A stretch of DNA of 64,000 nucleotides, taken from sequence record MW749001.1; one strand, given 5' to 3'. A program made the position numbers and the translations under genes. This document shows positions 1 through 64,000 of this stretch, piece after piece (the first letter of the stretch is position 1; every line of letters begins with the position of its first letter). The DNA comes from Escherichia phage vB_EcoM_Kelasse. The notes under the pieces were generated by a model that did no database searches, was not told the DNA's origin, and saw only the letters and a list, made by a program, of their open reading frames with translations.

Positions 1-1
1 T

Positions 2-271
2 TTATTTAAAACGAATAGTTGAATCCTTAAAGAACAGCCCAGAACATACTGTTCCTTCTACTTTCTGCCCGGTAGGTCCAATAGCACGAAATCCAGTATG
101 TTGGAAATCATTTTCAGAGCAACCGAACCAGTTATATCCAGTGATTTCAATATTCGTAAAACCACTTGATGATAAAATTTTAGTTGCATTATCAGCATCA
201 GTACATCCTACTAAAGATACTGCTAATACTAATGCTGCGATAGAACGATTAATATATTTCATAATTTTCAC
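2..271 (-). CDS. putative lipoprotein (89 aa)
   Basis: N-terminal signal peptide with lipobox LVGC; complete ORF. Confidence 0.55.
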   Translation of the reverse strand: MKIMKYINRSIAALVLAVSLVGCTDADNATKILSSSGFTNIEITGYNWFGCSENDFQHTGFRAIGPTGQKVEGTVCSGLFFKDSTIRFK

Positions 272-645
272 TTAAATTTAATAGCTTGAAGAAGACTAAT
301 AATTCTCAAGCGACTTCTTTCATCTTTAACTGTAAAGGAAAGAGGGTCGCCAGATTTCATGGTAATAGTGCATTCAAAATCAAAATCTTCTGTGACTTCT
401 TCGAAGAAGTCAAATTCTTCAGCATAAATTAGAACATTACTCTGCATACTGTGAAGAATTTTTCCGTTATTTCCAGACGCTGTACTAATCATCGTAACAT
501 TATGACCTTTCATATCTTCAACGATAAATTCGCTTGTAGATATTACAGCATTAATAGAACCATTCCTATAAATAGCAGACATTAGATATTTCTTTTCTTC
601 GCCTTCGCGAATACGATATTTCTTACCGATTTTAAACATAATCAC
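268..645 (-). CDS. hypothetical protein (about 123 aa)
   Basis: ORF track; track start is GTG, likely true start is ATG near 639 preceded by GGGTG. Confidence 0.5.
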   Translation of the reverse strand: MIMFKIGKKYRIREGEEKKYLMSAIYRNGSINAVISTSEFIVEDMKGHNVTMISTASGNNGKILHSMQSNVLIYAEEFDFFEEVTEDFDFECTITMKSGDPLSFTVKDERSRLRIISLLQAIKFK

Positions 646-818
646 CCTTTAAGTAAATCGTAAAAACCACCATTCACATGCTTAGGAGCAGAAGGCCGAC
701 GAGTAGACAAACGATGACATTTAGGGCAAACATCATTTTCTCGTTCAGAAATCTTTTTAATTTTTTCATATTCATGCCCGCAATCTTTAGATTGGCATTT
801 ATAATCATACATCGGCAT
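642..818 (-). CDS. small zinc-ribbon protein, FmdB-like (58 aa)
   Basis: Hand-translated, below ORF-track cutoff: MPMYDYKCQSKDCGHEYEKI...CPKCH; AAGGA Shine-Dalgarno 7 nt upstream; stop overlaps next start. Confidence 0.55.
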   Translation of the reverse strand: MPMYDYKCQSKDCGHEYEKIKKISERENDVCPKCHRLSTRRPSAPKHVNGGFYDLLKG

Positions 819-820
819 AA

Positions 821-1246
821 TTATTCCTTAAAATGTGCTTTCAACATCTGATACAAGGACCATGCCTGTTCATTATTTTCAATAGTAACTTTCATGACTG
901 GGAATTCTGTGAAATCTTCTATTTGTTCTTGCTCTTGCTCTTCCTGCTCTTGCTCTTCAGCTGCCTGATATGGATTTTCCACTTCATCAAAGAACTCGGC
1001 TTCGTTAGTAGAGAGCCAGATAAAGTTTTCGTCAAGGATATCACCATGTGTTGCATATCCAATTGTGCCAGTAAATGACATAATTTTAGTAGGACGACCA
1101 AGATGGTCAACATCTAAAATTTTAAAAGGATGCATACCTAAACGTCGTGCATAAATTCCGTTATCAGTATGGTCTTTAATAAAAGCTTCTTGAGCTTGTT
1201 TATTTTTAAATTGATACCATTTATTAACTTCAAATTTAATAGCCAT
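821..1246 (-). CDS. hypothetical protein with acidic EQ-repeat (141 aa)
   Basis: ORF track; low-complexity [12 protein letters not shown] segment. Confidence 0.5.
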
Positions 1247-1461
1247 TAATAAATTTCCTTCCAGTAAGTTGTGCCATCTTCAGTAATTTCACGAAATACA
1301 CCGTAAATTGGTTGTTTATCACCAACCTTTTCATACACATAAACCGAAGTCAAGTGAGTAAACTTGATGGTGTGTTCCTTTTGAACCACTACCAAATCTG
1401 GATCGAATAATACATCTTCAAATTCGTCATTAGTGCAATTCTGAACAATTTTACGTTTCAT
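1246..1461 (-). CDS. hypothetical protein (71 aa)
   Basis: ORF track; tightly packed with neighbours. Confidence 0.45.
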
Positions 1462-1474
1462 TACAATTTCCTCA

Positions 1475-1756
1475 TTAATTAAACAGTGGAGCGATACGTT
1501 TCAGAAGAGTAGCAGCACCTTTGGCGAATTTTACATCATGAAAAACAGTTTCTTCTTCCGTTACAACACGAGCTTTAATGTTTTCACAATCCCAATTTTT
1601 GCGAACAATCTTCAAAAGCTGCAGTAAATCTTTACATTCAGCAATATCGATAACACATCCACGAGAATCTTCCATTATAGCACGATAACCGTAAGCCATA
1701 CCATAATCGTTGAAAGATTGCTCGATGATAATTAAGTTTTCCATTTTATTCTCCAA
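1475..1756 (-). CDS. hypothetical protein (true start probably ATG near 1744)
   Basis: Track start is TTG; GGAG then ATG 4 codons downstream; leader shared with genes at 20204 and 62517. Confidence 0.5.
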   Translation of the reverse strand: MENKMENLIIIEQSFNDYGMAYGYRAIMEDSRGCVIDIAECKDLLQLLKIVRKNWDCENIKARVVTEEETVFHDVKFAKGAATLLKRIAPLFN

Positions 1757-1797
1757 GTTGTTTTCTGTATCAGTAGTTGATATTGATATAGTACCAT
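1741..1797 (-). repeat. promoter/leader repeat module, copy A
   Basis: About 55 nt near-identical to 62778..62834; contains 11-bp inverted repeat CAGTAGTTGAT / ATCAACTACTG. Confidence 0.7.
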
Positions 1798-1851
1798 AAT
1801 CAACTACTGATGTATATAGTTTTATGAAAAAATTTTAAACTTTATGCAAAT

Positions 1852-2304
1852 TTATGCTAAAGCTGCTTCGCACCATTTTTTAATTTGGAATTCAGGAACT
1901 ACCATGAACTGGCCTGCAAAAACAATATTGTAGAGCTTGACACCATCTTCTACCCAACGGTCCGAAATAAAACCAGCGACTTGATTCGTTGTCCATGGAG
2001 TTCCATCTGTTGCCGCCGCAATTGTGAATTTATGGTCTTTTACAACTAAAACTGAAGAACAAAGTTTCCATTTAAATGCGCTTTCTTCTGGCTCAATGAA
2101 CTGACTTGAGACATAACCAATGTTACCATCAGCGTCACGAACTTTAACCTCGTTACGACCAAAAACTGGATCACTTACAGAAAGAACTTCAACCAGCTTT
2201 CCTGCAACTTTAGAACGAGATGCAGACGATACACGCTTAATTTCACCGATAGTAATCATAATTTTTCTCTCTTTGTTGTTAAGATTTATACTCCGCAGGA
2301 CCAT
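1852..2304 (-). CDS. hypothetical protein, tandem paralog A (true start probably near 2259)
   Basis: C-terminus RWVEDGVKLYNIVFAGQFMVVP resembles neighbour; early promoter -10 lies inside track N-terminus. Confidence 0.55.
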   Translation of the reverse strand: MVLRSINLNNKERKIMITIGEIKRVSSASRSKVAGKLVEVLSVSDPVFGRNEVKVRDADGNIGYVSSQFIEPEESAFKWKLCSSVLVVKDHKFTIAAATDGTPWTTNQVAGFISDRWVEDGVKLYNIVFAGQFMVVPEFQIKKWCEAALA

Positions 2305-2332
2305 TATACTCTGGTCCCAAGAGTTTGTAAAC
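2303..2332 (-). promoter_or_regulatory. T4 early-type promoter
   Basis: Minus strand GTTTAC, 18-nt spacer, TATAAT. Confidence 0.5.
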
Positions 2333-2769
2333 TAGCTTACACGAACATTAATCACTGCGCTGCGAGGAACTACAGAGTACTCTCCAGCATGAACTACGTT
2401 CAGAAGTTCAACACCATCTTCAATCCACTGATCAGTCACCCATCCACCCACAGGATTCGCGAATGGACGACGAATATAAACTGCCTTACACAGCAGATCA
2501 GTTGGATCTTCAGGTTTTTCAATTTCTGTCAATAGACTAAAATCTTTTTCATAAATAATAAGCGGTGATACCATTCCATAATAGTTTCTAATTTCAATAT
2601 ACATCATACCGATAAGAATTCCGCTATTAACACTAATAACAGTAAAAGGATATCCGCCAGTTAAACCAAGAAGTTCACAAAACTTATTATAAGCTGCATT
2701 AGACAGTACCGAAAAATTCTTAATTTCATCAAATTTTTTCAATTGATAAACAGCATTATTTTTAATCAT
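2332..2769 (-). CDS. hypothetical protein, tandem paralog B (145 aa)
   Basis: C-terminus QWIEDGVELLNVVHAGEYSVVP similar to 1852..2304 product. Confidence 0.55.
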   Translation of the reverse strand: MIKNNAVYQLKKFDEIKNFSVLSNAAYNKFCELLGLTGGYPFTVISVNSGILIGMMYIEIRNYYGMVSPLIIYEKDFSLLTEIEKPEDPTDLLCKAVYIRRPFANPVGGWVTDQWIEDGVELLNVVHAGEYSVVPRSAVINVRVS

Positions 2770-2779
2770 AATTTTCTCT

Positions 2780-3322
2780 TTAATCTAAGGTAATAAAGCC
2801 TTTTAATTCGGCATGGGATTTACGGAACATTACTTGGTGCCCGCCAATGATAACTTGATCATCTGGAACTTCGTATACAGCGAGATAAAATCCTTTAGAA
2901 GCTAATTCTTCACGCTCTTCTCGTGTGAACCATCTCATCATATCATATTCGCTAGCGAAAGCAAAATGATAAAGAGCTATAAACCATCCTGGAATATAGT
3001 GATCTACGCCTACATATTCTTCTTTCTCAAAATTAGTATTAATTGCTATATTAGCATTTTTAACTAATAATTTGTCTTCATGCGGCACAGGAATTCTTTT
3101 ATTATCATTACTATGATGCATAAAATTGGGTCTGTCATAACCTACGCGTAATAACCACTCTTCACTCCATGAATCTATTATACTCCTGTACGGAGTTATT
3201 TGAACACAAAGATCTCGACGTATTGTTATAGCATCTTCATAATTAAGAATACTAAACGATGATTCAACACGATAAATTTTCATTTTATTATCCTCAGTAG
3301 CTATGGTGTTATAGTACCACAA
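2780..3322 (-). CDS. hypothetical protein (180 aa)
   Basis: ORF track. Confidence 0.5.
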   Translation of the reverse strand: MWYYNTIATEDNKMKIYRVESSFSILNYEDAITIRRDLCVQITPYRSIIDSWSEEWLLRVGYDRPNFMHHSNDNKRIPVPHEDKLLVKNANIAINTNFEKEEYVGVDHYIPGWFIALYHFAFASEYDMMRWFTREEREELASKGFYLAVYEVPDDQVIIGGHQVMFRKSHAELKGFITLD

Positions 3323-3346
3323 CTAACCGAGGAAGTAAACAACTTT

Positions 3347-4030
3347 TTATCGTTTTGTTGGAAGAGATAGAGGATCGCACTCTTCCTCTGACGGAGCATC
3401 TTCAAGACCCATAGCATAGCGTAAAGCGTACTTCATCATCAGGATGTCTTTCGCACAGTCATGAATAGAATCATGTGCAACGAATCCATCTAAAGTTCCC
3501 TTTGGAAGAGGACATGTGGTCATATCACGAACAAGCAGAAGTGCTTCAATTCTGGTACGAATATCACGCTGATTCCAGAATTTACATGGTTCTAACTTAA
3601 ATGTGTCAAGCTCATTCTCAGAAACGCCGTTAAGACGTTGAATATCGCGAATGAGATCGACTAAAATTGGAAAATCAAACGACATTCCACGGCACCAACC
3701 TTGAGATTTCCAAGGATCGATATTATGTGCATTGATGTAATCATTAAATTTTGCAATACCGTCAATAGTGCTTACATCTTCATCTGATGGTGCAATATTT
3801 TTTCTAGCTTCAGGAGATTGATTCTTCCACCATTCAATAGTGCTTTTAGTAAAAAGACGATGTCCTTTTTGGCTTTTTAAATCAAATTTGATTTTAATGC
3901 CACGTGAAACTAATTCATCAAATGTTTCAACCACTTCTGGATTAGGGTCAAAAGCAATTACAGCCAAATCAATAACAGCTGCTTTTTCACCGCTTCCCAT
4001 TGTTTCAAAATCTATAATAAAATCAAACAT
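3347..4030 (-). CDS. dexA: exonuclease A (DnaQ-like 3'-5' exonuclease)
   Basis: 227 aa; N-terminal DFETMG exo motif; size and position match T4 DexA. Confidence 0.85.
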   Translation of the reverse strand: MFDFIIDFETMGSGEKAAVIDLAVIAFDPNPEVVETFDELVSRGIKIKFDLKSQKGHRLFTKSTIEWWKNQSPEARKNIAPSDEDVSTIDGIAKFNDYINAHNIDPWKSQGWCRGMSFDFPILVDLIRDIQRLNGVSENELDTFKLEPCKFWNQRDIRTRIEALLLVRDMTTCPLPKGTLDGFVAHDSIHDCAKDILMMKYALRYAMGLEDAPSEEECDPLSLPTKR

Positions 4031-4287
4031 TAAACTTTCCTCGCTAAATCGCGAATTTGGCCTACAGTATAGTCTTGAATATAAACTTTATTAATAGGCT
4101 CATCAATAAATTTTGCCATAGATTCAATATCTTTTTGTATCTCTTTAAGACTGTATACTATCTTTGAAGCTTTTTCGCGAATAGTAATATTTTCAGGACC
4201 TGGATTTTCTTCAATGACAGCTTTAACATTTGTCATAAGAGATTTAAACTGGTACCAACTCAACTCAATCATTAATAATCGCCTCAT
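4030..4287 (-). CDS. hypothetical protein (85 aa)
   Basis: ORF track; one of three similar-sized small ORFs between dexA and dda. Confidence 0.5.
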   Translation of the reverse strand: MRRLLMIELSWYQFKSLMTNVKAVIEENPGPENITIREKASKIVYSLKEIQKDIESMAKFIDEPINKVYIQDYTVGQIRDLARKV

Positions 4288-4525
4288 AAAGATAGCTAAT
4301 TTCGCCTAAAACGTAATCATTGATTGTAACAGTTTTCACTTCACCGCAAAAGAATTCTAACGCAATTAAATCTCGTTCAATTTCTTCTAATTGAAGCATC
4401 AACTTATTAGATTCAATTTTTACAGTTTCACGATTTTTACCATGAGCAATTTCATAAATTTCGCTCACTTTATCTTGAAGCAGATAAAACTGGTCTTTAG
4501 TTATTTCCACGAATAGCTTCCTCAA
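4265..4525 (-). CDS. hypothetical protein (86 aa)
   Basis: ORF track. Confidence 0.5.
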   Translation of the reverse strand: MRKLFVEITKDQFYLLQDKVSEIYEIAHGKNRETVKIESNKLMLQLEEIERDLIALEFFCGEVKTVTINDYVLGEISYLYEAIIND

Positions 4526-4757
4526 ATTTAATTAGTAATTTACAGATACTTTCATCTAGTGTAATTACCGTATCTGTATTACTGTGATATGATTGTTTTT
4601 CAATTCGTTTAATTGCTAATATAGTATCACTTATAAGATAAAGCTTATGAAGGAGCTCAGCTCCTGTTACCATAACATCGAGATTATCTTGCTTATTAGT
4701 ATGCTTCCTTATACCATCTATTAGACGATTTAAATATTTTGAATTGATGTTAATCAT
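4497..4757 (-). CDS. hypothetical protein (86 aa)
   Basis: ORF track. Confidence 0.5.
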   Translation of the reverse strand: MININSKYLNRLIDGIRKHTNKQDNLDVMVTGAELLHKLYLISDTILAIKRIEKQSYHSNTDTVITLDESICKLLIKFEEAIRGNN

Positions 4758-4763
4758 ATAGCC

Positions 4764-6083
4764 TCACACATAAAACACATCATAACGACCACGTGTTACA
4801 CCAACATAAAGAAGTTGTTGAGCTAATTCAGCATCTGCATAATGAATACAAGGCGTATAAATGAAAGCACGGTCTACAGACATACCCTGAGCTTTATGGA
4901 ATGTTGATGCAGGAAGTGCTTTCACTTTACTAAACTGTGATTTAGCATCCCAAAAATCACTCCACGGAGCTTTTCCGCCTTTGTTCCAATTTTTATAAGT
5001 TTCTGCCGTTTTACCTAAAAACAGGTTAAACTTATATAGCTCTTCATCAGATGAAATTATTTTAATCTTTTCACGATAATATTCATCATCGCCATAAGTT
5101 TCTACTGTTAAATCCCAATGACGAATTAAGTATTCTCCAGGAACACCACGAGCTTTAACAAACGTTGATGTATACTCTGCTTCTATAATACGAACTAATT
5201 GTCCGTTATTAAAAATAATTTCTGACACAGGCTTTCCATCAATTTTATATGTTTTAATTAATGGTTCCTGCATTACAATAATTTCACCAACAATAAAATC
5301 TTTATCAGTTTCAAAAATCTTTTTACGAATAATGCTATTTAACTTGTCAACAGATTTATTCGTAAATGCCATTACGCGATTTTCAAACAAATCATCTAAT
5401 GATTTTACGATTGAAAAATAATTTACCATAAAATCGCGTAAAGCGGTATCACCAGTAAATCCACGTACTCCATGCCCGTCAACAACTTTATCATAAATCC
5501 ACTTACCGTTGCGAACATCAGTAGCTACATCAATAATAGGAGCATTACTGCGTTTAACTTCAGTAAGTTCACACTGATAAAAATCTTTGTGTGTAAAGAA
5601 TGGACTGATATAAGCAGTATTTTCTCCTGGATCAACAGGTCTAATTTGCTTATTATCACCTATTCCAATTATAGTACACCAAGGTGGAATAGTTGAAAGC
5701 AGAATTTTAAATAGCTTTCTATCATACATTGACACTTCGTCGCAGATTAATACCCTGCATTTAGCTAAATCTGGTACTTCCTTCTGTTCAAAAAGAACGT
5801 TTTCTTCATACGTAACTGGGTTAATTTTAAGAATACTGTGAATAGTACTCGCTTCTTTCCCCGACAGTTTTGAAAGAATCTTTTTAGCTGCATGTGTAGG
5901 AGCTGCCAAAATGATACCAGTTTCGCCTGTTGATATTAAAGCTTCAATGATGAACTTAGTAAGAGTAGTCTTACCAGTACCAGCAGGTCCATTAATAGTT
6001 ACATGATGTTTCTTTTCTTTAATAGCCCTCATAACGATGTTAAAGGCATTTTTCTGGCCTTCTGTCAAATCATCAAATGTCAT
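4764..6083 (-). CDS. dda: Dda DNA helicase (SF1B)
   Basis: 439 aa; Walker A GPAGTGKT; sequence recognised as T4 Dda. Confidence 0.95.
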   Translation of the reverse strand: MTFDDLTEGQKNAFNIVMRAIKEKKHHVTINGPAGTGKTTLTKFIIEALISTGETGIILAAPTHAAKKILSKLSGKEASTIHSILKINPVTYEENVLFEQKEVPDLAKCRVLICDEVSMYDRKLFKILLSTIPPWCTIIGIGDNKQIRPVDPGENTAYISPFFTHKDFYQCELTEVKRSNAPIIDVATDVRNGKWIYDKVVDGHGVRGFTGDTALRDFMVNYFSIVKSLDDLFENRVMAFTNKSVDKLNSIIRKKIFETDKDFIVGEIIVMQEPLIKTYKIDGKPVSEIIFNNGQLVRIIEAEYTSTFVKARGVPGEYLIRHWDLTVETYGDDEYYREKIKIISSDEELYKFNLFLGKTAETYKNWNKGGKAPWSDFWDAKSQFSKVKALPASTFHKAQGMSVDRAFIYTPCIHYADAELAQQLLYVGVTRGRYDVFYV

Positions 6084-6391
6084 CGGAAAGTCCCTGCAAT
6101 TGGAATACTAACAATACGCCCAGTATCTAGAATTCGTTGATATAATCTTTGTGTATCTACATCAGGCTTAACATGTTTAACTTCTATTTTATTAAACCAA
6201 AACTTGCGTGGAGTCTCAACTAGTCTTGGAATTCCCATATCTAAAGCTAGTTTATATTGGTCTTTGAGAGTAGTAAAAACTCTATCAGCAATCTCTCTTT
6301 CAAAAAACACAGCAGGACGATGTTCATCAAGCGGAACTGGCGCCGTAAATCCGTCTTTGTCTCGGTAAACTATCGCATATACATAAACCAT
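6080..6391 (-). CDS. hypothetical protein (dda.1 position)
   Basis: 103 aa ORF between dda and srd. Confidence 0.55.
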   Translation of the reverse strand: MVYVYAIVYRDKDGFTAPVPLDEHRPAVFFEREIADRVFTTLKDQYKLALDMGIPRLVETPRKFWFNKIEVKHVKPDVDTQRLYQRILDTGRIVSIPIAGTFR

Positions 6392-6392
6392 A

Positions 6393-7139
6393 TTATCCTC
6401 GGATAAGTTTAAAAATTGAACAATTTAGCGGGTATCCTCTTTTCAGTTTAAGTTTATCAATAAAAGACAAGTTTTGATACCGCTCTACACCTTGAATAAT
6501 TTTATCACACATATCATATTGCATTTCTGCTTCTGACAACTTTTTCACAGTTTTCCAATCCGAGCCTTTAAGAAGAACGTTCAATTTAACAACTTCAGCG
6601 CCTTCTGCTATGCGAGAACCATCAATACGAGCTTTAAGTGCTATAATCGTTAGCTTAACGTCAGAAGTTTGTTTTGATTTAGAAAGCTGAGAAATGTGTT
6701 CAATTCGATTTTCACGTTTTTTCTGTATAGCTTTAATTTGATTATAAGTCTTTTTGATTTTAGCCCATTTCTTTTCATCTAAATTTAGTTTATGAACTTT
6801 TTTCGCAGATGAACGACCAATTCGCAAAGCAAATAAATCACGCTTTTCAATCAACTCTTCTAAAGTATAATCAGAACGAAATGTATTATACTTTTTCTTT
6901 ACTGCAATAACATTCCCTTTAATGTATCCAATGTTATTATCAAAACGTTCTAATGATAATTTCTCTCCTTCAATACGATTATCAAAAGGTTCTCCCGAGT
7001 AAGCACAAACTTTCTGATCTAAAATGTTCTTAATGTAATTGAAGTCTAAGTTAAAATCTTTAGAACGTCTTTTTGCAGATGCCTGAGTATGCTCTAGACG
7101 ACGTTTAATTTTACGAATTTGATTATTAGTCAGTTTCAT
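6393..7139 (-). CDS. srd: Srd-position protein (248 aa)
   Basis: Size and position between dda.1 and modA; contains degenerate HNH-like segment CAYSGE...LERFDNNIGYIKGNVIAV. Confidence 0.5.
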   Translation of the reverse strand: MKLTNNQIRKIKRRLEHTQASAKRRSKDFNLDFNYIKNILDQKVCAYSGEPFDNRIEGEKLSLERFDNNIGYIKGNVIAVKKKYNTFRSDYTLEELIEKRDLFALRIGRSSAKKVHKLNLDEKKWAKIKKTYNQIKAIQKKRENRIEHISQLSKSKQTSDVKLTIIALKARIDGSRIAEGAEVVKLNVLLKGSDWKTVKKLSEAEMQYDMCDKIIQGVERYQNLSFIDKLKLKRGYPLNCSIFKLIRG

Positions 7140-7169
7140 ATTTTTCTCACGGACTGGTTAACTACTTAT

Positions 7170-7199
7170 ACTATAACATTTTTACTTTAACTTGTAAAC
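7170..7199 (-). promoter_or_regulatory. T4 early-type promoter upstream of srd
   Basis: Minus strand GTTTAC, 18 nt, TATAGT. Confidence 0.45.
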
Positions 7200-7256
7200 A
7201 ACTTTATGTAAAAATGCTTTAAAAATTTCATGGTATAATGAATCTAAGTCCTTCCA

Positions 7257-7859
7257 TTATAGATTAAATCCTTCAAAATCAAGAGTATAGATAGTGTATG
7301 TTGAATACTTTTTGTACTCATATCTATCTGCAATTCTAAATACACTTCCAGCTGGTATCATTACTTCTTGTTCATCTGAAACTAATTCCATATTACGATA
7401 ACGATGGCTATCCGGAAACTTAAAGTTTGGATTGTATTCTTTACAGCGTAGAGCTTTTATAGCATACTCCTGGAAATTGAATACCATAGGAGCTTTGAAT
7501 TCAAAAATAACTTGTGTGTTATACTCTAAACCAGAAGCAAAATGTAGAGCTATATTTTTATCATATGAAGCTGATACGACTTTATCAAATGTAATAATAT
7601 CAATTCCTTGATTTAACACCTGCTTAGTCTCAGCTGGAACACCTCTCCAAAGAGGTTTATCGTTTGGAACCAAACGAGATTTGATTATTTCATTTAACCA
7701 AGTATGGTCATCTGGTTTGTTGGTAATACAATGAATTAAAAGTTCAATTTCAGATAAATTAAACCCTTCAGAAAGTAATTCTTCACGAATAGAAGCACGC
7801 ACCGATGCATCCATTGATTTTATTTTAAAATCTTTTAGTTGCATTACTGAGTATTTCAT
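7257..7859 (-). CDS. modA: ADP-ribosyltransferase ModA
   Basis: 200 aa; size and position as T4 modA, adjacent paralog modB. Confidence 0.7.
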   Translation of the reverse strand: MKYSVMQLKDFKIKSMDASVRASIREELLSEGFNLSEIELLIHCITNKPDDHTWLNEIIKSRLVPNDKPLWRGVPAETKQVLNQGIDIITFDKVVSASYDKNIALHFASGLEYNTQVIFEFKAPMVFNFQEYAIKALRCKEYNPNFKFPDSHRYRNMELVSDEQEVMIPAGSVFRIADRYEYKKYSTYTIYTLDFEGFNL

Positions 7860-8479
7860 TCAATTACCTCAATATCATAAACTTTAAATGTTCCAAATGA
7901 ATCGTGTAATTTTTCTTTTGAAATAGAAGTTATTTTATACTTTCCAATTGGAATCATCCATTCTTGTTCATGTACAATCATCATTAAGTTATCAGTTCTT
8001 TCTGAATCTAACCCATCAGTATCTTCATACGTGTACTTAAACTCAGTGTTAGGAGAAGAAAGTATAATATCGCTGATATGGTCAGAATAATTAAAAGCTT
8101 TATCAGTTTTTAAACGAAGTATTGTTTCAGTGAAATATTCAGCATAAGAAAAAGAACACGCTGTATGCAAACTAGTAGTAAATGAATCTACCCTGTTCGT
8201 TGAAAACACTTCTCCAACTTGTAAATCTTTAATAAGTTCTTTTGTCGATTTTGATATACCACGATATAATTGATAAGGCGATTTAGTTAAATGCTTTTTA
8301 ATGATTTTATTCAACTGCCTATGAATAGCTTCATTCTTTTTGGCTTCCATACATTGCCAAAGAACAGACTGCTCAAAGTCAGTAAATTTTTCACAGACTT
8401 TTTTATACATATCATATTGAAAATCAACGCTTTCAGCTTTTATAGATAACTGTTCAACATCTGCAGGATTAATAATCAT
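7856..8479 (-). CDS. modB: ADP-ribosyltransferase ModB
   Basis: 207 aa; size and position as T4 modB. Confidence 0.7.
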   Translation of the reverse strand: MIINPADVEQLSIKAESVDFQYDMYKKVCEKFTDFEQSVLWQCMEAKKNEAIHRQLNKIIKKHLTKSPYQLYRGISKSTKELIKDLQVGEVFSTNRVDSFTTSLHTACSFSYAEYFTETILRLKTDKAFNYSDHISDIILSSPNTEFKYTYEDTDGLDSERTDNLMMIVHEQEWMIPIGKYKITSISKEKLHDSFGTFKVYDIEVIE

Positions 8480-8546
8480 GATAGCCTCCGTATACTTCAG
8501 AAGCTATCATATCATCGTTAGAAAGGAAAGTAAACAACTTTTTGAA

Positions 8547-8729
8547 TTATTTTGCCCAGGGAGCCCAAGGCGGAGGGTCAAGATGGTATGAAGCTAGTTC
8601 TTCTAGAAGAGCATCTGGGGCTTCAATTCCATAATTCTGTAATACTATACGGTACTCTTTCTTATAATCACTAGAATCATTCTGGATATTCGTAGAATGA
8701 TTATCTTCTAACATCTCAAATAAATCCAT
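8547..8729 (-). CDS. hypothetical protein (60 aa)
   Basis: ORF track; acidic. Confidence 0.45.
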   Translation of the reverse strand: MDLFEMLEDNHSTNIQNDSSDYKKEYRIVLQNYGIEAPDALLEELASYHLDPPPWAPWAK

Positions 8730-8737
8730 ATTAATTC

Positions 8738-9208
8738 CTAGCGATAAAAACCAAATTTACGATTAGTTTCAATGATCTTTCTTTCTTCTTCGGACATTCT
8801 CCATCGTAGTCCAACATCAAAATGAGCCCAGACCATCTTAACAAATGCATTTATATCTTTAATATCTTCAATAATGAATGTTTTACTTTTAGAAGGTTGA
8901 CTCGCTAATTTAACTTTATCGTCTTCAAACATGTCAAAAAGACCATATTCATGAGCTCTTTTATAGCCTTTAATAGTTAAAGCTTCAGAAGAAGAAAATG
9001 GTGAATCTGTATTCTGCAAAATATCTTCAGTATGCTTTATAATTAGAATAACATTTTCTGGATATTTTCTTTCTTTTATATCTTTAATTAAAATATCCGG
9101 ATTTTCTGCTAAAGGAATAATTAACGAGCATTTTTTATCAAGTGTATTTACTGATTTACCTTCTTTAGACATAAATTCTATTGAATATAATTTTGCTACT
9201 TCAATCAT
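8738..9208 (-). CDS. hypothetical protein (156 aa)
   Basis: ORF track. Confidence 0.5.
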
Positions 9209-9365
9209 GTGATTTCCTTTTGCCTACTAATGGACCGTCAGGAATTTTGTTTTCCTGAATGTATTTCTCATTTTCTTCCATCATTTTACTACCGATTTTA
9301 AGAAGCAAATCCATTGCTTCATTTGCTTTTGCTTTGGCCTCTTCTAACGTCATATCTTTGCTCAT
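9201..9365 (-). CDS. small hypothetical protein (54 aa)
   Basis: Hand-translated [21 protein letters not shown]...; ATG overlaps upstream stop (ATGA). Confidence 0.45.
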
Positions 9366-9565
9366 GATTTATCACCGTAAATATCTCTCATTAATTTAAG
9401 AGCTGAGCGCTCTAATTTCTTTTCTTTCTCAGCACTAATCATTGATTTCATCCATTCTTCCGATTCGTTCTGCATTTCTTTATTTGCCTGTTCAACCCAA
9501 CCATCATCAATATACATTGAGTTTGGTCTATTGAACCATTCAAGCATTTTCTTCAGAACTTTCAT
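9362..9565 (-). CDS. hypothetical protein (67 aa)
   Basis: ORF track. Confidence 0.45.
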
Positions 9566-10037
9566 TTGTTTTACCTAAAACAATAGTAGGAGCATCGTCA
9601 AATTCATGAATTTTTAGCAATTTTGGATTTAAATTATTCCATACATAATAAATAAAGTATGATAAAGCATCTTCACTCGCAATTATAAATTTATTTCCTT
9701 CATTTATTTTCCAGTCATATACTGAATCGTACGAATAAAAAGATAAAGGATTACCATTATATTGTTCTGCGCTAACATTAATGTATTCGGATTTAGTAAA
9801 TGCTTCAATTGCTCTAAACGGACTATTTGGCACAGTTTCAATAATTCCGATCTTTTTAAGTTTTATTTCAACATCTTCTGGAACTGGCATTGAAACGAAA
9901 TTTTCTACGAGATACATAGGGTTACAATAACCCTTATCAATCACTACGGCTACAGTAATTGGAACATCTTTAGCAAACGACATGCTATTACTGCTAATAT
10001 ACATTTCAAACAAAATCGCTTCCATAATTTTCCTCAA
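9540..10037 (-). CDS. hypothetical protein (165 aa)
   Basis: ORF track. Confidence 0.5.
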
Positions 10038-10375
10038 TCACAAGATGTAGATGAACAACTAGAATCACAAGAACTTCCACATGAATCACCTGCCCATACA
10101 TGAACAGGAACATTGGTGTCATATGAATCAGAACTAGACTGTGTATTCTGTGCATTAGATGATGTAGTAGGTGTTGACCAACGCCAAGGATTTTTATAAT
10201 ATTCTTGGGCTTCTTCATAAGTCATAGTAACTGCTTCTACTGTTCCATCTCCCATATAAACATATTCAACTACAGTTAAAGGAAGGTAGTCATTTGAAAT
10301 AGGAACTACACCTTCTCCGGGAGTTGTAGAGAAAAAATCTGTAAAGAAATTTTTAAACCAATTAAAGATAAACAT
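10034..10375 (-). CDS. hypothetical protein with Cys/Ser-rich C-terminal tail
   Basis: 113 aa; tail [18 protein letters not shown]. Confidence 0.5.
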
Positions 10376-10581
10376 TACAAAAAGCCTCTTTTGAATTCGA
10401 CTTGCTTCTCGCCATAATCATATCGAATCTCTGCATTAAATTCGACAGAACCATCTGCGTACATCATAAATGAATGCACAACAACTTCTGTAGACCATGG
10501 CTGCAGTTCATATTTTTTCATTACATGCCGTGAAATGATAATATCTAAATCTTCATTTGGTTTAATCCAGCGATTTAACAT
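10375..10581 (-). CDS. hypothetical protein (68 aa)
   Basis: ORF track. Confidence 0.45.
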   Translation of the reverse strand: MLNRWIKPNEDLDIIISRHVMKKYELQPWSTEVVVHSFMMYADGSVEFNAEIRYDYGEKQVEFKRGFL

Positions 10582-10645
10582 AGTGCTCTCCTCTATAAGA
10601 TAATTCTATTATACCATACTCATTTTGGAAAGTAAACCGGTAAAA

Positions 10646-10673
10646 TGAAAAAAGGACTCCTTCAGGAGTCCTT
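10646..10673 (-). terminator. rho-independent terminator downstream of soc
   Basis: Stem AAGGACUCC / GGAGUCCUU with 4-nt loop followed by U-tract. Confidence 0.65.
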
Positions 10674-10679
10674 GAATTA

Positions 10680-10916
10680 TTAACCACCTATTTCTGTAGG
10701 CGTAAACATTGCAGCATTCTTAGTTTTCCAAGTTGCTGCATCGGAAACTACATCAGAATAAGCTGCTTTTTCTGACGGAAAGATTTGATAATGAGAATCT
10801 GCGATACGGTGTTCATTTGAATATACATCAAATGCTACAGAAACTTCCATACCTTTAACTTCTTTGCCTTCACCCGCTGGATGAGTAAAGGTCTTGATGT
10901 TAACGAAACCACCCAT
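10680..10916 (-). CDS. soc: small outer capsid protein Soc
   Basis: 78 aa; motifs NIKTF, SVAF, HYQxFPSEKAAYS as in T4 Soc; late promoter upstream, hairpin downstream. Confidence 0.8.
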   Translation of the reverse strand: MGGFVNIKTFTHPAGEGKEVKGMEVSVAFDVYSNEHRIADSHYQIFPSEKAAYSDVVSDAATWKTKNAAMFTPTEIGG

Positions 10917-10947
10917 AATAAACTCCTTTATTGTTTAATTACAGGTG

Positions 10948-10955
10948 TATTTATA
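10948..10955 (-). promoter_or_regulatory. T4 late promoter motif TATAAATA upstream of soc
   Basis: Exact TATAAATA on minus strand about 32 nt upstream of soc ATG. Confidence 0.6.
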
Positions 10956-11129
10956 TCAGTCTTCAATGAAAACTTGTGCTAGGAATTCGTGTTCATCATG
11001 AATTTGTTTATATAAAGCCATTACAGCATTTATATTAGAGCTATCTACTTTAAGCTGATAAGCATACCACTCGTGTAAATTAATTAAAGCTTTTTGTCGT
11101 CTAATAAATTCTTCTTTGGATATTTTCAT
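10956..11129 (-). CDS. small hypothetical protein (57 aa)
   Basis: Hand-translated MKISKEEFIRRQKALINLHEWYAYQ...; ATGA overlap with upstream ORF; occupies T4 segF position. Confidence 0.45.
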   Translation of the reverse strand: MKISKEEFIRRQKALINLHEWYAYQLKVDSSNINAVMALYKQIHDEHEFLAQVFIED

Positions 11130-11326
11130 TTTGAATGCTCTATAATTAATTTTAAAGCTTCTTCACTGACAAAAATTTCATCAGGACCTTCTTCTACAAC
11201 CCAATCAACCACACGAAGCTGATTAGATAAGAGCTCACATACGAGCTCCTTGTCATAATTTTTAAATAGCTGGTCAATATGTTTCTTGTGGGCTTTCTTA
11301 AGCTGTCGTTTATTTAAACGAGCCAT
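11126..11326 (-). CDS. hypothetical protein (66 aa)
   Basis: ORF track; between soc and 56. Confidence 0.5.
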   Translation of the reverse strand: MARLNKRQLKKAHKKHIDQLFKNYDKELVCELLSNQLRVVDWVVEEGPDEIFVSEEALKLIIEHSK

Positions 11327-11844
11327 TAGTAACCTCGGTCTTGGCGAGCGAAGTTTTCAGCATTTTTCAGATAATAAAGTTTAAAGATTTCTTCAGCCGT
11401 AAGACCGAGACCTTGGAACATGTTCAGAACGAAATGAAGAATATCAATCATTTCGAATTTAATTTCCAACTGGTCTTGTGGAGACAAATCAGTAATCAGA
11501 GTTTCACGACGTTCACCATGTTGAGCTTTCCATGGCTTCCATACAGCAGATGCATCTTTTTCACCATTGCTCATACCACCAAGAGAAGTCAGAAGTTCGC
11601 GGAATTCATCATCAATATAATCTTTCTGATTGCGCAGCCAATCAACAACTTCACCTGCAGTAGCCAAATCATCAGGATGACGGTTATATTCAGGTTTATC
11701 TTTAGCTAAACGAACCTGCAGAGATTTCTGCATATCAAGCATAACCTGCAGCGGGTCTTTTTCATCACCGAGAATATCCCAGTATTCATTTTGAGCTTTA
11801 TCAGCGCCTTCGATCAGTTGTGAACATTCATTAAAGTAAGCCAT
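11326..11844 (-). CDS. 56: dCTP/dCDP pyrophosphatase gp56
   Basis: 172 aa; recognised as T4 gp56. Confidence 0.9.
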   Translation of the reverse strand: MAYFNECSQLIEGADKAQNEYWDILGDEKDPLQVMLDMQKSLQVRLAKDKPEYNRHPDDLATAGEVVDWLRNQKDYIDDEFRELLTSLGGMSNGEKDASAVWKPWKAQHGERRETLITDLSPQDQLEIKFEMIDILHFVLNMFQGLGLTAEEIFKLYYLKNAENFARQDRGY

Positions 11845-11916
11845 TATTTTTTCCTTTCAATTCATGGGTTAGTAGATTAATTATACAATAAATATATAAA
11901 GCAATAAGGAGGACAT

Positions 11917-12117
11917 ATGGTACAAAAATTAATGGCACTTGTTAATGCCATAAAAGGTAATAAAAAACGTATAGCTTTTACTATTTCTGCTATGGTAGGA
12001 ATTTTACTCTGGAACTTTATTCTATCACCTGTTGCAATTGCACATGGTATTAATATTCCAGTAGTTACTCTTGATACATTCGTAGATTTAGCATTTGCTT
12101 TAGTTGGGTTAATTTAA
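11917..12117 (+). CDS. small hydrophobic membrane protein (66 aa), plus strand
   Basis: Strong AAGGAGG Shine-Dalgarno 5 nt upstream; only plus-strand ORF not shadowed by a minus-strand gene. Confidence 0.5.
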   Translation: MVQKLMALVNAIKGNKKRIAFTISAMVGILLWNFILSPVAIAHGINIPVVTLDTFVDLAFALVGLI

Positions 12118-13142
12118 ATCTTAGCATATTTAGATAACCTCATTTTAGCCATCAACCCCTGGGCAATATTATTTTTCATATATTTCATAATTTGTTCAGG
12201 GGTTGCACCTTCCTTTCTAATCATATCATTGACATCTTTTGATTTCCAGGGAGATTTATCCCAAAACATAACCCTTTCTCCTGCATCAACTAATTTAGTC
12301 ATTCGTTTGATAGTGTCAGGGTGACGAGGTTCATTATCTAAAACCCACACTCGTCTATCTTTAAATGGAACAACTTCTAGGTCTAATTGACCACCCGTAA
12401 TAGCTATACCATTTTCAATAAAAAGTGAATCTATAGGTCCTTCTAGAACATATACATCACCATCTTTAACTCGTTCAACACCGTAAATTTTTGTTGCCTC
12501 AGGATAAGCTTTAATGGTGATATATTTTTGAGGAGCATCTTTCTTTAATGCACGTCCTTGAAAAGACTCAGCTTTTCCATTAGCATTATAAATTGGAATA
12601 ACAAGACGAGGCTCAGGTATTTCCTTTTTATATGTTCCCGGTGCTATGCTATTAACTAATTTAGGCCATTCAGTTGTAAACCAAAGATATTTCCATTTAT
12701 CCTTTGGAATACAACGAGCTTTTACATATTTTATAATTGCATGGTCTTCCGCCAGTTTATCTAATCGAACACATGACGGAAGAGATTTAATTATTTTCTT
12801 CTCAGGTTGTTTAGGAAGTTCTTTAGGTTTTTCTACTGGACGACTTTTACCTTTTTCTTTTCTTATTTCAAAGATATACTCACGATATAAATCAGGTTCA
12901 AACTCCTTTAAATATATTCCGATTGGTGCATGATAGTTACAGTTATAACAATGAATATTTCCTTCATTATTATCACCATAATACCATCCACGAGCTTTAT
13001 TCTGGTCGGTTTTTGAATCTCCACAAACAGGACATCTAAACCGTAATTTAAAAGTTGAACTATTATTTACTTGTGTGAATTTAGGTAAATGAGCTAATGC
13101 ACGGTATGCAAACTCATTATCAATCCAAGGTATTGATGACAT
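12114..13142 (-). CDS. 61: DNA primase gp61
   Basis: 342 aa; N-terminal zinc ribbon CPVCGDS...CYNCNYH; TOPRIM-like core. Confidence 0.9.
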   Translation of the reverse strand: MSSIPWIDNEFAYRALAHLPKFTQVNNSSTFKLRFRCPVCGDSKTDQNKARGWYYGDNNEGNIHCYNCNYHAPIGIYLKEFEPDLYREYIFEIRKEKGKSRPVEKPKELPKQPEKKIIKSLPSCVRLDKLAEDHAIIKYVKARCIPKDKWKYLWFTTEWPKLVNSIAPGTYKKEIPEPRLVIPIYNANGKAESFQGRALKKDAPQKYITIKAYPEATKIYGVERVKDGDVYVLEGPIDSLFIENGIAITGGQLDLEVVPFKDRRVWVLDNEPRHPDTIKRMTKLVDAGERVMFWDKSPWKSKDVNDMIRKEGATPEQIMKYMKNNIAQGLMAKMRLSKYAKI

Positions 13143-13144
13143 TT

Positions 13145-13309
13145 TTACTCTTCTTTTTCTTTAGATTCCTCTTTTTTCTTTTTAGGAATCTGTTCAGGGC
13201 CTTTATTTACTACAGCGCCTGACGTTGTTCCAGTAGAGATATTTTCAGGATTACCACCTGAATCTCCAGCGACCATATCTTCTTTGATAAATTCTTTATA
13301 TGTTTTCAT
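13145..13309 (-). CDS. small protein with capsid-targeting-like N-terminus (54 aa, 61.1 position)
   Basis: Hand-translated MKTYKEFIKEDMVAGDSGG...; GAGG Shine-Dalgarno; Lys/Glu-rich tail. Confidence 0.5.
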   Translation of the reverse strand: MKTYKEFIKEDMVAGDSGGNPENISTGTTSGAVVNKGPEQIPKKKKEESKEKEE

Positions 13310-13310
13310 A

Positions 13311-13937
13311 TTAACCTCTATTCATAAAAGCATTAAAAATTTGGTCATCAATAGAAACATTTACTTTAGACTGTTTTTCAGATGGTAATTCGTATCCACA
13401 TATTACAATTTTATGATCAATATTAAAATACACAGAAGCAATATGATTAATGATGTTTTCAGTAAAGTCTAAATCAACATCAATATCTTTTTGACCACAG
13501 CCCAAAGGATAAATAATGCGAGTAATTCGATTATCTTTAACAAAGATTCCACCGACATACTCTGTACTGCGTTTAAAGTCTACACGCCGACGAAATGAAA
13601 AATATTCAGGCTCTTTATGAGCTCGGCTCATAGGACACAACGAATAACTAGAATAAGAGATGTCAAATCCTACGCCTTCGATATGAGCCAAAGTGTCATG
13701 ATTAAACCAATTATAATCGTACGCCAAATCCATTAGATTATAATATGTAAAAGGCACCGGATTAACATCATTAGTCACAAGCATGTAATTAGCAACTGCT
13801 ATAATTTCATTGTTTTTAACGAATACAAACCGTGATTGATGCGAATGACCTGGACCCGCGTTTTCACGATTAATGATATAACACTGGGCACCTTTATATT
13901 TGTATGTATCTTTGCACTTGTGCATTTGATAGAGCAT
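13311..13937 (-). CDS. hypothetical protein (208 aa, 61.2 position)
   Basis: ORF track; position between 61 and sp. Confidence 0.55.
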   Translation of the reverse strand: MLYQMHKCKDTYKYKGAQCYIINRENAGPGHSHQSRFVFVKNNEIIAVANYMLVTNDVNPVPFTYYNLMDLAYDYNWFNHDTLAHIEGVGFDISYSSYSLCPMSRAHKEPEYFSFRRRVDFKRSTEYVGGIFVKDNRITRIIYPLGCGQKDIDVDLDFTENIINHIASVYFNIDHKIVICGYELPSEKQSKVNVSIDDQIFNAFMNRG

Positions 13938-14230
13938 TATTCACCTACCACTTCAGCGATGATATTTTTGTTATTAAAGTTTTTATCGCAATACAGAACA
14001 TAATTATACTGCATTACACCACCAGACTTAAGTTGTTTTTGCACTTCAGCTTTCATTTCAGGACGATCGCGCTCAACGATATTCATAATATCCGCTTCAA
14101 TTTGAGTTTCAACTTCAGTCTGATCCGCAGTCATAGACCATTCACACAAATCTTTATCATAACCTGCCATAGCAGGCTGAGCAGCACAAGAAGCTAAAGC
14201 AAAAATTGTGGCAAAGATAAATTTTTTCAT
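13937..14230 (-). CDS. sp: spackle periplasmic protein Sp
   Basis: 97 aa with signal peptide; size and position as T4 sp. Confidence 0.75.
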   Translation of the reverse strand: MKKFIFATIFALASCAAQPAMAGYDKDLCEWSMTADQTEVETQIEADIMNIVERDRPEMKAEVQKQLKSGGVMQYNYVLYCDKNFNNKNIIAEVVGE

Positions 14231-14290
14231 GATAATCTCCTCAGTAGTTTATGTTTATATAGTATCTCAATTTCCAACAAAAGTAAACAG

Positions 14291-14590
14291 TTATTTTAAA
14301 ACTTCTGCGTAATCACATGTTACAAACTGTTTCTCTAGCTTGACGATTTTACGAAAGTATCTTTTGCATTGGCGAATCTGTCGCTTCGTAGGACGTACAG
14401 CAAACTTAATAAATTCCACTCGACCAAATGGAGGACTTTCTTCTGCTGGAATATCTAACACCAATTCCCACGTATCTGCAATAAGTGCTTTGAATTGAGT
14501 ATTTTTCCTGATGTTATACGGTGTAGGTTTAAATAAAACAATATGCATATTATCCTCGGCAATCCACTTCACATACTTTCTTGTCATCAA
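14291..14590 (-). CDS. hypothetical protein (99 aa, 61.4 position)
   Basis: ORF track; basic protein. Confidence 0.5.
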   Translation of the reverse strand: MMTRKYVKWIAEDNMHIVLFKPTPYNIRKNTQFKALIADTWELVLDIPAEESPPFGRVEFIKFAVRPTKRQIRQCKRYFRKIVKLEKQFVTCDYAEVLK

Positions 14591-14732
14591 TGAAAGCTTT
14601 AACTAATGCTTTATTAACTTCAGCATATTGAGTAGTAGCCCATTGAACGTCATCTTTCATCATTGTGATTTCTTTAGTAAACATGCTTTCATTCTTAAAC
14701 CACCCCATAAAAACTACCTTTACCAATTCCAT
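14550..14732 (-). CDS. dmd: Dmd, inhibitor of RnlA/LsoA toxins
   Basis: 60 aa; size and position immediately downstream of gene 41. Confidence 0.75.
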   Translation of the reverse strand: MELVKVVFMGWFKNESMFTKEITMMKDDVQWATTQYAEVNKALVKAFIDDKKVCEVDCRG

Positions 14733-14761
14733 AACAATCTCCTCATTTAACCAACAAGACT

Positions 14762-14791
14762 ACTATACCATAGTCTTGTCAGCTTGTAAAC
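14762..14791 (-). promoter_or_regulatory. T4 early-type promoter upstream of dmd
   Basis: Minus strand GTTTAC, 18 nt, TGGTATAGT; -10 flanked by 7-bp inverted repeat. Confidence 0.5.
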
Positions 14792-16218
14792 TAAAATTTT
14801 AATTCATTTGCCAAAGCATCTAACTGAGCTCGAGTGGATTCATTTCTTTGATAGCGATTCTGCTCAGCCTGAATCTGTTGTGAACCTGCTACTTCGTTCA
14901 CTTCAGTTGGAGTAGAATCTTGTTCAATTTCTACCCATTTCTGATTTCCCTTTTGAACACCCATCAAAAACTTATTCCACTTATTCTTATCGCCATATCG
15001 TGATTTGATTTGCTTAATGAGTTGTTGTTCAGCAGCTGCTAGCTCCTCGGTTTCAATGACCGCAAGCATAAAATCAGCTGTTGCTGGAAGACCAGCAGAT
15101 TCTGCAATATCGCTCATGTTAACATCGGAAGAGTCCCAAGCTTGTTTACCGACCTGTGCTGCAGTCCAAAGAACAGTTTCGGTTTCAACAGCCAGAGCAC
15201 GCAATTCCTCTGCAATAGCTTTAACAGTTGTGTAACTATTTTCTGAATAAACTCTGATGCGGCAAGATTTACAAATACCTAGATAGTCGACAATAATGAT
15301 TGTTGGAACAAAATTCTTCTTGAGCTTCAATTCATTCAAGAGAGACCTGAATGTGTTAGCGTCTGCTCCACCAGTAGGATACTGTTTAACGATTAAACGA
15401 CCAAGGGTAGATTTCTCACGCCATTTTTCCATTTTTCCTTTATATTCAGCGTAAGAAATATGCCCATCATCAATGTCATCAAGAGAAACATCAAGCATGT
15501 TAGCGTCAATACGCTTAGCACAGACTTCTTCTGCCATTTCCATGGAAATGTAAAGAACATTATGTCCGAGCTGTAAATAATCTGCTGCTAATGAACACAG
15601 ACCTAATGATTTACCAACGTTAACGCCAGCCATTAAAACGTTCAGTGTTCCAGTCTCAGCTCCGCCTTTAGTAATTTTGTTTAGAATTCTGAGTTTAAAT
15701 GGAACTTTACGAGCTTTATTCATATAAGATAGCCAACGTGCTTCATAGTCATCCATCCAATCATGACCAACGTAACTATCAAATGAAATAGATAATGCTT
15801 GCCGCATGATGTCAGGAATAGCACCAACATCCGGCATTTTCTTATTTCGTTTTTCCGGAGGAAGCTCAGCATTAGTTTGAATTTCGATTATTTTAGACGT
15901 AGCATTAAACATCGCCCTTTGCTGAACATATTTTTCTGTTTCTTTTACTAACCAGCTGTGGTCTTCTGGAGAATCAGCCAGTTTTGAAATAAGTGTTTTT
16001 ACACCAGAATATTCTGTTTCAGTAAATGAACTATTTTCTAATGCAACATTTAACGCATTAATAGATGGAACGCTATGATACTCATTGACATGAGATTTAA
16101 TTAATTTGAATGTATTTTTAGCTGGACCACTTTCAAAATATTCTGAATCCATATATGGCCAAACTTTTGAAAAATAAGCTTGATCAAATATAAGATGAGA
16201 AAGAATAATTTCTACCAC
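14791..16218 (-). CDS. 41: replicative DNA helicase gp41
   Basis: 475 aa; DnaB-like, Walker A GVNVGKS. Confidence 0.92.
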   Translation of the reverse strand: MVEIILSHLIFDQAYFSKVWPYMDSEYFESGPAKNTFKLIKSHVNEYHSVPSINALNVALENSSFTETEYSGVKTLISKLADSPEDHSWLVKETEKYVQQRAMFNATSKIIEIQTNAELPPEKRNKKMPDVGAIPDIMRQALSISFDSYVGHDWMDDYEARWLSYMNKARKVPFKLRILNKITKGGAETGTLNVLMAGVNVGKSLGLCSLAADYLQLGHNVLYISMEMAEEVCAKRIDANMLDVSLDDIDDGHISYAEYKGKMEKWREKSTLGRLIVKQYPTGGADANTFRSLLNELKLKKNFVPTIIIVDYLGICKSCRIRVYSENSYTTVKAIAEELRALAVETETVLWTAAQVGKQAWDSSDVNMSDIAESAGLPATADFMLAVIETEELAAAEQQLIKQIKSRYGDKNKWNKFLMGVQKGNQKWVEIEQDSTPTEVNEVAGSQQIQAEQNRYQRNESTRAQLDALANELKF

Positions 16219-16227
16219 ACTTACTCC

Positions 16228-16587
16228 TTAAAAGAATTTAAACTTTTTCTTTGACCTTTTATTAAATGCATCTTGTAGTTGCATTGTAATACATTTTTCT
16301 ACATGAGGAGCTAACTCAGCTTTTCTTTCTTGGTCAAGAACAGCAAAGTCCATTACAACCTTTCCATCAACCCAATCCAGTTTAGTTACATACACTATAT
16401 GTGTAGAACCATCTTCTAGTTTAATGACAATCTCCTGGATAACATTTTCCATGGCAGATTTAATTATCTTAAGAGACTCGTTAAAAAGACGTTCTTTTCT
16501 TTCTTCCCCCTCCGAAGAGGGGGATTCATCGATAATTTCTAGATCTAAGTCTAAATCATCTTTATTCATTAAATTCTTCCATATCAC
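16228..16587 (-). CDS. 40: gp40 head vertex assembly protein
   Basis: 119 aa; position between 41 and uvsX. Confidence 0.6.
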   Translation of the reverse strand: MIWKNLMNKDDLDLDLEIIDESPSSEGEERKERLFNESLKIIKSAMENVIQEIVIKLEDGSTHIVYVTKLDWVDGKVVMDFAVLDQERKAELAPHVEKCITMQLQDAFNKRSKKKFKFF

Positions 16588-17743
16588 TTAACTGCTCGAG
16601 GTCAGTTTCTAAATCAGCTGCTGATTTACTTTTACTTTCTGGAGATTTAAATTTTTCAACCTTTGAGTTAATCAATTCATCAACTTCAGCTTCAACAATT
16701 TCATTACTATCAATAGCACCTAACTGATAAGCACGTTTAATAGCATCTCGGAATGGTTGATGCTTAAATAAAGGACCCCAGAATGTAGTGCAGTTGGTAT
16801 CTTTTGCACGCCAAGATTTTTCTTCGCGAATCATCTCGCCAGTTTCTTCGTCAAGAAATTCACGAGCATACCAACCATTCTTAGGTTTTACAACAAATCC
16901 TAATTCTAGAGCCATATCTAACAATCCAGAATAAGGATCGATACCACCGTCAAATTTAACATCAATAAAGAATTTACTTTTTTCTTTAACGGTACGAGAT
17001 TTTTCTACATTTAGAACAAATTGATACCCCTGAAGATCAGAACCATCTTTAATCTGGCGTTTACCGATAATGAATACAGTATCAGCCGAATACATTACGC
17101 CTGTACCACCTGTCATCACGGTTTTACTAAACATTTCAATTGTTTCAATTGTATGGTTAACCGCAACACATGGAATATTTTTAATGCTAAAATAAGGAGT
17201 AACAATACGGAATAATGACTTCAGTGATTTAGCACGAGTCATATCTGCCACAGATTTTTCATTCAAGGCATCTTCCGTTTCTTTCTTAGAAGCCATATTA
17301 CCGATTGAGTCGATGAATACAATAACCTTTTCACCACGCTCAATAGCTTCAAGCTGGTTCACCATATCAATTTTCAGCTGTTCAACTGACTGAATTGGCG
17401 TATGAATTACTCGTTCCGGGTCAACTCCCATGGATCGTAAATAAGCTGGAGTAATACCAAATTCGCTATCATAGAATAGACAAACCGCGTCAGGATATTT
17501 GTTCAAATATGCCGCAACCATAGTCAAAGACATATTTGATTTAAAGTGTTTAGAAGGCCCTGCGAAAATAGTTAAACCAGACTGCATGCCGCCATCAATC
17601 GCACCAGAAATAGCAATATTAAGCATTGGGATTTTTGTACGGATTACATCCTTTTCATTAAAGAATTTAGATGTAGTCAGTTCAGCAGTCATTTTAGAAG
17701 TGGAAGCTTTAATCAAACGGGATTTTAAATCTGCAATAGACAT
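16562..17743 (-). CDS. uvsX: UvsX recombinase (RecA-like)
   Basis: 393 aa; RecA fold with Walker A-like GPSKHFKS. Confidence 0.9.
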   Translation of the reverse strand: MSIADLKSRLIKASTSKMTAELTTSKFFNEKDVIRTKIPMLNIAISGAIDGGMQSGLTIFAGPSKHFKSNMSLTMVAAYLNKYPDAVCLFYDSEFGITPAYLRSMGVDPERVIHTPIQSVEQLKIDMVNQLEAIERGEKVIVFIDSIGNMASKKETEDALNEKSVADMTRAKSLKSLFRIVTPYFSIKNIPCVAVNHTIETIEMFSKTVMTGGTGVMYSADTVFIIGKRQIKDGSDLQGYQFVLNVEKSRTVKEKSKFFIDVKFDGGIDPYSGLLDMALELGFVVKPKNGWYAREFLDEETGEMIREEKSWRAKDTNCTTFWGPLFKHQPFRDAIKRAYQLGAIDSNEIVEAEVDELINSKVEKFKSPESKSKSAADLETDLEQLSDMEEFNE

Positions 17744-17820
17744 TCATTTTTTCCATAGGCATCATTATATTTTCCTCACTGGTTAAAGATAGAGTAATTA
17801 TAACACAATAAATTTAGGCA

Positions 17821-18669
17821 TTAATCAACTGCTATTGGATGAATAGCATTAAACTTATGAAATGCTTCTGATTTTTCTTTACGCGAAACACACATGCGAA
17901 GAACCTTTAATGGCTCGTCTTCTTCACCCAACGATTTTCGTTTTTCAATATTCGATGTTTTCCAACGAGCTTGCTCTGGAAACTCTCTATTGATTTGCTC
18001 AAGCGCTCTATTATGTTTAGAATTACTGCGAATTGAACTACACCCGCCAGGAGCTTGTGCTTTTCCAGATACAACCAGATATTTGAACAGGGCTAAATGC
18101 GGATAACCTTGATTAATTAAATTGAGAAATGCATACATATCTTCGCATAAATCAATTTTTCCATACCCAATTTGTTCTGTCGTAAGTTTTCCGAGGTCAT
18201 ACCATGTATTCGTGAATCCATATGAATTTTCACGATAATTACCCCAAGATGAAGTAATTTTAAAAATAGGTAGACGAGCATGGCCATGATAATACCCGCA
18301 ATCCATGGCATCCTCAACATATTGAATCAATTCATAGAACTGTTCACGAGTCAATTGATTGACTTTATCTACGCAACGACGATCATCTCTTTTTCGCATT
18401 GAACTCATACGAATAGTAGTATCATCGTCAATCATCCAGATTCGTTGACCTGCATACATATCGGTAATTGCTTTACGAGTACCGGCAATTCCGTTTACAT
18501 CATCAGGAATAGTTATAATTTTAGCTCTAGACCCATAAGCGTCATGATAAGCTTTTTCTTCATGTTCACGCACTACAATATGGGGTTCATAATCAGTCGG
18601 AAACATATCAAGGGCAGAAACTGCCCCGACACGCTGATAACTTGGAATTACGAATTGAATCATTTCCAC
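17821..18669 (-). CDS. DxD glycosyltransferase (GT-A like), probable beta-alpha-glucosyltransferase
   Basis: 282 aa; WMIDDD motif; sits at T4 segA/beta-gt position but is not T4 beta-gt. Confidence 0.55.
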   Translation of the reverse strand: MEMIQFVIPSYQRVGAVSALDMFPTDYEPHIVVREHEEKAYHDAYGSRAKIITIPDDVNGIAGTRKAITDMYAGQRIWMIDDDTTIRMSSMRKRDDRRCVDKVNQLTREQFYELIQYVEDAMDCGYYHGHARLPIFKITSSWGNYRENSYGFTNTWYDLGKLTTEQIGYGKIDLCEDMYAFLNLINQGYPHLALFKYLVVSGKAQAPGGCSSIRSNSKHNRALEQINREFPEQARWKTSNIEKRKSLGEEDEPLKVLRMCVSRKEKSEAFHKFNAIHPIAVD

Positions 18670-19400
18670 TCACCTTTATAGTCTTTTTTCACAATATGAG
18701 TTTCGCCAGTATTCCACCAATGATCAACCAAGTAAAAATGACGAGAATATACATGAAGACTTCCGACATTCCATATAATAGAACCCGCTTTATACTGACG
18801 AGTTGAATCGCCTGCATTCAAATCAGATACTAATTTATCTAATACGTATTTTTGCCATGCATAATCATTACGGAATCCGAAGACCACGTCATTTGAGCGC
18901 ATGCTTACTACTGCATTGACTTTCTTATCACGAATCAGGTACTGTACTGTATTAGTACACATGAAATCTGACATACCATCTTTATTGTAGTCAAATTGCA
19001 TGGATGGACGAGTATAAATCATGATACCACGTCGAGAATCAGGATTTTGACCAAGTTCAGCTAAACACATATCATACTGGGCATAGTTATCTTCTGACCA
19101 AATAGCCCAACCATAATTCGAGTTAATTTCGCCTTTAGAAGATGCTACCTGCTGCCAAATCTTTGGTGTTTCGCCTGGAATATCTTTAACAAACAAGCTC
19201 TTAGATTTATACCATTCAAGTTCACGCTGAATGTATTCATCATTAAGAGCGCCAAAAATAAAGGGTTCATCTGCTACAAATGATGCGCCAATAATTTCAA
19301 TAGTTTTAACGCCAGTTTTATCAACTACGAAATCTTTTTCCTTTAATGCAGTTCCCAAATAAAAACGGATTTCTTCAACTGTCATAGAGTCATTAATCAT
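18660..19400 (-). CDS. 42: dCMP hydroxymethylase gp42
   Basis: 246 aa; recognised as T4 gp42. Confidence 0.92.
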   Translation of the reverse strand: MINDSMTVEEIRFYLGTALKEKDFVVDKTGVKTIEIIGASFVADEPFIFGALNDEYIQRELEWYKSKSLFVKDIPGETPKIWQQVASSKGEINSNYGWAIWSEDNYAQYDMCLAELGQNPDSRRGIMIYTRPSMQFDYNKDGMSDFMCTNTVQYLIRDKKVNAVVSMRSNDVVFGFRNDYAWQKYVLDKLVSDLNAGDSTRQYKAGSIIWNVGSLHVYSRHFYLVDHWWNTGETHIVKKDYKGEWK

Positions 19401-19407
19401 TTAAACC

Positions 19408-19557
19408 TCAATTGATACATTCATATTTAACTTGTAACAGTAATAAACCCCAACCTAAAATAATAGTCGGAATCATAAGAGGAACCGTTACACTATAGTA
19501 TATACTTATTATAATCATCAAGATTAAAAGCAACACTTCTATAATTTTGCTTTTCAT
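19408..19557 (-). CDS. small hydrophobic peptide (49 aa)
   Basis: Hand-translated MKSKIIEVLLLILMIIISIYYSV...; ATGA overlap with imm stop. Confidence 0.4.
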   Translation of the reverse strand: MKSKIIEVLLLILMIIISIYYSVTVPLMIPTIILGWGLLLLQVKYECIN

Positions 19558-19805
19558 TCCTTCTCTCTGATGATAATTACTTGATTTGGCTGTGCAGACT
19601 TTTTAGTTTCACCCGCAATTGACCAAATAAATGTAATAAACCAACCAATAATTGACCAGTTAAACAGCAAAGACGTGAAAAAGATTCCTACTGTCGATTT
19701 TGACCCACGCATCAAGGCGATAAACCATGGAAGCATGTATATAATAATAGCCAACACACCTGAAACTAAAACCATAAAAATTGAACCTGCTACTAAAGTT
19801 TCCAT
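19554..19805 (-). CDS. imm: immunity (superinfection exclusion) membrane protein Imm
   Basis: 83 aa; two transmembrane segments; size and position as T4 imm. Confidence 0.75.
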   Translation of the reverse strand: METLVAGSIFMVLVSGVLAIIIYMLPWFIALMRGSKSTVGIFFTSLLFNWSIIGWFITFIWSIAGETKKSAQPNQVIIIREKE

Positions 19806-19812
19806 GTTTTCC

Positions 19813-20193
19813 TCACTTAGTCAAATTTTTTACGCATGAATTATAAGAATTCACTACATACTCCATCGGAGCATTTTTACCGGTACGCCATTGGTAATTA
19901 TTAGCCCAATTTGCCCAAAGCTCGGCGCAGTAGTTTTCAATTTTTTCTTCGCGTGTAATTACATCCGAATTACGATATGCTTGAGCAGATTCATCTGGAC
20001 GAATAGCTTCGTCAAAATTTGCCTGCATTTGTTCTACTGTTTGCTTTGGAGCTTCTTTATAACACTTGACATTAGGATTATAAAACTTGCTTGAACAGTT
20101 TACAATTTTTCCTACATCAGACTGATTTACTACCGGTCCTTGAGCTACACAACCAGTAAGACCTAATGCAATAACCAAAATAGCGATTTTCAT
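19813..20193 (-). CDS. putative lipoprotein (126 aa)
   Basis: Signal peptide with lipobox LTGC. Confidence 0.55.
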   Translation of the reverse strand: MKIAILVIALGLTGCVAQGPVVNQSDVGKIVNCSSKFYNPNVKCYKEAPKQTVEQMQANFDEAIRPDESAQAYRNSDVITREEKIENYCAELWANWANNYQWRTGKNAPMEYVVNSYNSCVKNLTK

Positions 20194-20203
20194 AATAATT
20201 TCC

Positions 20204-20452
20204 TCAAATGCAAGTAGTAATTACTCCAGTAGTGCTTATGCAGGTATTACCCATTTGCACACCTAAAGATCCATTTGTATTCACATGAAGATTATCATCA
20301 ATTTTAACTGATATTTTACCATTAGTGTGAATAACGGTGCTAGATTCAATCACAGGTTGAGTATCATTTTCAACACTAACAAATGGAACTGCTGCTAATG
20401 CAACTAAACAAACTGCTAAGCATCCCATAACAATTTTCATTTTATTCTCCAA
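20204..20452 (-). CDS. small secreted protein (true start probably ATG near 20440)
   Basis: Signal peptide MKIVMGCLAVCLVALAA; leader TTGGAGAATAAAATG shared with two other genes. Confidence 0.5.
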   Translation of the reverse strand: MENKMKIVMGCLAVCLVALAAVPFVSVENDTQPVIESSTVIHTNGKISVKIDDNLHVNTNGSLGVQMGNTCISTTGVITTCI

Positions 20453-20460
20453 ATCCGTAT

Positions 20461-20530
20461 TAGTTGATAGTTGTATAGTACCATGGAAGAACAGTCTTGT
20501 AAACAGTTTTGTGAAAATTTTTTAGGGAAT
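20461..20530 (-). repeat. promoter repeat module, copy C
   Basis: AGTTGATAGTTGTATAGTACCATGGAAGAACAG identical to 62811..62843. Confidence 0.7.
20475..20504 (-). promoter_or_regulatory. T4 early-type promoter downstream of gene 43
   Basis: Minus strand GTTTAC, 18 nt, TGGTACTAT; part of repeated module. Confidence 0.5.
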
Positions 20531-20586
20531 TCTAAAGGTCCAGAATCATCTGTTTTTCATAAGTATAGATTTATATTACTTGTATG

Positions 20587-20607
20587 AAAAAGGGACCCGG
20601 AGGTCCC
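20587..20607 (-). terminator. tetraloop hairpin/terminator downstream of gene 43
   Basis: GGGACC-UCCG-GGUCCC followed by U-tract. Confidence 0.55.
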
Positions 20608-20620
20608 TAGATTTATTCTA

Positions 20621-23317
20621 TCAGCCAAACAGGAAGTCTAACGAAGCTTTTTCTTCATAGTCCATACCAGCCGATTCACACATGCCTGCAAGCGGTTTAA
20701 CAAACGATTTTTGGAACAAAGTTGAGTAGTCAATCCAAGATAGTACATCAGAACGAATTTCTTTTGGAAGTTCTGTACCCGACGGCCAAGCAATGCACTT
20801 GTCGCCAAATGGATTTCCTTCACGTAATGGAAGAACCATTACCTTATTTCCATCCAAAATTGGAGCTACACCCAGACCACTAACAGCTCGACGATAAGTT
20901 AGCACACCACGAATATGGAACGGGCATTTAAATCCTGGCCAACCTTTATCATCATATTTCGCTATATCGTTCGCAGTTTTTACTTCAGCAATAACTTTAT
21001 AGTCAAGTTGACGATATTCTTTCTCGAAGTTCTTGTAATATTCTTGGACAGACTCTTCACCTTCCTGAAGAATACGACGAATACTTTCTTCAAGAGCTTC
21101 TTGAACTGCTTTAGGCGTTGAACTTTGCTGAGTTTCCATACCCATGATTTTTAGATGCGGTTCAGCAAAACGCTTATCTTCCATATCATATACGTTCAGA
21201 GCATAACGCTTTTTCGCTTTCCAAAATCCACCAACGCCCTTTGAACCAAGTGGAGGGCAAGAAATAGCTTCACGGTCCATATGCATCAGATGCTCGCGGT
21301 TATTCATATAATCACATAACTCACGATATGCAACATCAATCATAGGTTCCATCTTTTTCTTACCGAACTGATTCATGAATTCAACTAAATCGTTCTGCTC
21401 TTTGAATCGGTCAAGACCAACTTTTTCAATAACTTTATCTACACAAACATATACCGAATCAGTATCACCTGCTGCAATGAAATCTTCGCCATTAGTTCCG
21501 CACACTTTATTCAGATACTCATTAATTTTACGAGCAATCCACTGAATACCAACTTGGCCGAAAATTGTGATAGCAGTAGCATTTCGCAAATCATAGTAAC
21601 GGAAATGAATATTACCAAGAGCACCGTAAAGGCTGTTAATAAGAATTTTACGGTTCAGCTGATTTGTATTAGCAAGTGTAGCCGCTTTTTCACATTCTTC
21701 AATCAAACTATTGAGAACAGATTCAGTATAATTCGATAGTTCATTTAAGAAATCATCACTGAACTTAACATATCGTTCAACTTCAGGTTTAGTTGAACAA
21801 GACCCTGCGCCTTTCATAATAATCTTTTTAATAGCTTCGGCATTCATTTCTTCAGCGAACATTTTCTTTTTCCAATCTTTACGCTGGAAAAATACTTTAG
21901 CGATTTCCTTTGGAATGATACCTTCTTGATGCTTATCATACATCCATCCATTCGGAGAACAAGAATATTCATCACTCGGTTTAGGAGCTGTTCCTGCGAT
22001 ATATTCATGAATTGGATGAACTTTAAACTGCCCACGAATAGTCTCAGGACTAATGTTAACCTGACGAATAATGCTCGGATACAGAGACGTCAAGTCAAAA
22101 CTCATAATATATCGACGAGCAATTGGTTTAGGTTCAAACACAAATGCACCCGGAAAACTCTGTTTAACATGCGAACCTTGTTGAGGAATAACCTTATGTT
22201 CACCTTTCAATGAGTTAAAAATAATAGCATCCCAGGTTTTAATAGGACTCATTACACCGGAAAAAGGCATTTTAGCGTAATAAGACATACTTAAAACTAG
22301 ATCGATAAACCCGCGAATTTTATCAATTGCTTGAACTGATTCTACGTCAATGATGTTATAACTAATGTATCGTTGATGATTAGTCTCACGAAGTTTATTA
22401 ATAGGACCGTCGTATGGTAATTTACCTTTTTTGGTTTCATGTTGAGCAACTGATTCCAAAGAGAATGACGGCAAATTAGTAAAAGCGAATTTCTTGTACA
22501 AATCTAAATAATCAAGAATAGATACGCCATCAATAGAATAAATTTCTTTGCTACCGTACATATTTTGAATTAATTTAGATTTTACTCGACCGATTGGAGA
22601 GAAGCGTTTCATACTACGTTCACCGAGAACCATTTTAACGCGATTCATGATATACGGAACGTCAAATCCCTCAATATTCCAACCGGTAAAAATAGCAGGT
22701 CGTTTCTGTTCCCAAAGATTAATATATTCCATGAGCATATCACGCTCATTATCGAATGGCATATAAATTACTCGGTCAAGAATTTCTTGAGGAACTTCAT
22801 CACCACCTTCACAGTCAAGCTTAGCAGCTAACTTTGCATCCCATTTTGATACTGAACCATACATTGAATTCAAAAGGTCGAAAACATAAAAACGATCATC
22901 AATTGAATCGTAATGAGTGATAGCATCAATTTCATATTCAGCTTTCATTGGGTCAGGAAATTTATCACCAGTAACCTCAATGTCACAGTTAGCTACACGA
23001 ACAAATTTTCGGTCATAAACAATTTCTGAACCGTATGTATCACTGATATAAGCGAGTTTAAAATCGTTCATACCGAGAGCTTCGAGACCGATGTCTTCCA
23101 TTCGTTTCATCCAATCTCGAGCATCTTTCATTGATGGAAATTTTTGAGGAGCGCAATTTTTACCATAGATGTCTTTGTACTTTGACTCTTCCTTACAATG
23201 CCTAAACATAGTCGGAAGATATTCTACTTCACGAGTACGTTCCTTTCCGTTTTCATCAATATAACGTTCAACAATGTTATTTCCGACTGTTTCGATAGAG
23301 ATATAAAATTCTTTCAT
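20621..23317 (-). CDS. 43: DNA polymerase gp43 (family B)
   Basis: 898 aa; recognised as T4 gp43. Confidence 0.95.
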   Translation of the reverse strand: MKEFYISIETVGNNIVERYIDENGKERTREVEYLPTMFRHCKEESKYKDIYGKNCAPQKFPSMKDARDWMKRMEDIGLEALGMNDFKLAYISDTYGSEIVYDRKFVRVANCDIEVTGDKFPDPMKAEYEIDAITHYDSIDDRFYVFDLLNSMYGSVSKWDAKLAAKLDCEGGDEVPQEILDRVIYMPFDNERDMLMEYINLWEQKRPAIFTGWNIEGFDVPYIMNRVKMVLGERSMKRFSPIGRVKSKLIQNMYGSKEIYSIDGVSILDYLDLYKKFAFTNLPSFSLESVAQHETKKGKLPYDGPINKLRETNHQRYISYNIIDVESVQAIDKIRGFIDLVLSMSYYAKMPFSGVMSPIKTWDAIIFNSLKGEHKVIPQQGSHVKQSFPGAFVFEPKPIARRYIMSFDLTSLYPSIIRQVNISPETIRGQFKVHPIHEYIAGTAPKPSDEYSCSPNGWMYDKHQEGIIPKEIAKVFFQRKDWKKKMFAEEMNAEAIKKIIMKGAGSCSTKPEVERYVKFSDDFLNELSNYTESVLNSLIEECEKAATLANTNQLNRKILINSLYGALGNIHFRYYDLRNATAITIFGQVGIQWIARKINEYLNKVCGTNGEDFIAAGDTDSVYVCVDKVIEKVGLDRFKEQNDLVEFMNQFGKKKMEPMIDVAYRELCDYMNNREHLMHMDREAISCPPLGSKGVGGFWKAKKRYALNVYDMEDKRFAEPHLKIMGMETQQSSTPKAVQEALEESIRRILQEGEESVQEYYKNFEKEYRQLDYKVIAEVKTANDIAKYDDKGWPGFKCPFHIRGVLTYRRAVSGLGVAPILDGNKVMVLPLREGNPFGDKCIAWPSGTELPKEIRSDVLSWIDYSTLFQKSFVKPLAGMCESAGMDYEEKASLDFLFG

Positions 23318-23371
23318 AGATATTCCTTAGTTTATAGCCCGAGTTATTAGGCTCTTGATATATTATACTCC

Positions 23372-23393
23372 AAATAAGGGGCCGAAGCCCCTT
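23372..23393 (-). terminator. C(UUCG)G tetraloop hairpin downstream of regA
   Basis: AAGGGGC-UUCG-GCCCCUU. Confidence 0.5.
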
Positions 23394-23395
23394 GC

Positions 23396-23764
23396 TTAAT
23401 TACCAATCGTATATTTAGGAACGAGTTTCCATTCATGTTTTTGTTTAAAAGAAATAACTCGGAAGTTATTAGTTAAATCTTTCATAAAAGTTCTTTGACC
23501 AGGAACGATTTCAATCAGTCCCCAATCTTCTAACAACCATGCAATCGAATCACGACGAACTTCATCTTCTTCTGTCATTTCAACTTGACGGCCATCCATA
23601 CGAAGCATTTCTTTAAAATGAACGATATAGTATAGTCCTTTTTTCTGAAGAATATGACAGGACTGATACAGAACTTTATCTTTATTATTAGCAATTCCCA
23701 TACGAGTCAAAGTTTCTTTTACTTTCAGAAAATCTTCAGGTTTTTTAAGAGTAATTTCAATCAT
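23396..23764 (-). CDS. regA: translational repressor RegA
   Basis: 122 aa; size and position as T4 regA. Confidence 0.8.
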   Translation of the reverse strand: MIEITLKKPEDFLKVKETLTRMGIANNKDKVLYQSCHILQKKGLYYIVHFKEMLRMDGRQVEMTEEDEVRRDSIAWLLEDWGLIEIVPGQRTFMKDLTNNFRVISFKQKHEWKLVPKYTIGN

Positions 23765-23765
23765 T

Positions 23766-24350
23766 TTACCATTCCAATGCTAGTTTTTTGAGTTGTTTCT
23801 GTTCTTTTACGTTCTTAGTCACTTCTTTCAAAAAATCATCCGTGACTAATCCTTTAAGTTCTTTTAATACTAAAGGTAGTTTTCCATTTTTAGTAAGAAT
23901 TGATTTATAGTTAATTGCATCATTTGTATTAACTTGATAACGCTTAGCAAGTAACTTAATAATCAATACTTCGGTGGAATCTTCAACTAGTTTTGCCCAT
24001 TTACCATATCTTTTACCACGAGGAACTGCAGCCATTAGATAATTAAAATGAGCTTCATCACTTAATCCAGAACCGATTAAATTCATAGCATATACAGCTG
24101 GCATGCACTCTGGAAATTGTGATAATGCATTTTCAACCATGAATTTTGAATAATCTTTTTGAGCAATAGAGCATTTAGTTTTATTATTAATAGCTCCAAT
24201 TATTTCAAAAAACTCATTTTCAGCTTTTTCTTTAAAAGAATCAGCAGCGGATTGGACAGCTGTCCAATCTTTTGAATACCAAGCAACTTGATGCTCGTTT
24301 AATTGAATATCATCTTCAAATAAGCTCATATCACTTCCACTGCATTTCAC
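23766..24350 (-). CDS. 62: clamp loader subunit gp62
   Basis: 194 aa; immediately downstream of gene 44. Confidence 0.8.
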
Positions 24351-25305
24351 ATGCTAACTGAATGAAAAGATAAGCTAAATGCAATTCAGTATTAGCTGCA
24401 ATACCATGATACTGATTATTTTCGCCGACAATTTCGTACATACGAATAATACTCTGTGGAGTTACACGTGAATAGATTTCTTCGGCAAGTTTACCCACGA
24501 ACCACGAATAATCGGCTGCATATTTTGGTGCTAAAGCTCTGAGTTGTTTAACATCTTTATTTTTGAGAGACTCAAGAACATCATCAATAGCACCACGATC
24601 GTTAGTAACCAGTGATAAAATACCAGCATCCAAAACACCTTTAGATGAATAACTATCGAGCTCGCCAATAGTTTTACGAAAATCAGGAAAATTCTTTTTA
24701 ACCAAAGCTGCTACAACTTTCATATCAGCTATAGCAATTCCTTCATGTTTACAGATTTCAGTCAATCGACGAATCATCTGCTTCATCATTTCAATTTTAT
24801 CTTCATCGGTCGGTTGACCGAACGTAATAACTCGGCAGCGTGACTGAAGCGGTTTAATAATACCATCAATATTGTTAGCAGTAATAATAATACTACAGTT
24901 TGAACTATAAGCTTCCATAAAGGAACGAAGATGTCGCTGAGACTCTGCTAATCCTGAGCGGTCAAATTCATCAATAACGATTACTTTTTGACGACCATCA
25001 AATGAAGCGGCGCTGGCAAAATTAGTCAAAGGACCACGAACGAAATCAATTTTACAATCTGATCCATTCACAAACATCATATCAGCATTTACATCATGAC
25101 ACAATGCTTTTGCTACAGTTGTTTTACCTGTTCCTGGAGAAGGAGAATGAAGAATAATATGTGGAATCTTACCTTTACTTGTAATAGATTTAAAGGTTTC
25201 TTTATCAAAGGCGGGAAGAATACATTCATCGATAGTAGATGGACGATATTTCTGTTCAAGAATGTGTTCTTTTTCATTTACGGTAATCATAATTTCCTCA
25301 TTCAA
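24331..25305 (-). CDS. 44: clamp loader ATPase gp44
   Basis: 324 aa; AAA+ Walker [10 protein letters not shown]. Confidence 0.9.
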
Positions 25306-25320
25306 GTTTTAGTGTAAATT

Positions 25321-25340
25321 ATAAAGGGCCGAAGCCCTCT
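25321..25340 (-). terminator. C(UUCG)G tetraloop hairpin downstream of gene 45
   Basis: GGGC-UUCG-GCCC. Confidence 0.5.
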
Positions 25341-25341
25341 A

Positions 25342-26028
25342 TTAAAAATCGTGGGTAGAATCAGCTTCAAGAGCTACTACATAATTCGCGTGTTCACCTT
25401 CAAATTTAGCAGCACCTTGTTTACCTTTTGCCCAGAGCAGAAGTTTATAATTTCCTGGTTGCATTTTCATATTTGTCATATTGATAATGAAATTAAATGT
25501 ATTTTCACCATCATAATCACCAAGAGTCAAAGAATATTTAACACGGGTAAGAGCAGAATCTTCTACTTTATTAAAACCGTTAATTACGATTTTACCTTCT
25601 TTTACTGTGATAGCAATTGTATCAATCTGCAGACCACGAGATACACGCAACAGTTGTTGAAGGTCTTCAGCTTTAATTTCAGTAACAACAGATGCTACCG
25701 GGAATGGAATTGGTTTATTAGGAGCAACTACTGTACTCGGATCGGCTGCTGGCCAAAAAATTGTTGAACGGGCATCAGCAATTTTAATATTACCATCTTC
25801 TGACTGGGAAATTTCTGCATCGTCATTAACTAGAGACAGAATACCGAGAAAACCGTTCAAATCGTAAATCGCTACATCAAAATCAATAGTGTCAGAAATA
25901 TTTGCTTCCGCATAAGTTGTACCATTAACTGCGCGAGTCATAATAAATTGACCGGATTTAAGCATAATACCAGAGTTAATAGTAGCGAAATTTTTAAGCA
26001 GAGCAGTAGTATCTTTAGACAGTTTCAT
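25342..26028 (-). CDS. 45: sliding clamp gp45
   Basis: 228 aa; size and position as T4 gp45. Confidence 0.9.
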   Translation of the reverse strand: MKLSKDTTALLKNFATINSGIMLKSGQFIMTRAVNGTTYAEANISDTIDFDVAIYDLNGFLGILSLVNDDAEISQSEDGNIKIADARSTIFWPAADPSTVVAPNKPIPFPVASVVTEIKAEDLQQLLRVSRGLQIDTIAITVKEGKIVINGFNKVEDSALTRVKYSLTLGDYDGENTFNFIINMTNMKMQPGNYKLLLWAKGKQGAAKFEGEHANYVVALEADSTHDF

Positions 26029-26083
26029 GTAATTTCCTTCAATTCAAATGAGATTTAATTTTATAACTAATTTAATAAAGCAA

Positions 26084-26473
26084 TTAACGATTAAAATCAG
26101 CCGCAATTGTTTCCGCAACAATTTGTGCAGCAACAATTAGGCGTTCATCTGCATTACCGCAATAATCATCTTCAAGGCGTTCACCACATGAAGTCATAAT
26201 AAATTTAGCACCGGCGTTTAGAGATTCTGTAGTATGTTTGCGCATTAGTTCAATCCATTTATTACTTACTTCACGATCGATAGCTTCATAATACGCATGA
26301 CGAGCAGGTGCAGATTTAATTTTGTTCTGAATAACTTCCATTGCGTTATCAGAAAGAGACAAAACCCATGCTCGACGGATTTTATTTTGGTTTTGTGGAT
26401 TTGATTCAGAACGCACGTGTTTTGGCTGAATATCTTTTACATCAACAGTATAATTCACAGTAATTTTAGTCAT
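26084..26473 (-). CDS. rpbA: RNA polymerase binding protein RpbA
   Basis: 129 aa; size and position as T4 rpbA. Confidence 0.65.
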
Positions 26474-26482
26474 AATACACCT

Positions 26483-26671
26483 TTAGTCATAATAATCAGT
26501 AACAGTCCAAGCTTCATTTCTATTGGACATTATTTTTGTATATTCTGCTTTAAATGCATTCCTAAGCATATATTCAGTAACTATATGCTCTTCATTAGAA
26601 AAATTATTTCTCAGAATATATCGTTTTATTTCAGGAATAGTTAATAGATGCTGTCCAGTTGAATATTCCAT
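26483..26671 (-). CDS. hypothetical protein (62 aa, 45.2 position)
   Basis: ORF track. Confidence 0.5.
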   Translation of the reverse strand: MEYSTGQHLLTIPEIKRYILRNNFSNEEHIVTEYMLRNAFKAEYTKIMSNRNEAWTVTDYYD

Positions 26672-26726
26672 GTTTTTCCTCCATAGAGATTATACTCTAA
26701 TAAATTAAAGCATAATCTCTTATAAA

Positions 26727-28409
26727 TTAAACCATTACAGTAAATCGACCAACTTTCTTCATTTGAAGATGCTGACCATATTCTTGTGGGTCATGGTCTT
26801 TATGTGAAATTATAAAGACATTAGTGTTTTTCATTGAATTTATAATATTAGCTACACCTTTAATACCTTCGGCATCAAATGACCCGTCAAACACTTCATC
26901 GAGTATTAATGTACTAATACTAACACCAGATACAATAGAAGCAATATCACGCCAAGTAAATAAAAGAGCAATATCAATTCGCGCTTTTTCACCTTCACTA
27001 AATGAAGCATAACTAAAATCTTCACGACCACGGGATTTAATTGTCTCATTAAATTCTTCATCTAATGTAAACACATAATCCGCTTCCATTATTTTAAGAT
27101 AATGGTTAATCTGTTTATTAAATAATGGAATGTACTTTTTAATAATAGCACCTTTAATACCAGAATCTTTGAGCATGTCAGTCAAAATTCCTCTGTGGTA
27201 TTTTTCCATTACTAAATTAGTTTTTGTCTTAACAATTTTATCAAGTTCTTCTTGAAGCAGTGCTATTTCATCAGCATGGTCAATAAACTCAGAAGATGCT
27301 TTTTCTATAGCTGCTTTAACTTTTTTAGCTTTATCTACCGTCGTGATTAGAGATTGCTTTTTATTGCGAATATCATTTGCCAACGACTGCTGAGTTTTAA
27401 TATTATCTCGGTATTCATCAACAAGAACTTTTAAATTATCACGGTGTGTTGAAAGCTGTTCAAACGAATGCGTACATTCAGAAACTTTATCTTTAATTTT
27501 AGAAACAACTTTATCACCGGAACTTAATTGTGACAAGCAGGTTGGACATAATCCACCTTCGTGATACATATTAATGACTTTATTATACGAGTCAATTTTT
27601 GATTTAATTAAAAATGCTTCTTGACCGATTTTATTAAATGCATCAGTCGGGTCTTCATCTAAAACAATATTAACTAATCTTTCATTAGCTTCTTCTATTT
27701 CCGATTTTAGCGTTCTAGCTTCTTTTGCCAAATCATCATACATATTTTGTAGACGAGTAAGGTTGTCACCCGTTAATTTTTTCTGGCGTTCAACGTTATC
27801 ATTATATATTTTAATTTGTTGGATAATACTATCTTTTTTAACATCAAGCACTTGGTTTTGTGAATTTAATTCACGTATTAGTGCTTTATTAAGCTTATCC
27901 ATTTCAGCTAATGTTCCTACCTCAAGCAGGTCTTCCACAAGCTTTCTTCGCGCAGGGGTCGACAAACCCATGAAAGGGGTATACCCTGCTGTACCAAGGA
28001 CAACAATCTGCTTGAAACTGGCATATGACATTCCGATAAGCTGTTCAAATTCTGCTTGGAAATCTTTACTGCTGGCAGATTCATTAAGACGTGTACCGTT
28101 AACGGTGATTTCGAAAACGTTTGGTTTTTGTCCTCTTTTGATATAGTACTTTTTCTCATCATATTCCATCCACAGTTCAACTAAAAGTTCTTTCTTATTT
28201 GTGCTGTTTATTAATTGACCTTTCTTTACATCACGAAATGGCTTGCCAAAAAGCCCAAACGTGATGGCTTCTAACATAGTAGACTTACCACCGCCATTTC
28301 GTCCAGTAATAAGAGTTTTTTGAACCTTATCTAATTGAATGTCAATAGGATTTCCACCTACTGACATTATATTTTGATACCTAACTCGGTTTAGTTTAAA
28401 ATTCTTCAC
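26727..28409 (-). CDS. 46: recombination nuclease subunit gp46 (Rad50/SbcC-like)
   Basis: 560 aa; Walker A GRNGGGKST, central coiled coil with CPTC zinc hook, C-terminal ABC signature. Confidence 0.92.
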   Translation of the reverse strand: MKNFKLNRVRYQNIMSVGGNPIDIQLDKVQKTLITGRNGGGKSTMLEAITFGLFGKPFRDVKKGQLINSTNKKELLVELWMEYDEKKYYIKRGQKPNVFEITVNGTRLNESASSKDFQAEFEQLIGMSYASFKQIVVLGTAGYTPFMGLSTPARRKLVEDLLEVGTLAEMDKLNKALIRELNSQNQVLDVKKDSIIQQIKIYNDNVERQKKLTGDNLTRLQNMYDDLAKEARTLKSEIEEANERLVNIVLDEDPTDAFNKIGQEAFLIKSKIDSYNKVINMYHEGGLCPTCLSQLSSGDKVVSKIKDKVSECTHSFEQLSTHRDNLKVLVDEYRDNIKTQQSLANDIRNKKQSLITTVDKAKKVKAAIEKASSEFIDHADEIALLQEELDKIVKTKTNLVMEKYHRGILTDMLKDSGIKGAIIKKYIPLFNKQINHYLKIMEADYVFTLDEEFNETIKSRGREDFSYASFSEGEKARIDIALLFTWRDIASIVSGVSISTLILDEVFDGSFDAEGIKGVANIINSMKNTNVFIISHKDHDPQEYGQHLQMKKVGRFTVMV

Positions 28410-28669
28410 AAAAGATTCCTTTTAATGTATCTTTTAGACCATTCTATCATATCATCATAATCTAAAAAGTATTCATCAAATTCAGCCACGCAAACAACAC
28501 CTTGTGTTGTTTTTGATGTAATATAAATTATTCCAACATATCTAGAATCTTCTTCGGTATAATCAATATTTGCTATGAATTCATCATTAATGTCAAATGT
28601 CGAAAACTTCACAGTATGCATCCTTAATACAAGATACAGCCATATCTCGCAATGATTTAGGTGTGTCAT
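28406..28669 (-). CDS. hypothetical protein (87 aa)
   Basis: ORF track. Confidence 0.5.
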   Translation of the reverse strand: MTHLNHCEIWLYLVLRMHTVKFSTFDINDEFIANIDYTEEDSRYVGIIYITSKTTQGVVCVAEFDEYFLDYDDMIEWSKRYIKRNLL

Positions 28670-28856
28670 TATCTAAAATGTTGAAGTTAAAAGATACAGC
28701 CCAGTCAGTGCAGACTGTAACCTTTTTAATACAATTATCTTCAACCTCTAGCGGTTCAAACCAATATTCAATAATTTCTTTATGACCAATATCATCTTTT
28801 ACTTCGCATTCAAAATGCTGACTCATCATAACATTTTTAAATTCATCAAAAGTCAT
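28593..28856 (-). CDS. hypothetical protein (87 aa)
   Basis: ORF track. Confidence 0.5.
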   Translation of the reverse strand: MTFDEFKNVMMSQHFECEVKDDIGHKEIIEYWFEPLEVEDNCIKKVTVCTDWAVSFNFNILDNDTPKSLRDMAVSCIKDAYCEVFDI

Positions 28857-29872
28857 TGTGTTGCCTCTACATATAACTGATTTGCATATTGAATAAGTGC
28901 TTCACGATCAGAATCAGTGATGTCTGGAATTGCATTAATGTATTCTTCCATCAACGTCTGAAGAGATTGAACTTCAACTTCTTCACTGTCATCTGACTCG
29001 ACAGAGTTATCAATCTTTGACACAACTCGTAATGAATGCACAACTTTTTCTAGTTCAGATTCGAACTTCGTCAGATTTTTGTCTACTTCAGTTACTATAA
29101 CACGTACTGATAGATTTGTAAAATCTTTATAGTCAATTTTTCCTTTAAATGGATAATGAATTCTACGGTGCCAGGTAGTATTGTTTGGAATAAATTCCAT
29201 TCGTTCTGTTTCTGTATCAAACATCCAGAACCCACGAGGGTCATTCTCGTCACCTGCAGTTAGTGTCCATGGTGTCCCAATATATCTGACGTTAGCAGCC
29301 TCAGAGATAGTATGGAAGTGACCAGACCACACCTCTTTATAAGTCTTAAGGAAATCAGGTTCAAGACCGTGAGATTTCATTCCTTTATAAAAATAAAATC
29401 CATTCAGCTCCCAGTGACCAACACAAAAAGAAGCAGATGAAGTTTTGATGTGTTCAAGAATTTCACCAGTATTTTCTTCGCACATCCAAGGAATTAAATC
29501 AATCAAACACCCGTCAAAATCTACTGTAGTAGGCTTATCATATACTTTAACATTAGGATATTTAGCCAAAAGCTCAGTAGAGGCATTTGGATGCATTACA
29601 TTTTTGTAGTGGAGATCGTGATTTCCTACAATAGTATGTAATGTGATTCCAGCGTCATCAAGCATTTGAACTATTTCGCGAGCGAACTCCATAGTTTTAT
29701 GCGTGATTGCTTTTCGCACATCAAAAATATCGCCGTATTGAATCCATGTAGTAATTCCATTTTTCTTAGAATATTCTATTGCTTGTTTAATTCCATCAAT
29801 TTGAATACCGCGAATCCACTCATCATCAGCTTTAACGCCTAAATGCCAATCACCTAAATTTAAAATTTTCAT
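28853..29872 (-). CDS. 47: recombination nuclease subunit gp47 (Mre11/SbcD-like)
   Basis: 339 aa; calcineurin-like phosphoesterase motifs GDWH, GNHD. Confidence 0.9.
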   Translation of the reverse strand: MKILNLGDWHLGVKADDEWIRGIQIDGIKQAIEYSKKNGITTWIQYGDIFDVRKAITHKTMEFAREIVQMLDDAGITLHTIVGNHDLHYKNVMHPNASTELLAKYPNVKVYDKPTTVDFDGCLIDLIPWMCEENTGEILEHIKTSSASFCVGHWELNGFYFYKGMKSHGLEPDFLKTYKEVWSGHFHTISEAANVRYIGTPWTLTAGDENDPRGFWMFDTETERMEFIPNNTTWHRRIHYPFKGKIDYKDFTNLSVRVIVTEVDKNLTKFESELEKVVHSLRVVSKIDNSVESDDSEEVEVQSLQTLMEEYINAIPDITDSDREALIQYANQLYVEATQ

Positions 29873-30009
29873 ATATCAAGAACCGTCATTGAAATGCAAA
29901 ATAAAATTATTGAAATAAATCCATCTGGAGTGCTAAAGAACCCAATCCAACATGCTCTAGTGAATAGATAAAATGCAAGAAAAAGTATCACATATCCAAG
30001 AAATATCAT
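29869..30009 (-). CDS. small hydrophobic peptide (46 aa)
   Basis: Hand-translated MIFLGYVILFLAFYLF...; stop overlaps gp47 ATG. Confidence 0.4.
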   Translation of the reverse strand: MIFLGYVILFLAFYLFTRACWIGFFSTPDGFISIILFCISMTVLDI

Positions 30010-30029
30010 TATATCAAACTCCGTATAAA

Positions 30030-30050
30030 GCTAAAGGGCCGAAGCCCTTT
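30030..30050 (-). terminator. C(UUCG)G tetraloop hairpin downstream of alpha-gt
   Basis: AAGGGC-UUCG-GCCCUU. Confidence 0.5.
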
Positions 30051-31251
30051 ATTTTGTAATAATGTCAAATTGCTCTTTAAAGCAGAAGCTTGAATCTTGA
30101 TGCTGATACAAAAATTCATACGCTTTTTCTCGCTCACGGTCATAAAGAGCTCGGTCAGATGACAGTTCTTTAATACGCTCGAATGTTGATTCCATATCAT
30201 TTTCATCAAACCAAATGATACCGCTATCATGCGAAATTAGCGGAGTATTATCAACACGGAATTTTAAATTTTCGCCAGTAGATTTCCAAAATACCGGAAT
30301 TGTTCCACATGCACCAAGCTCGAGATGAGTATATTCTAAAGAACGTTGTAGATATTTTTTATCCAACTTACTCAACTGATAACCAAAACCGGATTTACTC
30401 ATACGTTCAAGCATTTCGCTATTTACATAACGGTCAAGAATTTGCGTTGGCAAATTAGGAGCAATTTTAATTTGGTCTACTTGATGAAGACGATAATACT
30501 CGTATGGAATTCCTTTTTCTTTAATAGGAATGAACGCTGGAGAACGTTCCAGACCTTCCATAATAGTACTTAGTCCTGCAGGTTTAAGATGTTTTTCATG
30601 AAAATCAAACATCTGATAAAAACCTTTCCATGTAGTCGTACGACCAATCCAACGGTTGATATTCATGTTAATTTCAGAAACATCTTTCCAGTAAGTTGAC
30701 CGAACCTTCGCAATATCCATAGGAGGCTGAAAGTTATATACTGTCGGTGCTTCTTCAATATCATCAAACAGAGAAACAGTTTCTGGATACCATTCTTTCA
30801 TCAGAACTTTATTAAAATCACCATTATCAGAATGGCTAAAAATAACATCAGCTCGACGAACAGTTTCTTCTAATCCCAAATTTCGACGCAAAGAAAGAGA
30901 AGAATGGTCATGCTGATAAACTACAACACGAACCGAAGGTTTAATGTTATCAATAATTTTTTTATAGTTATTAATAGTGTCTTCTTCAACCGAAGTAGCA
31001 GGAACTGAATTGATAATTAGAATATCACAATCATTTACCAGCTTAAGTGTTTTATCATATTCTTTTGCCAATAAAACCGGAATTGAAAATGATTTATAAT
31101 CATGCGCGCAATTACGAGTAAATGATTTATCTTTAGCATAAACCAAAGTTACTTCATGACCATTTTTAATAAACCAATCACGTTGCTCGAGTGAGAATTT
31201 TGTTACACCACAACCTTCAAGACCTCGAGCCATAAAAATACATACTTTCAT
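30049..31251 (-). CDS. a-gt: alpha-glucosyltransferase (hydroxymethylcytosine)
   Basis: 400 aa; recognised as close to T4 alpha-gt. Confidence 0.9.
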   Translation of the reverse strand: MKVCIFMARGLEGCGVTKFSLEQRDWFIKNGHEVTLVYAKDKSFTRNCAHDYKSFSIPVLLAKEYDKTLKLVNDCDILIINSVPATSVEEDTINNYKKIIDNIKPSVRVVVYQHDHSSLSLRRNLGLEETVRRADVIFSHSDNGDFNKVLMKEWYPETVSLFDDIEEAPTVYNFQPPMDIAKVRSTYWKDVSEINMNINRWIGRTTTWKGFYQMFDFHEKHLKPAGLSTIMEGLERSPAFIPIKEKGIPYEYYRLHQVDQIKIAPNLPTQILDRYVNSEMLERMSKSGFGYQLSKLDKKYLQRSLEYTHLELGACGTIPVFWKSTGENLKFRVDNTPLISHDSGIIWFDENDMESTFERIKELSSDRALYDREREKAYEFLYQHQDSSFCFKEQFDIITK

Positions 31252-31494
31252 TTAATATCCTCTTTGTTTTGGTTTATTTTACCAAAAATTTATAAAGCAA
31301 TATAGGAGCCGAAGCTCCTATCCACATAATACGCCATACAGAGGCTCATTAGAACTTTTAAATTTTATGCGCTTATATGTTATAGTTCCTTCTGCTTTAG
31401 CTTTATCATGAGACTCTTTAAAGCGTCTCATCATTTCCTCTTTAGAGGAACGAATTTTATTATAATCTATTTCAGAAGTCTGGGTGTTCATCTT

Positions 31495-31701
31495 TCATAA
31501 TTGCCACCATTTTTTGACTTGATAAGAATCAACCCACACTTTCATATTAGGGTCTGCTCTTACAATAGGAGGATTAACTTCTTTAATTGAACTATCATGG
31601 TATTCTTTTTCAGAAATTTTCACACAAAGATGACCATTCAAAGATTCAGTAAATCCTGCATTAATTTTAAGACGCTTGAATTTTACGTGTGTAAGCATCA
31701 A
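31495..31701 (-). CDS. hypothetical protein (68 aa)
   Basis: ORF track. Confidence 0.45.
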   Translation of the reverse strand: MMLTHVKFKRLKINAGFTESLNGHLCVKISEKEYHDSSIKEVNPPIVRADPNMKVWVDSYQVKKWWQL

Positions 31702-31984
31702 TCATATCCTCAATCTGCGATCTAGTAGTCTTCCAAAGAATACTGATGAGTTCATCGTTATATGGCTGTTTTAGAATATCCCGACTTTTCTTGATAGCAT
31801 ATTCGTATTGAGCAAAATTATTATTTTCAGCTGCAATCTGAGCGTGCTTATAAAGACGATTCAGTTCGCGTTTGTTTTTAGACAATAACTTATTTGCTTT
31901 TCTTTCTGCTTCAAGACGGTTCTTTTCTTCAATAGAAGAAATAAGCTTTTCCACTTCATCATTAATTTCGGGTTTATCAGTCAT
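31667..31984 (-). CDS. hypothetical protein (105 aa)
   Basis: ORF track. Confidence 0.5.
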   Translation of the reverse strand: MTDKPEINDEVEKLISSIEEKNRLEAERKANKLLSKNKRELNRLYKHAQIAAENNNFAQYEYAIKKSRDILKQPYNDELISILWKTTRSQIEDMIDAYTRKIQAS

Positions 31985-31985
31985 A

Positions 31986-32204
31986 TTATTTCTCTAATAT
32001 AAAATAAAAATCATCATCTGTTAAATGATACCGATAGTTTAATTCTACACCATTAGATTTAAAAGCGGTATCATACGGATTTTCTGGATCAATATCAATG
32101 TCAAGAGCTAAAACTTCCCTGAGATACATTTTAAGTAAATAGGGAATAGCTTCAACTTCAGGTATTTCTTCCAAGAATCCGGAGAGGTTAATCGTTAGCC
32201 TCAT
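31986..32204 (-). CDS. hypothetical protein (72 aa)
   Basis: ORF track. Confidence 0.5.
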
Positions 32205-32751
32205 ATAAAAAATCCAAACTAGGAGAATCGTCTACAACACTTTTCTTTTCAGCCCCCGGTGTTCTATAGGTTGATTCTTCGTAATGCGTCATTTTATCGT
32301 AGATGTCTTGAATAAAAGTTTCATCCACTAACGCAACCATATCGTCGTCACGACTGTCATAGACATTGTGAACGAAGTAACTATATTTCTTTGCAACTTC
32401 CTTACGTTCTTTTTTAATACGCTGGACAAATGCATTAAAACAAGCTTGAGTTATATACGCATGTGGGTTTTTATATTTCGTTTCATCAAAATTATGAAGC
32501 CCCTTAATAGAAGCTTCTATACCATCTGCAATCATTTCTTGTTTCCAAGACTGGGTGTATCCTGAAAAGTTGAAACGTTTAGATAAGCCTTCTGCAATAA
32601 GCATAATGGCTAATCCGATAGTATCATTCTGACGAACTACTTTATTTGGGTCTTTATTATTTGCTAATTCTGTTTTCCAATCAATAATAGCTTGTAAAAG
32701 CTCTTTATTGTTTACGTAATTATATTTAGGCTTAGTTTCTGACATTTTCAC
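32188..32751 (-). CDS. 55: late sigma factor gp55
   Basis: 187 aa; recognised as T4 gp55. Confidence 0.9.
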
Positions 32752-32823
32752 CTCTTAGCTCAATTCATAGATCTATTATATCATAATATTTGAAGATCTA
32801 TCTTAAAGCATAGAGGATATCAG

Positions 32824-33093
32824 TTATCTAAGTAAACAGTATGCTTGGAATACTTTTTCCATCATCTTTTTAAATTCATGAATATCTATATAATGACTAG
32901 TTAGATCAGCATGATATAAAAAGTCTAAAAACTTTTCATGTGTACTAACATATTCACTTTCATTTAATTCAGAAACATGGCTTTCCCAATATCCAACACC
33001 AGTCTTATTTGGGAAAAATGAAATTTTCATGTATTGGTCAACATAGAAAATGCCATAATTTTCAATAGTAATAGAAATATTAATAAATTTCAT
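32824..33093 (-). CDS. hypothetical protein (89 aa)
   Basis: ORF track. Confidence 0.45.
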   Translation of the reverse strand: MKFINISITIENYGIFYVDQYMKISFFPNKTGVGYWESHVSELNESEYVSTHEKFLDFLYHADLTSHYIDIHEFKKMMEKVFQAYCLLR

Positions 33094-33305
33094 ACATTCA
33101 TCAACTTAGCCGCTTCAAGAGCTGCATCTAGTGAATCAAATTGGTCAACGTATTCAATCAATTCGCCATAATTGGCATATAACCACCATTGGCTAAATTC
33201 ATACTCAAGGATGAATCCGTTTCCTTCAATTTGAGTTAAACCAATGCCATTTGTATTTACTTCATATCCAGCAAGACGCAAATCGTTAATAAGAGCTTCG
33301 TTCAT
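33090..33305 (-). CDS. hypothetical protein (71 aa)
   Basis: ORF track. Confidence 0.45.
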   Translation of the reverse strand: MNEALINDLRLAGYEVNTNGIGLTQIEGNGFILEYEFSQWWLYANYGELIEYVDQFDSLDAALEAAKLMNV

Positions 33306-33307
33306 AA

Positions 33308-33634
33308 TTATACCTTAGTAATTTTCAGGTCTGCAAATTTTTTCTTGCGTTGATTTTTCATGCGACGAATAGTTTTATCGGAAATTTCATGCTTTTGATA
33401 AGCTTTAGATTCTACACCAAAAGCTTTAACATCAAATTCTGACAAGATATATTGAACCAACAATTCACGGACAGTATTGCGTCCAATCTTCTGATCATTC
33501 TGTTTCATCGTTTGATGAAGCTCTTTTTCCCATTTATCCAAACTTTGAGGAGTTACAATATCGCCTTTTTCTAGCAAAGAAACTACTTTATCATATGCGT
33601 AAGAATTAATGACGTTTTTAATTTGAATAGTCAT
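33308..33634 (-). CDS. hypothetical protein (108 aa)
   Basis: ORF track. Confidence 0.5.
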   Translation of the reverse strand: MTIQIKNVINSYAYDKVVSLLEKGDIVTPQSLDKWEKELHQTMKQNDQKIGRNTVRELLVQYILSEFDVKAFGVESKAYQKHEISDKTIRRMKNQRKKKFADLKITKV

Positions 33635-33668
33635 ACATTATCCTCAATTACGTTAAAATTTTATTATC

Positions 33669-33688
33669 CAAAAAGGGCCGAAGCCCTT
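33669..33688 (-). terminator. C(UUCG)G tetraloop hairpin
   Basis: AAGGGC-UUCG-GCCCUU followed by U-tract. Confidence 0.5.
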
Positions 33689-33887
33689 AGCTAAACTTTT
33701 TGGCACCCTTCCAGCCTTCGTACATCATTGCGGCTGATATTAATATTGCTCCTGAGCAACTTGAATATTTGTGATTCCAAAACCAGTTTAGAAAAACTTC
33801 ATCATCAATACCTTGTGCTATCATATTTTCAAAGAACTGACGACGAGCTTCGGCAATTCGTTGCGATAATTTAGATTCAGGATTCAT
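33687..33887 (-). CDS. hypothetical protein (66 aa)
   Basis: ORF track. Confidence 0.45.
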   Translation of the reverse strand: MNPESKLSQRIAEARRQFFENMIAQGIDDEVFLNWFWNHKYSSCSGAILISAAMMYEGWKGAKKFS

Positions 33888-34103
33888 TTAAATTTCCCAA
33901 TTACCATTTTCATCAATGAATTTAATCCAGTCATTTACTGACCACTTAGTTGTATCGCCTTTTGGAGTAACATTTAAAGTGTATAACCCCTGCTTAAAAA
34001 GCATTCGTTTGATATTCATATTTTCCTCAGCTGTAACGATAACACTCGTTTGATTTACGTTTAGCAACTCGTTGAGAAGTATTATAATCAAAATCATCGT
34101 CAA
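33888..34103 (-). CDS. hypothetical protein (71 aa)
   Basis: ORF track; overlaps next ORF by about 77 nt. Confidence 0.4.
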   Translation of the reverse strand: MTMILIIILLNELLNVNQTSVIVTAEENMNIKRMLFKQGLYTLNVTPKGDTTKWSVNDWIKFIDENGNWEI

Positions 34104-34359
34104 TGTAAACTGATTTTTTCAACTTTCTTACTTCACCACGTAATTGGCGATTTAGCTCATCTTTAACTTCTGAATCAATACCTTTCATTCTACGCCATTT
34201 ATCTGAGCGAAAAATGTTTTCAACCATATCTTTATGACTTACCCCATCAGGAGCTTTACGCTTTCCGAAATAGTCATAATCACGCACTTTTAAGTCTTTA
34301 CGACGATACGTTTTACCCATGGAGTTTAATTTCCTTAGCAACTGAACTAAATGCAGCAC
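34027..34359 (-). CDS. hypothetical basic protein (110 aa)
   Basis: ORF track. Confidence 0.45.
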   Translation of the reverse strand: MLHLVQLLRKLNSMGKTYRRKDLKVRDYDYFGKRKAPDGVSHKDMVENIFRSDKWRRMKGIDSEVKDELNRQLRGEVRKLKKSVYIDDDFDYNTSQRVAKRKSNECYRYS

Positions 34360-34495
34360 GATCGCAAATCATGCGTTTATGTAACTTGAGTATAATATAG
34401 CAAACTTCAAAACTATTTACATGAGTAACACGAACAGCATTACCATTAATGAGATAATACTGTCCCTTTTTAATTTCTTTATCAACCATAACCAT
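34313..34495 (-). CDS. hypothetical protein (60 aa)
   Basis: ORF track. Confidence 0.45.
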   Translation of the reverse strand: MVMVDKEIKKGQYYLINGNAVRVTHVNSFEVCYIILKLHKRMICDRAAFSSVAKEIKLHG

Positions 34496-34652
34496 ATCAA
34501 TTCCTCAAAGGTAATTCATATGTTAATAATACCACAGTTTGAACTTCTTGTAAACAACTTTGTGAAATTATTTTAGGGAACGATAAGAAGGGAACGATAG
34601 CTTAGAATGGTAATATACAGAATGCGAGAAAGAAAGGCCCAGAGGGCCCGTC

Positions 34653-34976
34653 TTAGTCTTCTATGATATCTCTATCATATCCAAGTGAAATGAGAGTTTC
34701 TTTGAAGTGTTTAATGTTCTTTTGTCTAGAATCATTGATGAAAATGACTGGATAACGAATATTAAGAGATGTGAATCCAGCGCGTTTAGCAAGAGATACA
34801 ATCAGTGGACGATCATACTCAATCTTACCATTATTTGTAAGAACTTTATAAAAAGTAAAAGGAGCATTGAGCTCCTTTAGAAGTTTTGTAACTGATTGAC
34901 ATCCAGGACAACGACCTACTTCATCTGGAATTCCATAGACTTCAATCTTATTCTTTAAGTTCGAGTTTTGTTCCAC
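34653..34976 (-). CDS. nrdH: glutaredoxin-like protein NrdH (probable GTG start)
   Basis: CPGC redox motif after KIEVYG strand; track N-terminal extension overlaps another gene and is probably not translated. Confidence 0.6.
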   Translation of the reverse strand: MEQNSNLKNKIEVYGIPDEVGRCPGCQSVTKLLKELNAPFTFYKVLTNNGKIEYDRPLIVSLAKRAGFTSLNIRYPVIFINDSRQKNIKHFKETLISLGYDRDIIED

Positions 34977-35259
34977 GAGAAATAATTCCTTGGTAAGCCC
35001 AATAAGGAGGATTAACAGAATCCTCACCAGAGTTTTCTTCAGGAAAATAAACCTGGATAACGAAGCCGGATTCATCAAAGGTGAAATAAGTAGTAGGCAG
35101 TTCACCTAACAAATCGGCACGAGCGTTGATTTCTTCGAGGTCTTGTTCACGTCCAGCCCAGAAGCTTGGGTTCAGACTACATTCATAGAAATAATAGTCA
35201 TTACCGAACATATCAAAACCATTCCAACTCTCTACTACATACCGCTCAAAACTAATCAT
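34948..35259 (-). CDS. hypothetical acidic protein (103 aa)
   Basis: ORF track. Confidence 0.5.
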   Translation of the reverse strand: MISFERYVVESWNGFDMFGNDYYFYECSLNPSFWAGREQDLEEINARADLLGELPTTYFTFDESGFVIQVYFPEENSGEDSVNPPYWAYQGIISRGTKLELKE

Positions 35260-35261
35260 AA

Positions 35262-35477
35262 TTAAGCCTTTTTATCAAGAACCGCATTCAGCTTGTTAGT
35301 AATTTTATCCAGACGCTCATTGAACTCACTAGAAGATAAGCCCTTTTCTGGAGAAATTAAACTAATCACGAAAAATATAGCAATAAAAGGAATAAGAAAA
35401 ATAGCTCCAACTGCCATAAACAGAAAGAACGTTACAGTTGTAAGAAAATCAGCTAAACCTTTACGAAATTTATACAT
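35262..35477 (-). CDS. small membrane protein (71 aa)
   Basis: One long hydrophobic segment FLTTVTFFLFMAVGAIFLIPFIAIFFVISLI. Confidence 0.5.
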   Translation of the reverse strand: MYKFRKGLADFLTTVTFFLFMAVGAIFLIPFIAIFFVISLISPEKGLSSSEFNERLDKITNKLNAVLDKKA

Positions 35478-35592
35478 ATTTTACCCTTAATTGATTAACC
35501 AAGCATTGATAAGCACTAAACTATATTGCGAATAAAATTCTGGACCAAAATGAAAAATCATATCATTTATAGTATCCATAATGTAATTCAAT

Positions 35593-36063
35593 TTAATCAT
35601 GTGTCCACACCCCATCGGTATTTGACCAAAGTCGCTGATTATCTGATCCTCGCCACAGCTTTTTAGTCGGAAGATTTTTCTCATACTTCCCATCAATAAT
35701 AACATCAACATATTTAAGCATTTCTAGTTGTTTAATATCTTCAAACTTATATCCTGTCCACAACCAAATGCTTTTATTGGGATAAAGATTTTTAATAGTT
35801 TGAACCACAGAGTGAATCACGTCTCTGTTATCAGGATAAAGAGGGTCACCTCCGGTTATAGTTAATCCTTCTATATAATCATTATTCAAACATTCAATCA
35901 ATTGTTCTAGTGTTTCACCAGTGAATGGAATACCATTTCTAGCATTCCATGTTGATTTATTATAACACCCTTCGCATTTATGCAAACAACCTGTAACGAA
36001 AAGAACGACCCTGCAACCAGGGCCATTAACAAAATCGCAAGGATAAAATCTATCATAATTCAT
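35593..36063 (-). CDS. nrdG: anaerobic ribonucleotide reductase activating protein NrdG (radical SAM)
   Basis: 156 aa; CLHKCEGC radical-SAM cysteine motif. Confidence 0.9.
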   Translation of the reverse strand: MNYDRFYPCDFVNGPGCRVVLFVTGCLHKCEGCYNKSTWNARNGIPFTGETLEQLIECLNNDYIEGLTITGGDPLYPDNRDVIHSVVQTIKNLYPNKSIWLWTGYKFEDIKQLEMLKYVDVIIDGKYEKNLPTKKLWRGSDNQRLWSNTDGVWTHD

Positions 36064-37877
36064 TGGTGTTTAACCCTATGCATGATTTCTTTATTTTTGC
36101 CAAGATTAAATCCGCGTTCGTTCGGATTTCCCAAATAACCACATGTTCTTCTTATGGTATTCATCTTTTTAGGATCAGTTTCTCCACAAATAGAACAAAC
36201 AAATCCGTTTTCAGTAGGAGTCATTTCATGGGTACTTCCACATGTAAAACATTTATCTACTGGCATATTAACACCAAAATAATCTAAATGTTGTGCAGCA
36301 TAATCCCATACGGCCTCAAGACCTTTTAAGTTATTTTTCATATCAGGAAGTTCAACATAAGAAATGTGACCACCTGTCGCAATGAAATGATATGGCGCTT
36401 CACGAGAAATCTTTTCAAACGGAGTAATATTTTCTTCTACTGAAACATGGAAACTGTTAGTGTACCAGCCTTTATCAGTGACATCCTTTACACTTCCATA
36501 TTTTTCTGTATCAAGTTTACAGAAGCGATAACAAAGGTTTTCAGCAGGAGTCGAATATAAACTAAAAGCAAATCCAGTTCTTTCAGTCCACTGTTTAAGA
36601 TGAGCATTCATTTTAGTTAAAATTTCTCGTCCAATATCACGACCGACAAGAATATTCAATTCGTGAATACCAATGTATCCTAAAGACACTGAACTTCTAC
36701 CGTTTTTAAATAACTCAATTATGTCGTCATCAGGTTTAAGACGAACCCCGAATGCACCTTCTTGGTAAAGAATAGGAGCAACAGTTGCTTTAACTCCTTT
36801 TAAGGAACTAATTCTACACATCAAAGCTTCAAAACATAAATCCATTCGTTCATTGAACAATTCAACAAATTTCTGTTCATTGAACTGTGTTCCAATATAA
36901 GAATCTAACGCGATGCGAGGAAGATTCAATGTTACAACACCAAGATTATTACGTCCATCAAGAATTTCATTGCCAGTCGAATCTTTCCATACGCTCAAGA
37001 AACTACGGCATCCCATCGGAGAAACAGGAACAGATGAACCAGTGATAGCTTTATTGTTCTTAGCTGAAATAATATCAGGATACATCCTTTTGCTTGCACA
37101 CTCTAGAGCAAGCTGCTTAATATCATAGTTCGGATCGTCTTTATAAAGATTAACACCTTCTTCAACGAACATAACAAGCTTAGGAAAAATAGGAGTTATC
37201 CCATCACGACCGAGACCTTTAATACGATTTTTCAGAATTGCTTTCTGAATCATTCGTTCAGTCCAGTCAGTTCCCGTACCAAATGTAATTGTTACAAAAG
37301 GTGTTTGCCCGTTTGAACTAAAGAGAGTATTTACTTCATATTCATAAGCTTGGAATGCATCGTATACGTCTTTTTCTGTTTTAGATTGAGCATAATTTAA
37401 CGCATCGGCGATTTGCCATTTTTCTGCATCCTCAATATGTTTTGCATAGGTGCGTTTAACATAAGGAGAAAGTACTTTATCTACATTCGCAAAAGTCGTT
37501 CCGCCGTATTGGTGAGAAGCAACCTGTGCAGTAATTTGTGCCATAATTGCAGTAGCAACACCGATTGATTTAGGAGTTTCAATCTGCGCATTACCAAGCT
37601 TAAATCCGTTCTCAAGCATTCCTTTTAAATCTACTAAACAACAATTAGTAAATGGAAGAGCAGGGGAATAATCAATATCGTGGAAATGGATAATTCCGCT
37701 TTCATGTGCTTTCATAATAAAAGACGGGACCATATTTTTGGCAATGTGTTTAGACACAATACCAGCCATAAGGTCCCGTTGAGTTGGAAAAACACGAGAA
37801 TCTTTATTAGCATTCTCGTTTAAAAGGTCTTTATTAGTTTTATGAATCAATCCTTCAATTTCTTTTTCAATTGTCAT
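36060..37877 (-). CDS. nrdD: anaerobic ribonucleoside-triphosphate reductase NrdD, intron-less
   Basis: 605 aa continuous ORF; C-terminal glycyl-radical motif RRTCGYLG and CxxC zinc site. Confidence 0.92.
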   Translation of the reverse strand: MTIEKEIEGLIHKTNKDLLNENANKDSRVFPTQRDLMAGIVSKHIAKNMVPSFIMKAHESGIIHFHDIDYSPALPFTNCCLVDLKGMLENGFKLGNAQIETPKSIGVATAIMAQITAQVASHQYGGTTFANVDKVLSPYVKRTYAKHIEDAEKWQIADALNYAQSKTEKDVYDAFQAYEYEVNTLFSSNGQTPFVTITFGTGTDWTERMIQKAILKNRIKGLGRDGITPIFPKLVMFVEEGVNLYKDDPNYDIKQLALECASKRMYPDIISAKNNKAITGSSVPVSPMGCRSFLSVWKDSTGNEILDGRNNLGVVTLNLPRIALDSYIGTQFNEQKFVELFNERMDLCFEALMCRISSLKGVKATVAPILYQEGAFGVRLKPDDDIIELFKNGRSSVSLGYIGIHELNILVGRDIGREILTKMNAHLKQWTERTGFAFSLYSTPAENLCYRFCKLDTEKYGSVKDVTDKGWYTNSFHVSVEENITPFEKISREAPYHFIATGGHISYVELPDMKNNLKGLEAVWDYAAQHLDYFGVNMPVDKCFTCGSTHEMTPTENGFVCSICGETDPKKMNTIRRTCGYLGNPNERGFNLGKNKEIMHRVKHQ

Positions 37878-38347
37878 TTTAAACTCTTTCTAAGCTGCTT
37901 CTTAAATGAAGCTATTAATTGTGTTTTAGTGTCAGATTCATTATATTCAAATCCTCTTTGAAGCATCTCAGCCATCATTTCCTCTTTTCCTAAACGAGAA
38001 AATTCCTTTGATTTATCTCCAACAAAGTTAGGGTGAATATTATTTTGGGTGTAATCGGATTTTAAATAAGTAAGTAAATTTTCTAACCATTCAAGATAAT
38101 CAACACCTTGCCCCTTTAAGCCAGAACGATTAAATTTATGTTTCATTTGACCTTCTGCGGCATTGCAGAGATTACAAAGCAATCCACGTACCTTTCCTGC
38201 TTTTGGTCCATTTAATTCATGGTCATGGTCGAGGTGATTAGCTTGAACGTCAGGATTTAGTTCTCGTTGGCAAATTAAGCATTTACCATTTTGTGCATCA
38301 TAAAATTTCTGTTTTTCTTCTTTATATAATTTGCCAGTCAATAACAT
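37874..38347 (-). CDS. 49: endonuclease VII gp49 (Holliday junction resolvase)
   Basis: 157 aa; recognised as T4 endo VII, CxxC zinc motifs. Confidence 0.9.
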   Translation of the reverse strand: MLLTGKLYKEEKQKFYDAQNGKCLICQRELNPDVQANHLDHDHELNGPKAGKVRGLLCNLCNAAEGQMKHKFNRSGLKGQGVDYLEWLENLLTYLKSDYTQNNIHPNFVGDKSKEFSRLGKEEMMAEMLQRGFEYNESDTKTQLIASFKKQLRKSLK

Positions 38348-38389
38348 AATAAAACCCTTACCTTAAATAGATAAGGGTATTTATTATTT

Positions 38390-38893
38390 TCAAGTATTGT
38401 AAAACATTTGATTCAATCGCTTATATTGCCGAATCTTTTGGTCAGAAAAAGAAATTTGGGTTTCAAGCCATTCAATATATTCTGCCGCAGCTTGCATCAA
38501 ATTTCCTTCATAGCCATCGTTATTTTCTTGTGCAGCTAATTTAGCTAATGCGTATGAAATACGTTCACCTTGAAAATCGGCTTTAGGCTTCTGAACAACT
38601 TGATTAGTTCTATCTACAACTTCTTCAATTTCGCCATTTTCTACTGATTCAGTATTCCACAAGCACCAATACGTAATTGGCTTATCGTAGATGTTAATAA
38701 TCTTTCCATCAGAAAGTTCAATTTCAATAATTCCAGTATCAGGCTCTATATCATCTTCACATTCTTTTGCAAGTTCACGAACTTTAAAGACAGTACCTGC
38801 ACTAAGTTCCGGCCAGTAATTACACAGCCCTGTATCAGCACGATTAATTCTAAACCACTTATCTACTGTAATCATGTCCCATCTCCATATCAA
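38390..38893 (-). CDS. pin: Pin-position protein (inhibitor of host Lon protease)
   Basis: 167 aa; position downstream of 49; called by position and size only. Confidence 0.5.
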   Translation of the reverse strand: MIWRWDMITVDKWFRINRADTGLCNYWPELSAGTVFKVRELAKECEDDIEPDTGIIEIELSDGKIINIYDKPITYWCLWNTESVENGEIEEVVDRTNQVVQKPKADFQGERISYALAKLAAQENNDGYEGNLMQAAAEYIEWLETQISFSDQKIRQYKRLNQMFYNT

Positions 38894-38998
38894 TTAAGTC
38901 ATTTATCGTTGGTTCATTATATACTGTTTCTTCATCAGTGTAAACCGGTTCTTCCGGCTCTGGCTCTACAGTTTCCCATCTAGCCGCCCACCAAGGTT

Positions 38999-39319
38999 TT
39001 ATAGCGTAATCCATTCTCGTACTGTCTGAGTTACTACACGTTCATGGGGCTCGACTAGTTCAACAGTCGGAACTGCATAATACCAGTCAGAATGATAAGA
39101 ACCTGACCGAGATTCATTTACAGCCACATGTACATTATGTTTTGGACTAAAGTAAACACACTGACGATATTGACATTTACCATCTTGCACCCAGTCTTCT
39201 ATTTCGACAGGTTTAAGATAATCGGAAAAATCGAAATCATAGTTTTCCGAAAATGCATCATGGTCTTCAATGATTTCGCTCAGAACTGCATCAACATCTA
39301 ATTTATTTTCAATAGTCAT
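38999..39319 (-). CDS. hypothetical protein (106 aa)
   Basis: ORF track. Confidence 0.5.
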   Translation of the reverse strand: MTIENKLDVDAVLSEIIEDHDAFSENYDFDFSDYLKPVEIEDWVQDGKCQYRQCVYFSPKHNVHVAVNESRSGSYHSDWYYAVPTVELVEPHERVVTQTVREWITL

Positions 39320-39329
39320 TTTTCACCAA

Positions 39330-39500
39330 TTAATTTCGCAATTTATTAAGTTCTTCATCATCAATCCAGGATTCTAGTCCTGATGGCAGGTCACATTCAA
39401 TTTCCCAAAGAAGTTCTTCAATTTTCTGAAGACGATCTAGTTCTTCGGCTGGAATAGTAACCATTGACGGAGCTCGTGATACATTAATATCGTAAATCAT
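39330..39500 (-). CDS. small acidic hypothetical protein (56 aa)
   Basis: Hand-translated MIYDINVSRAPSMVTIPAEELDRLQK... Confidence 0.45.
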   Translation of the reverse strand: MIYDINVSRAPSMVTIPAEELDRLQKIEELLWEIECDLPSGLESWIDDEELNKLRN

Positions 39501-39502
39501 AT

Positions 39503-39718
39503 TTACCCCAATTTAACCATACAATCGCCGTATTTCCACTTAGAAATAGACTTTTCACCATTAGAATAATAAACTTCGAGTTTAGCACGATTATTTTTAA
39601 TTTGAATAACCTTGGCTGTCATCAAAGTTCCATACCCATAATAAACTGCAACTTCATCACCTACATATACCGCGCTTCCGCGGTAATCATGAATATAGTC
39701 ATTTCCTTCGAGCATCAT
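39503..39718 (-). CDS. hypothetical protein (71 aa)
   Basis: ORF track. Confidence 0.5.
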   Translation of the reverse strand: MMLEGNDYIHDYRGSAVYVGDEVAVYYGYGTLMTAKVIQIKNNRAKLEVYYSNGEKSISKWKYGDCMVKLG

Positions 39719-39978
39719 TTAAAATATTCTCGCAGCTGGTCAAATCCACCAATATGACTTCCATCAGGAGCAAATACCTGGGGCATTGTCAAGCCGATTT
39801 GAGTATCACGACCTAGTTTAGTCAGAAGCTCAGCGATTTTCTCATCATCAAAAACACCTTTTTCCGGCATAATGTTGATAAATTCAAACGGCTGTTTCTT
39901 CACGGTCAAAAGACGTTTTGCATTATCGCAATACACACATTTATGAATGTTGCTATCATAACCATATACTTTAAACAT
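39715..39978 (-). CDS. nrdC: thioredoxin/glutaredoxin NrdC
   Basis: 87 aa; recognised as T4 thioredoxin, active site CVYC. Confidence 0.92.
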   Translation of the reverse strand: MFKVYGYDSNIHKCVYCDNAKRLLTVKKQPFEFINIMPEKGVFDDEKIAELLTKLGRDTQIGLTMPQVFAPDGSHIGGFDQLREYFK

Positions 39979-39979
39979 A

Positions 39980-40222
39980 TTATTCCTTAATTCCTAATAC
40001 TTGTTTAAAAGTCTCGTCGTAATCAAGACTTTGGCCCGTTTGTTCTTTATGTTTGTATATAATATCACTTACTTCTGATAGCATATTTTTATATGAACGA
40101 GTTAAAGCAGATTTAAGCACGCTGTATCTATCAGGAAATTTACCATGTTCATTATAATAAGCTATTGCTAATTCACGGACTGCCTTTTCAGCAGCCTCCA
40201 TATATTCTTTACGCTTGGTCAT
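39980..40222 (-). CDS. hypothetical protein (80 aa)
   Basis: ORF track. Confidence 0.5.
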
Positions 40223-40224
40223 TT

Positions 40225-40614
40225 TTAATCCAAAATATTATTAGGCATTGGTTGAACACTCACAAGTTCTTTAAAGAACTCAGTAGAGTCAGGCAATTTA
40301 ACCATTTCCGGAGCATGCTTACTGAATTTATGTTTACATTGACGGCATTTATATTCAAGCTCTGGTTTACGCCAGTTAATCAATTGAACTTGTTCAGTAC
40401 CGCATTCAGGGCAATTAGGAACGTTTTTAGAAGCTCTTTCACGTCGTTCAACCATAGCCATAATAGCATCCCATGCTGGAGGTTTAAAATCTAAATCGTC
40501 GCAGCCGTGAATCTTTCCACGCATTTCCATATCATCTTCCTCACCAGCCATAATAATTTTAATTAAACTGGAATTACTTGAAGCTGCAATGTCTTCTAAT
40601 AAACGCTTTTTCAT
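40225..40614 (-). CDS. zinc-ribbon protein (129 aa)
   Basis: CPECG...CRQCKHKF four-cysteine motif. Confidence 0.5.
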
Positions 40615-41540
40615 TTCAATACCTCAATAGCATTACGTAAACCATTTGCTTTTGCATTAAGAGCTTTTAACAATTTGGTGTGTTCTGCAATTTGGGCTTC
40701 AACTTCAATCAAACGGGCATTGAGATATTCACGTTCTTCACTCAGATTATCAACCTTTTCTACTTTAGGCTCTTTTACAACTGTCTTATATGTATTAGGG
40801 TTCTTCAGTTTAATTAGAATGCGTGAACTGTATAACATTGAACCATTATCTTCGGTTTCGTCATACATTTCCACTACGTCCATAATTTTTAACATCATGC
40901 GGAGTTTATAAGACAACGAACGAATAGTTTTGTTGTGCTTATTAATTTCTTTAGCTGTCATGGTGCCAAGATTACGTGAGTAATAATAAGGAACCTGGAT
41001 ATTAATTAATACTGATGAACCACCTGGCTTGTGTGTTACTTCATCAGCAATAACCCAGTCCTTAACATGAACTGTATTTGTACGGTCATCGCCCGCGGTA
41101 AATAGTTTGCGAGCATGCTTAAAAAGCATATTCACTTGGTCATTGAATTGACAAGCAAATTTATCAGCAAATTTAGTTTCAGGAATGGTAGAAAACCAAT
41201 CAGCCAAATGAGTCTTTTTAACATCATTAACAATAGTAAATTCAACCAAATCGGTTATAGATGTCTCAGATTTAATGAAGCTCGGCTTCATAAAGTTTTT
41301 AATGTTCTCATGAGCTACAGTAGAAGATAACATACGAGAACGTTTAAACCATTCAAGCAAATTGCCTAACGAATGAGAATAAGCGTTTTGAGTATCTTTA
41401 CAGATATGATTTTCCTGACCAACATATTGAAGGAAATCACGAAGAATATTATTGATTACTGCTCTGTGCCCGATCTGATAATTACGGTGTTTAGTAATAA
41501 GACTGTCAAAATAATCAATATAATGTTTACGAGTTTTCAT
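40611..41540 (-). CDS. hypothetical protein with C-terminal coiled coil (309 aa)
   Basis: N-terminus MKTRKHYIDYFDSLI resembles next gene; C-terminal heptad-rich 45 aa. Confidence 0.55.
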   Translation of the reverse strand: MKTRKHYIDYFDSLITKHRNYQIGHRAVINNILRDFLQYVGQENHICKDTQNAYSHSLGNLLEWFKRSRMLSSTVAHENIKNFMKPSFIKSETSITDLVEFTIVNDVKKTHLADWFSTIPETKFADKFACQFNDQVNMLFKHARKLFTAGDDRTNTVHVKDWVIADEVTHKPGGSSVLINIQVPYYYSRNLGTMTAKEINKHNKTIRSLSYKLRMMLKIMDVVEMYDETEDNGSMLYSSRILIKLKNPNTYKTVVKEPKVEKVDNLSEEREYLNARLIEVEAQIAEHTKLLKALNAKANGLRNAIEVLK

Positions 41541-41592
41541 ATTCTTCTCACTTGGTTAATGGTTTATACTCCGAGCCATCCTTGGCTTTAAA

Positions 41593-42645
41593 TTACTTAA
41601 TTAACTGTAAAGCTTGTTCAAGACGATCAAGACGATTAACGGATTCTTCCCAAATCTTTTTAGCCTGCTCATATTCTTTCTGCGCTTTATTAGAAATTTC
41701 TAGAACTTCTTTATAAGCTTTTTCTAATGCAATAACTTCTGGACGAATTTCTACCGGTTCAGGTGAATCATCAAGACATTCCATTAGTTCCTCAAGGGTA
41801 GTTTCTTCTTTAGGAGTATTCACAATTTCATCACATTTTTGTTGGTAAATTTCTTTACTAGTAGGTGAATAAGCACATTTCACTTCACGAAGACTAATTA
41901 CAATTTTATATCCTTCCCATCCGCATATATTCTTAAAAGGATATGTATGAATATTTTCTACTGTTTCCATACAAAGTAATGCAGTCTCTAACTGACGAGT
42001 TATAGTGCTAGCAATTGAGAAAAATTTATTAATGTTCTTTTGGTTAGTTTCTGGTGTAAAAAATCCATAATTCACAAAAATAGCTACTTTATTTTTATCA
42101 AGCTCATATTCTTTTATGATAATCATATCAGAAGCCAAAGGATGAATTTGACGATAATCGCCATAGCATAATTTAGAAGCTGATTTTAAAATTTGCTTTT
42201 TGAAAAGTCTGAAATTACTAATCCAACGACGAGTAAAAATATTCTCAGGGTCTTCTTTATTATTAAGATGATAAGAATTAACATCACCGAACCAATTATA
42301 TCCTACTACATCTTTAGTTCGTTTAATTTCTTTCCCAAAATTACCAAGAATATCCCGATTAACCAAATATGAAAGAAGACGAGACTCTTTAAAGGTTTTC
42401 TTGATAACATCTTTATCTACACGGCTAGAAATTTTACGAATTTCATGAATAAATTTAGTAGAAGAAACAATACTTGCATCAACACTATTGAGCCATTGAT
42501 TGATAATAGAAAGAACGATATTTTGACCAAACATCGGTATAGCTTTATCATCAATAACGCTATTGAATGATTTGATATATTCGTTACGAGTCATATTAAT
42601 CTCCTCAGTAGAAAGTAAGAACATTATACCACATCCTTGTGGCAA
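41593..42645 (-). CDS. hypothetical protein with C-terminal coiled coil (true start probably near 42594)
   Basis: Early promoter -10 lies inside track N-terminus; GAGGAG Shine-Dalgarno before internal MTRNEYIKSF. Confidence 0.55.
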   Translation of the reverse strand: MPQGCGIMFLLSTEEINMTRNEYIKSFNSVIDDKAIPMFGQNIVLSIINQWLNSVDASIVSSTKFIHEIRKISSRVDKDVIKKTFKESRLLSYLVNRDILGNFGKEIKRTKDVVGYNWFGDVNSYHLNNKEDPENIFTRRWISNFRLFKKQILKSASKLCYGDYRQIHPLASDMIIIKEYELDKNKVAIFVNYGFFTPETNQKNINKFFSIASTITRQLETALLCMETVENIHTYPFKNICGWEGYKIVISLREVKCAYSPTSKEIYQQKCDEIVNTPKEETTLEELMECLDDSPEPVEIRPEVIALEKAYKEVLEISNKAQKEYEQAKKIWEESVNRLDRLEQALQLIK

Positions 42646-42652
42646 AGTAAAC
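42624..42652 (-). promoter_or_regulatory. T4 early-type promoter
   Basis: Minus strand GTTTAC, 17 nt, TGGTATAAT. Confidence 0.55.
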
Positions 42653-43536
42653 TAGTTCAGTGCATTTAGTGCATTGTTCAGTTTAGAACGTTGCTTCGTG
42701 AGATTTTTGACTTTTTCTTGTGCTTTTTCTAGCATCTTTTCAGCTTCTAACACTTCATTGGTCGCTTTAACGAGTTCATCATCTACTGCCTTAAGGGACT
42801 TCTCAATCGCATCCGCGTGCCATTTTTCAACAGGTTTAAGACTCGGATTTTCAATAGGAAGAAAATTCACTTTATTGAATTTCCATGCATCTTTATTACC
42901 TGAACTATACATCCAAAATTTAGGATCATTTGACGAGTAATTAGATAAATTTAAGTTATCTTGCACTTCCTGCTTTTTCTCTTGCGGGACTTCGTCCTTT
43001 CTCAAAAAATCGTATTTAAATGAAACGATCATATCAAGTTCATATGTTGTCGTATCTAATTTAAATCGTTCGAAATGCTGCGAAATCTTAGATTGAACAG
43101 CAGCAACAACATCCATATACTTAAATGCTTCTGTCAGCTGTGATTTAAGACATTCACAAATTGAAAGAGAATTTTTTGTATTAGGTTTAAAGCTAATTCG
43201 TGCAGTTCTATTATTTTCTTTTAATGGTCTTACTTCCATCTGAAGAGTATAACCATCAAATTTCAGGTTCTTTAAGTTAATATCAGAACCTTTTAATCGA
43301 CTAGCCGTCGACAAAATTTGCTTTAATTGTTTACGGAATAGAGCAATAAATCTCCATTCAATACGATAATGATTTGGATTGAAAAATCCAGATGATAAAT
43401 CGACCTTACTCTGACCAACACCTTGAACAAATAGAGGATTTTTATAATCAATAGTTTTACAGAAATCGGTGAGCTGCTCACGAGCAGTCCATTTGAGTAA
43501 TATACCCTGCTTCATTAAAATGACGTAACCATTCAC
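42652..43536 (-). CDS. hypothetical protein with C-terminal coiled coil (294 aa)
   Basis: ORF track; 5' end overlaps 43478..43672 in another frame. Confidence 0.5.
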   Translation of the reverse strand: MNGYVILMKQGILLKWTAREQLTDFCKTIDYKNPLFVQGVGQSKVDLSSGFFNPNHYRIEWRFIALFRKQLKQILSTASRLKGSDINLKNLKFDGYTLQMEVRPLKENNRTARISFKPNTKNSLSICECLKSQLTEAFKYMDVVAAVQSKISQHFERFKLDTTTYELDMIVSFKYDFLRKDEVPQEKKQEVQDNLNLSNYSSNDPKFWMYSSGNKDAWKFNKVNFLPIENPSLKPVEKWHADAIEKSLKAVDDELVKATNEVLEAEKMLEKAQEKVKNLTKQRSKLNNALNALN

Positions 43537-43672
43537 TGCTATTCATATATTTAAAGTGAATATCACGATTAACTTTATCAGGGTCTAAATTATTTTGACA
43601 CAAAAATGTCATAACATCACGAGTATAGCTGGCATTACGAACCATATCTTCAATTTGAGAACGAGTTTTCAT
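43478..43672 (-). CDS. short ORF (64 aa), possible N-terminal fragment of the downstream gene
   Basis: Begins MKTRSQIEDMV like neighbouring paralogs; overlaps 42652..43536 by 59 nt. Confidence 0.4.
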   Translation of the reverse strand: MKTRSQIEDMVRNASYTRDVMTFLCQNNLDPDKVNRDIHFKYMNSSEWLRHFNEAGYITQMDCS

Positions 43673-43680
43673 GGTGTTCC

Positions 43681-44589
43681 TTAAGATTTAAGTAAATCGA
43701 CAATTTTAATTAACTTTTCACGCTCAGATTTAGCTTTACTACTCAATCCAGATAGTCTGAAAATTTCATCGTCATAATGTTGAATAGAAATATTCAGCTC
43801 TTCAATTTGCTTATTAAAATAATCAATTTGTTCAGAATGTTTTTCGTTACTACGAACTGGTACAGGTTTTGTAGGCAATTTAGTTAAACTGGATTCATCC
43901 GGGCGATAAATTAAAATGCAATTTGAACCAATCGGGCATTTAGCACCAGATGAATATTCTAACGTTCCAGCTTCTTTTAAAACTTCAAAAGCTAAACAGA
44001 GATGATGCCCCATATTAACATAATCTGTAGAGCGAGCTCTGACGTAATAATCATCGCCGCGAATACTAAATTTAAAGCATTTAAGGTCTTCTGTATTATT
44101 GGTCTTAAAAATCATTTGTTTATCTAGACCTTTAGCTAATCGAGCGCCTAATGCTAATAATCGTCGTTGATTTTCCCACAAATCTGCGATCATTTGGTCA
44201 AATGATAATTTCGGCATTAGTCGACCGTAAAGATCATAGCCTTTATTATAATTGCGAAGAATTTCACTTGCATTAATACGAGACAATGCTCCAATTTTAT
44301 TAAGGGCTTTCATAATGCGATTAGATAAACCCATTCCAGACCCGTTTGTTCGCTGTAAATGTTTTTCTAATCCAAATCCAATATCAACTTTAAACTTATC
44401 TAAAATTTCTGCATGAACATCTCTGTCAATAACATTCAAATCCAAAGTTGGGTTAAATCTATGAAAAAATTTATCTGGCTCTCCACGACGAAGTACAGTC
44501 CATTCATTCAATTTTTTATTAACTAAAGATTTAATTACTGCATTGACATTATTAATTACTACTGACATATTTTCCTCACTCAATTTCAA
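43681..44589 (-). CDS. hypothetical protein with C-terminal coiled coil (302 aa)
   Basis: ORF track; C-terminal heptad-rich region. Confidence 0.55.
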   Translation of the reverse strand: MKLSEENMSVVINNVNAVIKSLVNKKLNEWTVLRRGEPDKFFHRFNPTLDLNVIDRDVHAEILDKFKVDIGFGLEKHLQRTNGSGMGLSNRIMKALNKIGALSRINASEILRNYNKGYDLYGRLMPKLSFDQMIADLWENQRRLLALGARLAKGLDKQMIFKTNNTEDLKCFKFSIRGDDYYVRARSTDYVNMGHHLCLAFEVLKEAGTLEYSSGAKCPIGSNCILIYRPDESSLTKLPTKPVPVRSNEKHSEQIDYFNKQIEELNISIQHYDDEIFRLSGLSSKAKSEREKLIKIVDLLKS

Positions 44590-44983
44590 TTTTACTAAAT
44601 ATACAGAATATGATGGAAAAGACTATATAAGCACCGCATACAGATTGAACTAATACCATTCCAAAGAACCAAACAATATTATCAAACAATGTCTGTTTTA
44701 CGTCGAAAGGACGTAAACTTACAGTAATATTATCGCCTTTTTCTATTGATGAATACATCTCTGGGGAAATATATTCGCTAAATCTATAACCGTCTTTGAG
44801 TTCATATACGGCAATAAACGATAAACTAGACCCCTTTCCTTGAGTTCCTGTAAGGGTATTAACTACAGTAACATCATAATCTTTATAATGCATATAATCA
44901 TTAATTGCGTAATAACCATATGCAATTACTATACATAAACAACATATCAATAAATTCAATCTTTTAATTATCAACTGTTTCAT
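44576..44983 (-). CDS. membrane protein (135 aa)
   Basis: N- and C-terminal hydrophobic segments. Confidence 0.55.
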   Translation of the reverse strand: MKQLIIKRLNLLICCLCIVIAYGYYAINDYMHYKDYDVTVVNTLTGTQGKGSSLSFIAVYELKDGYRFSEYISPEMYSSIEKGDNITVSLRPFDVKQTLFDNIVWFFGMVLVQSVCGAYIVFSIIFCIFSKIEIE

Positions 44984-45038
44984 AATAATCTCAATTAAAA
45001 GGGCTTAGAACCATTATACCATCCTTGGTATAAAGCGG

Positions 45039-45626
45039 TTATGCGAGTACCGTCTTTAACCGTTCTTCAAACTTCCGAAGAGTATTCTGGCGTTCAGCTC
45101 TTTGCTTTTTGTAAGTTTCAATACGCTCTGAAATGAGAGTGTATCGTTCATTTACTGATTCTTTCATAAAATCAGGAATTTCACGAGAAGCTTTAATCTC
45201 GTCAAATTTATCAATAACAGCTTGCTCTTCAGCAATTAAGTTATCATACATCAAAATATCTTTCTTGATGAACTCAATATCTTCTTGAGTTACACGAGAT
45301 AATTTAGATGCTTTATCCTTTTTGTACTGTTCGTTAGTATCACGAGACCAGTGTAATGTACGATTTTTATTCGTATTTTTGTAAATTTCTACAATACCAA
45401 TCTCATCGATAATAACGATCCAATTCCAACGAGATTTGTAAATTTGTCCTCCATCAACCGTGATTTCACCTCCAATTGAGATGTCATTAAAGAACTTGCT
45501 TTGAGCTTCAGATTTAAATTTACCATCATTGTAGTTTACCAAGTTGAAAATATCTTTAGCATTCATTTTCTGTTCCTCCGTAGTTGATAGTTGTATAGTA
45601 CCACAGAGGAACGGTCTTGTAAACAA
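45039..45626 (-). CDS. hypothetical protein (true start probably near 45566, about 175 aa)
   Basis: Early promoter inside track N-terminus; GGAGGAA Shine-Dalgarno before internal MNAKDIF. Confidence 0.55.
   Translation of the reverse strand: MFTRPFLCGTIQLSTTEEQKMNAKDIFNLVNYNDGKFKSEAQSKFFNDISIGGEITVDGGQIYKSRWNWIVIIDEIGIVEIYKNTNKNRTLHWSRDTNEQYKKDKASKLSRVTQEDIEFIKKDILMYDNLIAEEQAVIDKFDEIKASREIPDFMKESVNERYTLISERIETYKKQRAERQNTLRKFEERLKTVLA
45595..45624 (-). promoter_or_regulatory. T4 early-type promoter
   Basis: Minus strand GTTTAC, 18 nt, TGGTACTAT. Confidence 0.5.
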
Positions 45627-45941
45627 CTAAAAGAAACTTCTTTCACAATTTTTTCCACTGAACCACGCGCTCACTGCTTTCTTAGTCTCAGGAGCAGTGT
45701 TATCCATAAACCATTCAAAGGCAGCCTTTTTATGATTCTGGAGGGCTTCTCGGGCTTTAATCTGCTCACGGTCTATTAACACTAACATATGAGCCTTTCT
45801 TGTCACCAAGGGCTTCTTATGATTTTTTGAATACTCCCAATCATTTGTCCATCGCATCGTTGTTGCGAACTGAAATACTGCTTCTTTAATTTTAGTTTCA
45901 TAAATTTCACGAGCCTTTGAGTATAACATCATTACCTCCAT
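45627..45941 (-). CDS. hypothetical protein (104 aa)
   Basis: ORF track. Confidence 0.5.
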   Translation of the reverse strand: MEVMMLYSKAREIYETKIKEAVFQFATTMRWTNDWEYSKNHKKPLVTRKAHMLVLIDREQIKAREALQNHKKAAFEWFMDNTAPETKKAVSAWFSGKNCERSFF

Positions 45942-46030
45942 TTACCAGTTTAATTCTAGTCATCTTTTTGATGGCAGTCCATATAATCTATTTCTGAACT
46001 GCCTTTTTGTCATAGAAGGCCTCTTATGAA

Positions 46031-46999
46031 TTATTTCAGAAGAGTAACCTCAGCGATTTCTTCCCAACCGTTTTTGTCGGTCATAATAAAGTCAGCAAGA
46101 TAAAGCGCAGTACGCAGTGAAACATTGCGTAAACGATTAACATTGACTTTCATCCATGATAATGCTTTATAAGTTTCTTCATCAGAAAGACCGCGCTTTT
46201 GCATCATGTCAGTTGAAAGAATAACATCTTCAACCCTAACCATAATTTCTTCATTAGTGTGAACACCCAAATCCAAATAAACTGAGCGGGACACTAATGC
46301 TTGTAAATGTGGAGCAAGTTTAGTACCACGATCTAATTCGCGGTCAATGTCAACGTTTGTGATAAAAACAATCGTTCCTTTAAATTCAAACTCACGCTCA
46401 ATGCCTTTTTCTTCTAAGTAAGAAGATGCGGTGCTCCAGCAGACTTTACGGGTCTCTCCGGTGTCCAGAGCAGCTTTCAGAAGATTAAGAATGTCCATAT
46501 CAGAGAAAACATCCACATCATCAATCAAAAGGACAGAATTCTCTTCACGATTATTCCAAAGCTGCTCATAAAGACCAATACCAGAGATTTTACCATTAAT
46601 GCTTTTATACTCAATGTATCCAATATCATTTGCTTTATTTAAAGCTTTATCTAAAGAATACGTTTTACCAATACCTGCTGCTCCCGAGATAATTAATGAA
46701 CGAATGTTTCCGTTAATAATACCATTCGTCATCATTCCCATAACATTAAATCTTTTATTAATGCGGGTTTTCATATCTTCATACGATTCTTTAACTTCTT
46801 CAACTTTTACACCATCATATGAAATGTCTGATTTGTAAACCCAAACACCGCGACGCTTACCGTCAATTTCAACAAAAACTTTACCATCTCCTTGTGCATC
46901 TACCGGAGCATTATCTGGGAACCATTCACCTAAGAGCTCAAAAGTTCCAGAGATTTCTTTGCCAAAGTAGATACCCTTATTGATAGTTACAGTTTTCAT
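46031..46999 (-). CDS. AAA+ ATPase with about 90-aa N-terminal domain
   Basis: Walker A GAAGIGKT, Walker B LLIDDVD, sensor-1-like FITN. Confidence 0.65.
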   Translation of the reverse strand: MKTVTINKGIYFGKEISGTFELLGEWFPDNAPVDAQGDGKVFVEIDGKRRGVWVYKSDISYDGVKVEEVKESYEDMKTRINKRFNVMGMMTNGIINGNIRSLIISGAAGIGKTYSLDKALNKANDIGYIEYKSINGKISGIGLYEQLWNNREENSVLLIDDVDVFSDMDILNLLKAALDTGETRKVCWSTASSYLEEKGIEREFEFKGTIVFITNVDIDRELDRGTKLAPHLQALVSRSVYLDLGVHTNEEIMVRVEDVILSTDMMQKRGLSDEETYKALSWMKVNVNRLRNVSLRTALYLADFIMTDKNGWEEIAEVTLLK

Positions 47000-47056
47000 T
47001 TTATTCTCCTTTGATTTGATAGGACTACTATAACATAATCCTATCAGTTTGTATAC

Positions 47057-47257
47057 TTATTTTGACATTTCTTCGATGTCACGACGATACCCGTCACGAA
47101 CTTCACGAAGAGCTTCAAGGCCACACATAGGCTCGATACCAGTAATGTGAACTTGATTAATCTGATACTCTACATCTTCTAACTGAGCGAAAACATAACG
47201 ACGTTCAGCTGCACAACCAGATTTAGCTTTACCGAAACGTTTATTCAAAGTAGTCAT
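47057..47257 (-). CDS. hypothetical protein (66 aa)
   Basis: ORF track. Confidence 0.45.
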   Translation of the reverse strand: MTTLNKRFGKAKSGCAAERRYVFAQLEDVEYQINQVHITGIEPMCGLEALREVRDGYRRDIEEMSK

Positions 47258-47344
47258 TTTGTATCTCCAATTTACTCATTTGTTTTGATAGTTGTATAGT
47301 ATACCATAAAGCTTTATGCTTGTAAACAACTTTGTGAAAAATTT

Positions 47345-47375
47345 TTGAAATAAAAAAGGGAGCCCGAAGGCCCCC
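47345..47375 (-). terminator. hairpin/terminator downstream of nucleotidyltransferase gene
   Basis: GGGGGCC-UUCG-GGCUCCC followed by U-tract. Confidence 0.55.
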
Positions 47376-47377
47376 TA

Positions 47378-48391
47378 TCATTTATAATAACTTCGGTGGT
47401 TTTCAAGATAAACCTGTTCGAGGAAATTATTCCAAAAGCTCATATCTACTGTTTTAGGCATACCATTCTTAGAAGCGTCAGTAGATGCTGCTTCTACTTG
47501 ATCGACCACATCTTCCAAAAACTCTTGAACTGTTTTAAATGGATGTTTACCCAACTTCACGTCGAGAATAAATGGAGCATCTTGGAGTGGATAAACCAAG
47601 TCACCAGTTTTGTAAATTTCCAATAGTTGAAGTCCACCACGACAAGCATGACTCAGAGCTTTCCAGTCAATACCTTCATTGGCTTCGGCCTTACGAGCAC
47701 GTTCACCATATTCAGCATCTAATTTGTTCAGTGACTGCTTAAGCTCAATAAGAGAAAGCGTTGTCTGATATTTACGACCCAATACAGTATAGAACGTTTG
47801 TGGACCTGTTTTCTCATGATTATGGAACACCCATTCACAGAATTCGTTTTCTGGAAGACGATGCTTAATATCTTCAACTTTAGTGCGACGCTGCTTAATA
47901 GAACCATCTTCTTGGTAATCAACCCATTGCTCGGGGATTTGATTAACTACTTTTAATACATCGCGTAATGCAGCCAAACGAGAACCCTTGACACCGTATT
48001 TAGAAGCTTGCTTGCGGACATATCCTAAATAGGATTTCATGTTAGTCGTATAAAAACGAGAACGGTTGTCTTGAATAAACTTCCACACGTCAGGCAAATC
48101 AGATTTAACCACTAGTTCAGGTGGAGTGTGAAGCATATCCAATGCTACAGTTTCACCATCTGCTGCTAATTTAAAGAAATATTTAAGACTGTATAGTTCA
48201 TGGTCAATATCATCTTTAGTGTTTTTAGATGATGTGTTGTTAGTGTTTTTACTCATGTGCTCTTTGACATTTCCGATAAGAATATCACGAGCAGGAGGAA
48301 CAAAAATTTCTTTAAAATCTACATCAGATTCTGGGGTAGAAGTTCCATAAAGATGACTACCAAAATAGCTTTTCATTACTGTTTTCATCAT
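47378..48391 (-). CDS. nucleotidyltransferase-fold protein (Pol-beta superfamily), 337 aa
   Basis: N-terminal FGSHLYGTSTPESDVDF matches the GS-x(9-13)-DxD nucleotidyltransferase signature; hairpin directly downstream. Confidence 0.6.
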   Translation of the reverse strand: MMKTVMKSYFGSHLYGTSTPESDVDFKEIFVPPARDILIGNVKEHMSKNTNNTSSKNTKDDIDHELYSLKYFFKLAADGETVALDMLHTPPELVVKSDLPDVWKFIQDNRSRFYTTNMKSYLGYVRKQASKYGVKGSRLAALRDVLKVVNQIPEQWVDYQEDGSIKQRRTKVEDIKHRLPENEFCEWVFHNHEKTGPQTFYTVLGRKYQTTLSLIELKQSLNKLDAEYGERARKAEANEGIDWKALSHACRGGLQLLEIYKTGDLVYPLQDAPFILDVKLGKHPFKTVQEFLEDVVDQVEAASTDASKNGMPKTVDMSFWNNFLEQVYLENHRSYYK

Positions 48392-48849
48392 TCAGCCTTA
48401 TATTCAATAACAGGACATACTTTAGCTTTACGAGCTTTTAAAAATTCAACGATAACCGATTTCTTGGGTTGAATAGGAGGTAAACCTTTATACGCCCTAT
48501 CAATATTTTCTACGTGTAAAGCATAATCCTTTTTCCATTTATAATCTTTATATTTTTCACGCAAATGTGCAGGAATAACAAATGAACCGATAATAAGTAA
48601 AACAACCAAAAGTGCAAGTATAAATGCCGATGGAAGAAGAGTCCATAAACTACCGAAAATAAGCCAACGTTGTAGGCTTTCTGCACAAATAATTGTTAGC
48701 CCTACGAGTATAGCACATCCAAAAATAGAAACGAAAAATGTAGGAATGGCAATAGACCAAAAATATGCGCATAGTGTCTTAGGTCGTTGCCATTCATCGT
48801 TAAACAATTTGAATAATTTATAGTGCCAAGAGTTTTCATTAATAATCAT
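48388..48849 (-). CDS. multi-pass membrane protein (153 aa)
   Basis: Three to four hydrophobic segments. Confidence 0.55.
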   Translation of the reverse strand: MIINENSWHYKLFKLFNDEWQRPKTLCAYFWSIAIPTFFVSIFGCAILVGLTIICAESLQRWLIFGSLWTLLPSAFILALLVVLLIIGSFVIPAHLREKYKDYKWKKDYALHVENIDRAYKGLPPIQPKKSVIVEFLKARKAKVCPVIEYKAE

Positions 48850-48851
48850 AA

Positions 48852-49373
48852 TTATCCTTTCATTGAAGGCGTAACAGTTGTTAAATACTTAATCATAGCT
48901 TCAGCTTCTGATTTTGATAATGAAATTTCTCCATTGTTTTGACGAATAGAAATAAAATCCGGATGACGGTCACCACCAGCTTTTAAAACACACATATAAG
49001 TATCAACTTCGCCTTCAATATTTGAAATGATTGAAGCAGTTCCACATGAATGCGGTTTTTGATAAATCAATACAGCTTTTCTTCCGCCATTTGACTGTTC
49101 ATAAACTTTTAATACATCAAACAAATCAGTTCTTTTATCAATAGCTAAAATGTTATTTTCATCTTCAATGTTAAATCCTTCGGATACTTCATAAAGTGTC
49201 ACCCATAAATCGCCAATATCAATAACAGCGTTCACTTTTCCATGACTTTCAAGAGCATGACAAATTTTCTTGATTTCGTCATAACTCATTTTAATAATAT
49301 CATCTCCTTGAATAAGAAAGATGTCATTTTTAAATTCAACACGAATTAAACCACTTCCACTTGAAATAAACAT
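48852..49373 (-). CDS. hypothetical protein, tandem paralog (173 aa)
   Basis: C-terminus SKSEAEAMIKYLTTVTPSM resembles neighbour. Confidence 0.55.
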   Translation of the reverse strand: MFISSGSGLIRVEFKNDIFLIQGDDIIKMSYDEIKKICHALESHGKVNAVIDIGDLWVTLYEVSEGFNIEDENNILAIDKRTDLFDVLKVYEQSNGGRKAVLIYQKPHSCGTASIISNIEGEVDTYMCVLKAGGDRHPDFISIRQNNGEISLSKSEAEAMIKYLTTVTPSMKG

Positions 49374-49379
49374 ATTTCC

Positions 49380-49934
49380 TCACTTTGAAATCATAGTTGG
49401 AATGACAGAATCAAGATAAGTCTTTAGTGCAATAGCTTCGTCTTTGGTAAATGTGACAATATGTGCTCGAGAATCATCAATTTGGCGAACAAGTACGACA
49501 TCGCCATCTTCATAAGAAGTCTTGACATCCAAAGTCGTAGTATAATTTGCAGCTACTGGATTAATAATGCTAGCACCGCGATCTTTAGCCCATTGAAGTT
49601 TAGCCTTTTCGGGTGTTTCGACTGTTTCAGATTCCAAGAATTCTTTCACCTTGGCAACGAATGTTGCCCAATTGTTGATAGAAAGACACATAAATTCAGT
49701 TTCAATATTACCGCCGTAAAGGCCACGATAAAAACGAACTTGGAGGTCGCCTGTAATATTAGTTACACCGGTAACTCCTGAGGGAGCATAAGATAAAATC
49801 GCAGCCAGTTCCATAGGAAGAATAGTAATACTATCGTCTTCCTGCGTCAGAACGTATACATTACCGCGTTTTTCGATAACTAGGTCACCGAACAAATCAG
49901 TTGTTTCAATTACAGCTTTCATATTATTTACCAA
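49380..49934 (-). CDS. hypothetical protein, tandem paralog (184 aa)
   Basis: C-terminus TKDEAIALKTYLDSVIPTM resembles neighbour. Confidence 0.55.
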   Translation of the reverse strand: MVNNMKAVIETTDLFGDLVIEKRGNVYVLTQEDDSITILPMELAAILSYAPSGVTGVTNITGDLQVRFYRGLYGGNIETEFMCLSINNWATFVAKVKEFLESETVETPEKAKLQWAKDRGASIINPVAANYTTTLDVKTSYEDGDVVLVRQIDDSRAHIVTFTKDEAIALKTYLDSVIPTMISK

Positions 49935-50109
49935 TTAAAGTTTCAATATAAGAATCAAGATTTACTTTAGCTTCTTCCATAAGAGTTTTGTATTTAATCT
50001 TGTTAGCATGTCCGGAGAAAGCTGATTCATCAATAATTGTTGATGTATGAACAGCTTTACTATACGTCTCAATTAATTCTCTTAATTTAAAAGCCTGCTC
50101 ACTTGTCAT
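49924..50109 (-). CDS. hypothetical protein (61 aa)
   Basis: ORF track. Confidence 0.45.
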   Translation of the reverse strand: MTSEQAFKLRELIETYSKAVHTSTIIDESAFSGHANKIKYKTLMEEAKVNLDSYIETLIGK

Positions 50110-50213
50110 TACATACTCCTCTGAATCATATCAATAATGTTGTTTACCAAATTATAAGTAAACATTGGGTAATTATATTGAATCATCACATACACAACAA
50201 ACAAAACTTTCAT
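50109..50213 (-). CDS. small hydrophobic peptide (34 aa)
   Basis: Hand-translated MKVLFVVYVMIQYNYPMF...; strong AAGGAG Shine-Dalgarno 7 nt upstream. Confidence 0.4.
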   Translation of the reverse strand: MKVLFVVYVMIQYNYPMFTYNLVNNIIDMIQRSM

Positions 50214-50241
50214 TCTCTTCTCCTTGGCAGTTGACAAGATT

Positions 50242-50271
50242 ACTATACCATAACCTTGCCAACTTGTAAAC
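50242..50271 (-). promoter_or_regulatory. T4 early-type promoter
   Basis: Minus strand GTTTAC, 18 nt, TGGTATAGT. Confidence 0.45.
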
Positions 50272-50273
50272 CA

Positions 50274-50447
50274 TTAAATGACGTTTTCAATAAAATTCTG
50301 AAGCTTTGTGTGAGCATCAACCATGATTTTCATTTCTTCTTTTGCGAAAGCTGTACCTCTTTCCCGAGCAGAATACTCATAGTCAGAAACTGCATTAGCA
50401 TATTCTTCAATTAGCTTCATTAAAAACATCTGCTTTTCAGTTTTCAT
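50274..50447 (-). CDS. small hypothetical protein (57 aa)
   Basis: Hand-translated MKTEKQMFLMKLIEEYANAVSDYEY... Confidence 0.4.
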   Translation of the reverse strand: MKTEKQMFLMKLIEEYANAVSDYEYSARERGTAFAKEEMKIMVDAHTKLQNFIENVI

Positions 50448-50631
50448 TATTCCACCTAATCATTTCAAGATATTGAACTAACTTAGCTTTGGATTTATCC
50501 AAATCTCTTTTAGCTGCTTCTATACCGTCGTATGAATATCCTTCACAATGCTCAACTGCTAATTGATATGAATCTATTTCAATATCACGTGCTAATTTAA
50601 TGATTTTTTCAAACTGTTCGCGTGTTAGCAT
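50437..50631 (-). CDS. hypothetical protein (64 aa)
   Basis: ORF track. Confidence 0.45.
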   Translation of the reverse strand: MLTREQFEKIIKLARDIEIDSYQLAVEHCEGYSYDGIEAAKRDLDKSKAKLVQYLEMIRWNNEN

Positions 50632-50633
50632 AC

Positions 50634-50873
50634 TTAAACTCTCGTATTATGATCGATAATTTCATCAAGAAACATATCTAACGCTTCTAAAGCATTATCC
50701 ACTTTAGTTTCAAAGTCTTTAATGCCTTTATTCGAAATACCCGATGAATACCAAGCAAAGTTAATGCGTTCCTCATCTGCTTTACGAATTAAAGCTACCA
50801 ATTCCTTAATTTTATCAGCTTGTTCGATACTAATCATTATTCCACCACATATGAAAGAGAGAATATTGCACAC
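50634..50873 (-). CDS. hypothetical protein (79 aa)
   Basis: ORF track. Confidence 0.45.
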
Positions 50874-51025
50874 GCCATGTGAGTTGCAACTTCATCACAC
50901 ATATTATAACGTTTCTTAAGAAATTCTACAAGTTCTTCACTAGTAACTTCATCCATGTCGACGAAAAAATCACCATTAATGATGACGTAGATATTTCCTT
51001 CTTGATTGAGTGCTTCAATTTTCAT
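50837..51025 (-). CDS. hypothetical protein (62 aa)
   Basis: ORF track. Confidence 0.45.
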
Positions 51026-51093
51026 GATGTTCTCCTCTTTATCCGATAGTTATATAGTACCACAGCTCAAACGGAAAGTAAACCGGTAAAATG

Positions 51094-51115
51094 AAAAAAG
51101 TCTCCCGAAGGAGAC
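51094..51115 (-). terminator. rho-independent terminator
   Basis: GUCUCC-UUCG-GGAGAC followed by U6. Confidence 0.6.
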
Positions 51116-51120
51116 TAATG

Positions 51121-51507
51121 TTATTCGAGGGAAAGAAGATACTTACTCTGGTAAAACATCCCAGTAATATCATCTATCGTGCTTTGAATGGCTGGAGGCA
51201 TTTCTTTATAAATGCTGTTAGATTGGTCTAGTATGCGATCAATCATTTTAATTGTGTCGGTAGGAAGTTTACTAGCATCTGGAATTGAAGGTGTGTATTT
51301 TCTACCAGAATACCCCAAATATTGCTCACCAAATTTATCAATCAAATCTGGCAACTCGGAGAAAATAAAATCGTATGCTTTGTGTCTAGCATAACTTTTA
51401 GTTTCAAAATGTGCAGAATGAAAATAAGCTTGTGCAGCCATTAATAAACCTAAGTATTCATCTGCCTTTGAAGGTTTTCCACTTTGTGAAAAGTCGCTGA
51501 ATTTCAT
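51121..51507 (-). CDS. hypothetical protein (128 aa, rI.-1 position)
   Basis: ORF track; hairpin downstream. Confidence 0.55.
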   Translation of the reverse strand: MKFSDFSQSGKPSKADEYLGLLMAAQAYFHSAHFETKSYARHKAYDFIFSELPDLIDKFGEQYLGYSGRKYTPSIPDASKLPTDTIKMIDRILDQSNSIYKEMPPAIQSTIDDITGMFYQSKYLLSLE

Positions 51508-51797
51508 TCAGTCTCCAATTTAATGTTCATAATTCTAGCGTATGATTGTGCCATCTCCGCGCCTCGTTCTATACATTCAAAATCAGAAGAGCACGGGTCA
51601 TTTTTATAGGTCGTTCTCATAAAACTATAGAATTGTTCAGACGATTCTACGCTTTTATTTTCAAAAAGCATATAAACGTGCCTAATACCAGATTCCATAA
51701 ATTTATCAAAATGAGGATCGACATTCGCTTCAATCGATGGAGATAAAACAAATGACAATCCTAGCATGGCAAATAGTGCCGTTGCTTTTAAGGCCAT
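51504..51797 (-). CDS. rI: lysis inhibition regulator RI
   Basis: 97 aa; signal-anchor N-terminus; recognised as T4 RI. Confidence 0.85.
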   Translation of the reverse strand: MALKATALFAMLGLSFVLSPSIEANVDPHFDKFMESGIRHVYMLFENKSVESSEQFYSFMRTTYKNDPCSSDFECIERGAEMAQSYARIMNIKLETE

Positions 51798-51809
51798 AAA
51801 GGCCTCCTA

Positions 51810-52022
51810 TCATTTTTGTCCTGTATTTACTTTATGCCGATGTACGGCCTTAACTTTATCAAGGTATTTTTCAAAATTTCGCAATCTAGTATAGTCTGCC
51901 GGAGATTGGTTGAGTGATACTTCTCGACGCAAAGCTGAAATAACATTTCCAACTTCCCTACGAATTTCATCTAATTGAAGAACAGTAAGATTGCGAAGTT
52001 GCTTTTCAGTTAATTGTAGCAT
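51810..52022 (-). CDS. hypothetical protein (70 aa, rI.1 position)
   Basis: ORF track. Confidence 0.5.
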
Positions 52023-52064
52023 ATATACCCCTTTAGTTAGATAAACCTATTTATAACTTTTGCA

Positions 52065-52646
52065 CTAACCGAGCTTTTTAGTTAATTCATTCCAATGTTT
52101 TCTACACAAAGAAACATAAATTTCATCACCAATACAGATTTGATTACCTTCTTTAACTGGTGTTCCATCTTCCATTAATCGAGCTGTCATAATCGCTTTT
52201 TTGCCACAATGACAAACTGCTTTTAGTTCAATAAGTTTATCAGCAATCGCTAAAAGTTCTTTAGAACCTTCAAATAATTTTCCGGCGAAATCAGTCCTTA
52301 ATCCATAAGCCATAACAGGAACATTATATGTATCAACAATTCGACTCAATTGATGCACTTGTTCAGTTTTTAAAAACTGAGCTTCATCTACAAATACACA
52401 ATGAATATCTTTTTGTGCTTCAGCCCATTTATAGAACTCGAAAATATCCATATCATCTGTAATAATATTCGCTTCCTGTTTAATTCCAATGCGAGAAACG
52501 ACTTCACAGACAGAATCGCGAGTATCAATAGCAGGCTTAAGAACTAATACACCCATTCCGCGTTCTTTATAATTATGCGCAGCAGTCAAAAGAGAAGCAG
52601 ATTTTCCAGCATTCATTGCTGCATAAGTAAAAATTAAACTCGCCAT
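52065..52646 (-). CDS. tk: thymidine kinase
   Basis: 193 aa; P-loop AAMNAGKS and C-terminal zinc site CHCG...C. Confidence 0.92.
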   Translation of the reverse strand: MASLIFTYAAMNAGKSASLLTAAHNYKERGMGVLVLKPAIDTRDSVCEVVSRIGIKQEANIITDDMDIFEFYKWAEAQKDIHCVFVDEAQFLKTEQVHQLSRIVDTYNVPVMAYGLRTDFAGKLFEGSKELLAIADKLIELKAVCHCGKKAIMTARLMEDGTPVKEGNQICIGDEIYVSLCRKHWNELTKKLG

Positions 52647-52655
52647 ATCACCTTC

Positions 52656-52841
52656 TTAAAGCGTATTCACATAAGCTATTAATTCATTTTCTTTCTTATC
52701 AAACCGATCAGCAAATTCTTCCTGCTGTTCAGGAGATAGCGGGCCGTATTCATCATAAAAGGTGTTTGCTTCTGTATGCTCATCTAGAAGTTCATGGATA
52801 AGCTCAAACAATTTATCTTTTTGTTCTTTGCTTAGGCTCAC
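52656..52841 (-). CDS. hypothetical acidic protein (61 aa, GTG start)
   Basis: ORF track. Confidence 0.45.
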   Translation of the reverse strand: MSLSKEQKDKLFELIHELLDEHTEANTFYDEYGPLSPEQQEEFADRFDKKENELIAYVNTL

Positions 52842-53014
52842 AGTATGTCAATCCCCAAAAGTTTTAAAATGACTCGTTTCTGATTCATAACCGCTACGAT
52901 TGAATGACCGTTGGGGTCTTTTTGACCTGATCCAATTATAAATCCTTTTTGCGTAGAAAGTTTAATCAAAACATCAAGTTCACGTAATAATTGATATTTT
53001 AAATCATCATTCAT
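52838..53014 (-). CDS. small hypothetical protein (58 aa)
   Basis: Hand-translated MNDDLKYQLLRELDVLIKLSTQKGF...; ATGA/GTGA overlaps at both ends. Confidence 0.4.
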   Translation of the reverse strand: MNDDLKYQLLRELDVLIKLSTQKGFIIGSGQKDPNGHSIVAVMNQKRVILKLLGIDIL

Positions 53015-53238
53015 TTTGGTTTACCTTCTTTAACGAAATCAGGATAAGGATAAAATCCTGAATAAAATCCTTCACCTTTATGATTGATGCATCCTTTATT
53101 AGAACAATAGCACCAATAATCGAAATCACAAGCCATTTCATCGTTGCATAAAGCAAAAACAACCGGCCACTTACACTTTTCACAGTGGGCATTTTTAAGA
53201 ATACTAGTTTGGCTCATAACCATGTAACCTTTAAGCAA
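53011..53238 (-). CDS. cysteine-rich small protein (75 aa)
   Basis: Nine Cys including CEKC and CxC pairs; probable zinc binding. Confidence 0.5.
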   Translation of the reverse strand: MLKGYMVMSQTSILKNAHCEKCKWPVVFALCNDEMACDFDYWCYCSNKGCINHKGEGFYSGFYPYPDFVKEGKPK

Positions 53239-53426
53239 TATTCTTCTACATGTTGTTTACGACCTTTCTTATCAATAAAGGTATATTCAACGAATGTCCC
53301 AATGTAGTCTTTATCTACATCATGTGGACTATTAATTGGACATTTAGTACGGCAAATGCGTTCCCATTGACGAATAATTACTGCTTTGTTTTTAGGATCA
53401 AACGGATGTGGGTAATGCACTTTCAT
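53214..53426 (-). CDS. hypothetical protein (70 aa)
   Basis: ORF track. Confidence 0.45.
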   Translation of the reverse strand: MKVHYPHPFDPKNKAVIIRQWERICRTKCPINSPHDVDKDYIGTFVEYTFIDKKGRKQHVEEYCLKVTWL

Positions 53427-53877
53427 AATCCACCACTATTAAATCAATATCAGGAGTAAACATGTCGATTAATTTAGAAACCTTATCCCAATCGCCGCCA
53501 GCAATACCACAACCTATGCGTGGAATGTAAATTACCGGTTTAAACAAAAGGGTTTCTGCCTGTAGATTTAATTCTATCATGCAGTTTACTAAAGCACCAT
53601 AATCAAGATTAGGACCTGGTTCGTATTGCGTATACAGGTTATAGCATATACCAAATCCCGTAGGACTATGTTTAAAAACAATAGACATATCGCCTAATTT
53701 ATCGCGAGAACCGTACTCAGTAGTGGTTTTATCTATTTCTAAAATTTTGGGATAGGCTCTGGCTAATTGACCCGCTACACCTGAACCCATAGTATGAAAA
53801 CAATTGCACCCGTGCGCAATAATATTACCTTGAAGAAATAGGGCGACAATATCGCCCTTGATATATTTTACAATCAT
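53398..53877 (-). CDS. macro-domain protein, TARG1/OARD1-like (159 aa)
   Basis: Pattern KGDI...AHGCNCFHTMGSGVAGQL...PRIGCGIAGGDW parallels the TARG1-type macro domain. Confidence 0.6.
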   Translation of the reverse strand: MIVKYIKGDIVALFLQGNIIAHGCNCFHTMGSGVAGQLARAYPKILEIDKTTTEYGSRDKLGDMSIVFKHSPTGFGICYNLYTQYEPGPNLDYGALVNCMIELNLQAETLLFKPVIYIPRIGCGIAGGDWDKVSKLIDMFTPDIDLIVVDYESALPTSV

Positions 53878-54215
53878 CTAGTACTCAATCCTCGATTATA
53901 AGAATCTACCAAACGGTCAACCATTGAATGACAAGCGGCTTTATCTTTTTCCTCCGCAACTGAACATTCTAAGGTATTCCACTTTTTAGCATATCGTTTT
54001 AACAATGTATCATTTTTGTATCTGCTTGATTTATCTCTTTCTCCGTCTTTATATGCATATATTAATTTCTGTGCAAATTCAGCTTGGCATGCTTTATTTT
54101 TCCCGCAATAATCCGCTGCAGTACGGTTTACATACTCTCTAATTTCAGTATATGATGTATCTGCTAACGCAGAAAATGAAATTAATCCTATACATAAAAC
54201 CAAAATTTTAGTCAT
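53874..54215 (-). CDS. secreted protein (113 aa, vs position)
   Basis: Signal peptide MTKILVLCIGLISFSALA. Confidence 0.5.
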   Translation of the reverse strand: MTKILVLCIGLISFSALADTSYTEIREYVNRTAADYCGKNKACQAEFAQKLIYAYKDGERDKSSRYKNDTLLKRYAKKWNTLECSVAEEKDKAACHSMVDRLVDSYNRGLSTR

Positions 54216-54753
54216 TTACTATTTCCAAAAGTTTATTATTTTTAAGGTAATTAGCCTTTTCTAGGACTTCAGAAGCATATTTAGAACCTGCTTTAACATT
54301 CCATCCCGAATTATAAGAGGATATTGCTTTTCTTATATCGCCCTTATGTATATTTAACCAATAAGAAAGTTCAATGTACGCCCAGGAAGCTGAATTGGAC
54401 CGTTTATTCAACATTCTTTTTATTTCAGCATCGGTCATATTATAACCAAGTTCCTTAACTCTTGCTCGCATAGTAGGCAAATAATTTTGGAACATTCCGT
54501 AGGCGTGATGCTTTGGTTTAGATTTTAAATTAACTCCGCCAGAGCTTTCTTGCCATAAAATAGCAGCCATTATATGACCTAATCCGCTCTTGTGGATATT
54601 TTTGTGTGTTTTATATTTTCCATCCTTAGAAAATTGTTCCCCGAATTGATACGCGTAACGCATGTTATCGAGTTGGACATTACTGAAAGTATGCTCGGAG
54701 CTATGCGCCATCATTGAAATGGCCAATAGACCAGCGAGTAGTGCTTTTCTCAT
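54208..54753 (-). CDS. periplasmic lytic transglycosylase-like protein (SLT domain)
   Basis: Signal peptide; WQESSGG and YGMFQ motifs typical of SLT domains. Confidence 0.6.
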   Translation of the reverse strand: MRKALLAGLLAISMMAHSSEHTFSNVQLDNMRYAYQFGEQFSKDGKYKTHKNIHKSGLGHIMAAILWQESSGGVNLKSKPKHHAYGMFQNYLPTMRARVKELGYNMTDAEIKRMLNKRSNSASWAYIELSYWLNIHKGDIRKAISSYNSGWNVKAGSKYASEVLEKANYLKNNKLLEIVND

Positions 54754-54760
54754 GCTTACC

Positions 54761-55222
54761 TCATTGAGTTTTAATTACTGCTTTAGAAGCCTTTCCTGGT
54801 AAACGACGACTGTTAATAATTGCCATCCTACATTGAAGTGACGGGTCTTTGAACTTCGCATTAGGTTTACAAACTGTAAATCCAAGCCAAAGATTTCCAT
54901 CTGTGATTTCTAAACGTCCAGGACGGTATTCAACCCCATCAATAAAATCCTCGTCAATGTCAGGACGCGGAGGCATACTCAGGAATTCATTAACTTCTAA
55001 AACATGGTCTTTTATTTTGTGGAATAATTCAAAAACATATGTCTCATCAATCTCCCGTTGAATTGCACGATCAAGAAGATGCTGAGAATATTTTAGATGA
55101 AACGATGAGACCCCTGCTGCTTTTGATGCCTCACGAATCTCATTGTTAATTTGACGAAACTCCGACTCAAAGTGACGACGAAGCTTATTTCGACGGATAA
55201 AAACTTCTGTGTTGATAGTCAT
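54761..55222 (-). CDS. regB: endoribonuclease RegB
   Basis: 153 aa; recognised as T4 RegB. Confidence 0.88.
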   Translation of the reverse strand: MTINTEVFIRRNKLRRHFESEFRQINNEIREASKAAGVSSFHLKYSQHLLDRAIQREIDETYVFELFHKIKDHVLEVNEFLSMPPRPDIDEDFIDGVEYRPGRLEITDGNLWLGFTVCKPNAKFKDPSLQCRMAIINSRRLPGKASKAVIKTQ

Positions 55223-55281
55223 GTTATTCTCCTCTTAACTGATAGAAAAATTATACCACAGTCAAGAGGAAAAGTAAACAG

Positions 55282-55602
55282 TTATTCTTTAAATCTAATC
55301 AATTTATTCATAGACTTTGAAACTTCTGCACGAACCTCATGTAGGTTTTTAAGCTGTTCAAGACGCTGCTCATAGTAAGCAATTTCATCTTCTTCGAGAC
55401 AGTCCTGCGAATCTTCTTTAAGATAACGTGCATAGTCCTGGAAAGCTTTACGGACTACTTCCTGGAAGTCATCAAGACTTTGAATTTTCTTAGGAGCAAC
55501 AGATACACGACGAGGGGCAGTATAATACTCATAACCAAACCCTGCGCTTAATTGAGCCATTAATATTTTTCCTCTGGTTGGAACACAGCACGACAAGCCC
55601 AC
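55282..55602 (-). CDS. hypothetical protein (106 aa)
   Basis: ORF track. Confidence 0.5.
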
Positions 55603-55862
55603 ATACTGGCTTCTTTGAGTTTCGTTTTAGCAATAGTTAACTGATCGAGGCTTTCAGCATAATTCTTCGCGAATTCACAGTCTTCACAATTATCTAGTGC
55701 TTCCCAGAATTCATCGTATAAAGCGTCAAAGATAAGTCCTAAACGAACTTCAGCGTCTTTAATAGCATTCACTTTACCTATTTTCTCTTCAGTATGTGGT
55801 TTATAACCCTTAATATCTTCAATCATATTTGACTTCCTCACCAGTACATAAATCATATTCAA
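55560..55862 (-). CDS. hypothetical protein (100 aa); candidate positional counterpart of T4 vs.4
   Basis: ORF track; position in the block after regB; no sequence confirmation. Confidence 0.4.
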
Positions 55863-56040
55863 CTAAACGAATAGGTTCATGAATGCCATATCCCTGAACA
55901 GAAATTTCTGTCGTAGGATAAATTCCACTAATATCACCCATGTTCCACGCTTCATTAAATTGCTGTTCGCCTGAATTACTAAACCATTTGGCGAAAGCAT
56001 TTAGCACATCTTTAGAACCTTCAATAATTATCTTTGCCAT
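55819..56040 (-). CDS. hypothetical protein (73 aa)
   Basis: ORF track. Confidence 0.5.
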   Translation of the reverse strand: MAKIIIEGSKDVLNAFAKWFSNSGEQQFNEAWNMGDISGIYPTTEISVQGYGIHEPIRLVEYDLCTGEEVKYD

Positions 56041-56402
56041 TACAAACTCTCAGTAAAGGTACGAGCGATAACGTCGCGCTGCTGTTCCGGAGTCAGAGAG
56101 TTAAAGCGAACTGCATAACCGGATACACGGATGGTCAGCTGCGGATATTTTTCCGGATGCTTAACTGCATCTTCCAGAGTTTCACGACGCAGAACGTTAA
56201 CGTTCAGGTGCTGACCACCTTCAATTTTAACTGTAGGCTGTGGTTCAATTTCAATTTCACGGGCATGCAAACCGTAGAAAATTTCTGGGTCTACAAAAGA
56301 GTCCTCTTTAAAGGTTTTAGAGACAATAATTCGTGCTTGAATACCATCTTCAAAATAAATAGTACCTTTATGTGTGCCTTCAAGAATTTGATATGCTTTC
56401 AT
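56040..56402 (-). CDS. autonomous glycyl radical cofactor GrcA/YfiD-like protein
   Basis: C-terminal [29 protein letters not shown] glycyl-radical domain; that half is visibly GC-richer than its surroundings. Confidence 0.85.
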
Positions 56403-56408
56403 ATAACC

Positions 56409-56789
56409 TCAATTAGAAAATAAATTTATCCAAGATTGTTCTTTAATTAAAAATGGCTCAGAATCATATGCCATTAAACTTTGGGTAATTAGTCCTTTAA
56501 AAGGCCCATCAATAAATTCCATGGTAAAATATGGAATTTTATTCATTAATCTTGCATTAGGAGCAGTACACAAAACTCTGCATCCTTTGAATACGCCTTT
56601 TTGTAATTTGTATTGCTTAGGATAAAATTCGCTCAAGACGTTGTTATTTGCCAAAATTTCAAAATGATTCACCAATTTATTTTTAATAGTTTTTGGCGAA
56701 AAATAAAGATATTCGAAAAGTTGCGTGTCTGTCATCATTGCATTCCGATTATGAAAAACTGTGGACGAGTAATACCACCAATGCAACAC
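56409..56789 (-). CDS. hypothetical protein (126 aa)
   Basis: ORF track. Confidence 0.5.
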   Translation of the reverse strand: MLHWWYYSSTVFHNRNAMMTDTQLFEYLYFSPKTIKNKLVNHFEILANNNVLSEFYPKQYKLQKGVFKGCRVLCTAPNARLMNKIPYFTMEFIDGPFKGLITQSLMAYDSEPFLIKEQSWINLFSN

Positions 56790-57322
56790 TTGCTATTACA
56801 ACAGTAATGTACAGTTTCAATATGAATATTGTAAATTTTATCCATATCAGGAGATTTAACAGGCTCATCAATTATATACAAAATCCGCGAAAGCGATAAA
56901 CCTCTGAACTTGCTTCCTTTATTACCGATAAAACTACGGACAGAATCGGTAAATAAGCGGAATCGAATATCATCGCTAGAATAACGAGAAAATTCTTTTT
57001 TAATGTGGCCCGCAGAAATTTTAGCGTAAGCTGAAGTATTAGAAAGAACAATAACTGTTCCACCATCATACAGCCAATTAGCAGCAAAGTTAGTCACAGC
57101 AGTTGATTTACCGGATTGTCTGCCACCATCTAATCGAAGTGTGCAATACTGCTTGAGTAAGTCTTCAAATGGTGGGATATAATCGTTTTTACAAATTTCT
57201 TCTACTCTAGCATCAGAATGGTGTGTAAAAGCATTCATCAGGGATAGATAAGGACCAGTTAAAAATGTTCTCATTTTATTCTCTCTAAATTTGGGCCATT
57301 CCATGGCGCATGAATTGTCCAT
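56735..57322 (-). CDS. P-loop NTPase (195 aa)
   Basis: Walker A GGRQSGKST, Walker B ILYIIDEP. Confidence 0.55.
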   Translation of the reverse strand: MDNSCAMEWPKFRENKMRTFLTGPYLSLMNAFTHHSDARVEEICKNDYIPPFEDLLKQYCTLRLDGGRQSGKSTAVTNFAANWLYDGGTVIVLSNTSAYAKISAGHIKKEFSRYSSDDIRFRLFTDSVRSFIGNKGSKFRGLSLSRILYIIDEPVKSPDMDKIYNIHIETVHYCCNSKCCIGGITRPQFFIIGMQ

Positions 57323-57427
57323 TTCTGTATTTACCCATTACCGCACTTGGGCTCGACCTTATTACAGGTTGGCGGGAATCCCTCATAGAATCATGAGGTC
57401 CAGCTTGTTCCCATATTTCTTATTTGC

Positions 57428-57901
57428 TTATTTGAATGATTTGACGTACTGAATAGAACCTTTACTATTCACGAAAGCGATTTTACCATTTTTATTATAC
57501 ATGGTAGCAGTACGCTGATAGCCATAAGTTTGTTTACCAGATTGATAACCAACTAATGCGAAATTATCTTCACCCATTTTATTCTGTTTAGCGCGAATAC
57601 GTTCATGACCGTGTGCCATAAGAACCTTAGCATCACCAGTTGAAATTGATCTACGAGTTTTTTCATCTTCAACTGTATTAACAAAGTCGTCAAATGAATC
57701 AAATTTAGCATGGGATTTATTATACAGTTTTCCATCTACTGCATAATTATATCCCTGTACATCCATCTCAACTTCTGTACCATCATCCAATACAGCAGTG
57801 ATTTTTTGACCTTTTTTAAATTTCAAAAGATCAGTAAAAGATTCAGCAATAATTTGAGAATTAATAGCTGCTTCAGTGATAAATTCTTGATATGTTTTCA
57901 T
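57428..57901 (-). CDS. internal-protein-like protein with capsid targeting sequence (157 aa)
   Basis: N-terminus MKTYQEFITEA matches the T4 internal-protein targeting motif. Confidence 0.6.
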   Translation of the reverse strand: MKTYQEFITEAAINSQIIAESFTDLLKFKKGQKITAVLDDGTEVEMDVQGYNYAVDGKLYNKSHAKFDSFDDFVNTVEDEKTRRSISTGDAKVLMAHGHERIRAKQNKMGEDNFALVGYQSGKQTYGYQRTATMYNKNGKIAFVNSKGSIQYVKSFK

Positions 57902-57910
57902 ATGTTTCCT

Positions 57911-58339
57911 TTAAATGTAAATATTTTTGCCGTAATACTTGTACCAGTGTGGCTTCATTAAAATTTTTTCATCGAGTCGTTGTTGACTCAATTTAATAGC
58001 TGATTTGCATGGATTATAATCATTTTTCCATTCTGCTGGAATATCGCTGATGTCAGGAACTTCAGTATCTTTTATACTAAACCCACGTTTTAAGCATTCC
58101 GTTATAATGTCTGATTGACGCTTTCGCAAAAATTCTAACTTATCGTAAAAGAACGTAACATGACCAGAGCCTAAAATAAACTCGGAAGATATTTTAAAAT
58201 CTTTAACCCGCTTACCATTTGCCACATGTTTACGAACTATACCAAAAACACGCGGCAATTCACGATACTCAGCCATAAGATGTTGGTCGGTCAGTTCAGA
58301 AACAAGTGTTAAATTGATACGAGTCATAATTTCCTCCAA
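57911..58339 (-). CDS. denV: endonuclease V (pyrimidine dimer DNA glycosylase) DenV
   Basis: Recognised as T4 DenV; true start probably internal MTRINLTLV. Confidence 0.88.
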
Positions 58340-58385
58340 GTAGTTGATGAATGTATAGTATCAAAGTCCTTGGAGGAAGTAAACA

Positions 58386-59188
<803 letters not shown>

Positions 59189-59644
59189 TTAAAAGAGGCT
59201 GTTCATTATTCGGTAAAGTGAAGGACCCATCACATATTGCCACTGAGTACGAGGAATAAGAGCAAAAGCATCCATCTCTGGAATCATAACACCATCTTTA
59301 TTTTCAAAATAAGACTCGCAATGGCAATTTCTAAACATCTCATGCTCTACTGGAATCGTATAATAAAACAGCTGTAAGTCTTTATTACTAGAATATTTAA
59401 ATACACCTAGGTCTTCTAGAAGGTCTGGATTATAATTGCTAAAACCGGTCTCTTCTAAGCATTCTCTTCGTGCTGCATCTAGTGCGCTCAAATCAGAATT
59501 TTCTACACGGCCTTTTGGAATATCCCAGCGATGTGCCATCATTCCAGGCTTACGAGAACCAGTAACCCGTCCCATGAATAAATCTTTATCTTCTGTCATA
59601 AAGATAATACCAGCTGATAATGTTTTCATTTTAATTTCCTGCAT
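59189..59644 (-). CDS. nudE: Nudix hydrolase NudE
   Basis: 151 aa; Nudix box region RRECLEETGF. Confidence 0.8.
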   Translation of the reverse strand: MQEIKMKTLSAGIIFMTEDKDLFMGRVTGSRKPGMMAHRWDIPKGRVENSDLSALDAARRECLEETGFSNYNPDLLEDLGVFKYSSNKDLQLFYYTIPVEHEMFRNCHCESYFENKDGVMIPEMDAFALIPRTQWQYVMGPSLYRIMNSLF

Positions 59645-60114
59645 TCGGTGATAAAATTATTTAAATTTTGAGTATATTTCTTTTCATCAAAAATCTTTTG
59701 CTGCCTACGTAAACGCCATGGCATTTCAATGAACGTGTACCATATCCCAGATAATATTGCTGCTGTAAAAATATTAACAAGTATGGTTAAAATAATCCAA
59801 TCTCCCGTTCTGTCTACTGGACTTTCTCCAAAGAAGCAAAATACAAATGATGTCACAGGAAAACTAATAATATACCACAGAATCATAATCTTATCTGTGA
59901 ACCAATCAGTGTTCGTTAATTTAGCGCGACCATTATGAATACACACGAATTTATCATCTGTTGCAGTAGATGGCTTAACTGGTTGATATCCCATTCTAAA
60001 CTCCCTAATCAGCAAATTTTTCATATCTTCGGAACAGCCATTCCAGTCAACTCTATCAACTGAAATGCCATCATCCCCATCATCTAAATCATACCAGCGA
60101 GTTTTTAAAATCAT
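59626..60114 (-). CDS. membrane protein, tandem paralog 1 (162 aa)
   Basis: Two hydrophobic segments; C-terminus NFITECRKLK. Confidence 0.55.
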   Translation of the reverse strand: MILKTRWYDLDDGDDGISVDRVDWNGCSEDMKNLLIREFRMGYQPVKPSTATDDKFVCIHNGRAKLTNTDWFTDKIMILWYIISFPVTSFVFCFFGESPVDRTGDWIILTILVNIFTAAILSGIWYTFIEMPWRLRRQQKIFDEKKYTQNLNNFITECRKLK

Positions 60115-60485
60115 TTGATTTTCCTACAATCATTCACGAATTCTTTCATTGATTCATTTTCAATATAAGACATGTAGTTATTATATTCTTTTAATTGTAT
60201 TTTGTAATCCTTTTTTCTTTGCCAATTTATTTTAAAATTATCATAATGAAAATATAAAATAATACCAAAGAATGAAAATAATGAAATCGCTATAGTATAA
60301 TGAAGTTCACTCCAAACTTCTATTATATCTACTATACCGCTGACATTACTGCGGATGTTTAAAATAATACAGTCAATCATTAATCCAATAAGACTACCAG
60401 CAAGAGCTGCAGCCAACGCCACAGCAAAAATTAAAAATGACTCAGAAAAAGAATATTTGACTTTATTTAGTTTTGGCTTTTGCAT
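60111..60485 (-). CDS. membrane protein, tandem paralog 2 (124 aa)
   Basis: Hydrophobic segments; C-terminus EFVNDCRKIK. Confidence 0.55.
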   Translation of the reverse strand: MQKPKLNKVKYSFSESFLIFAVALAAALAGSLIGLMIDCIILNIRSNVSGIVDIIEVWSELHYTIAISLFSFFGIILYFHYDNFKINWQRKKDYKIQLKEYNNYMSYIENESMKEFVNDCRKIK

Positions 60486-60880
60486 CGTGATTCCTTAACA
60501 AATTTCATAATTTCGTTAAATTCATGCATATCTAATTTAAGCTGGTGTTCCTTTTTAATCTTTTTACACTGAGCTTTCCATTCACGTACACGTTTACGAT
60601 AATGCCTTCCTTGATACCAATATCCTACCCAATTTACAGGTACCAATAAAAATGGAACTACTAATGGAAGAATTAATACTAACAAAAATATTACGCCAGA
60701 TTCAATATCAGTCATAAAGTCTATAACCATTCCAACAACCAATAGAATTACAAATGATATAGCTGTCACAGGACCTATTAATACATCAGTAGGAATTAGC
60801 TGACGCTTTAGTTCATACTTCACAGGTTTACTTGGAAGGTATAGTGATGGCTTTGACATATTCTCTACATTCCTTAACAA
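60467..60880 (-). CDS. membrane protein, tandem paralog 3 (137 aa)
   Basis: Hydrophobic segments; C-terminus KFVKESRCKSQN. Confidence 0.55.
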   Translation of the reverse strand: MLRNVENMSKPSLYLPSKPVKYELKRQLIPTDVLIGPVTAISFVILLVVGMVIDFMTDIESGVIFLLVLILPLVVPFLLVPVNWVGYWYQGRHYRKRVREWKAQCKKIKKEHQLKLDMHEFNEIMKFVKESRCKSQN

Positions 60881-61433
60881 ATTTTTCTAATAATAAATCG
60901 CTTTCAAAATTAGGATTTTCCACGAATTTATCAAAAAGATCATCAACGATAGTTAAGATATTCTTTTTATTAAGAATACGCTTATTTTCATATTTTGTTT
61001 CAGAGTCAACTATAAGAGTAAAGAAATATTTCTTTCCCTGAAATTTTACCGTAGTATCAATATATAACAAATTTGACTTTTGTAAATTACGTTTAAACCA
61101 TGCGTCACTTAAACTGTAAACGCCAAGATAATCATAATCGTCATTTAAATAACAAACTGTCCATTCAGGAGAAATGAAATCAGTAAATTCAACATCAAAA
61201 TCACACGTCAATGAATGAATTGATTCAATACTTTTAATGAGTATTCCAGGACGTATTAAAGACTTTTTACCTTTATAAAATCCAGAAAGACTTTCATCAG
61301 TTTCGTATGAAGACCCCCAATAGTAATTACGTCCTTCTGCCATACGTTTAAGAGCATTTAGTAATTGATCTGGAACATCAACCTGTCTTTGGAACTCTTC
61401 AAACATTGAATTGAAATCACTTTGCATTTTCAT
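60828..61433 (-). CDS. hypothetical protein (201 aa)
   Basis: ORF track. Confidence 0.5.
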   Translation of the reverse strand: MKMQSDFNSMFEEFQRQVDVPDQLLNALKRMAEGRNYYWGSSYETDESLSGFYKGKKSLIRPGILIKSIESIHSLTCDFDVEFTDFISPEWTVCYLNDDYDYLGVYSLSDAWFKRNLQKSNLLYIDTTVKFQGKKYFFTLIVDSETKYENKRILNKKNILTIVDDLFDKFVENPNFESDLLLEKFVKECREYVKAITIPSK

Positions 61434-61450
61434 TCCTATTTACTCCAAGT

Positions 61451-61470
61451 AATAGGGGCCGAAGCCCCTT
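61451..61470 (-). terminator. C(UUCG)G tetraloop hairpin without clear U-tract
   Basis: AGGGGC-UUCG-GCCCCU. Confidence 0.4.
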
Positions 61471-61474
61471 ATCA

Positions 61475-62068
61475 TTATTTCAGAGAATTAATATATTCCT
61501 GGACATCGGCAGAGGTAGTTTCAACCCCAGAAATATTGCCGTTAAAAGTTTCAACTCGAGCAAGGGTATCTTCAATATCAACCTTAGTCAGTGCTGCAAT
61601 TTCAACTACATCATCGGCAGTACTAATTCCAAGGGCATTTGCCGCACGAGTTTCACGAATATATTCCAATTTAACTGCAAGTTCTTGGCGAGCATCATCT
61701 AACTCAACTACTTTCTTGGCGATTTCAATTCGCATTTCAGCATAACCGTCAGCTTTAGTAGTCAACTGCTCAGCTGTTCGGCGATATAGTAAACCGAGTT
61801 TAGCATGCATTGTTACATCTTGACCTTCGGAAAGAAGTTTTCGAATTTCACGCTCTTTTGATTCGGCCTGTCGATTCTTTTCGATAACAAGTTCACGAAT
61901 ACGTTTTTCTTCATTAATAGATTTAATAGAAGCAGTTTTTAGATCTTTAATTTTATCAAGTAGTTTTGCTGCTGCAGCAGTATACTGTTCTTCAACAGAT
62001 AGATTTTTAGCCATAGCAGAACCAAGTTTAGTGCGAATAAACTCAACAATTTTCTTCAGTGTGTTCAT
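61475..62068 (-). CDS. coiled-coil protein (197 aa)
   Basis: Heptad-rich throughout; loosely PspA-like layout, unverified. Confidence 0.5.
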
Positions 62069-62125
62069 AGTATTTCCTTAGATTGATACAATTAGATAAT
62101 ATCACGTTTTTAATAGATTGTAAAC

Positions 62126-62461
62126 TTATTCTTCGTCTATCTCATCGATAAAGACGTCAATGGCCTCGATAACGGCATCATTGATAGCCAATAAAGTAAA
62201 ATCATCGTCAGTACCTTTATAAGATTCTGAAGCATTGATATATGCTTGATTGACGAGTTCCCAAGCCTTTTTAAAATAAGGAGTTTCATCATCAGGACAA
62301 ATATCCCGCACACCTTCAAAGATACGATTGGCATAATCTAACACCCATTGTACAGGCATGTTTTGAGAACGTTCGTTAAACTCTTTAAATTCCTTAGATT
62401 CAAAAAGCTCTTCAGGATAATAATTTCGATTACAAAAAGCTTTACTAAAGTTACGTTTCAT
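62126..62461 (-). CDS. hypothetical acidic protein (111 aa)
   Basis: ORF track. Confidence 0.5.
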   Translation of the reverse strand: MKRNFSKAFCNRNYYPEELFESKEFKEFNERSQNMPVQWVLDYANRIFEGVRDICPDDETPYFKKAWELVNQAYINASESYKGTDDDFTLLAINDAVIEAIDVFIDEIDEE

Positions 62462-62516
62462 AATGTTCTCCTCAAGCTACAGGCTCATAATATCTCAATC
62501 ATGAGCCTGTGTAAAC

Positions 62517-62792
62517 TTATTTCATATTATTGAAATATTCTTCTGCGATTTCGTCGTTATCATGGTAAACTTTAGAAGACAGTTTAACATAACCTTCAGC
62601 AGTGAACATGTTAATCACAACTTTTACAGTATACCACTGACCGTCTTCATTACCCATTACTGCGTAAGTTTCAAACATCGGATGGTCAGGACCGATAACT
62701 TTAATATCATTCACTGTACGACCGAAATCTTCTGAAACGCATTTCATAAAGAAGTTGAACAGTTCGCCGTAATTATCCATTTCATTCTCCAA
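62517..62792 (-). CDS. hypothetical protein (true start probably ATG near 62780)
   Basis: Track start is TTG; GGAG then ATG downstream; promoter and leader module shared with genes at 1475 and 20204. Confidence 0.5.
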   Translation of the reverse strand: MENEMDNYGELFNFFMKCVSEDFGRTVNDIKVIGPDHPMFETYAVMGNEDGQWYTVKVVINMFTAEGYVKLSSKVYHDNDEIAEEYFNNMK

Positions 62793-62880
62793 GTTGTTTT
62801 CTGTATCAGTAGTTGATAGTTGTATAGTACCATGGAAGAACAGGGATGTAAACCGTTTTGTGAAAAATTTTTTAAAAAGT
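62778..62880 (-). repeat. promoter/leader repeat module, copy B
   Basis: 5' part matches 1741..1797; 3' part matches 20461..20530; partial copies near 45581 and 47285. Confidence 0.7.
62825..62853 (-). promoter_or_regulatory. T4 early-type promoter
   Basis: Minus strand GTTTAC, 17 nt, TGGTACTAT; part of repeated module. Confidence 0.5.
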
Positions 62881-63019
62881 TTTAGAGAATTCTAGGGAGG
62901 GAAGGGGCAATTAAAGGATAGGATAATATATTATAAAGGGTAGAAACTAAATGATGCCTAGAGAGGTCCAGAAAGGCCTAGATGCCAAAAAGCCCTATCA
63001 TTTAGATAGGGATTTAAAA

Positions 63020-63583
63020 TTATTTATCTAGTTTAGTTATTATAGCTTCTGCGGCAGCTTTTAGCTTAGATGCGGTGTTAATACGATTTTTAATTTCAGT
63101 ATACGCATCGCCAAGAACATCAAGGCTATCAGAATAAACACTTACACTATTGCGTTCGCTATTTGAAATAGAACCTTTAGTTTTACGTTCAAAATCGGTG
63201 TACACGTCTTGAAGATCACGGGCTGCCTTCTTTGCATCATCCAATGCATCAAGAGCTTTATTCAAAGCATTAACATATTTTTTAGTGTCGAACATATTCT
63301 TAGAAATTTTAACAGGTGCACGTTCAGGAGTAGCTAAGGCAGATTTAGGAACCTGAGCGCCAGATGCCAATTTCTTAGAAATTTTGAAAAATGCTTTATT
63401 GAAACTATTTTCTTGACTCATCGTAAAAGAACTATTATCAATGTTATACATTTCAATAGCTTTAGCTTTCCACTTAAGAAAATCGCCACGGTCTTTTGGG
63501 TCCAAGTGGAAGAATACTTTAGTAAGATCTGCTTCAGATGGTAATTTTGCTGCTTCGGTTAAAAATTCGGCGTAGGTTTTCAT
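63020..63583 (-). CDS. internal-protein-like protein with capsid targeting sequence (187 aa)
   Basis: N-terminus MKTYAEFLTEA; hairpin downstream. Confidence 0.6.
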   Translation of the reverse strand: MKTYAEFLTEAAKLPSEADLTKVFFHLDPKDRGDFLKWKAKAIEMYNIDNSSFTMSQENSFNKAFFKISKKLASGAQVPKSALATPERAPVKISKNMFDTKKYVNALNKALDALDDAKKAARDLQDVYTDFERKTKGSISNSERNSVSVYSDSLDVLGDAYTEIKNRINTASKLKAAAEAIITKLDK

Positions 63584-63660
63584 TTAAAATCCTTGAAATA
63601 ATTTATTGGTTATTAATTATTTATCACGTTGTTATATGTAACAGCATTCTCCGAGCGATT

Positions 63661-63700
63661 CAAACTAAAAAGCCCCAACCTTTCTGTCGGGGCTAAGAAT
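63661..63700 (-). terminator. rho-independent terminator downstream of 63702 ORF
   Basis: AGCCCC / GGGGCU stem with 12-nt loop followed by U5. Confidence 0.5.
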
Positions 63701-63701
63701 G

Positions 63702-63989
63702 TTATTTAATTTGCTTAGCAGACCAAATGCGGTCTTTGATAATTTTTTGGATGTCTTCAACATACTCAAGAGAGTGAACATGTGGGTTATCTTTGAAACT
63801 ATAAGCACGAGCTAGCTTTTGGCCTTCAGTTTTGATTACTAAAAGCTCTTTAAGGATAGCTTCATATTTGGAGATAATTCCTTTAACAATATTTTTCTCT
63901 TGTGCGACTTTAGGATCTGCTTTAGGAGCAGGTTTACCAGAAGCCTTTGCAAAAGCAGCGCCAGTAGCAACTAAACTTTTCCAGGCCAT
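63702..63989 (-). CDS. hypothetical basic protein (95 aa)
   Basis: ORF track; hairpin downstream. Confidence 0.5.
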   Translation of the reverse strand: MAWKSLVATGAAFAKASGKPAPKADPKVAQEKNIVKGIISKYEAILKELLVIKTEGQKLARAYSFKDNPHVHSLEYVEDIQKIIKDRIWSAKQIK

Positions 63990-64000
63990 ACTAACTGCAT

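What the first reader, a model, noticed from the sequence alone, without database searches (positions are those of the whole stretch)
53398..53877. TARG1-like macro-domain protein in a phage that encodes its own ADP-ribosyltransferases
The 159-aa product shows the TARG1/OARD1-type macro-domain pattern (KGDI..., AHGCNCFHTMGSGVAGQL, PRIGCGIAGGDW). The macro domain of the DarG antitoxin, which reverses DarT ADP-ribosylation of DNA, is of this structural type. A free-standing macro domain in the phage could remove ADP-ribose marks placed by host defenses, or tune the phage's own ModA/ModB (and Alt) modifications.
Basis: partly seen in the sequence, partly recalled or inferred. Interest (0 to 1): 0.6.

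Follow-up and report, generated by a model that had tools for sequence, protein, structure and literature searches.

The report
Phage T4 Tk.4/AdfM macrodomain, variant allele
This is the T4-like phage gene tk.4 (recently renamed adfM), a small ADP-ribose-removing macrodomain enzyme.

Summary
The 159-aa ORF at 53398-53877 (minus strand) is real and carries the quoted motifs. It passes Pfam Macro. Its model (pLDDT 93) is closest to TARG1, BT1257, Poa1p, DarG macrodomains and SCO6735.

The window is a Tequatrovirus, and the gene sits between tk.3 and vs, exactly where T4 has tk.4. GenBank has annotated that gene as an "A1pp phosphatase"/macro domain. A 2025 preprint (HIDEN-SEQ) found tk.4 to be the only T4 gene needed on a DarTG2 host. 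A clean knockout sensitised T4, and the gene was renamed adfM.

What this analysis adds:
- **Catalytic residues.** The TARG1/DarG catalytic lysine is an invariant glutamine (Q84), and TARG1 Asp125 is Ala126. This matches the Gln-type hydrolase SCO6735, which cleaves thymidine-linked ADP-ribose from DNA.
- **Variant allele.** This allele is only 58% identical to T4 Tk.4, although the flanking genes are 96-100% identical. T2, T4 and T6 all carry the T4-type allele, so this allele is untested.
- **Possible RNA hairpin.** A GC-rich hairpin at codons 7-13 is much more stable than codon choice alone predicts.

There is no support for a role in tuning ModA/ModB. Verdict: already known, low interest.

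The parts
53398..53877 (-). CDS of 159 aa: positional orthologue of T4 tk.4 / adfM, a stand-alone macrodomain (window-type allele)
   Evidence: ORF. Pfam Macro 32 bits against a cut-off of 22. PHROG 335 E=1e-71. Lies between the tk.3 and vs homologues as in T4. 58% aa identity to T4 Tk.4, E=1e-70. AF2 pLDDT 93.4 with a macro fold.
53874..53877 (-). ATGA overlap: the tk.4 start codon overlaps the vs stop codon, an arrangement that allows translational coupling
   Evidence: Read directly from the sequence and from the ORF coordinates (vs 53874..54215, tk.4 53398..53877).
53800..53814 (-). Codons H22-G-C-N25-C26, the active-site motif. H22 and N25 correspond to SCO6735 His24 and Asn27; Asn27 positions the catalytic Gln.
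   Evidence: H22, N25 and C26 are invariant in alignment A2. Among distinct viral homologues N25 is kept in 74/74 and H22 in 66/74. SCO6735 N27S is almost inactive (PMC9411070).
53626..53640 (-). Codons N80-L-Y-T-Q84. Q84 occupies the position of the catalytic Lys84 of TARG1 and Lys80 of DarG.
   Evidence: Profile alignments to TARG1 and to the Mtb and Taq DarG macrodomains. Q84 is kept in 73/73 aligned homologues. SCO6735 has Gln85 at this position and Q85A is dead.
53488..53523 (-). Codons P119-RIGCGIAGGD-W130, the phosphate-binding loop. G122 and G124 correspond to SCO6735 Gly126 and Gly128. A126 sits where TARG1 has Asp125.
   Evidence: SCO6735 reads PRIGCGLAGGTW. G122 and G124 are kept in 72/72 homologues.
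53840..53858 (-). GC-rich hairpin within codons 7-13 of the mRNA (AGGGCGAU-AUU-GUCGCCCU), followed by a U-rich run. Function unknown. It may not belong to the protein's function.
   Evidence: Listed as terminator-like. dG -12.9 against -4.0 +/- 1.9 for synonymous recodings, with 0 of 600 reaching it. Compensatory variants occur in other phage lineages.
7260..8479 (-). Context only: modA (7260-7859) and modB (7859-8479), the phage's own arginine ADP-ribosyltransferases
   Evidence: tblastn with T4 ModA (99% identity) and ModB (97%).
13314..13937 (-). Context only: homologue of T4 gene 61.2 (adfA), another anti-DarT factor of T-even phages
   Evidence: tblastn 96.6% identity to T4 gp61.2. Its role as AdfA is described in PMC11825919.

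Best explanation
The gene is this phage's copy of T4 tk.4 (adfM), a free-standing macrodomain enzyme of the ALC1/TARG1-like class. Its most likely job is counter-defence. When the host DarT2 toxin attaches ADP-ribose to thymidines in single-stranded phage DNA, which blocks replication, the enzyme binds the ADP-ribose in its macrodomain cleft. That cleft is formed by the loops GSGVAG (31-36) and GCGIAGG (122-128). The enzyme then hydrolyses the N-glycosidic bond, restoring normal DNA.

Unlike TARG1 and DarG it has no catalytic lysine. The invariant Gln84, held in place by Asn25, probably positions the distal ribose for a water-mediated reaction, as proposed for Streptomyces SCO6735.

Shown here: the ORF, the fold, orthology by synteny, and the conservation pattern of the active site. 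Shown elsewhere, and only for the T4-type allele: the genetic requirement for tk.4 against DarTG2. Inferred: that this 58%-identical allele does the same job, and that it acts by hydrolysis of thymidine-linked ADP-ribose.
For: The ORF and motifs are present, and Pfam Macro is above its cut-off.

The AF2 model has pLDDT 93.4 and pTM 0.88. Its top Foldseek PDB matches are TARG1, BT1257, Poa1p, the DarG macrodomains and SCO6735, all at probability 1.00 and TM 0.66-0.84. The family profile against PDB sequences gives BT1257 2e-19, TARG1 3e-17, SCO6735 8e-16, Poa1p 3e-14 and Mtb DarG 1.4e-11. The DarG models of NCBIfam and PADLOC are the best hits in those libraries, over the macro half only.

Synteny with T4 tk.4 is exact: tk, tk.3, vs, vs.1 and regB are 96-100% identical to T4.

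The T4 genetics are direct. tk.4 was the only HIDEN-SEQ hit on a DarTG2 host, and the clean knockout was sensitised. T4 lacking adfA and adfN stays DarTG2-resistant (PMC11825919).

The active site is conserved. Q84 aligns with TARG1 K84 and DarG K80. Among distinct viral homologues Q84 is kept in 73/73, N25 in 74/74, and G122 and G124 in 72/72. SCO6735 carries Gln85 at the same position, cleaves thymidine-linked ADP-ribosyl DNA and protects against DarT. Its Q85A, N27S and G128E mutants lose activity (PMC9411070).
Against: There is no biochemistry for any Tk.4-family protein in the papers found. The T4 result is genetic only, and the preprint infers the mechanism by analogy.

This allele is 58% identical to the tested one. 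T2, T4 and T6 all carry the T4-type allele, so nothing is known about this allele.

The two lysines that position DNA in SCO6735 (K34, K89) have no counterpart by numbering offset (S32 and G88), and the protein is acidic (pI 5.0).

The closest solved relative by sequence, BT1257, has no known function, and the next, Poa1p, is a small-molecule phosphatase.

One bacterial homologue examined is not next to a DarT gene.
Confidence: 0.7

Rival explanations
1. It neutralises DarT2 mainly by binding, either to the toxin or to the modified DNA, rather than by catalysis. In that case the divergent alleles would reflect matching to different DarT2 variants.
For: Catalytically dead SCO6735 Q85A, DarG K80A and TARG1 K84A still inhibit DarT in vitro, and SCO6735 does so most strongly (PMC9411070). 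The alleles are deeply divergent within near-identical flanks, a pattern one might expect for a factor that binds its target. AdfA and AdfB act by binding DarT (PMC11825919).
Against: The residues that stay invariant across 70+ homologues are exactly the ADP-ribose-binding and catalytic ones: N25, Q84, G122 and G124. Divergence between alleles is spread through core strands as well as surface elements, so it does not mark a single interface.
Confidence: 0.1
2. It is a small-molecule ADP-ribose derivative hydrolase, acting as a Poa1p-like ADP-ribose-1''-phosphate phosphatase or an O-acetyl-ADP-ribose deacetylase, as the GenBank label 'phosphatase' implies. It would clear by-products of RNA repair or NAD-consuming reactions.
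For: Poa1p structures are among the best sequence and fold matches. The motif H-x-C-N-C is shared with Poa1p (IHSCNC). The T4 record notes an 'A1pp phosphatase motif'. Aravind and colleagues argue that many phage Macro domains may prefer soluble ADP-ribose derivatives (PMC9503650).
Against: The T4 knockout phenotype is specific to DarTG2. Poa1p Phe152 is mutated in PDB entry 6lfu, which suggests but does not show here that it matters for function. That position is Ala126 in this protein, and Poa1p has Ser where this family has the invariant Q84. No Tpt1/KptA-type source of Appr1p was looked for in the window.
Confidence: 0.1
3. It reverses protein ADP-ribosylation, either the phage's own Alt/ModA/ModB marks or marks placed by a host defence.
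For: modA and modB lie in the same window. SCO6735 and TARG1 also de-modify proteins (PMC9411070).
Against: Alt, ModA and ModB modify arginine (PMC8120803). The activities reported for this class in the papers read are on thymine- or uracil-linked ADP-ribose and on auto-modified PARP1. Arginine-specific macrodomains such as MavL are cited as a separate type (reference list of PMC13036486). In the HIDEN-SEQ screen, tk.4 was reported as a hit only on the DarTG2 host.
Confidence: 0.05
4. Its main substrate is ADP-ribosylated RNA (uracil-linked) rather than DNA.
For: TARG1, DarG and SCO6735 all remove uracil-linked ADP-ribose from single-stranded RNA (PMC13036486).
Against: DarT2 is described as DNA-specific, and the T4 phenotype is tied to DarTG2. 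T-even phages remain sensitive to the mRNA ADP-ribosyltransferase system CmdTAC (abstract of PMC11618068), although that enzyme modifies adenine.
Confidence: 0.05

Closest known systems
Phage T4 Tk.4 = AdfM (anti-DarT factor Macrodomain; NP_049723; bioRxiv 10.1101/2025.11.20.689424)
   Same: Same genomic slot between tk.3 and vs, with flanks 96-100% identical. Similar length (155 against 159 aa). Same PHROG (335). Same invariant residues H22, N25, Q84, G122, G124 and W130.
   Different: Only 58% aa identity overall: 83% in residues 1-48, 41% in 49-80 and 21% in 132-155. The phosphate loop reads GCGIAGGD here and GAGIGKGN in T4. All published genetics (T4, and the resistance of T2) concern the T4-type allele.
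Streptomyces coelicolor SCO6735 (PDB 5e3b), a Gln-type ALC1/TARG1-like macrodomain
   Same: Gln at the position of the catalytic lysine. Equivalents of His24, Asn27, Gly126 and Gly128 are conserved. The loop is nearly identical (PRIGCGLAGGTW against PRIGCGIAGGDW). SCO6735 is stand-alone, cleaves thymidine-linked ADP-ribosyl DNA and protects against DarT.
   Different: It is a bacterial chromosomal gene linked to DNA damage and antibiotic production. Its DNA-positioning lysines K34 and K89 are not conserved here. Sequence similarity is distant (phmmer E=1e-7).
DarG antitoxin macrodomain (PDB 5m3i, 5m31, 7omu; NCBIfam NF048014)
   Same: Same fold class. The best hits in NCBIfam and PADLOC are the DarG models. 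DarG is the natural antagonist of DarT2.
   Different: DarG is about 340 aa with a C-terminal DarT-binding domain, is encoded next to darT, and uses Lys80. This protein is 159 aa, has no such domain, has no darT neighbour, and has Gln at that position. It scores 27.6 bits against a cut-off of 250.
Human TARG1/OARD1 (PDB 4j5r)
   Same: Best structural match (E=2e-9, TM up to 0.84). The N-terminal (Y)xKGD motif and the PRIGCG loop are shared. TARG1 also removes thymidine-linked ADP-ribose.
   Different: The catalytic dyad Lys84/Asp125 is replaced by Gln84/Ala126. About 20% sequence identity.
Bacteroides thetaiotaomicron BT1257 (PDB 2fg1, 2afc)
   Same: Closest solved protein by sequence (profile E=2e-19). 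It has N and Q at the positions of N80 and Q84, and PRIGCGLAGGKW.
   Different: It is a structural-genomics protein with no assigned function, so it adds no functional information.
PhiKZ gp104, also named AdfM (Cell Rep 2026, PMC13309987)
   Same: A phage stand-alone macrodomain that counters DarTG2. It was shown in vitro to remove DarT2-placed ADP-ribose from DNA.
   Different: It belongs to a different lineage, DarG-like with the lysine motif FPTKDNW, and is imported into the phage nucleus. It shares only 23% identity with this family (hhalign probability 96.6%). Two groups have used the same name for non-orthologous proteins.

Membership tests
Macro domain superfamily (Pfam PF01661) | Scores above the curated Pfam gathering threshold | tested here: met
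   32 bits against a cut-off of 22, E=1.3e-7, covering profile positions 2-117 of 118.
Macro domain superfamily (Pfam PF01661) | Three-layer alpha/beta macro fold with an ADP-ribose cleft lined by two glycine-rich loops | tested here: met
   AF2 pLDDT 93.4. 159 PDB matches at E<=0.001, and all 50 listed are macrodomain structures or serine hydrolases designed on a macrodomain scaffold. The loops GSGVAG (31-36) and GCGIAGG (122-128) are present.
Macro domain superfamily (Pfam PF01661) | Binds ADP-ribose | not testable with these tools
   Needs ITC, a thermal-shift assay or a co-crystal structure.
T4 Tk.4 / AdfM orthologous group | Same genomic position (tk - tk.x - tk.4 - vs - vs.1 - regB) in a T4-like genome | tested here: met
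   the neighbours are 96-100% identical to T4 tk.3, vs, vs.1, regB and tk.
T4 Tk.4 / AdfM orthologous group | Full-length sequence homology to T4 Tk.4 | tested here: met
   BLASTP 58% identity over 155 aa with no gaps, E=1e-70. Matches PHROG 335.
T4 Tk.4 / AdfM orthologous group | Required for phage growth on a DarTG2-expressing host | not testable with these tools
   Shown only for the T4 allele. T2, T4 and T6 share that allele.
TARG1/OARD1-type hydrolase | Catalytic dyad Lys84 / Asp125 | tested here: not met
   The profile alignment places Q84 opposite K84 and A126 opposite D125. Q84 is kept in 73/73 homologues.
TARG1/OARD1-type hydrolase | Closest structural neighbours lie in the ALC1/TARG1-like class | tested here: met
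   The top 25 Foldseek hits are TARG1, BT1257, Poa1p, DarG, SCO6735, TTHA0132 (2dx6) and serine hydrolases designed on a macrodomain scaffold. MacroD-type and viral Mac1 domains rank lower.
DarG antitoxin (NCBIfam NF048014 equivalog) | Scores above the equivalog cut-off, with full-length architecture (macrodomain plus C-terminal DarT-binding domain) | tested here: not met
   27.6 bits against a cut-off of 250. Only profile positions 2-138 of 338 are matched, and the protein ends at residue 159. PADLOC DarG gives 27 bits over positions 3-144 of 329.
DarG antitoxin (NCBIfam NF048014 equivalog) | Encoded in an operon with a darT toxin gene | tested here: not met
   The neighbours are the vs and tk.3 homologues. 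No DarT-like gene is adjacent.
DarG antitoxin (NCBIfam NF048014 equivalog) | Catalytic Lys80 | tested here: not met
   Mtb DarG NFPTK80 aligns with NLYTQ84 at high posterior probability. The DarG sequence was verified against PDB 5m3i.
SCO6735-type (Gln) thymidine-ADP-ribose DNA hydrolase | Gln at the catalytic-lysine position, supported by a conserved Asn (Asn27) and His (His24) | tested here: met
   Q84, N25 and H22 are present and conserved. The equivalence Q85 = K84 = K80 is stated in PMC9411070 and combined with the alignments. A direct alignment of SCO6735 to this protein around Q85 was not obtained; one search aligned only the C-terminal loop.
SCO6735-type (Gln) thymidine-ADP-ribose DNA hydrolase | Phosphate-binding loop glycines (Gly126, Gly128) | tested here: met
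   PRIGCGLAGGTW in 5e3b aligns with PRIGCGIAGGDW. G122 and G124 are kept in 72/72 homologues.
SCO6735-type (Gln) thymidine-ADP-ribose DNA hydrolase | DNA-positioning lysines Lys34 and Lys89 | tested here: inconclusive
   By numbering offset the equivalents are S32 and G88, so no lysine is present. This rests on an offset and not on a structural superposition.
SCO6735-type (Gln) thymidine-ADP-ribose DNA hydrolase | Hydrolyses thymidine-linked ADP-ribose on single-stranded DNA | not testable with these tools
   Needs an in vitro assay with DarT2-modified oligonucleotides.
Poa1p-type ADP-ribose-1''-phosphate phosphatase | Residues probed by the Poa1p mutants in the PDB (His23, Ser30, Phe152) | tested here: inconclusive
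   His23 corresponds to H22 (kept), Ser30 to T29 (conservative change) and Phe152 to A126 (not kept). These equivalences come from the alignments and the mutant names. The Poa1p paper was not read, so the importance of these residues is assumed.

The most novel reading that the evidence does not exclude
The tk.4/adfM slot of Tequatrovirus phages may be an allelic cassette under arms-race pressure. At least two deep lineages (58% identical) and intragenic recombinants circulate inside flanks that are 96-100% identical, while the catalytic residues stay fixed. The alleles could differ in which DarT2 variants, or which other thymine/uracil ADP-ribosylating toxins, they counter, or in whether they evade a host inhibitor. 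Separately, the selected GC-rich hairpin at codons 7-13 could be a regulatory element, such as an attenuator or mRNA-stability signal, that sets how much enzyme is made.
Probability: 0.2. Interest if true: 0.5.

Novelty: already known. Interest (0 to 1): 0.2.

Why it matters
DarTG systems stop phages by ADP-ribosylating their DNA, and T-even phages carry layered countermeasures (AdfA, AdfN, and now Tk.4/AdfM). Recognising this ORF as adfM assigns a function to a gene that many GenBank records still label "phosphatase" or "hypothetical protein".

Two points go beyond the literature read here and are cheap to test. First, the family is Gln-type, not Lys-type, so its chemistry should follow SCO6735 and not DarG or TARG1. 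Second, roughly 300 sequenced phages carry an allele that is 58% identical to the only allele tested genetically. Both matter for predicting which phages, including therapeutic ones, will escape DarTG2.

Tried and rejected
**Membership as a DarG equivalog.** Rejected. The score is 27.6 bits against a cut-off of 250, the C-terminal domain is missing, and there is no darT neighbour.

**A true TARG1-type mechanism.** Rejected because the K84/D125 dyad is absent.

**Direct alignment of SCO6735 around Gln85.** PDB searches showed only the top five alignments. A C-terminal fragment query aligned only the PRIGCG loop of 5e3b. The Q84 = Q85 equivalence is therefore indirect, through TARG1 K84 and DarG K80.

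**hhalign of the family against PhiKZ gp104**. It confirmed distant homology, but the alignment was unreliable in the catalytic strand, so it was not used for residue mapping.

**Bacterial origin as an orphan DarG.** One bacterial homologue (Pelagimonas) is stand-alone with no DarT nearby. A second look-up turned out to be phage-like contigs. This is too little to draw a conclusion.

**Promoter scan**. Promoter-like sites were no more frequent than in shuffles (19 against 20.9), so no promoter is claimed.

**dN/dS between alleles.** Not attempted, because synonymous sites are saturated at this divergence.

Full report
**1. The observation**

It runs from 53398 to 53877 on the minus strand, starts with ATG and encodes 159 aa. 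The translation is MIVKYIKGDIVALFLQGNIIAHGCNCFHTMGSGVAGQL...IYIPRIGCGIAGGDWDKV.... Its start codon overlaps the stop codon of the upstream gene (ATGA, 53874-53877). Its 3' end overlaps the start of the next gene by 29 nt. Both arrangements are the tight packing typical of T4-like early regions.

The ORF is not a chance one. It passes the Pfam Macro gathering threshold (32 bits against 22, E=1.3e-7). It matches PHROG 335 at E=1e-71. tblastn finds homologues in 2859 phage records.

**2. What the window is and which gene this is**

The surrounding 1.3 kb is 99.9% identical to Escherichia phage vB_Eco_NR1 and to many other Tequatrovirus genomes. In T4 itself (NC_000866) the gene order is tk, tk.1-tk.3, tk.4, vs, vs.1, regB. 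There tk.4 (NP_049723, 155 aa) is annotated "phosphatase; contains A1pp phosphatase motif".

The window's neighbours are nearly identical to T4 at the protein level: Tk 99%, Tk.3 96%, Vs 97%, Vs.1 100% and RegB 99%. The ORF is therefore the positional orthologue of tk.4. Other GenBank records label the same gene "macro domain protein", "Poa1p-like family protein" or "hypothetical protein".

**3. Fold and class**

An AlphaFold2 model was built on 48 homologues. It is confident (mean pLDDT 93.4, pTM 0.88), and only the last five residues are disordered.

Foldseek against the PDB puts TARG1 first (4j5r, E=2e-9, TM 0.72-0.84). BT1257, Poa1p, the DarG macrodomains of Thermus aquaticus and Mycobacterium tuberculosis, and SCO6735 follow. 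MacroD-type and coronavirus Mac1 domains rank lower.

A sequence profile of the family gives the same circle of relatives: BT1257 2e-19, TARG1 3e-17, SCO6735 8e-16, Poa1p 3e-14 and Mtb DarG 1.4e-11.

**4. The function has already been tested for the T4 orthologue**

The HIDEN-SEQ preprint (bioRxiv 10.1101/2025.11.20.689424, November 2025) screened a T4 transposon library on a host expressing DarTG2. [quoted passage not shown] A clean tk.4 knockout became sensitive to DarTG2. The authors noted the structural similarity to the DarG macrodomain and renamed the gene adfM (anti-DarT factor Macrodomain). They inferred, but did not show, enzymatic removal of ADP-ribose from DNA.

This fits earlier work showing that T4 lacking both adfA and adfN is still fully DarTG2-resistant, which pointed to a further factor (PMC11825919).

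**5. Active site: Gln-type, not Lys-type**

TARG1 uses a Lys84/Asp125 dyad, and DarG needs Lys80 (PMC9411070).

The family profile was aligned to TARG1 and to the Mtb and Taq DarG macrodomains. The Mtb sequence was first verified against PDB 5m3i. These alignments place the catalytic lysine opposite Gln84 of this protein: NLYTQ84 against TARG1 YLITK84 and DarG NFPTK80. TARG1 Asp125 falls opposite Ala126.

The conservation is strict:
- Gln84 is invariant in the 48-sequence alignment.
- Among distinct homologues recovered from viral contigs it is kept in 73 of 73. Those loci were found with peptide patterns that do not include position 84.
- Asn25 is kept in 74/74, and Gly122 and Gly124 in 72/72.

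Exactly this arrangement is described for Streptomyces SCO6735. Gln85 replaces the lysine there. Q85A abolishes activity and N27S nearly abolishes it. The enzyme cleaves thymidine-linked ADP-ribose from DNA, and a water-mediated mechanism is proposed (PMC9411070). SCO6735's phosphate loop PRIGCGLAGGTW is almost the same as PRIGCGIAGGDW here.

The protein therefore works like DarG but is not a DarG:
- It scores 27.6 bits against the DarG equivalog cut-off of 250.
- It covers only the macro half of that model.
- It has no C-terminal DarT-binding domain.
- It has no darT neighbour.

**6. Two different proteins are called AdfM**

A Cell Reports 2026 paper gives the same name to PhiKZ gp104 (PMC13309987). 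That protein is a nucleus-imported macrodomain shown in vitro to strip DarT2-placed ADP-ribose from DNA. Its sequence keeps the DarG-type lysine motif FPTKDNW. It is only 23% identical to this family (hhalign probability 96.6%). The two are analogues within one superfamily, not orthologues.

**7.

modA and modB are indeed in the window. However, these enzymes modify arginine (PMC8120803). The activities reported for TARG1-like macrodomains in the papers read here are on thymine- and uracil-linked ADP-ribose and on auto-modified PARP1 (PMC9411070, PMC13036486). That this class targets Glu/Asp-linked rather than Arg-linked ADP-ribose is general knowledge. I found nothing that supports this reading, though it was not tested directly.

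**8. What is not in the literature read here: a divergent allele**

The window's protein is only 58% identical to T4 Tk.4. The divergence has sharp edges:
- Nucleotide identity to T4 is 96-100% on both sides.
- It is 78-100% over roughly the first 125 nt of the gene.
- It is 42-65% through the rest of the gene, up to the overlap with tk.3.

Other Tequatrovirus phages show the same contrast, with tk.4 at 57-63% identity against 96-100% for the neighbours. In a different genus (Krischvirus) all the genes are about 41-53% identical.

Counting phage records by tblastn, about 312 carry the window-type allele (at least 90% identity), about 224 carry the T4-type, and 159 carry a third type that is 80-90% identical to T4. 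Phage SCS4 is a recombinant: window-like up to about codon 50 and T4-like after that.

T2, T4 and T6 all have the T4-type allele. Every published phenotype therefore refers to that allele. Because the catalytic residues are kept, I expect the same activity from this allele, but that is an inference.

**9. A hairpin noticed in passing**

Codons 7-13 (K-G-D-I-V-A-L) form an 8-bp GC-rich hairpin followed by a U-rich run. The simple terminator scan lists it.

It is far more stable than synonymous recodings of the same peptide: -12.9 kcal/mol against -4.0 +/- 1.9, with 0 of 600 recodings reaching the observed value. The same holds in a Krischvirus and a Vequintavirus, and more weakly in a Vibrio phage (p about 0.015).

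Some variants are compensatory:
- AAG..CUN changes to AAA..UUG in locus L029.
- GGC..GCC changes to GGA..UCC in Vequintavirus, together with an Ala-to-Ser change.
- The stem is lengthened through Lys-to-Arg and Leu-to-Thr changes in Vibrio phage D490.

Many other lineages lack the hairpin. It could be an attenuator or an mRNA-stability element. It was only partly followed up.

**10. Verdict**

The gene is already known, both as an annotated macrodomain and, since late 2025, as the T4 anti-DarTG2 factor. The increments from this analysis are modest: the Gln-type active site, the untested divergent allele with its cassette-like behaviour, and the 5' hairpin. Interest is low.

Noticed in passing
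window 53840-53858 (minus strand), inside codons 7-13 of tk.4: A GC-rich 8-bp hairpin (AGGGCGAU-AUU-GUCGCCCU) followed by a U-rich run. Its dG is -12.9 against -4.0 +/- 1.9 for synonymous recodings (0 of 600 reach it). Compensatory variants occur in Krischvirus, Vequintavirus, Vibrio phage D490 and locus L029, but many other lineages lack it. It may be an attenuator or a stability element.
   Followed up: partly
window 53400-53750 compared with T4 (L002), SCS4 (L004) and ELT1 (L006): tk.4 behaves as an allelic cassette. Nucleotide identity to T4 is 42-65% inside the gene and 96-100% in the flanks. Phage SCS4 is an intragenic recombinant with a breakpoint near codon 50. About 312 phage records carry the window-type allele and about 224 the T4-type.
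   Followed up: partly
window 52650-53200 (minus strand): The stretch between tk and tk.3 is unrelated to T4 tk.1/tk.2 at the DNA level (0-53% identity, with many gaps). It holds three small ORFs, including a Cys-rich 75-aa ORF (53011-53238, CEKCKW...CDFDYWCYCSNKGCINH) that looks like a zinc-binding module.
   Followed up: no
window 53874-54215 (vs) and 54208-54753 (vs.1), minus strand: Both products begin with signal-peptide-like hydrophobic N-termini (MTKILVLCIGLISFSALA and MRKALLAGLLAISMMAHS). That is odd for a protein named 'valyl-tRNA synthetase modifier'. The HIDEN-SEQ preprint reports vs as the gene most depleted in minimal medium.
   Followed up: no
window 13314-13937 (minus strand): Homologue of T4 gene 61.2 (adfA, 96.6% identity), another anti-DarT factor. 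The window therefore carries at least two layers of anti-DarTG genes in addition to modA and modB.
   Followed up: no
literature: PMC13309987 against bioRxiv 10.1101/2025.11.20.689424: The name AdfM has been given independently to two non-orthologous phage macrodomains. T4 Tk.4 is Gln-type, and PhiKZ gp104 is Lys-type and DarG-like. They share 23% identity.
   Followed up: yes
L097 (T2, AP018813) and L098 (T6, AP018814): The deposited annotations of these two records give clearly wrong product names in this region, for example 'tail assembly protein', 'terminase small subunit' and 'rI antiholin' for 40-70-aa ORFs next to tk. The tk.4 orthologues are labelled 'hypothetical protein'.
   Followed up: no

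Follow-up and report, generated by a model that had tools for sequence, protein, structure and literature searches.

T4 is the textbook virulent phage: it destroys the DNA of its host, and the usual view is that it has hardly any sequence in common with E. coli. How a gene of such a phage can come to contain a segment that is indistinguishable from the current chromosomal gene of its host is the question raised by vs.6, the phage homolog of grcA. It was addressed here in 64,000 nt of Escherichia phage vB_EcoM_Kelasse (MW749001.1), a stretch referred to below as the window. In this phage, vs.6 belongs to the block denV - vs.8 - vs.7 - vs.6 - vs.5 - vs.4 - vs.3 - regB, and identity over positions 55000-58000 is 99.4% with Enterobacteria phage Kha5h and 97-98% with a large number of other T4-type phages. 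The gene is reported for all six T4-like genomes that were compared by Nolan et al. (2006; PMC1524935). The features considered are the following:

56409..56738, minus strand: vs.7, phage gene upstream of vs.6, used as a flank control
56040..56402, minus strand: vs.6 (Y06I of T4), 120 aa, phage autonomous glycyl-radical cofactor, homolog of GrcA
56225..56402, minus strand: phage-type 5' half of vs.6 (codons 1-59), AT-rich, diverged homolog of the N-terminal part of GrcA
56225..56228, minus strand: 5' junction of the tract, with mismatches (phage AAA ATT, Lys-Ile; host CGC GTT, Arg-Val)
56050..56224, minus strand: probable gene-conversion tract of host origin, 175 nt without any difference from an E. 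coli grcA allele
56040..56049, minus strand: 3' tail of vs.6, ancestral phage sequence, with mismatches to the host at 56049, 56046 and 56045
55819..56040, minus strand: vs.5, downstream of vs.6, whose ATG overlaps the vs.6 stop codon (from the open reading frame and the annotations of relatives)

The vs.6 gene and its host-identical tract

The product of vs.6 is a small, stand-alone protein of about 14 kDa whose C-terminal part is a Gly_radical domain (Pfam PF01228, E = 2.8e-18, 66.8 bits for a cut-off of 22.2), in which the radical glycine is G95 of the motif RVSG95Y. This domain aligns with residues 697-759 of PflB (E = 5e-26) and is homologous to the C-terminus that PflB loses on oxygen cleavage. 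Residues 22-120 were aligned by phmmer to residues 28-127 of GrcA in PDB entry 6owr (E = 8.6e-42), and the whole protein is 100% identical to Vs.6 (Y06I) of T4 strain GT7. Its 59 C-terminal residues are identical to those of E. coli GrcA, the match that the preliminary description had pointed out for this end of the protein. The N-terminal half is homologous to the N-terminal region of GrcA (hhalign of the phage and host profiles: probability 96%, E = 3.9e-9), and neither blastn nor explicit alignment detected any nucleotide similarity between the 5' half of the gene and E. coli grcA. From these profiles, we regard the 5' half as an anciently diverged homolog of the N-terminal half of GrcA.

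Two genes downstream, the vs.4 open reading frame (55560..55826, minus strand) encodes 88 aa. The record of the closely related phage vB_EcoM_P8 lists an 'anti-CBASS protein 2' feature, for which it names no gene, in the stretch matching 55560..55826; we take Acb2 to be T4 Vs.4.

Composition differs between the two parts of vs.6. The 5' half (56225..56402) has a GC content of 0.343, and GC3 is 0.20 for codons 1-59 versus 0.44 for codons 60-118. In the 3' half, Leu, Pro and Arg are encoded exclusively by the codons that E. coli prefers (CTG, CCG, CGT/CGC). The segment 56051..56224 reaches a GC content of 0.50, against a mean of 0.345 for the window (z = 3.8, with an SD of 0.041 between windows of 174 nt). 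Windows of this size that are as GC-rich make up 0.013% of the total and all lie at 56043..56224, which is therefore the GC-richest spot of the 64 kb. With 100-nt windows, GC rises to 0.51 at 56050-56174 and is 0.24-0.35 on either side. The preliminary description, made from the letters alone, had pointed out a phage-like first half and a GC-richer 3' part between AT-rich flanks, and the quantitative profile agrees with it on both counts. The next GC-richest 174-nt stretches of the window, 15030..15203 (0.494) and 38938..39111 (0.483), were rejected as host patches because they gave no megablast match to E. coli.

The tract 56050..56224 (also called the patch below) encodes the glycyl-radical domain (EGGQHLN...RTFTE). 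By explicit alignment, its 175 nt match exactly the grcA allele of E. coli strain 88-3493, so that the nucleotide comparison with host grcA proposed in the preliminary description gives a clear answer. In a blastn search of 5,426 complete E. coli genomes, nt 179-363 of vs.6 were up to 98.4% identical to grcA, with a grcA match of at least 95% in every genome. For the patch itself, identity is at least 99% in 2,823 genomes and 95-99% in the other 2,603. Megablast of the entire 64-kb window in three pieces against the same genomes returned no E. coli match beyond the tract. Given a background identity of about 80%, which is the level in unconverted phage homologs, an exact run of 175 nt would arise by chance with a probability of about 1e-16 to 1e-19. 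Hence, vs.6 is a mosaic whose inner segment has host composition and a far higher nucleotide identity to the host than the remainder of the gene. The evidence for recombination is this run-length probability together with the segment-wise dS and the haplotype sharing described below.

Both ends of the tract are bordered by phage sequence. At the 5' junction, AAAA is found in all Tequatrovirus and Mosigvirus copies, and AAA also in unconverted relatives. At the other end, the phage reads GAG AGT TTG TAA where the host reads GAA AGC CTG TAA, and the vs.6 stop codon overlaps the vs.5 start in TAATG, the host sequence being TAAGG. The tail GAGAGTCTATAATG is common to Mosigvirus, RB16-like and KP15 phages. 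The flanks on both sides, 5' AAA(A) and 3' GAGAGT(C/T)T(A/G)TAATG, are thus also present in phages whose gene is unconverted. With the tract enclosed in this way by ancestral phage DNA, the event was the conversion of a homolog already resident in the phage and not the insertion of a new gene. The tract is accordingly best read as an internal gene-conversion tract in the resident phage grcA homolog, and not as an end-joined capture. Phage-type sequence just upstream of the tract and in the last codons places both crossovers inside vs.6, and the tract cannot extend past the vs.5 start because vs.5 has no homology to the host. The chimera proposed in the preliminary description therefore stands, but its host-like part is not the whole 3' end of the gene, as the last ~10 nt are phage sequence.

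From phage to phage, each of the last three sense codons can be either host-like or phage-like, in mosaic fashion (GAA/GAG, AGC/AGT, CTG/TTG/CTA; loci L082-L087 and L165-L179), the host-like ones being for instance GAA in T4, AGC in sb3 and CTG in locus L084. Tract ends that differ between phages, or mismatch repair acting in patches, could have produced this mosaic; its pattern is discontinuous, and it was therefore set aside as evidence for different tract ends. The GAG codon of the tail creates a GAGAG motif, located 8 nt before the vs.5 ATG.

The synonymous sites of the patch identify the donor. None of about 43 synonymous sites differs between the window and E. coli (dS = 0), whereas dS from E. 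coli over the same codons is 0.35 for Citrobacter, 0.55 for K. pneumoniae and 1.03 for Salmonella. Therefore, the donor is E. coli itself. Amino-acid identity has no diagnostic value in this respect, since the radical domain is nearly invariant at the protein level across phage and bacterial copies.

Taken as a whole, we consider it highly probable that the radical-domain part of a resident phage grcA homolog was overwritten by conversion with host grcA, with further exchange afterwards and an independent event in Klebsiella phages. The resident gene would be an anciently acquired, full-length phage homolog of host grcA. In T-even phages of E. coli, its radical-domain part would have been replaced through homologous recombination with chromosomal grcA, with a 5' crossover where phage-host similarity begins (GAAGGTGG...) and a 3' crossover just before the last three codons. 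The latter would have to precede the stop codon, as there is no homology beyond it and the vs.5 start must be kept. The recombination pathway may be that of T4 UvsX/UvsY acting on fragments of host DNA. T4 degrades the DNA of its host and replaces cytosine with hydroxymethylcytosine, and both properties could either limit or fuel exchange with the host. Once established, about 175 bp of perfect homology would ease further exchange, and the patch would keep sampling current E. coli alleles instead of drifting towards an AT-rich composition. T4-like phages of Klebsiella would have undergone the same process separately, the donor in their case being K. pneumoniae grcA.

Spread and possible exchange of the patch in phages of E. 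coli and Klebsiella

At an identity of at least 95%, the patch occurs in 637 records of the phage collection; only eight others lie at 90-95%, and the rest at 90% or less. The carriers belong to both Tequatrovirus and Mosigvirus, and the comparison of the window with Mosigvirus gives very different values along the region. Nucleotide identity is 71-72% in vs.7 (dS 1.17) and 71% in vs.5 (dS 1.84), and dS is saturated in vs.4. Within vs.6, it is 88-90% in the 5' half (dS 0.45; Mosigvirus locus L169), 97-99% in the patch (dS 0.097) and 82% in the 3' tail. The dS of the patch being far below that of the flanks, the patch is at least 10-fold more recent than the separation of Tequatrovirus from Mosigvirus. 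The low dS of the 5' half between the two genera may result from recombination between phage genera anchored by the patch, or from an unusual synonymous constraint. Conversion is not inevitable, since several E. coli phages (RB16/RB43, FL38 and T5-like phages) have unconverted vs.6 homologs. Tequatroviruses isolated on Yersinia or Salmonella keep the E. coli-type patch.

Haplotypes were compared among 27 phage copies and seven Escherichia alleles, and the phage patches were found on four different E. coli haplotypes. Strain 88-3493 has the same haplotype as the window and phage sb3, and strain 2-101 (A at site 21) the same as T4, pSs-1, fPS-90 and others. A111 is common to phages '85' and KMB22 and to E. 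coli O104:H4. Phage PD112 shares the four-site haplotype A21/A33/A114/T165 with E. coli TR01 and A16, its patch being 98.3% identical to the best E. coli allele versus 96.0% to the allele of the window. By a rough hand calculation that assumes independent mutations, with seven variant sites placed randomly on 58 third-codon positions, this four-site match has a chance probability of about 1e-5 to 1e-6. A21 and A33 are also seen in unconverted phages, and these shared variants could be ancestral. Every one of the 27 phage copies differs from the reference E. coli allele (88-3493) at no more than about seven positions. Moreover, the changes private to phages comprise 14 GC->AT versus 4 AT->GC, a bias that is the decay expected toward phage composition. 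These patterns are suggestive of a founding conversion followed by continued exchange with the host, repeated exchange being suggested rather than proven because the haplotype sample is small.

A single recent conversion in one T-even lineage, followed by spread purely from phage to phage with no further host exchange, would also account for several of these observations. The 5' junction is identical in all 27 copies from E. coli phages, and the 3' tail is fixed in Mosigvirus and variable among Tequatrovirus copies, a pattern that one founding conversion fits as well as repeated exchange with the host does. The dS of 0.45 in the 5' half, against 1.2-1.8 in the flanks, is likewise what would be expected if the whole gene had moved between genera. 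However, identical junctions do not discriminate between single and repeated exchange, since the junctions are forced by the extent of homology, and the patches match at least four distinct E. coli haplotypes, including the one that PD112 shares with TR01 and A16. We therefore judge a single conversion without later host exchange to be unlikely, though it deserves consideration.

Under the reading that we prefer, a founding conversion with continued host exchange, the tract, its junctions, the donor species, the separate Klebsiella event and the sharing of haplotypes are shown directly, while the direction of each later exchange, and any selective benefit of matching the host at the nucleotide level, we infer. 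A more tentative extension, which we rate as slightly less likely than not, is that the tract acts as a standing homology 'portal' of about 175 bp. Alleles of grcA would pass through it repeatedly, possibly in both directions, which would keep the spare part synchronised with the PflA/PflB of the current host and would provide an anchor for recombination between phage genera. If true, this portal would be a general and measurable route of gene flow from hosts to virulent phages, having arisen independently in phages of E. coli and of Klebsiella.

The second case concerns Klebsiella T4-like phages with genomes of about 167 kb, i.e. Roth67, vB_VIPKPNOM02 and an IMG/VR locus (L107), whose vs.6 has a GC content of 0.37 in the 5' half and 0.59 in the radical-domain part. 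The 80 bacterial grcA loci that we had drawn from genome contigs did not include that of K. pneumoniae, and the donor was found by scanning metagenomes with a 62-nt exact string of the Klebsiella-phage tract. This string occurs in 25 metagenome contigs, only one of which is phage. Almost all of the non-phage contigs, which are up to 620 kb long, carry a full-length bacterial grcA, and an exact protein look-up of the bacterial grcA bearing the 62-mer returned GRCA_KLEP7 of Klebsiella pneumoniae. The Klebsiella phages and K. pneumoniae grcA share exact runs of 101-158 nt, and their patches are identical to it at 166-169 of 174 positions, versus 151-154 of 174 for E. coli. The tract breaks off 25 nt short of the last nucleotide of the stop codon, a 3' junction unlike that of the E. 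coli phages. Furthermore, the variant residues follow the host: LLDAVEH in the Klebsiella type and LEDAVKH in the E. coli type. Judged by its nucleotide sequence, the tract of these phages is an independent conversion with K. pneumoniae grcA as donor. The existence of an E. coli-type and a Klebsiella-type tract implies that virulent phages overwrote their own gene with host DNA at least twice.

The copies from Slopekvirus-type Klebsiella phages (KP15, i.e. locus L098, and loci L099 and L111) also encode the residues LLDAVEH, with only about 81% nucleotide identity to K. pneumoniae grcA and a GC3 of about 0.4. They may stem from earlier conversions whose composition has meanwhile drifted towards that of the phage.

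Role of the Vs.6 protein

According to Wagner et al. (2001), as cited in PMC8683613, YfiD and Y06I take the glycyl radical from PFL activase and restore oxygen-cleaved PFL. This rescue, published for a protein identical to Vs.6, presumably carries over to the phage studied here, and the preliminary description was right to name the T4 homolog as a spare glycyl-radical domain for PFL. The host activase PflA would put the radical on Vs.6, which would then replace the oxygen-cleaved C-terminus of host PFL. Since both partners, PFL activase and PFL, are host proteins, the domain would be held to the host sequence. At the protein level, Vs.6 thus behaves like the known pair formed by T4 Y06I and E. 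coli YfiD/GrcA, with nothing different; what is added here is the origin of the domain at the nucleotide level.

The phage NrdD (36060..37877) had also been mentioned in the preliminary description as a possible client. NrdD is itself a glycyl-radical enzyme that oxygen cleaves at its radical glycine, and both NrdD and its activase NrdG are encoded in the window. A role in nucleotide metabolism was also speculated upon in the text of Nolan et al. (2006; PMC1524935). However, BLASTP of Vs.6 against the NrdD of the window gave E = 2.7, with an alignment that does not include the NrdD radical motif, and the C-terminus of NrdD (RRTCGYLGNPNERGFN...) belongs to another domain type. The domain of Vs.6 is 100% that of GrcA, with its alignment to PflB 697-759, and it tracks the GrcA of the host (E. 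coli type versus Klebsiella type), not a phage protein; in addition, PFL rescue has been published for the identical protein. That Vs.6 would serve mainly as a spare radical domain for NrdD, and not for host PFL, is in our opinion very improbable, and NrdD was dropped as a client that the sequence does not support.

In the window, nrdD is one uninterrupted open reading frame of 605 aa. The reference T4 nrdD (sunY) presumably carries a group I intron, which appears to be absent from the nrdD of this phage.

Direction of transfer, precedents and implications

The two halves of E. coli grcA are uniform in GC content (0.47 and 0.495) and diverge in parallel from those of Salmonella, Citrobacter and Klebsiella, which sets the direction of transfer as host to phage. 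Identity by itself gives no direction, and a T-even phage could on that ground have supplied E. coli with the 3' half of grcA. Nevertheless, besides the uniformity and parallel divergence of the host gene, the composition of the patch is host-like and not phage-like, and the versions found in unconverted phage relatives are AT-rich. This makes transfer from phage to host extremely improbable as the origin of the shared segment, although single alleles may occasionally have passed back.

Selection on the protein does not explain the patch either. The radical domain of RB16-type and RB43-type phages is respectively 100% and 97% identical in amino acids to that of E. coli, but only 82% identical in nucleotides in both cases. 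Similarly, the copies from Karamvirus, Slopekvirus, T5-like and jumbo phages are 70-85% identical in nucleotides to any of the 80 enterobacterial and Pasteurellaceae grcA genes, with a GC3 of 0.15-0.45 in the radical-domain DNA. One could imagine a single ancient capture of the host domain, with nucleotide identity kept ever since by purifying selection on protein and codon usage: the domain is extremely conserved at the protein level in all copies, and grcA codons are strongly biased. Yet such selection has left the RB16/RB43-type domain at 82% and the T5-like and Karamvirus copies at 70-80% nucleotide identity. Moreover, the window and E. coli agree at all 43 synonymous sites while dS between E. 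coli and Salmonella is 1.03, and the flanking genes of the two phage genera have a dS of 1.2-1.8. An ancient capture is hardly credible and is in practice refuted by the synonymous-site data. An artefact, i.e. contamination by host reads or a chimeric assembly, has practically no chance of being correct: it has in its favour the unusual composition alone, and it is refuted by the replication of the same in-frame mosaic in 637 independent phage records (patch identity of at least 95%), T4 included, with phage-specific junctions on both sides.

Host-phage intragenic recombination with patchy G+C has been described for psbA and psbD of cyanophages, as presented by Zeidner et al. (2005) and Sullivan et al. 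(2006; PMC1484495). As in these cases, vs.6 is a host-derived metabolic gene of a T4-like phage in which segments have been exchanged inside the gene. It differs from psbA in that the tract is a single, sharply bounded block of 175 nt with 100% identity to a named host species, whereas the signals in psbA are mosaics of a statistical kind, between sequences that have diverged further. It also concerns the best-studied virulent coliphage, with a parallel and independent tract in Klebsiella phages. The unconverted homologs (RB16/RB43, KP15, CC31, 44RR, T5) are the same gene with the same domain architecture, those of T4-like phages being also placed between vs.7 and vs.5, but the DNA of their radical domain has 70-85% identity with any host grcA and a phage-like GC3 of 0.15-0.45. 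The vs.6 tract is therefore an unusually clean new case of a known type of event. No report of the nucleotide-level identity of the patch was found in searchable full text, Petrov et al. (2010) included, and a mention in Wagner et al. (2001) or in the T4 genome review of Miller et al. (2003) is possible.

At this locus, a phage gene thus contains a sharply bounded block of present-day host sequence, comparable events have taken place in parallel in two host genera, and there are indications that alleles are still being exchanged. Hence, vs.6 can be viewed as a natural and easily assayed locus for the frequency of recombination between virulent phages and the chromosome of their host, which can also be used to probe which phage functions (UvsX/UvsY, host-DNA nucleases) control this exchange. 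It also shows a phage keeping a host-interacting "spare part" matched to its host (LEDAVKH versus LLDAVEH). The patch is a signature of the host species that could aid host prediction for T4-like phages. Pipelines in which host-identical segments count as contamination should take warning from it as well.

Some of the database records encountered call for caution of their own. A 19-kb contig filed as viral (IMGVR_UViG_2706794630_000006, locus L110) carries a grcA that is 83-92% identical to Yersinia grcA along its whole length. Its interpretation as a Yersinia-derived conversion, to which 91% identity with Yersinia grcA had pointed, was rejected, as the gene is a full-length, bacterial-type grcA with its leader, and the contig is probably bacterial or prophage-adjacent DNA. 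Furthermore, of the loci L024 and L032, one is an enterobacterial grcA on a 275-kb 'plasmid' of Klebsiella sp. WOUb02, and the other belongs to an assembly that bears the name Vagococcus sp. WN89Y although Vagococcus is Gram-positive; the latter assembly looks mislabelled or contaminated.

Follow-up and report, generated by a model that had tools for sequence, protein, structure and literature searches.

The gene between denV and vs.8 of Escherichia phage vB_EcoM_Kelasse is ipIV, encoding an internal protein with a T4-type capsid targeting sequence

The DNA analysed here, referred to as the window, is a stretch of 64,000 nucleotides from Escherichia phage vB_EcoM_Kelasse (sequence record MW749001.1). 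The minus strand of the window carries an ATG-started open reading frame of 157 codons plus a TAA stop, the translation of which begins MKTYQEFITEAAINSQ, with MKTYQEFITEA as its first 11 residues. The start codon lies 9 nt past the denV stop codon (57911–57913). Downstream of the gene are homologues of vs.8, vs.7, and vs.6 (vs.6 encoding a GrcA-like glycyl-radical protein), followed by vs.5 to vs.3 and regB, so that the preliminary description had correctly placed the gene between the regB block and denV, leaving its strand unstated. The features of the locus are collected in Table 1. Weak P-loop/terminase-large-subunit N-terminal matches were obtained for the neighboring vs.8-like protein (56735–57322, minus strand; PHROG 2, E=6.5e-6; Pfam Terminase_6N, E=0.024), the counterpart of which in Klebsiella phage ValerieMcCarty04 is annotated as “putative terminase large subunit.”

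Table 1. Features of the ipIV locus in the Kelasse window and the evidence for each
Feature	Coordinates	Strand	Evidence
ipIV (Ip4) coding sequence, 157 aa	57428..57901	-	ORF list, Kha5h identity, DUF7412, PHROG 3155, Q38388
Capsid targeting sequence (CTS)/propeptide MKTYQEFITE, codons 1–10; predicted gp21 cut ITE10 / A11	57872..57901	-	T4 IPII/IPIII identity, L/I-X-E rule, orthologue peptides
Predicted mature Ip4*, residues 11–157, 147 aa, ~16.5 kDa, pI ~9.1	57431..57871	-	composition, AF2 model
Second L/I-X-E-like motif, I18-A19-E20 then S21	57842..57850	-	motif scan, alignment
Shine-Dalgarno AAGGAAA, 3 nt 5' of the ipIV ATG, overlapping the last denV stop base	57905..57911	-	sequence
Leader + CTS cassette, 59 nt (RBS, ATG, first 10 codons), likely recombination joint	57870..57928	-	blastn, alignment
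denV allele (pyrimidine-dimer glycosylase) between two ip genes, 76% DNA identity to T4 denV	57911..58339	-	Pfam Pyr_excise, blastn
93-aa internal protein (IP) gene, same plastic IP locus	58386..58667	-	PHROG 3499 “internal head protein,” E=1.4e-46; Kha5h annotation “internal head protein”
Two T4-type late-promoter motifs (TATAAATA), just upstream of e	59166..59186	-	pattern search

The gene is the known ipIV, encoding Ip4, of the T2-type T-even phages rather than a new gene, because it is already named in the K3, T2, and Kha5h records and filed in curated families. A 1.1-kb stretch around it is 100% identical in DNA to Enterobacteria phage Kha5h, where the corresponding gene is annotated as ipIV, “internal virion protein.” By tblastn, the protein is 99.4% identical to T2 ipIV (“IpIV internal head protein”), and homologues in AR1 and ime09 are annotated as “Ip4.” Pfam DUF7412 (PF24183) matches the full length of the protein (E=1.3e-95; 318 bits versus a cutoff of 27) over positions 1–157 of the 158 in the profile, as does PHROG 3155, “internal virion protein” (E=1.1e-101), and the sole significant match in the viral structure library BFVD is UniProt Q38388, “Ip4 [Enterobacteria phage K3],” at 98% identity. 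Homologues were found by tblastn in 470 phage records, drawn from T4-like phages of Escherichia, Klebsiella, Salmonella, and Serratia; identity is at least 95% in about 306 of these records and 67 to 71% between genera. The name Ip4 reportedly originates with Repoila and colleagues in 1994, an attribution based on the UniProt entry name and citing papers.

A literature search combining “Ip4” or “ipIV” with phage returned nothing except a T2 preprint on contingency loci, in which ipIV served as a control locus and zero variation was seen at its repeat. In Kelasse, two A6 runs are present within ipIV codons 28 to 34 (AAA AAA GGT CAA AAA A; 57802–57817, minus strand). A 39-residue database protein (P0020, MKTYQEFITEAAINSQIIAESFTDLLKFKKRSKNHCCIG) is the exact product of a +1 A insertion in the first of these runs and could reflect either an error in sequencing or a frameshift allele that occurs naturally.

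By sequence comparison, Kelasse is a mosaic Tequatrovirus, since the best identity of the window to database phages over 24 kb is only 96 to 97%. Positions 56000–57416 are 94% identical to T4 vs.6–vs.8, reaching the T4 denV stop, and positions 58669–59700 are 94% identical to T4 e and nudE (both by blastn). Between these T4-like flanks, where the gene order of T4 is e, ipIII, ipII, denV, vs.8, Kelasse differs in carrying the 93-aa IP gene, the diverged denV allele, and ipIV, the last of which is absent from the T4 record. The product of the 93-aa IP gene is acidic (pI 5.5), with three L-X-E motifs among its 30 N-terminal residues, and the gene starts with an ATG that overlaps with the end of e, which encodes lysozyme. 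T-even genomes have two plastic IP loci, and the position of ipIV between e and vs.8 is one of them. In T2, which has neither denV nor the 93-aa IP gene, ipIV, the sole IP gene of the T2 e locus, comes next after e across an 87-nt intergenic gap with no gene between, and in the Klebsiella Jiaodavirus phages KP182 and ValerieMcCarty04 and the Salmonella Gelderlandvirus Melville, the gene for an Ip4 of 67 to 71% identity adjoins the lysozyme gene or overlaps with it, and a further IP gene comes next. Because Ip4 follows the lysozyme gene in T2, Jiaodavirus, and Gelderlandvirus alike, it has, as judged from gene order, the widest conservation of any gene at the e-proximal IP locus in the genomes examined, extending over three genera, and is probably the ancestral occupant. 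The preliminary description had called the gene an additional internal-protein-like gene. Its reading as an IP gene holds, and the notion of an extra or unrecognized gene does not, given that ipIV is named and widespread and that it is T4 that lacks it.

The DNA around the ipIV start bears signs of exchange. The 59-nt leader and CTS cassette aligns by blastn with the 5' regions of T4 ipII and T4 ipIII at 95% and 94% identity, respectively; in the alignment with T4 ipII, 27 nt upstream and the first 20 coding nt are identical. The leader of T2 ipIV, in turn, matches that of T4 ipIII. Leader and CTS DNA shared across ip genes in this way fits an exchange of IP bodies by recombination within the cassette, as Repoila and colleagues are said to have proposed in 1994. 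The last 18 nt of Kelasse denV (AAAAATATTTACATTTAA, encoding KNIYI-stop) together with the 9-nt spacer correspond exactly to the noncoding leader 5' of T4 ipII (57911–57937, minus strand, versus T4 L002 5720–5746). Given this identity, the leader of T4 ipII may be what is left of a denV 3' end that an earlier denV–ip cassette recombination brought with it.

In translations of the T4 record, IPII and IPIII both begin MKTYQEFIAEA, to which Ip4 is identical at 10 of 11 residues; over the 10-residue CTS itself, MKTYQEFITE agrees with the T4 sequence at all positions but one. The first 10 residues of IPIII suffice for packaging, as reviewed from the experiments of Mullaney and Black, residues 4 and 7 driving targeting and residues 8 and 10 processing, and the prohead protease gp21 cleaves after L/I-X-E (PMC9026906). 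Ip4 retains the targeting residues Y4 and F7 and the processing residues I8 and E10, and I8-T9-E10 followed by A11 forms a gp21 cleavage motif in which E10 is invariant among the close family in the alignment. The number of occurrences of the exact 11-mer MKTYQEFITEA expected in a six-frame translation of the window is ~1e-10, and the loose motif MK[TSQ][YF]x[ED]F, expected 0.013 times, was observed 4 times. The preliminary description was thus right to read this start as a T4-type CTS. Upon cleavage, the predicted processed N-terminal peptide, starting from A11, is AAINSQIIAESFTDLLK, and peptides marking the unprocessed N terminus are TYQEFITEAAINSQIIAESFTDLLK and TYQEFITEAAINSQ.... Distant relatives of 34 to 36% identity, recovered by an exhaustive profile search, have CTS-like starts of their own (MNFxxFLNE/S: MNFEQFLNES and MNFKDFLNES), and signal and body are therefore conserved together. 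One of these relatives, P0015, has no informative neighbors on its 2.8-kb contig.

Other CTS-like starts occur in the window. A 187-aa ORF (63020–63583, minus strand) begins MKTYAEFLTEAAKL, a good CTS with an L-T-E/A cleavage motif, and is present in 164 T-even records, 12 of which were sampled and give it as “hypothetical protein” or leave it unannotated (PHROG 2280, unknown function). Immediately upstream, a 95-aa ORF (63702–63989, minus strand) matches the C-terminal part of PHROG 2280 and has no CTS; from their sequences, the two look like an unannotated candidate internal protein and a paralogous fragment. As far as annotation goes, this finding has more novelty than Ip4. Gene 61.1 (13145–13309, minus strand), the immediate upstream neighbor of primase gene 61, encodes a 54-aa product that begins MKTYKEFIKED, a CTS-like start with an I-K-E motif followed by Asp; conservation of this gene extends to 1228 T4-like records, among them those of Acinetobacter and Aeromonas phages, and its annotation is that of a hypothetical protein only.

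Packaging and processing can be followed in published virion data. CsCl-purified virions of Klebsiella phages ValerieMcCarty03 and ValerieMcCarty04 were subjected to LC-MS/MS (PMC13119998), and Table 3 of that study lists “gp127/119 Internal virion protein” with 66/66 peptide-spectrum matches, i.e., 66 per phage. By tblastn, VMC04_119 (WKM80649.1; the counterpart of VMC03 gp127) is a full-length Ip4 orthologue of 69% identity, the gene for which immediately follows that for lysozyme. Of the 66 peptide rows for the orthologue (PMC13119998, Supplementary Data S2), not one lies within residues 1 to 10. Two rows, E.SRLATVGVMTESVGSNLLK.F, begin at S11, right after L-N-E, in a data set that also has other semi-tryptic peptides, and one row, R.LATVGVMTESVGSNLLK.F, begins at L13; the flank.peptide.flank format of these rows was confirmed by L.MDIFGMLR.I at the lysozyme N terminus. 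Virion peptides starting at residue 11 therefore demonstrate packaging and CTS removal for the Ip4 family, via this orthologue, and by analogy the capsid of Kelasse very probably contains Ip4 as well. The virion mass spectrometry suggested in the preliminary description as a check for the processed protein is thus already available for a 69%-identical orthologue, which is abundant and has its N terminus at residue 11. The HIDEN-SEQ supplements contain no row labeled Ip4. A second gp21 cut after E20, which is likewise invariant in close family members, was considered as the main site on account of this conservation. However, both LATVGVMTESVGSNLLK and SRLATVGVMTESVGSNLLK cross the second conserved Glu of the orthologue, equivalent to Ip4 E20, uncut, and IAE20/S was rejected as the main cut for this reason.

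An AlphaFold (AF2) model of Ip4 reached a pLDDT of 84 and a pTM of 0.78; pLDDT was 54 with 13 close homologues and rose to 84 after addition of three relatives of 34 to 36% identity. In the model, residues 1 to 20 form low-confidence helices, residues 11 to 27 a flexible linker, and residues ~28 to 157 a compact alpha/beta core of two strands, three helices, and four strands. A Foldseek search of the model against the PDB returned nothing at E<0.001, and the sequence gave chance-level matches only in the PDB and NCBIfam, so the predicted fold appears to be without a relative among solved structures. Against other IP PHROGs, matches were limited to about residues 1–14, 1–21, and 1–66 (E ~1e-3 to 1e-2), and beyond the CTS no sequence or fold homology to the GmrSD inhibitors Ip1, Ip2, and Ip3 was found. 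Invariance across the wider family is largely confined to Gly, Lys, Asn, and hydrophobic residues. Two His residues are invariant in close relatives and lost in distant ones, which is evidence against a conserved catalytic site, and an enzymatic role suggested by these residues was rejected.

With respect to expression, the TATAAATA pair upstream of e constitutes the only perfect late-promoter motifs in the region, with none directly 5' of ipIV. These motifs are the probable source of late transcripts that would run via e, the 93-aa IP gene, and denV into ipIV, and no terminator-like minus-strand site was found between them and ipIV; late expression of ipIV by read-through is plausible. A hairpin, CCTCAT-GATTCT-ATGAGG (57381–57398, minus strand), lies 30 nt past the ipIV stop in sequence common to the T4 denV–vs.8 spacer, and because no U-run follows, it is not a canonical intrinsic terminator.

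The function of T4 internal proteins provides the background for the remaining part of the preliminary description, which had presented the gene as a candidate injected anti-defense factor. Each of T4 Ip1, Ip2, and Ip3 is an inhibitor of a single, specific type IV restriction enzyme of the GmrSD type, the targets being GmrSD-CT596 for IPI*, GmrSD-ECOR21 for IPII, and GmrSD-ECOR17 for IPIII (PMC12373910). Bas37_0260, another CTS protein at the ipI locus, inhibits McrBC, an activity identified by knockout (bioRxiv 10.1101/2025.11.20.689424), and IP targets therefore reach beyond GmrSD. Silas et al. tested ten ip genes, including ip4–10, against the five active GmrSD systems additional to CT596, ECOR21, and ECOR17 and “identified no new inhibitory interactions” (PMC12373910, main text and Suppl. 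Fig. 9); over the panel of eight active systems, ip4–10 gave no reproducible inhibition, the “ip4” construct being matched to Ip4 by name. T2, a carrier of ipIV, is still restricted by GmrSD-ECOR17 and GmrSD-ECOR21 (PMC12373910). In the form given, the anti-defense claim is therefore not sustained, as it argues from analogy and both of these results run against it.

Kelasse encodes a dCMP-hydroxymethylase-like protein and an alpha-glucosyltransferase (alpha-gt gene, 30049–31251; E=1e-236). A 280-aa TAGT-family glycosyltransferase (17821–18663, minus strand) occupies the T4 beta-gt position between uvsX and gene 42 and fits a T2/T6-type second glucosylation (gentiobiosyl-hmC) rather than T4 beta-gt. 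With the hydroxymethylase-like, alpha-gt, and TAGT genes in place, Kelasse DNA very probably contains T2-like glucosylated hmC, a substrate of type IV enzymes. Because of the Ip1–3 and Bas37_0260 precedents and the predicted glucosyl-hmC DNA, an anti-restriction role is a plausible best guess for Ip4. Conservation at the level found (at least 95% in about 306 records) is atypical of an arms-race gene and therefore keeps alive either a structural, DNA-condensing role or an Enterobacteriaceae-wide target. That Ip4 neutralizes a non-GmrSD defense or host factor conserved across Enterobacteriaceae, using a fold without known relatives, is a rather unlikely proposition; if true, Ip4 and its target would form a new class of injected-inhibitor/defense pair.

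The best overall explanation, considered somewhat probable as a whole, is that Ip4 is packaged by its CTS, processed by gp21, injected, and blocks a host defense. By this account ipIV, having arrived by cassette exchange at the shared leader and CTS of the e-to-vs.8 IP locus, would be transcribed late by read-through from the two e late promoters and possibly earlier with denV. MKTYQEFITE would then dock Ip4 on the scaffolding core during prohead assembly, in line with T4 IPIII genetics, and gp21 would cut after I-T-E10, leaving many copies of a basic ~16.5-kDa protein in the head alongside the DNA, as the orthologue mass spectrometry suggests for Kelasse. CTS targeting and gp21 processing are held with high confidence. 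Ejection into the cell along with the DNA, by analogy to T4 IPI–III, is likely. Finally, and speculatively, Ip4 would bind and block a defense attacking the incoming glucosyl-hmC DNA, the target most likely being a modification-dependent (type IV) nuclease outside the tested GmrSD classes; this last step is put forward tentatively, with some doubt that a host defense against glucosyl-hmC DNA is what Ip4 blocks.

Several of the same observations would also be expected of a mainly structural protein, i.e., a basic head protein that neutralizes DNA charge or aids packaging or ejection and has no specific host target. Mature Ip4 is predicted to be basic (pI ~9.1), as are IPII and IPIII; virions contain the orthologue in abundance; no inhibition was seen in the GmrSD tests; internal-protein Lys residues contact DNA phosphates according to a review; and the high conservation, with synteny by e in Tequatrovirus, Jiaodavirus, and Gelderlandvirus, is more reminiscent of a housekeeping gene than of an arms race. 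A structural role is nonetheless judged unlikely, as T4 does entirely without Ip4 and the locus is freely exchanged between phages, each of the three T4 IPs proved to be a specific inhibitor after having long been regarded as structural (PMC12373910), and the modeled fold is compact and globular rather than histone-like or a disordered polycation.

An injected effector of host takeover, acting as an enzyme or modulator on core host machinery rather than on defense, has a precedent in the Alt ADP-ribosyltransferase, a packaged enzyme processed by gp21 (PMC9026906), and the predicted injection with DNA together with conservation over several host genera would suit a conserved target of this kind. 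It is considered improbable, given that no enzyme-family match was obtained in Pfam, NCBIfam, or the PDB, that the His residues of the close family are lost in distant relatives, and that the invariant residues include no recognizable catalytic set. Alternatively, the CTS might be a relic of recombination on a protein that is unpackaged and acts only in the infected cell, co-expressed with denV: the leader and CTS DNA is a shared recombination cassette, and ipIV lies 9 nt after denV, an early/middle-type gene, and has no late promoter of its own. This is very hard to reconcile with an orthologue found in quantity, and without its CTS, in purified virions, or with a CTS kept at the protein level in relatives of 34 to 36% identity with diverged DNA, and it is given hardly any credence. 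The packaged, injected, defense-blocking protein thus stays the preferred reading. The prevailing view in the field is that CTS proteins serve as injected factors against restriction. Ip4 is an orphan after the direct GmrSD screen, and its breadth across genera makes it a reasonable target for deorphanization, for which a confident model, predicting no known fold, now exists.

Relative to known systems, the Ip4/ipIV of K3, T2, Kha5h, AR1, and ime09 is the same gene, encoding a 98 to 100% identical protein at the same e-to-vs locus. The arrangement differs from that of T2 in the 93-aa IP gene and diverged denV interposed between e and ipIV, where T2 has its 87-nt gap, and from that of Jiaodavirus and Gelderlandvirus, where Ip4 abuts or overlaps e, in the separation of ipIV from e by these two genes. 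T4 IPII and IPIII resemble Ip4 in their near-identical CTS and nucleotide leader, their e-to-vs.8 locus, their basic character, and gp21 processing after residue 10, which for Ip4 is predicted. In contrast to Ip4, they have known GmrSD targets, and they show no sequence similarity to it past about residue 14 to 21. T4 IPI*, the functional paradigm of the injected internal-protein class, is likewise a small CTS-bearing, gp21-processed protein with a compact fold lacking close structural relatives and is co-injected with DNA; IPI differs in its locus adjoining 57B, its longer, 19-residue propeptide, its unrelated sequence, and its inhibition of GmrSD-CT596. Bas37_0260 shares with Ip4 the plan of an N-terminal packaging signal on an otherwise unrelated body, at a different locus and with a different sequence.

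Follow-up and report, generated by a model that had tools for sequence, protein, structure and literature searches.

The window analysed here is a stretch of 64,000 nucleotides from Escherichia phage vB_EcoM_Kelasse (MW749001.1), a Tequatrovirus sequence that matches phage Kha5h at 99.6% identity. According to the list of open reading frames and the family profiles, positions 59626-60880 hold, on the minus strand, the homologues of T4 e.4, e.3 and e.2, so the three consecutive, overlapping genes reported here by the initial annotation are indeed present. The features of the locus, in the direction of transcription, are:

62096..62124, minus strand: early-promoter-like site, TTTACA-17-TATTAT with TG, 5' of e.6 (consensus match only)
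61475..62068, minus strand: e.6, a strongly conserved neighbour (88% identity to Mosigvirus)
61454..61469, no strand given: GGGGCTTCGGCCCC hairpin between e.6 and e.5
60828..61433, minus strand: e.5 homologue, 201 aa, soluble (phrog_2607)
60467..60859, minus strand: e.4 homologue, 130 aa (phrog_2604 positions 1-130 of 130, E=1.4e-70; PF26873; AF2 model; charge distribution)
60111..60485, minus strand: e.3 homologue, 124 aa (phrog_2330 positions 1-122 of 122, E=9.7e-62)
59626..60114, minus strand: e.2 homologue, 162 aa, intact (phrog_2203 positions 1-166 of 166, E=3.7e-79; PF26896)
59189..59644, minus strand: nudE (Nudix hydrolase), with a start that is coupled to the stop of e.2
59166..59186, minus strand: two TATAAATA late-promoter boxes in the gap between nudE and e

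The order e.6-e.5-e.4-e.3-e.2-nudE-e is the same as in T4, and the orthologues of T4 e.2-e.5 (NP_049738-NP_049741; PHROGs 2203, 2330, 2604, 2607; PF26896, PF26873) are 80-100% identical here. In the databases e.3 and e.4 stand as two distinct families, neither with an assigned function, and the names 'sulfurtransferase' and 'host specificity protein' are without support for these genes. The three genes had been placed downstream of lysozyme and nudE; in the direction of transcription e.4, e.3 and e.2 lie upstream of both nudE and the lysozyme gene e. The e.4 reading frame reaches 60880 by way of an upstream TTG, and the conserved start, annotated in T4 as well, is the ATG at 60859 (MSKPS...), embedded in the last codons of e.5. 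Further, e.4 and e.3 overlap by 19 nt and e.3 and e.2 by 4 nt (ATGA), while nudE starts at the ATGA at 59626-59629 that it shares with the e.2 stop, with an alternative upstream ATG at 59644. The genes e.5-e.4-e.3-e.2-nudE form a tightly coupled block. The hairpin behind e.6 is listed as terminator-like in a related phage (PMC5931544), and the late-promoter boxes part the late expression of the lysozyme gene from the early e.5-nudE block.

Each protein had been described as two hydrophobic segments followed by a basic tail, and both the residue positions and the charge distribution bear this out. The hydrophobic segments are found at residues 28-46 and 55-73 in e.4, 17-35 and 61-79 in e.3, and 76-94 and 106-124 in e.2. 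All three have an acidic loop between the helices, K/R-rich N- and C-terminal segments, and after the hairpin a long basic C-terminal helix that ends in F-[IV]-x-x-[CS]-R; in e.2 a soluble N-terminal domain (1-75) precedes the two TM segments and the tail. The products of e.2, e.3 and e.4 are small inner-membrane proteins, predicted to be two-TM. From the positive-inside rule and the charge bias we infer an N-in/C-in topology, which would place the tails of the membrane proteins in the same compartment as that of the cytoplasmic e.5.

The AF2 model of e.4 (pLDDT 76) consists of a helix at 24-49 and one long helix at 54-129, a plain hairpin plus long helix, and Foldseek against viral structures returned orthologues only. 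For e.2 the confidence of the model is low (pLDDT 52), and the N-terminal domain is uninterpretable. Sequence searches of the PDB with e.5 and e.2 gave no match, and Pfam and NCBIfam gave no meaningful match; PF26873 is found on 99/99 homologues of e.4 and PF26896 on all homologues of e.2, and the 45 homologues of e.3 have identities of 70-99%. When 1.84 billion representatives were searched exhaustively by HMMER with the profile of e.4, only 7 proteins were recovered, all of them e.4-type sequences or fragments. The e.4 family is restricted to T4-like phages, and a distant functional relative was not found in this search. We found no papers on the function of these genes, gene-name searches returning mostly other senses of 'e.3' and 'e.4'.

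The idea that the three genes arose by a local triplication stands in part: e.3 and e.4 show similarity beyond composition, but the body of e.2 shows none beyond architecture. Comparing the window's own proteins reveals little, as pairwise BLASTP among e.2, e.3 and e.4 gives just E=0.006, 0.075 and 0.16, and hhalign with shallow alignments (identity >70%) finds short local matches (Prob 1-7%). Detection by hhalign needed diverse orthologues from other genera. With 14+14 such orthologues e.3 and e.4 align over 113 columns with tails kept (Prob 94.9%, P=1e-8), and with tails removed at Prob 61% and P=1.2e-5, the tail-free similarity being moderate throughout (Prob 50-61%). Their reciprocal profile matches pass block-shuffle controls (P of about 0.01-0.04), e.3 cross-matches phrog_2604, the family of e.4, at E=0.008, and the Gaprivervirus e.3 and e.4 match by BLASTP at E=8e-5. 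It should be noted that profile searches start to drift once they have been iterated for 4-5 rounds, where a reversed-sequence decoy was hit at E=5e-4, and for this reason we used early rounds only, along with the block-shuffle controls. The order e.5-e.4-e.3 is kept in Tequatrovirus, Mosigvirus and Gaprivervirus. We therefore regard e.3 and e.4 as probable tandem paralogues, and in annotation they could be merged into one superfamily.

For e.2 the picture is different. Its N-terminal domain of 75 residues is absent from e.3 and e.4, and with the tail included hhalign finds only a local match of 18 columns to these two (P=4.5e-6). As clearly unrelated proteins carry the same tail, sharing it is unspecific for kinship of e.2 with e.3 and e.4. 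In Dhakavirus, full-length orthologues of e.2 are found next to nudE and some 5 kb away from the e.5/e.3 block, and since e.2 there adjoins nudE far from e.3, the adjacency of e.2 and e.3 in T4 is likely secondary. A true triplication would mean that a single gene for a small membrane protein gave rise to e.2, e.3 and e.4 by tandem duplication, e.2 having later gained its N-terminal domain and diverged past recognition. In accordance with this, the order of elements is alike in all three (hairpin, acidic loop, basic helix, tail), and a profile built without e.2 sequences aligns e.2 69-160 colinearly at E=5e-5, the best decoy being 0.4. An e.2-seeded profile picks up short two-TM proteins that are also in the e.3/e.4 set, and e.4 and e.2 have CCTGTGACA...TCATTTGTA in common at the start of TM1, where a natural fusion occurs. 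However, the tail supplies about 9 of the 21 bits of the e.2 alignment, and the core has 11.7 bits where block shuffles have 7.7+/-4.7, with 216 of 1000 shuffles reaching the real score. With tails removed the hhalign Prob of e.2 against e.3/e.4 falls to 0.1-4%, and in the search seeded with e.2, decoys already appear at E of about 0.005-0.02. A common origin of all three genes thus seems unlikely to us, and the status of e.2 as a third copy should not be assumed in annotation. The gene seems rather to belong to a separate, older lineage (N-terminal domain, hairpin and tail) that adjoins e.3 in Tequatrovirus. In the T4 reference e.2 is frameshifted by -1 and +1 indels to a 102-aa product, the window copy being intact, and T2-like phages are without e.2; T4 tolerates the frameshift, and any function of e.2 is dispensable in the laboratory.

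The tails quoted in the initial annotation are correct and the motif is non-random, but it does not work as a sign of paralogy, as the soluble e.5, a fourth carrier located upstream of e.4, and several unrelated families end in it too. In the window the motif is found at:

60864..60881, minus strand: e.5 tail motif FVKECR, at the end of e.5 (KFVKECREYVK...)
60485..60502, minus strand: e.4 tail motif FVKESR, Cys displaced to +6 (tail KFVKESRCKSQN)
60123..60140, minus strand: e.3 tail motif FVNDCR (tail EFVNDCRKIK)
59638..59655, minus strand: e.2 tail motif FITECR (tail NFITECRKLK)

The 64-kb window has 252 ORFs of 40 aa or more, and in these F[IV]xxCR occurs three times, always at a C-terminus (e.5, e.3 and e.2), and relaxing the motif to [CS] adds e.4. 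No occurrence was found in T4 positions 1-50000. The e.4 lineage has S, I or V at +4 in place of the canonical Cys, and as it has lost this residue, the Cys of the tail is not indispensable.

Further we wanted to follow the tail across T4-like phages, and fetched 54 syntenic loci with e.6 as anchor. The C-terminal motif (within about 24 residues of the end) is present in 118 of the 1055 coding-strand ORFs of these loci, compared to only 2 internal occurrences in the same set and 1 among 468 ORFs on the opposite strand. The carriers comprise at least five unrelated soluble families and several membrane families, and once the tail is removed the bodies of the tail-bearing families are unrelated. 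Across 91 unique contexts the Cys codon is TGT in 46 and TGC in 45, the Phe codon TTT in 62 and TTC in 29, and all six Arg codons are in use, while position -3 is L/I/V/M in 75. The use of all synonymous codons points to selection on the peptide. The e.5 tail is found in every genus examined, also in phage 44RR, in which it is free of any overlapping gene; the FLEYCR and FIRMCR families likewise keep the tail without an overlapping downstream gene. The tail is a C-terminal peptide, specific in its position and selected at the level of amino acids, and its carriers, the soluble e.5 and several unrelated soluble and membrane families, belong to this variable region of Straboviridae genomes.

The tail might instead be a by-product at the nucleotide level, encoding the ribosome-binding site and start of the next, overlapping gene, or a conserved recombination cassette, with the peptide itself functionless. 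An overlap with the next ORF is seen in 73/94 tail-bearing genes (78%) against 176/560 other ORFs, and in about 49/94 the next ATG lies 1-10 nt past the Arg codon, which together make a role in translational coupling possible. AAR/GAR codons, which are Shine-Dalgarno-like, are frequent at the two variable positions, and recombinants join at the tail junctions. In the window a stretch of 16 nt is identical between the e.5/e.4 junction and the e.4/e.3 junction (AAATTTGTTAAGGAAT of the e.4 tail, identical in the e.5 tail), and TGYAGGAAA is common to the e.3/e.2 and e.2/nudE junctions. On the other hand, many of the synonymous codons found for F, I/V, C and R give no Shine-Dalgarno-like sequence, and the hydrophobic residue at -3 is an additional conserved position. 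The distance to the next ATG varies from -32 to +103 nt, and the motif is kept in 26/104 junctions that have no overlapping or close downstream start, the e.5 of Aeromonas phage 44RR among them. We consider a purely nucleotide-level origin quite improbable.

We give still less credence to the tail acting as a nascent peptide, which would modulate termination or re-initiation at the overlapping stop/start from within the ribosome and so tune the stoichiometry of coupled genes. Such a role would fit selection at the peptide level in a motif whose place is strictly bound to the 3' end of its ORF and to the downstream start, as well as the tight coupling of e.5-e.4-e.3-e.2-nudE; against it, between 0 and 18 residues separate the motif from the stop, so that its distance to the peptidyl-transferase centre is not fixed, it is present where no coupled gene follows, and it is not known to resemble any arrest peptide.

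The least probable role is one in lysis, as holin- or antiholin-like proteins working with the lysozyme gene e: class II holins have two TM segments, N-in/C-in topology and a charged C-terminus, an architecture like that of e.2-e.4 with their two TM helices, probable N-in/C-in topology and charged C-terminus, and the Tequatrovirus genes are close to e and nudE, but the lysis holin of T4 is t, encoded elsewhere, e is under its own late promoters, e.2 is frameshifted in T4 and missing from some relatives, and Pfam, PHROGs and NCBIfam gave zero holin-family matches. Unlike class II holins, e.2-e.4 are early, occur in multiple tandem copies, have a cytoplasmic helix of 45-57 residues and show no conserved linkage to the endolysin gene. 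The association of this region with lysis, made in the first description of the locus, is likewise at odds with the early class of the T4 e.2-e.6 RNAs and the early e.4 and e.5 proteins, all five proteins having been detected (PMC9697503 supplement). In most genera the array follows e.5/e.6, away from the lysozyme gene, and it is not beside e in Mosig-, Gapriver-, Dhaka-, Kanagawa-, Marfa- and Moonvirus.

There are natural variants in which genes are lost or fused exactly at the tails. In most Dhakavirus loci the e.5 tail is an e.5+e.4 hybrid and e.4 is missing. At one locus (L012) the e.3 tail FVIDCRKLK is joined straight to nudE and e.2 is missing, and in phage UFV05 an e.4::e.2 fusion (P0143) is found at 'PVT', the start of TM1. 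Within a genome, the DNA of the tail/start-codon junctions is similar enough to provide recombination points. Promoter-early stem-loop (PeSL) cassettes are known to mediate modular shuffling in T4-type phages (PMC2839356, PMC4122927), and the present arrangement resembles them in having short repeats at gene boundaries of hyperplastic regions, where genes are gained, lost and swapped. In contrast, PeSLs are intergenic promoter/terminator DNA motifs, whereas the repeat here is a coding tail with an overlapping start codon and is conserved across genera as peptide and not as DNA. The junctions are not PeSL cassettes themselves, as the genes overlap without intergenic space and the sole hairpin is that between e.6 and e.5.

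The explanation we favour, and hold to be somewhat more probable than its negation, is that e.2-e.4 are early two-TM proteins with a portable peptide tail, that only e.3 and e.4 are duplicates of each other, and that the tail is a docking or sorting tag. Our best guess is that these proteins are membrane-anchored accessory proteins which present a shared docking tag to the cytoplasm, and by way of the tail a varying repertoire of accessory proteins, part of them membrane-anchored, would be brought to one common partner or fate early in infection. More tentatively, and with doubts prevailing, we speculate that hydrophobic-x-x-F-[I/V]-x-x-C-R is a portable tag which unrelated early proteins gained by tail-mediated recombination and through which they share a partner or fate. 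The tagged set would comprise the soluble e.5 with four or more further soluble families, as well as several families of two-TM proteins, among them e.2, e.3 and e.4; candidates for the common partner or fate would be a phage or host receptor protein, an inner-membrane assembly or a protease.

T4 has a precedent for such a tag in the capsid-targeting sequence of its internal proteins (N-terminal MKTYQEF...), which is cleaved and sends proteins into the prohead, and the tail may be its C-terminal counterpart. In both cases a short terminal peptide is found on unrelated, fast-evolving proteins of the same variable region, the window having examples of the capsid-targeting sequence at 57428-57901, 58386-58682 and 63020-63583. 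Unlike that sequence, the tail is C-terminal, differs in sequence, is carried by membrane proteins and is not known to be associated with the virion.

The fast divergence, variable copy number and dispensability of these genes lead us to suggest a role in host interaction (takeover, exclusion or counter-defence) and not a core role. Between Tequatrovirus and Mosigvirus the identity is 88% for e.6, 54% for e.4, 46% for e.5 and 36% for e.3. The superinfection immunity protein Imm of T4 is also small, early and dispensable with two hydrophobic helices, and a role of this kind is imaginable for e.3 and e.4; Imm differs in that both the long basic helix and the F-I/V-x-x-C-R tail are missing from it. 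Kinship with Imm was rejected, as the Imm homologue of the window (19557-19805) scores 9.1 bits (bias 5.9) against the two-TM-plus-tail profile, which is decoy level.

About half of the T4 genes are without known function, and many of these lie in variable regions like the present one. If the tail is indeed a tag, its presence on ten or more early proteins that are otherwise unrelated would offer a single experimental handle on them, by way of whatever binds the tail. It would further explain how genes can be gained and lost in this region while their translational coupling is kept intact.

The three minus-strand ORFs that the initial annotation reported at 59626-60880 are the T4 genes e.2, e.3 and e.4, and by reference to the T4 annotation the genes on the minus strand follow the order e.6, e.5, e.4, e.3, e.2, nudE, e (lysozyme). 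The genes had been described as downstream of lysozyme and nudE; by transcription direction e.4-e.2 lie upstream of both. The 60880 end is a TTG upstream of the conserved ATG, at which all e.4 orthologues begin (MSKPS), and the genes are placed as follows.

60467-60859, minus strand: e.4, ATG start
60111-60485, minus strand: e.3
59626-60114, minus strand: e.2

Enterobacteria phage Kha5h is 99.6% identical over the 2.4 kb around e.2-e.4, a stretch that is matched at 80-100% identity by 513 phage records, mostly Tequatrovirus. PHROG profiles matched each gene product at full length (E=1e-62 to 1e-79), with the label "unknown function" for e.3 and e.4 and the generic "membrane protein" for e.2. 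Precomputed Pfam families exist for e.4 (PF26873) and e.2 (PF26896), and none was found for e.3. In the phage collection e.4 was detectable in 676, e.3 in 606 and e.2 in 533 records, counts that are not strictly comparable because e.4 was searched at a cut-off of E<=1 and the other two at E<=0.001. Public records name some e.3/e.4 homologues (P0013, P0031, P0058, P0066, P0028) 'sulfurtransferase' or 'DNA primase', and some e.6 homologues (H71, H72, H90) 'host specificity protein'. These names have no backing from any Pfam or NCBIfam model, hence they look like propagated annotation errors.

Two strongly hydrophobic 19-residue stretches were found in each of e.2, e.3 and e.4, in line with the two segments first noticed. 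The loop between them is short and acidic (0-1 K/R vs 3-4 D/E), while K/R residues abound in the N-terminal and the 38-57-residue C-terminal segments; by the positive-inside rule this charge distribution predicts N-in/C-in hairpins. The AlphaFold2 model of e.4 (pLDDT 76) has a helix at 24-49, a 4-residue turn and a single unbroken helix at 54-129 spanning TM2, the basic region and the tail. The e.2 model, of low confidence, has the same helix layout after an uninterpretable N-terminal domain.

The shared C-terminal motif was recovered as quoted, with NFITECRKLK ending e.2, EFVNDCRKIK e.3 and KFVKESRCKSQN e.4. Not mentioned in the initial annotation is that the soluble upstream protein e.5 ends in KFVKECREYVKAITIPSK. 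Of the 252 ORFs with 40 aa or more in the whole window, three contain F[IV]xxCR, each as its C-terminus (e.5, e.3 and e.2), and T4 positions 1-50000 have no copy of it; a shared tail by chance is excluded. Direct comparison of the window proteins gave weak similarity (E=0.006, 0.075 and 0.16) and profiles built from near-identical sequences of e.2, e.3 and e.4 found none, therefore we assembled a set of syntenic loci covering 54 T4-like phages and viral contigs of many genera, anchored on the conserved neighbour e.6. In these 54 loci F[IVL]xxC[RK] lies within about 24 residues of the C-terminus in 118 of 1055 unique coding-strand ORFs and elsewhere in the protein in only 2; on the opposite strand it was found in 1/468 ORFs.

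The tail carriers form 21 sequence clusters. Once the tails were removed, the only links found by hhalign were between two e.5 subclusters (Prob 61%) and, weakly, between two small soluble clusters (33%), so that at least five unrelated types of soluble body carry the tail. The soluble carriers are e.5 and families of 109-116, 92-99, 131-162 and 102 aa; several two-TM families likewise bear the tail. Counting from Phe as 0, position -3 is hydrophobic (L/I/V/M) in 75/91 unique contexts, and one helix face takes in positions -3, 0, +1 and +4, an arrangement in keeping with a docking surface at the tip of the long cytoplasmic helix. The e.4-lineage tail is degenerate, with S, I or V at +4 and, in Tequatro- and Mosigvirus, Cys at +6. 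Aeromonas phages (loci L045, L046 4650-5932) carry two tandem e.5-like genes with tails lacking Arg (SFINYCIVN..., SFVEYCIEM...), thus the tail can degenerate, and it predates the enterobacterial T4-like phages.

Another family whose C-terminus has a conserved Cys motif was seen 3' of the membrane gene, as tandem arrays of 65-101-aa soluble proteins ending [GS]-W-[VIL]-S-S-S-x-x-C-stop. Such arrays were found in the Mosig-, Gapriver-, Dhaka-, Kanagawa-, Marfa- and Moonvirus loci examined and none in the window.

L003, 3231-4025: W-S-S-S-Cys array
L004, 3191-4457: W-S-S-S-Cys array
L006, 4522-5103: W-S-S-S-Cys array
L007, 4710-5293: W-S-S-S-Cys array
L008, 4567-5144: W-S-S-S-Cys array
L010, 5078-5846: W-S-S-S-Cys array

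Nucleotide-level constraints explain the tail partly, at most. Tail-bearing genes overlap the next ORF in 73/94 cases vs 176/560 for other ORFs, the next ATG begins 1-10 nt past the Arg codon in roughly half (~49/94), and AAR/GAR codons, resembling a ribosome-binding site, are preferred at the two free positions of the tail. However, the synonymous sites of the conserved residues vary freely: in the 91 contexts Cys is TGT 46 / TGC 45, Phe is TTT 62 / TTC 29, and Arg uses all six codons (AGA 27, CGT 23, AGG 16, CGC 9, CGA 8, CGG 2). Further, the spacing from tail to next start runs from -32 to +103 nt, and 26/104 junctions, including that of e.5 in Aeromonas phage 44RR, have no overlapping or close downstream start. 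That the tail acts as a nascent peptide in termination and re-initiation is a minority possibility.

With 14 diverse orthologues each, e.3 and e.4 aligned end to end over 113 columns (hhalign, Prob 94.9%, P=1e-8), and still at Prob 61% and P=1.2e-5 without the tails. A profile restricted to e.4 orthologues hit e.3 of the window at E=4e-4, all decoys staying at E=10 or above, and the tail-less e.4 core scored above block shuffles, which keep the positions of hydrophobic and polar blocks, with a profile of e.3 orthologues only. Similarity beyond composition survives these shuffles for the tail-less e.3/e.4 cores (P ~0.01-0.04) and does not for tail-less e.2. An E=1.7e-7 match of the e.3-seeded series is not independent evidence, as the profile of that round already held Gaprivervirus e.4 orthologues. 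The N-termini of e.3 and e.4 are alike (MQKPKL / MSKPSL / MERPSL) and the tandem e.4-e.3 pair is kept in three genera. We consider e.3 and e.4 to be paralogues with good probability.

Of the local triplication first proposed, a duplication giving this pair is probable; a common origin of all three genes in this way is not supported. Residues 69-160 of e.2 align at E=5e-5 to a family profile without e.2 sequences, with the tail supplying ~9/21 bits; the 11.7 bits of the tail-less core were equalled or exceeded by 216/1000 block shuffles, and hhalign without tails gave Prob 0.1-4%. A 75-residue N-terminal domain is present in e.2 and absent from e.3 and e.4, and in Dhakavirus full-length e.2 orthologues (30-47% identity) adjoin nudE, ~5 kb from the e.5/e.3 block. 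Hence the adjacency of e.2 and e.3 in T4-like phages is probably secondary; a very old common ancestry of e.2 with e.3/e.4 is possible. Relative to window 59626-60114, the T4 reference e.2 (NC_000866 67472-67960; T4 locus L001 5473-5961) has -1 and +1 indels 78 nt apart, so that the annotated product has 102 aa and the tail lies on an orphan ORF of 51 aa. The indels reflect either a pseudogene or an old sequencing error, and suggest that e.2 is dispensable in T4. The 102-aa form is also seen in other phages (P0194).

In the window, the e.5/e.4 and e.4/e.3 junctions have 16 identical nucleotides in common along with similar start regions, and TGYAGGAAA...AAATGA is common to the e.3/e.2 and e.2/nudE junctions. 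Most Dhakavirus loci lack e.4 and have an e.5 tail that is an e.5/e.4 hybrid; in locus L012 e.2 is absent and e.3, ending FVIDCRKLK, is joined to the e.2/nudE junction. Phage UFV05 has an e.4::e.2 fusion joined at PVT, the first TM1 residues, where CCTGTGACA...TCATTTGTA is common to both genes. Judged from these sequences, the tail/start junctions appear to be recombination points. Between 0 (44RR) and 3 (Tequatrovirus, Klebsiella phage Roth34 and others) two-TM tail-bearing genes were found per locus, at differing positions.

The suggested association with lysis is not supported. In T4 time-course omics the e.2, e.3, e.4, e.5 and e.6 RNAs are all early (PMC9697503, supplementary files 4 and 6); the same study detected all five proteins and classed e.4 and e.5 as early, e.2, e.6 and nudE as middle and e.3 as late. 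Early-type promoter matches lie upstream of e.6 and of e.7, and past nudE there is a separate pair of TATAAATA late boxes that belongs to the lysozyme gene. The array comes after e.5/e.6 in most genera, with other genes between it and e, and e.2, e.3 and e.4 matched no holin family in Pfam, PHROGs or NCBIfam. Between e.6 and e.5 a stable GGGGCTTCGGCCCC (UUCG-loop) hairpin at 61454-61469, with no clear U-tract, may be an RNA-stability or processing element heading the e.5-nudE block.

Within the limits of our literature search we found no published function for e.2-e.5. A search of 1.84 billion proteins gave only 7 matches, each an e.4-type sequence or a fragment and none a distant relative with known function, and PDB sequence searches with e.5 and e.2 gave no match. 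Imm is unrelated to e.2-e.4; the Imm homologue of the window scores at decoy level. Tequatrovirus and Mosigvirus share 36% identity in e.3, 46% in e.5, 54% in e.4 and 88% in e.6. The far more conserved e.6 (61475-62068; 1106 records) can still be recognised in Proteus, Morganella and Citrobacter phages at 24-33% identity, has no family assignment and is a candidate partner of the tail-bearing proteins.

The tail is most closely paralleled by the N-terminal capsid-targeting sequence common to the polymorphic internal proteins encoded next door. For junction recombination the nearest parallel is PeSL-mediated modular shuffling (PMC2839356, PMC4122927); sequence, position and conservation level all differ. 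Three ORFs with the MKTY[QSA]EF...E start, of the capsid-targeting type of T4 internal head proteins, are found in the window.

57428-57901, minus strand: MKTY[QSA]EF...E-start ORF
58386-58682, minus strand: MKTY[QSA]EF...E-start ORF
63020-63583, minus strand: MKTY[QSA]EF...E-start ORF

One of them starts at an ATGA overlapping the lysozyme gene stop. Their common N-terminal sequence is a further terminal tag found on divergent proteins of this region.

The membrane members would sit in the inner membrane and extend a long helix into the cytoplasm, with a tag at its tip that their soluble neighbours have as well; as the most likely mechanism we tentatively propose that this tag serves in docking. 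In its specific form the docking model is somewhat less likely than not; the descriptive account of the genes and the tail is better supported, its parts ranging from somewhat favoured to likely. What was initially observed is confirmed, and the interpretation stands in part, for e.3/e.4 paralogy and not for triplication and lysis. The genes e.2-e.4 have long been catalogued as T4 ORFs; as far as our literature search reaches, neither the e.3/e.4 paralogy nor, above all, the portable C-terminal tail seems to have an earlier description. The evidence points to the tail-bearing proteins as dispensable, fast-evolving accessory proteins made early in infection.
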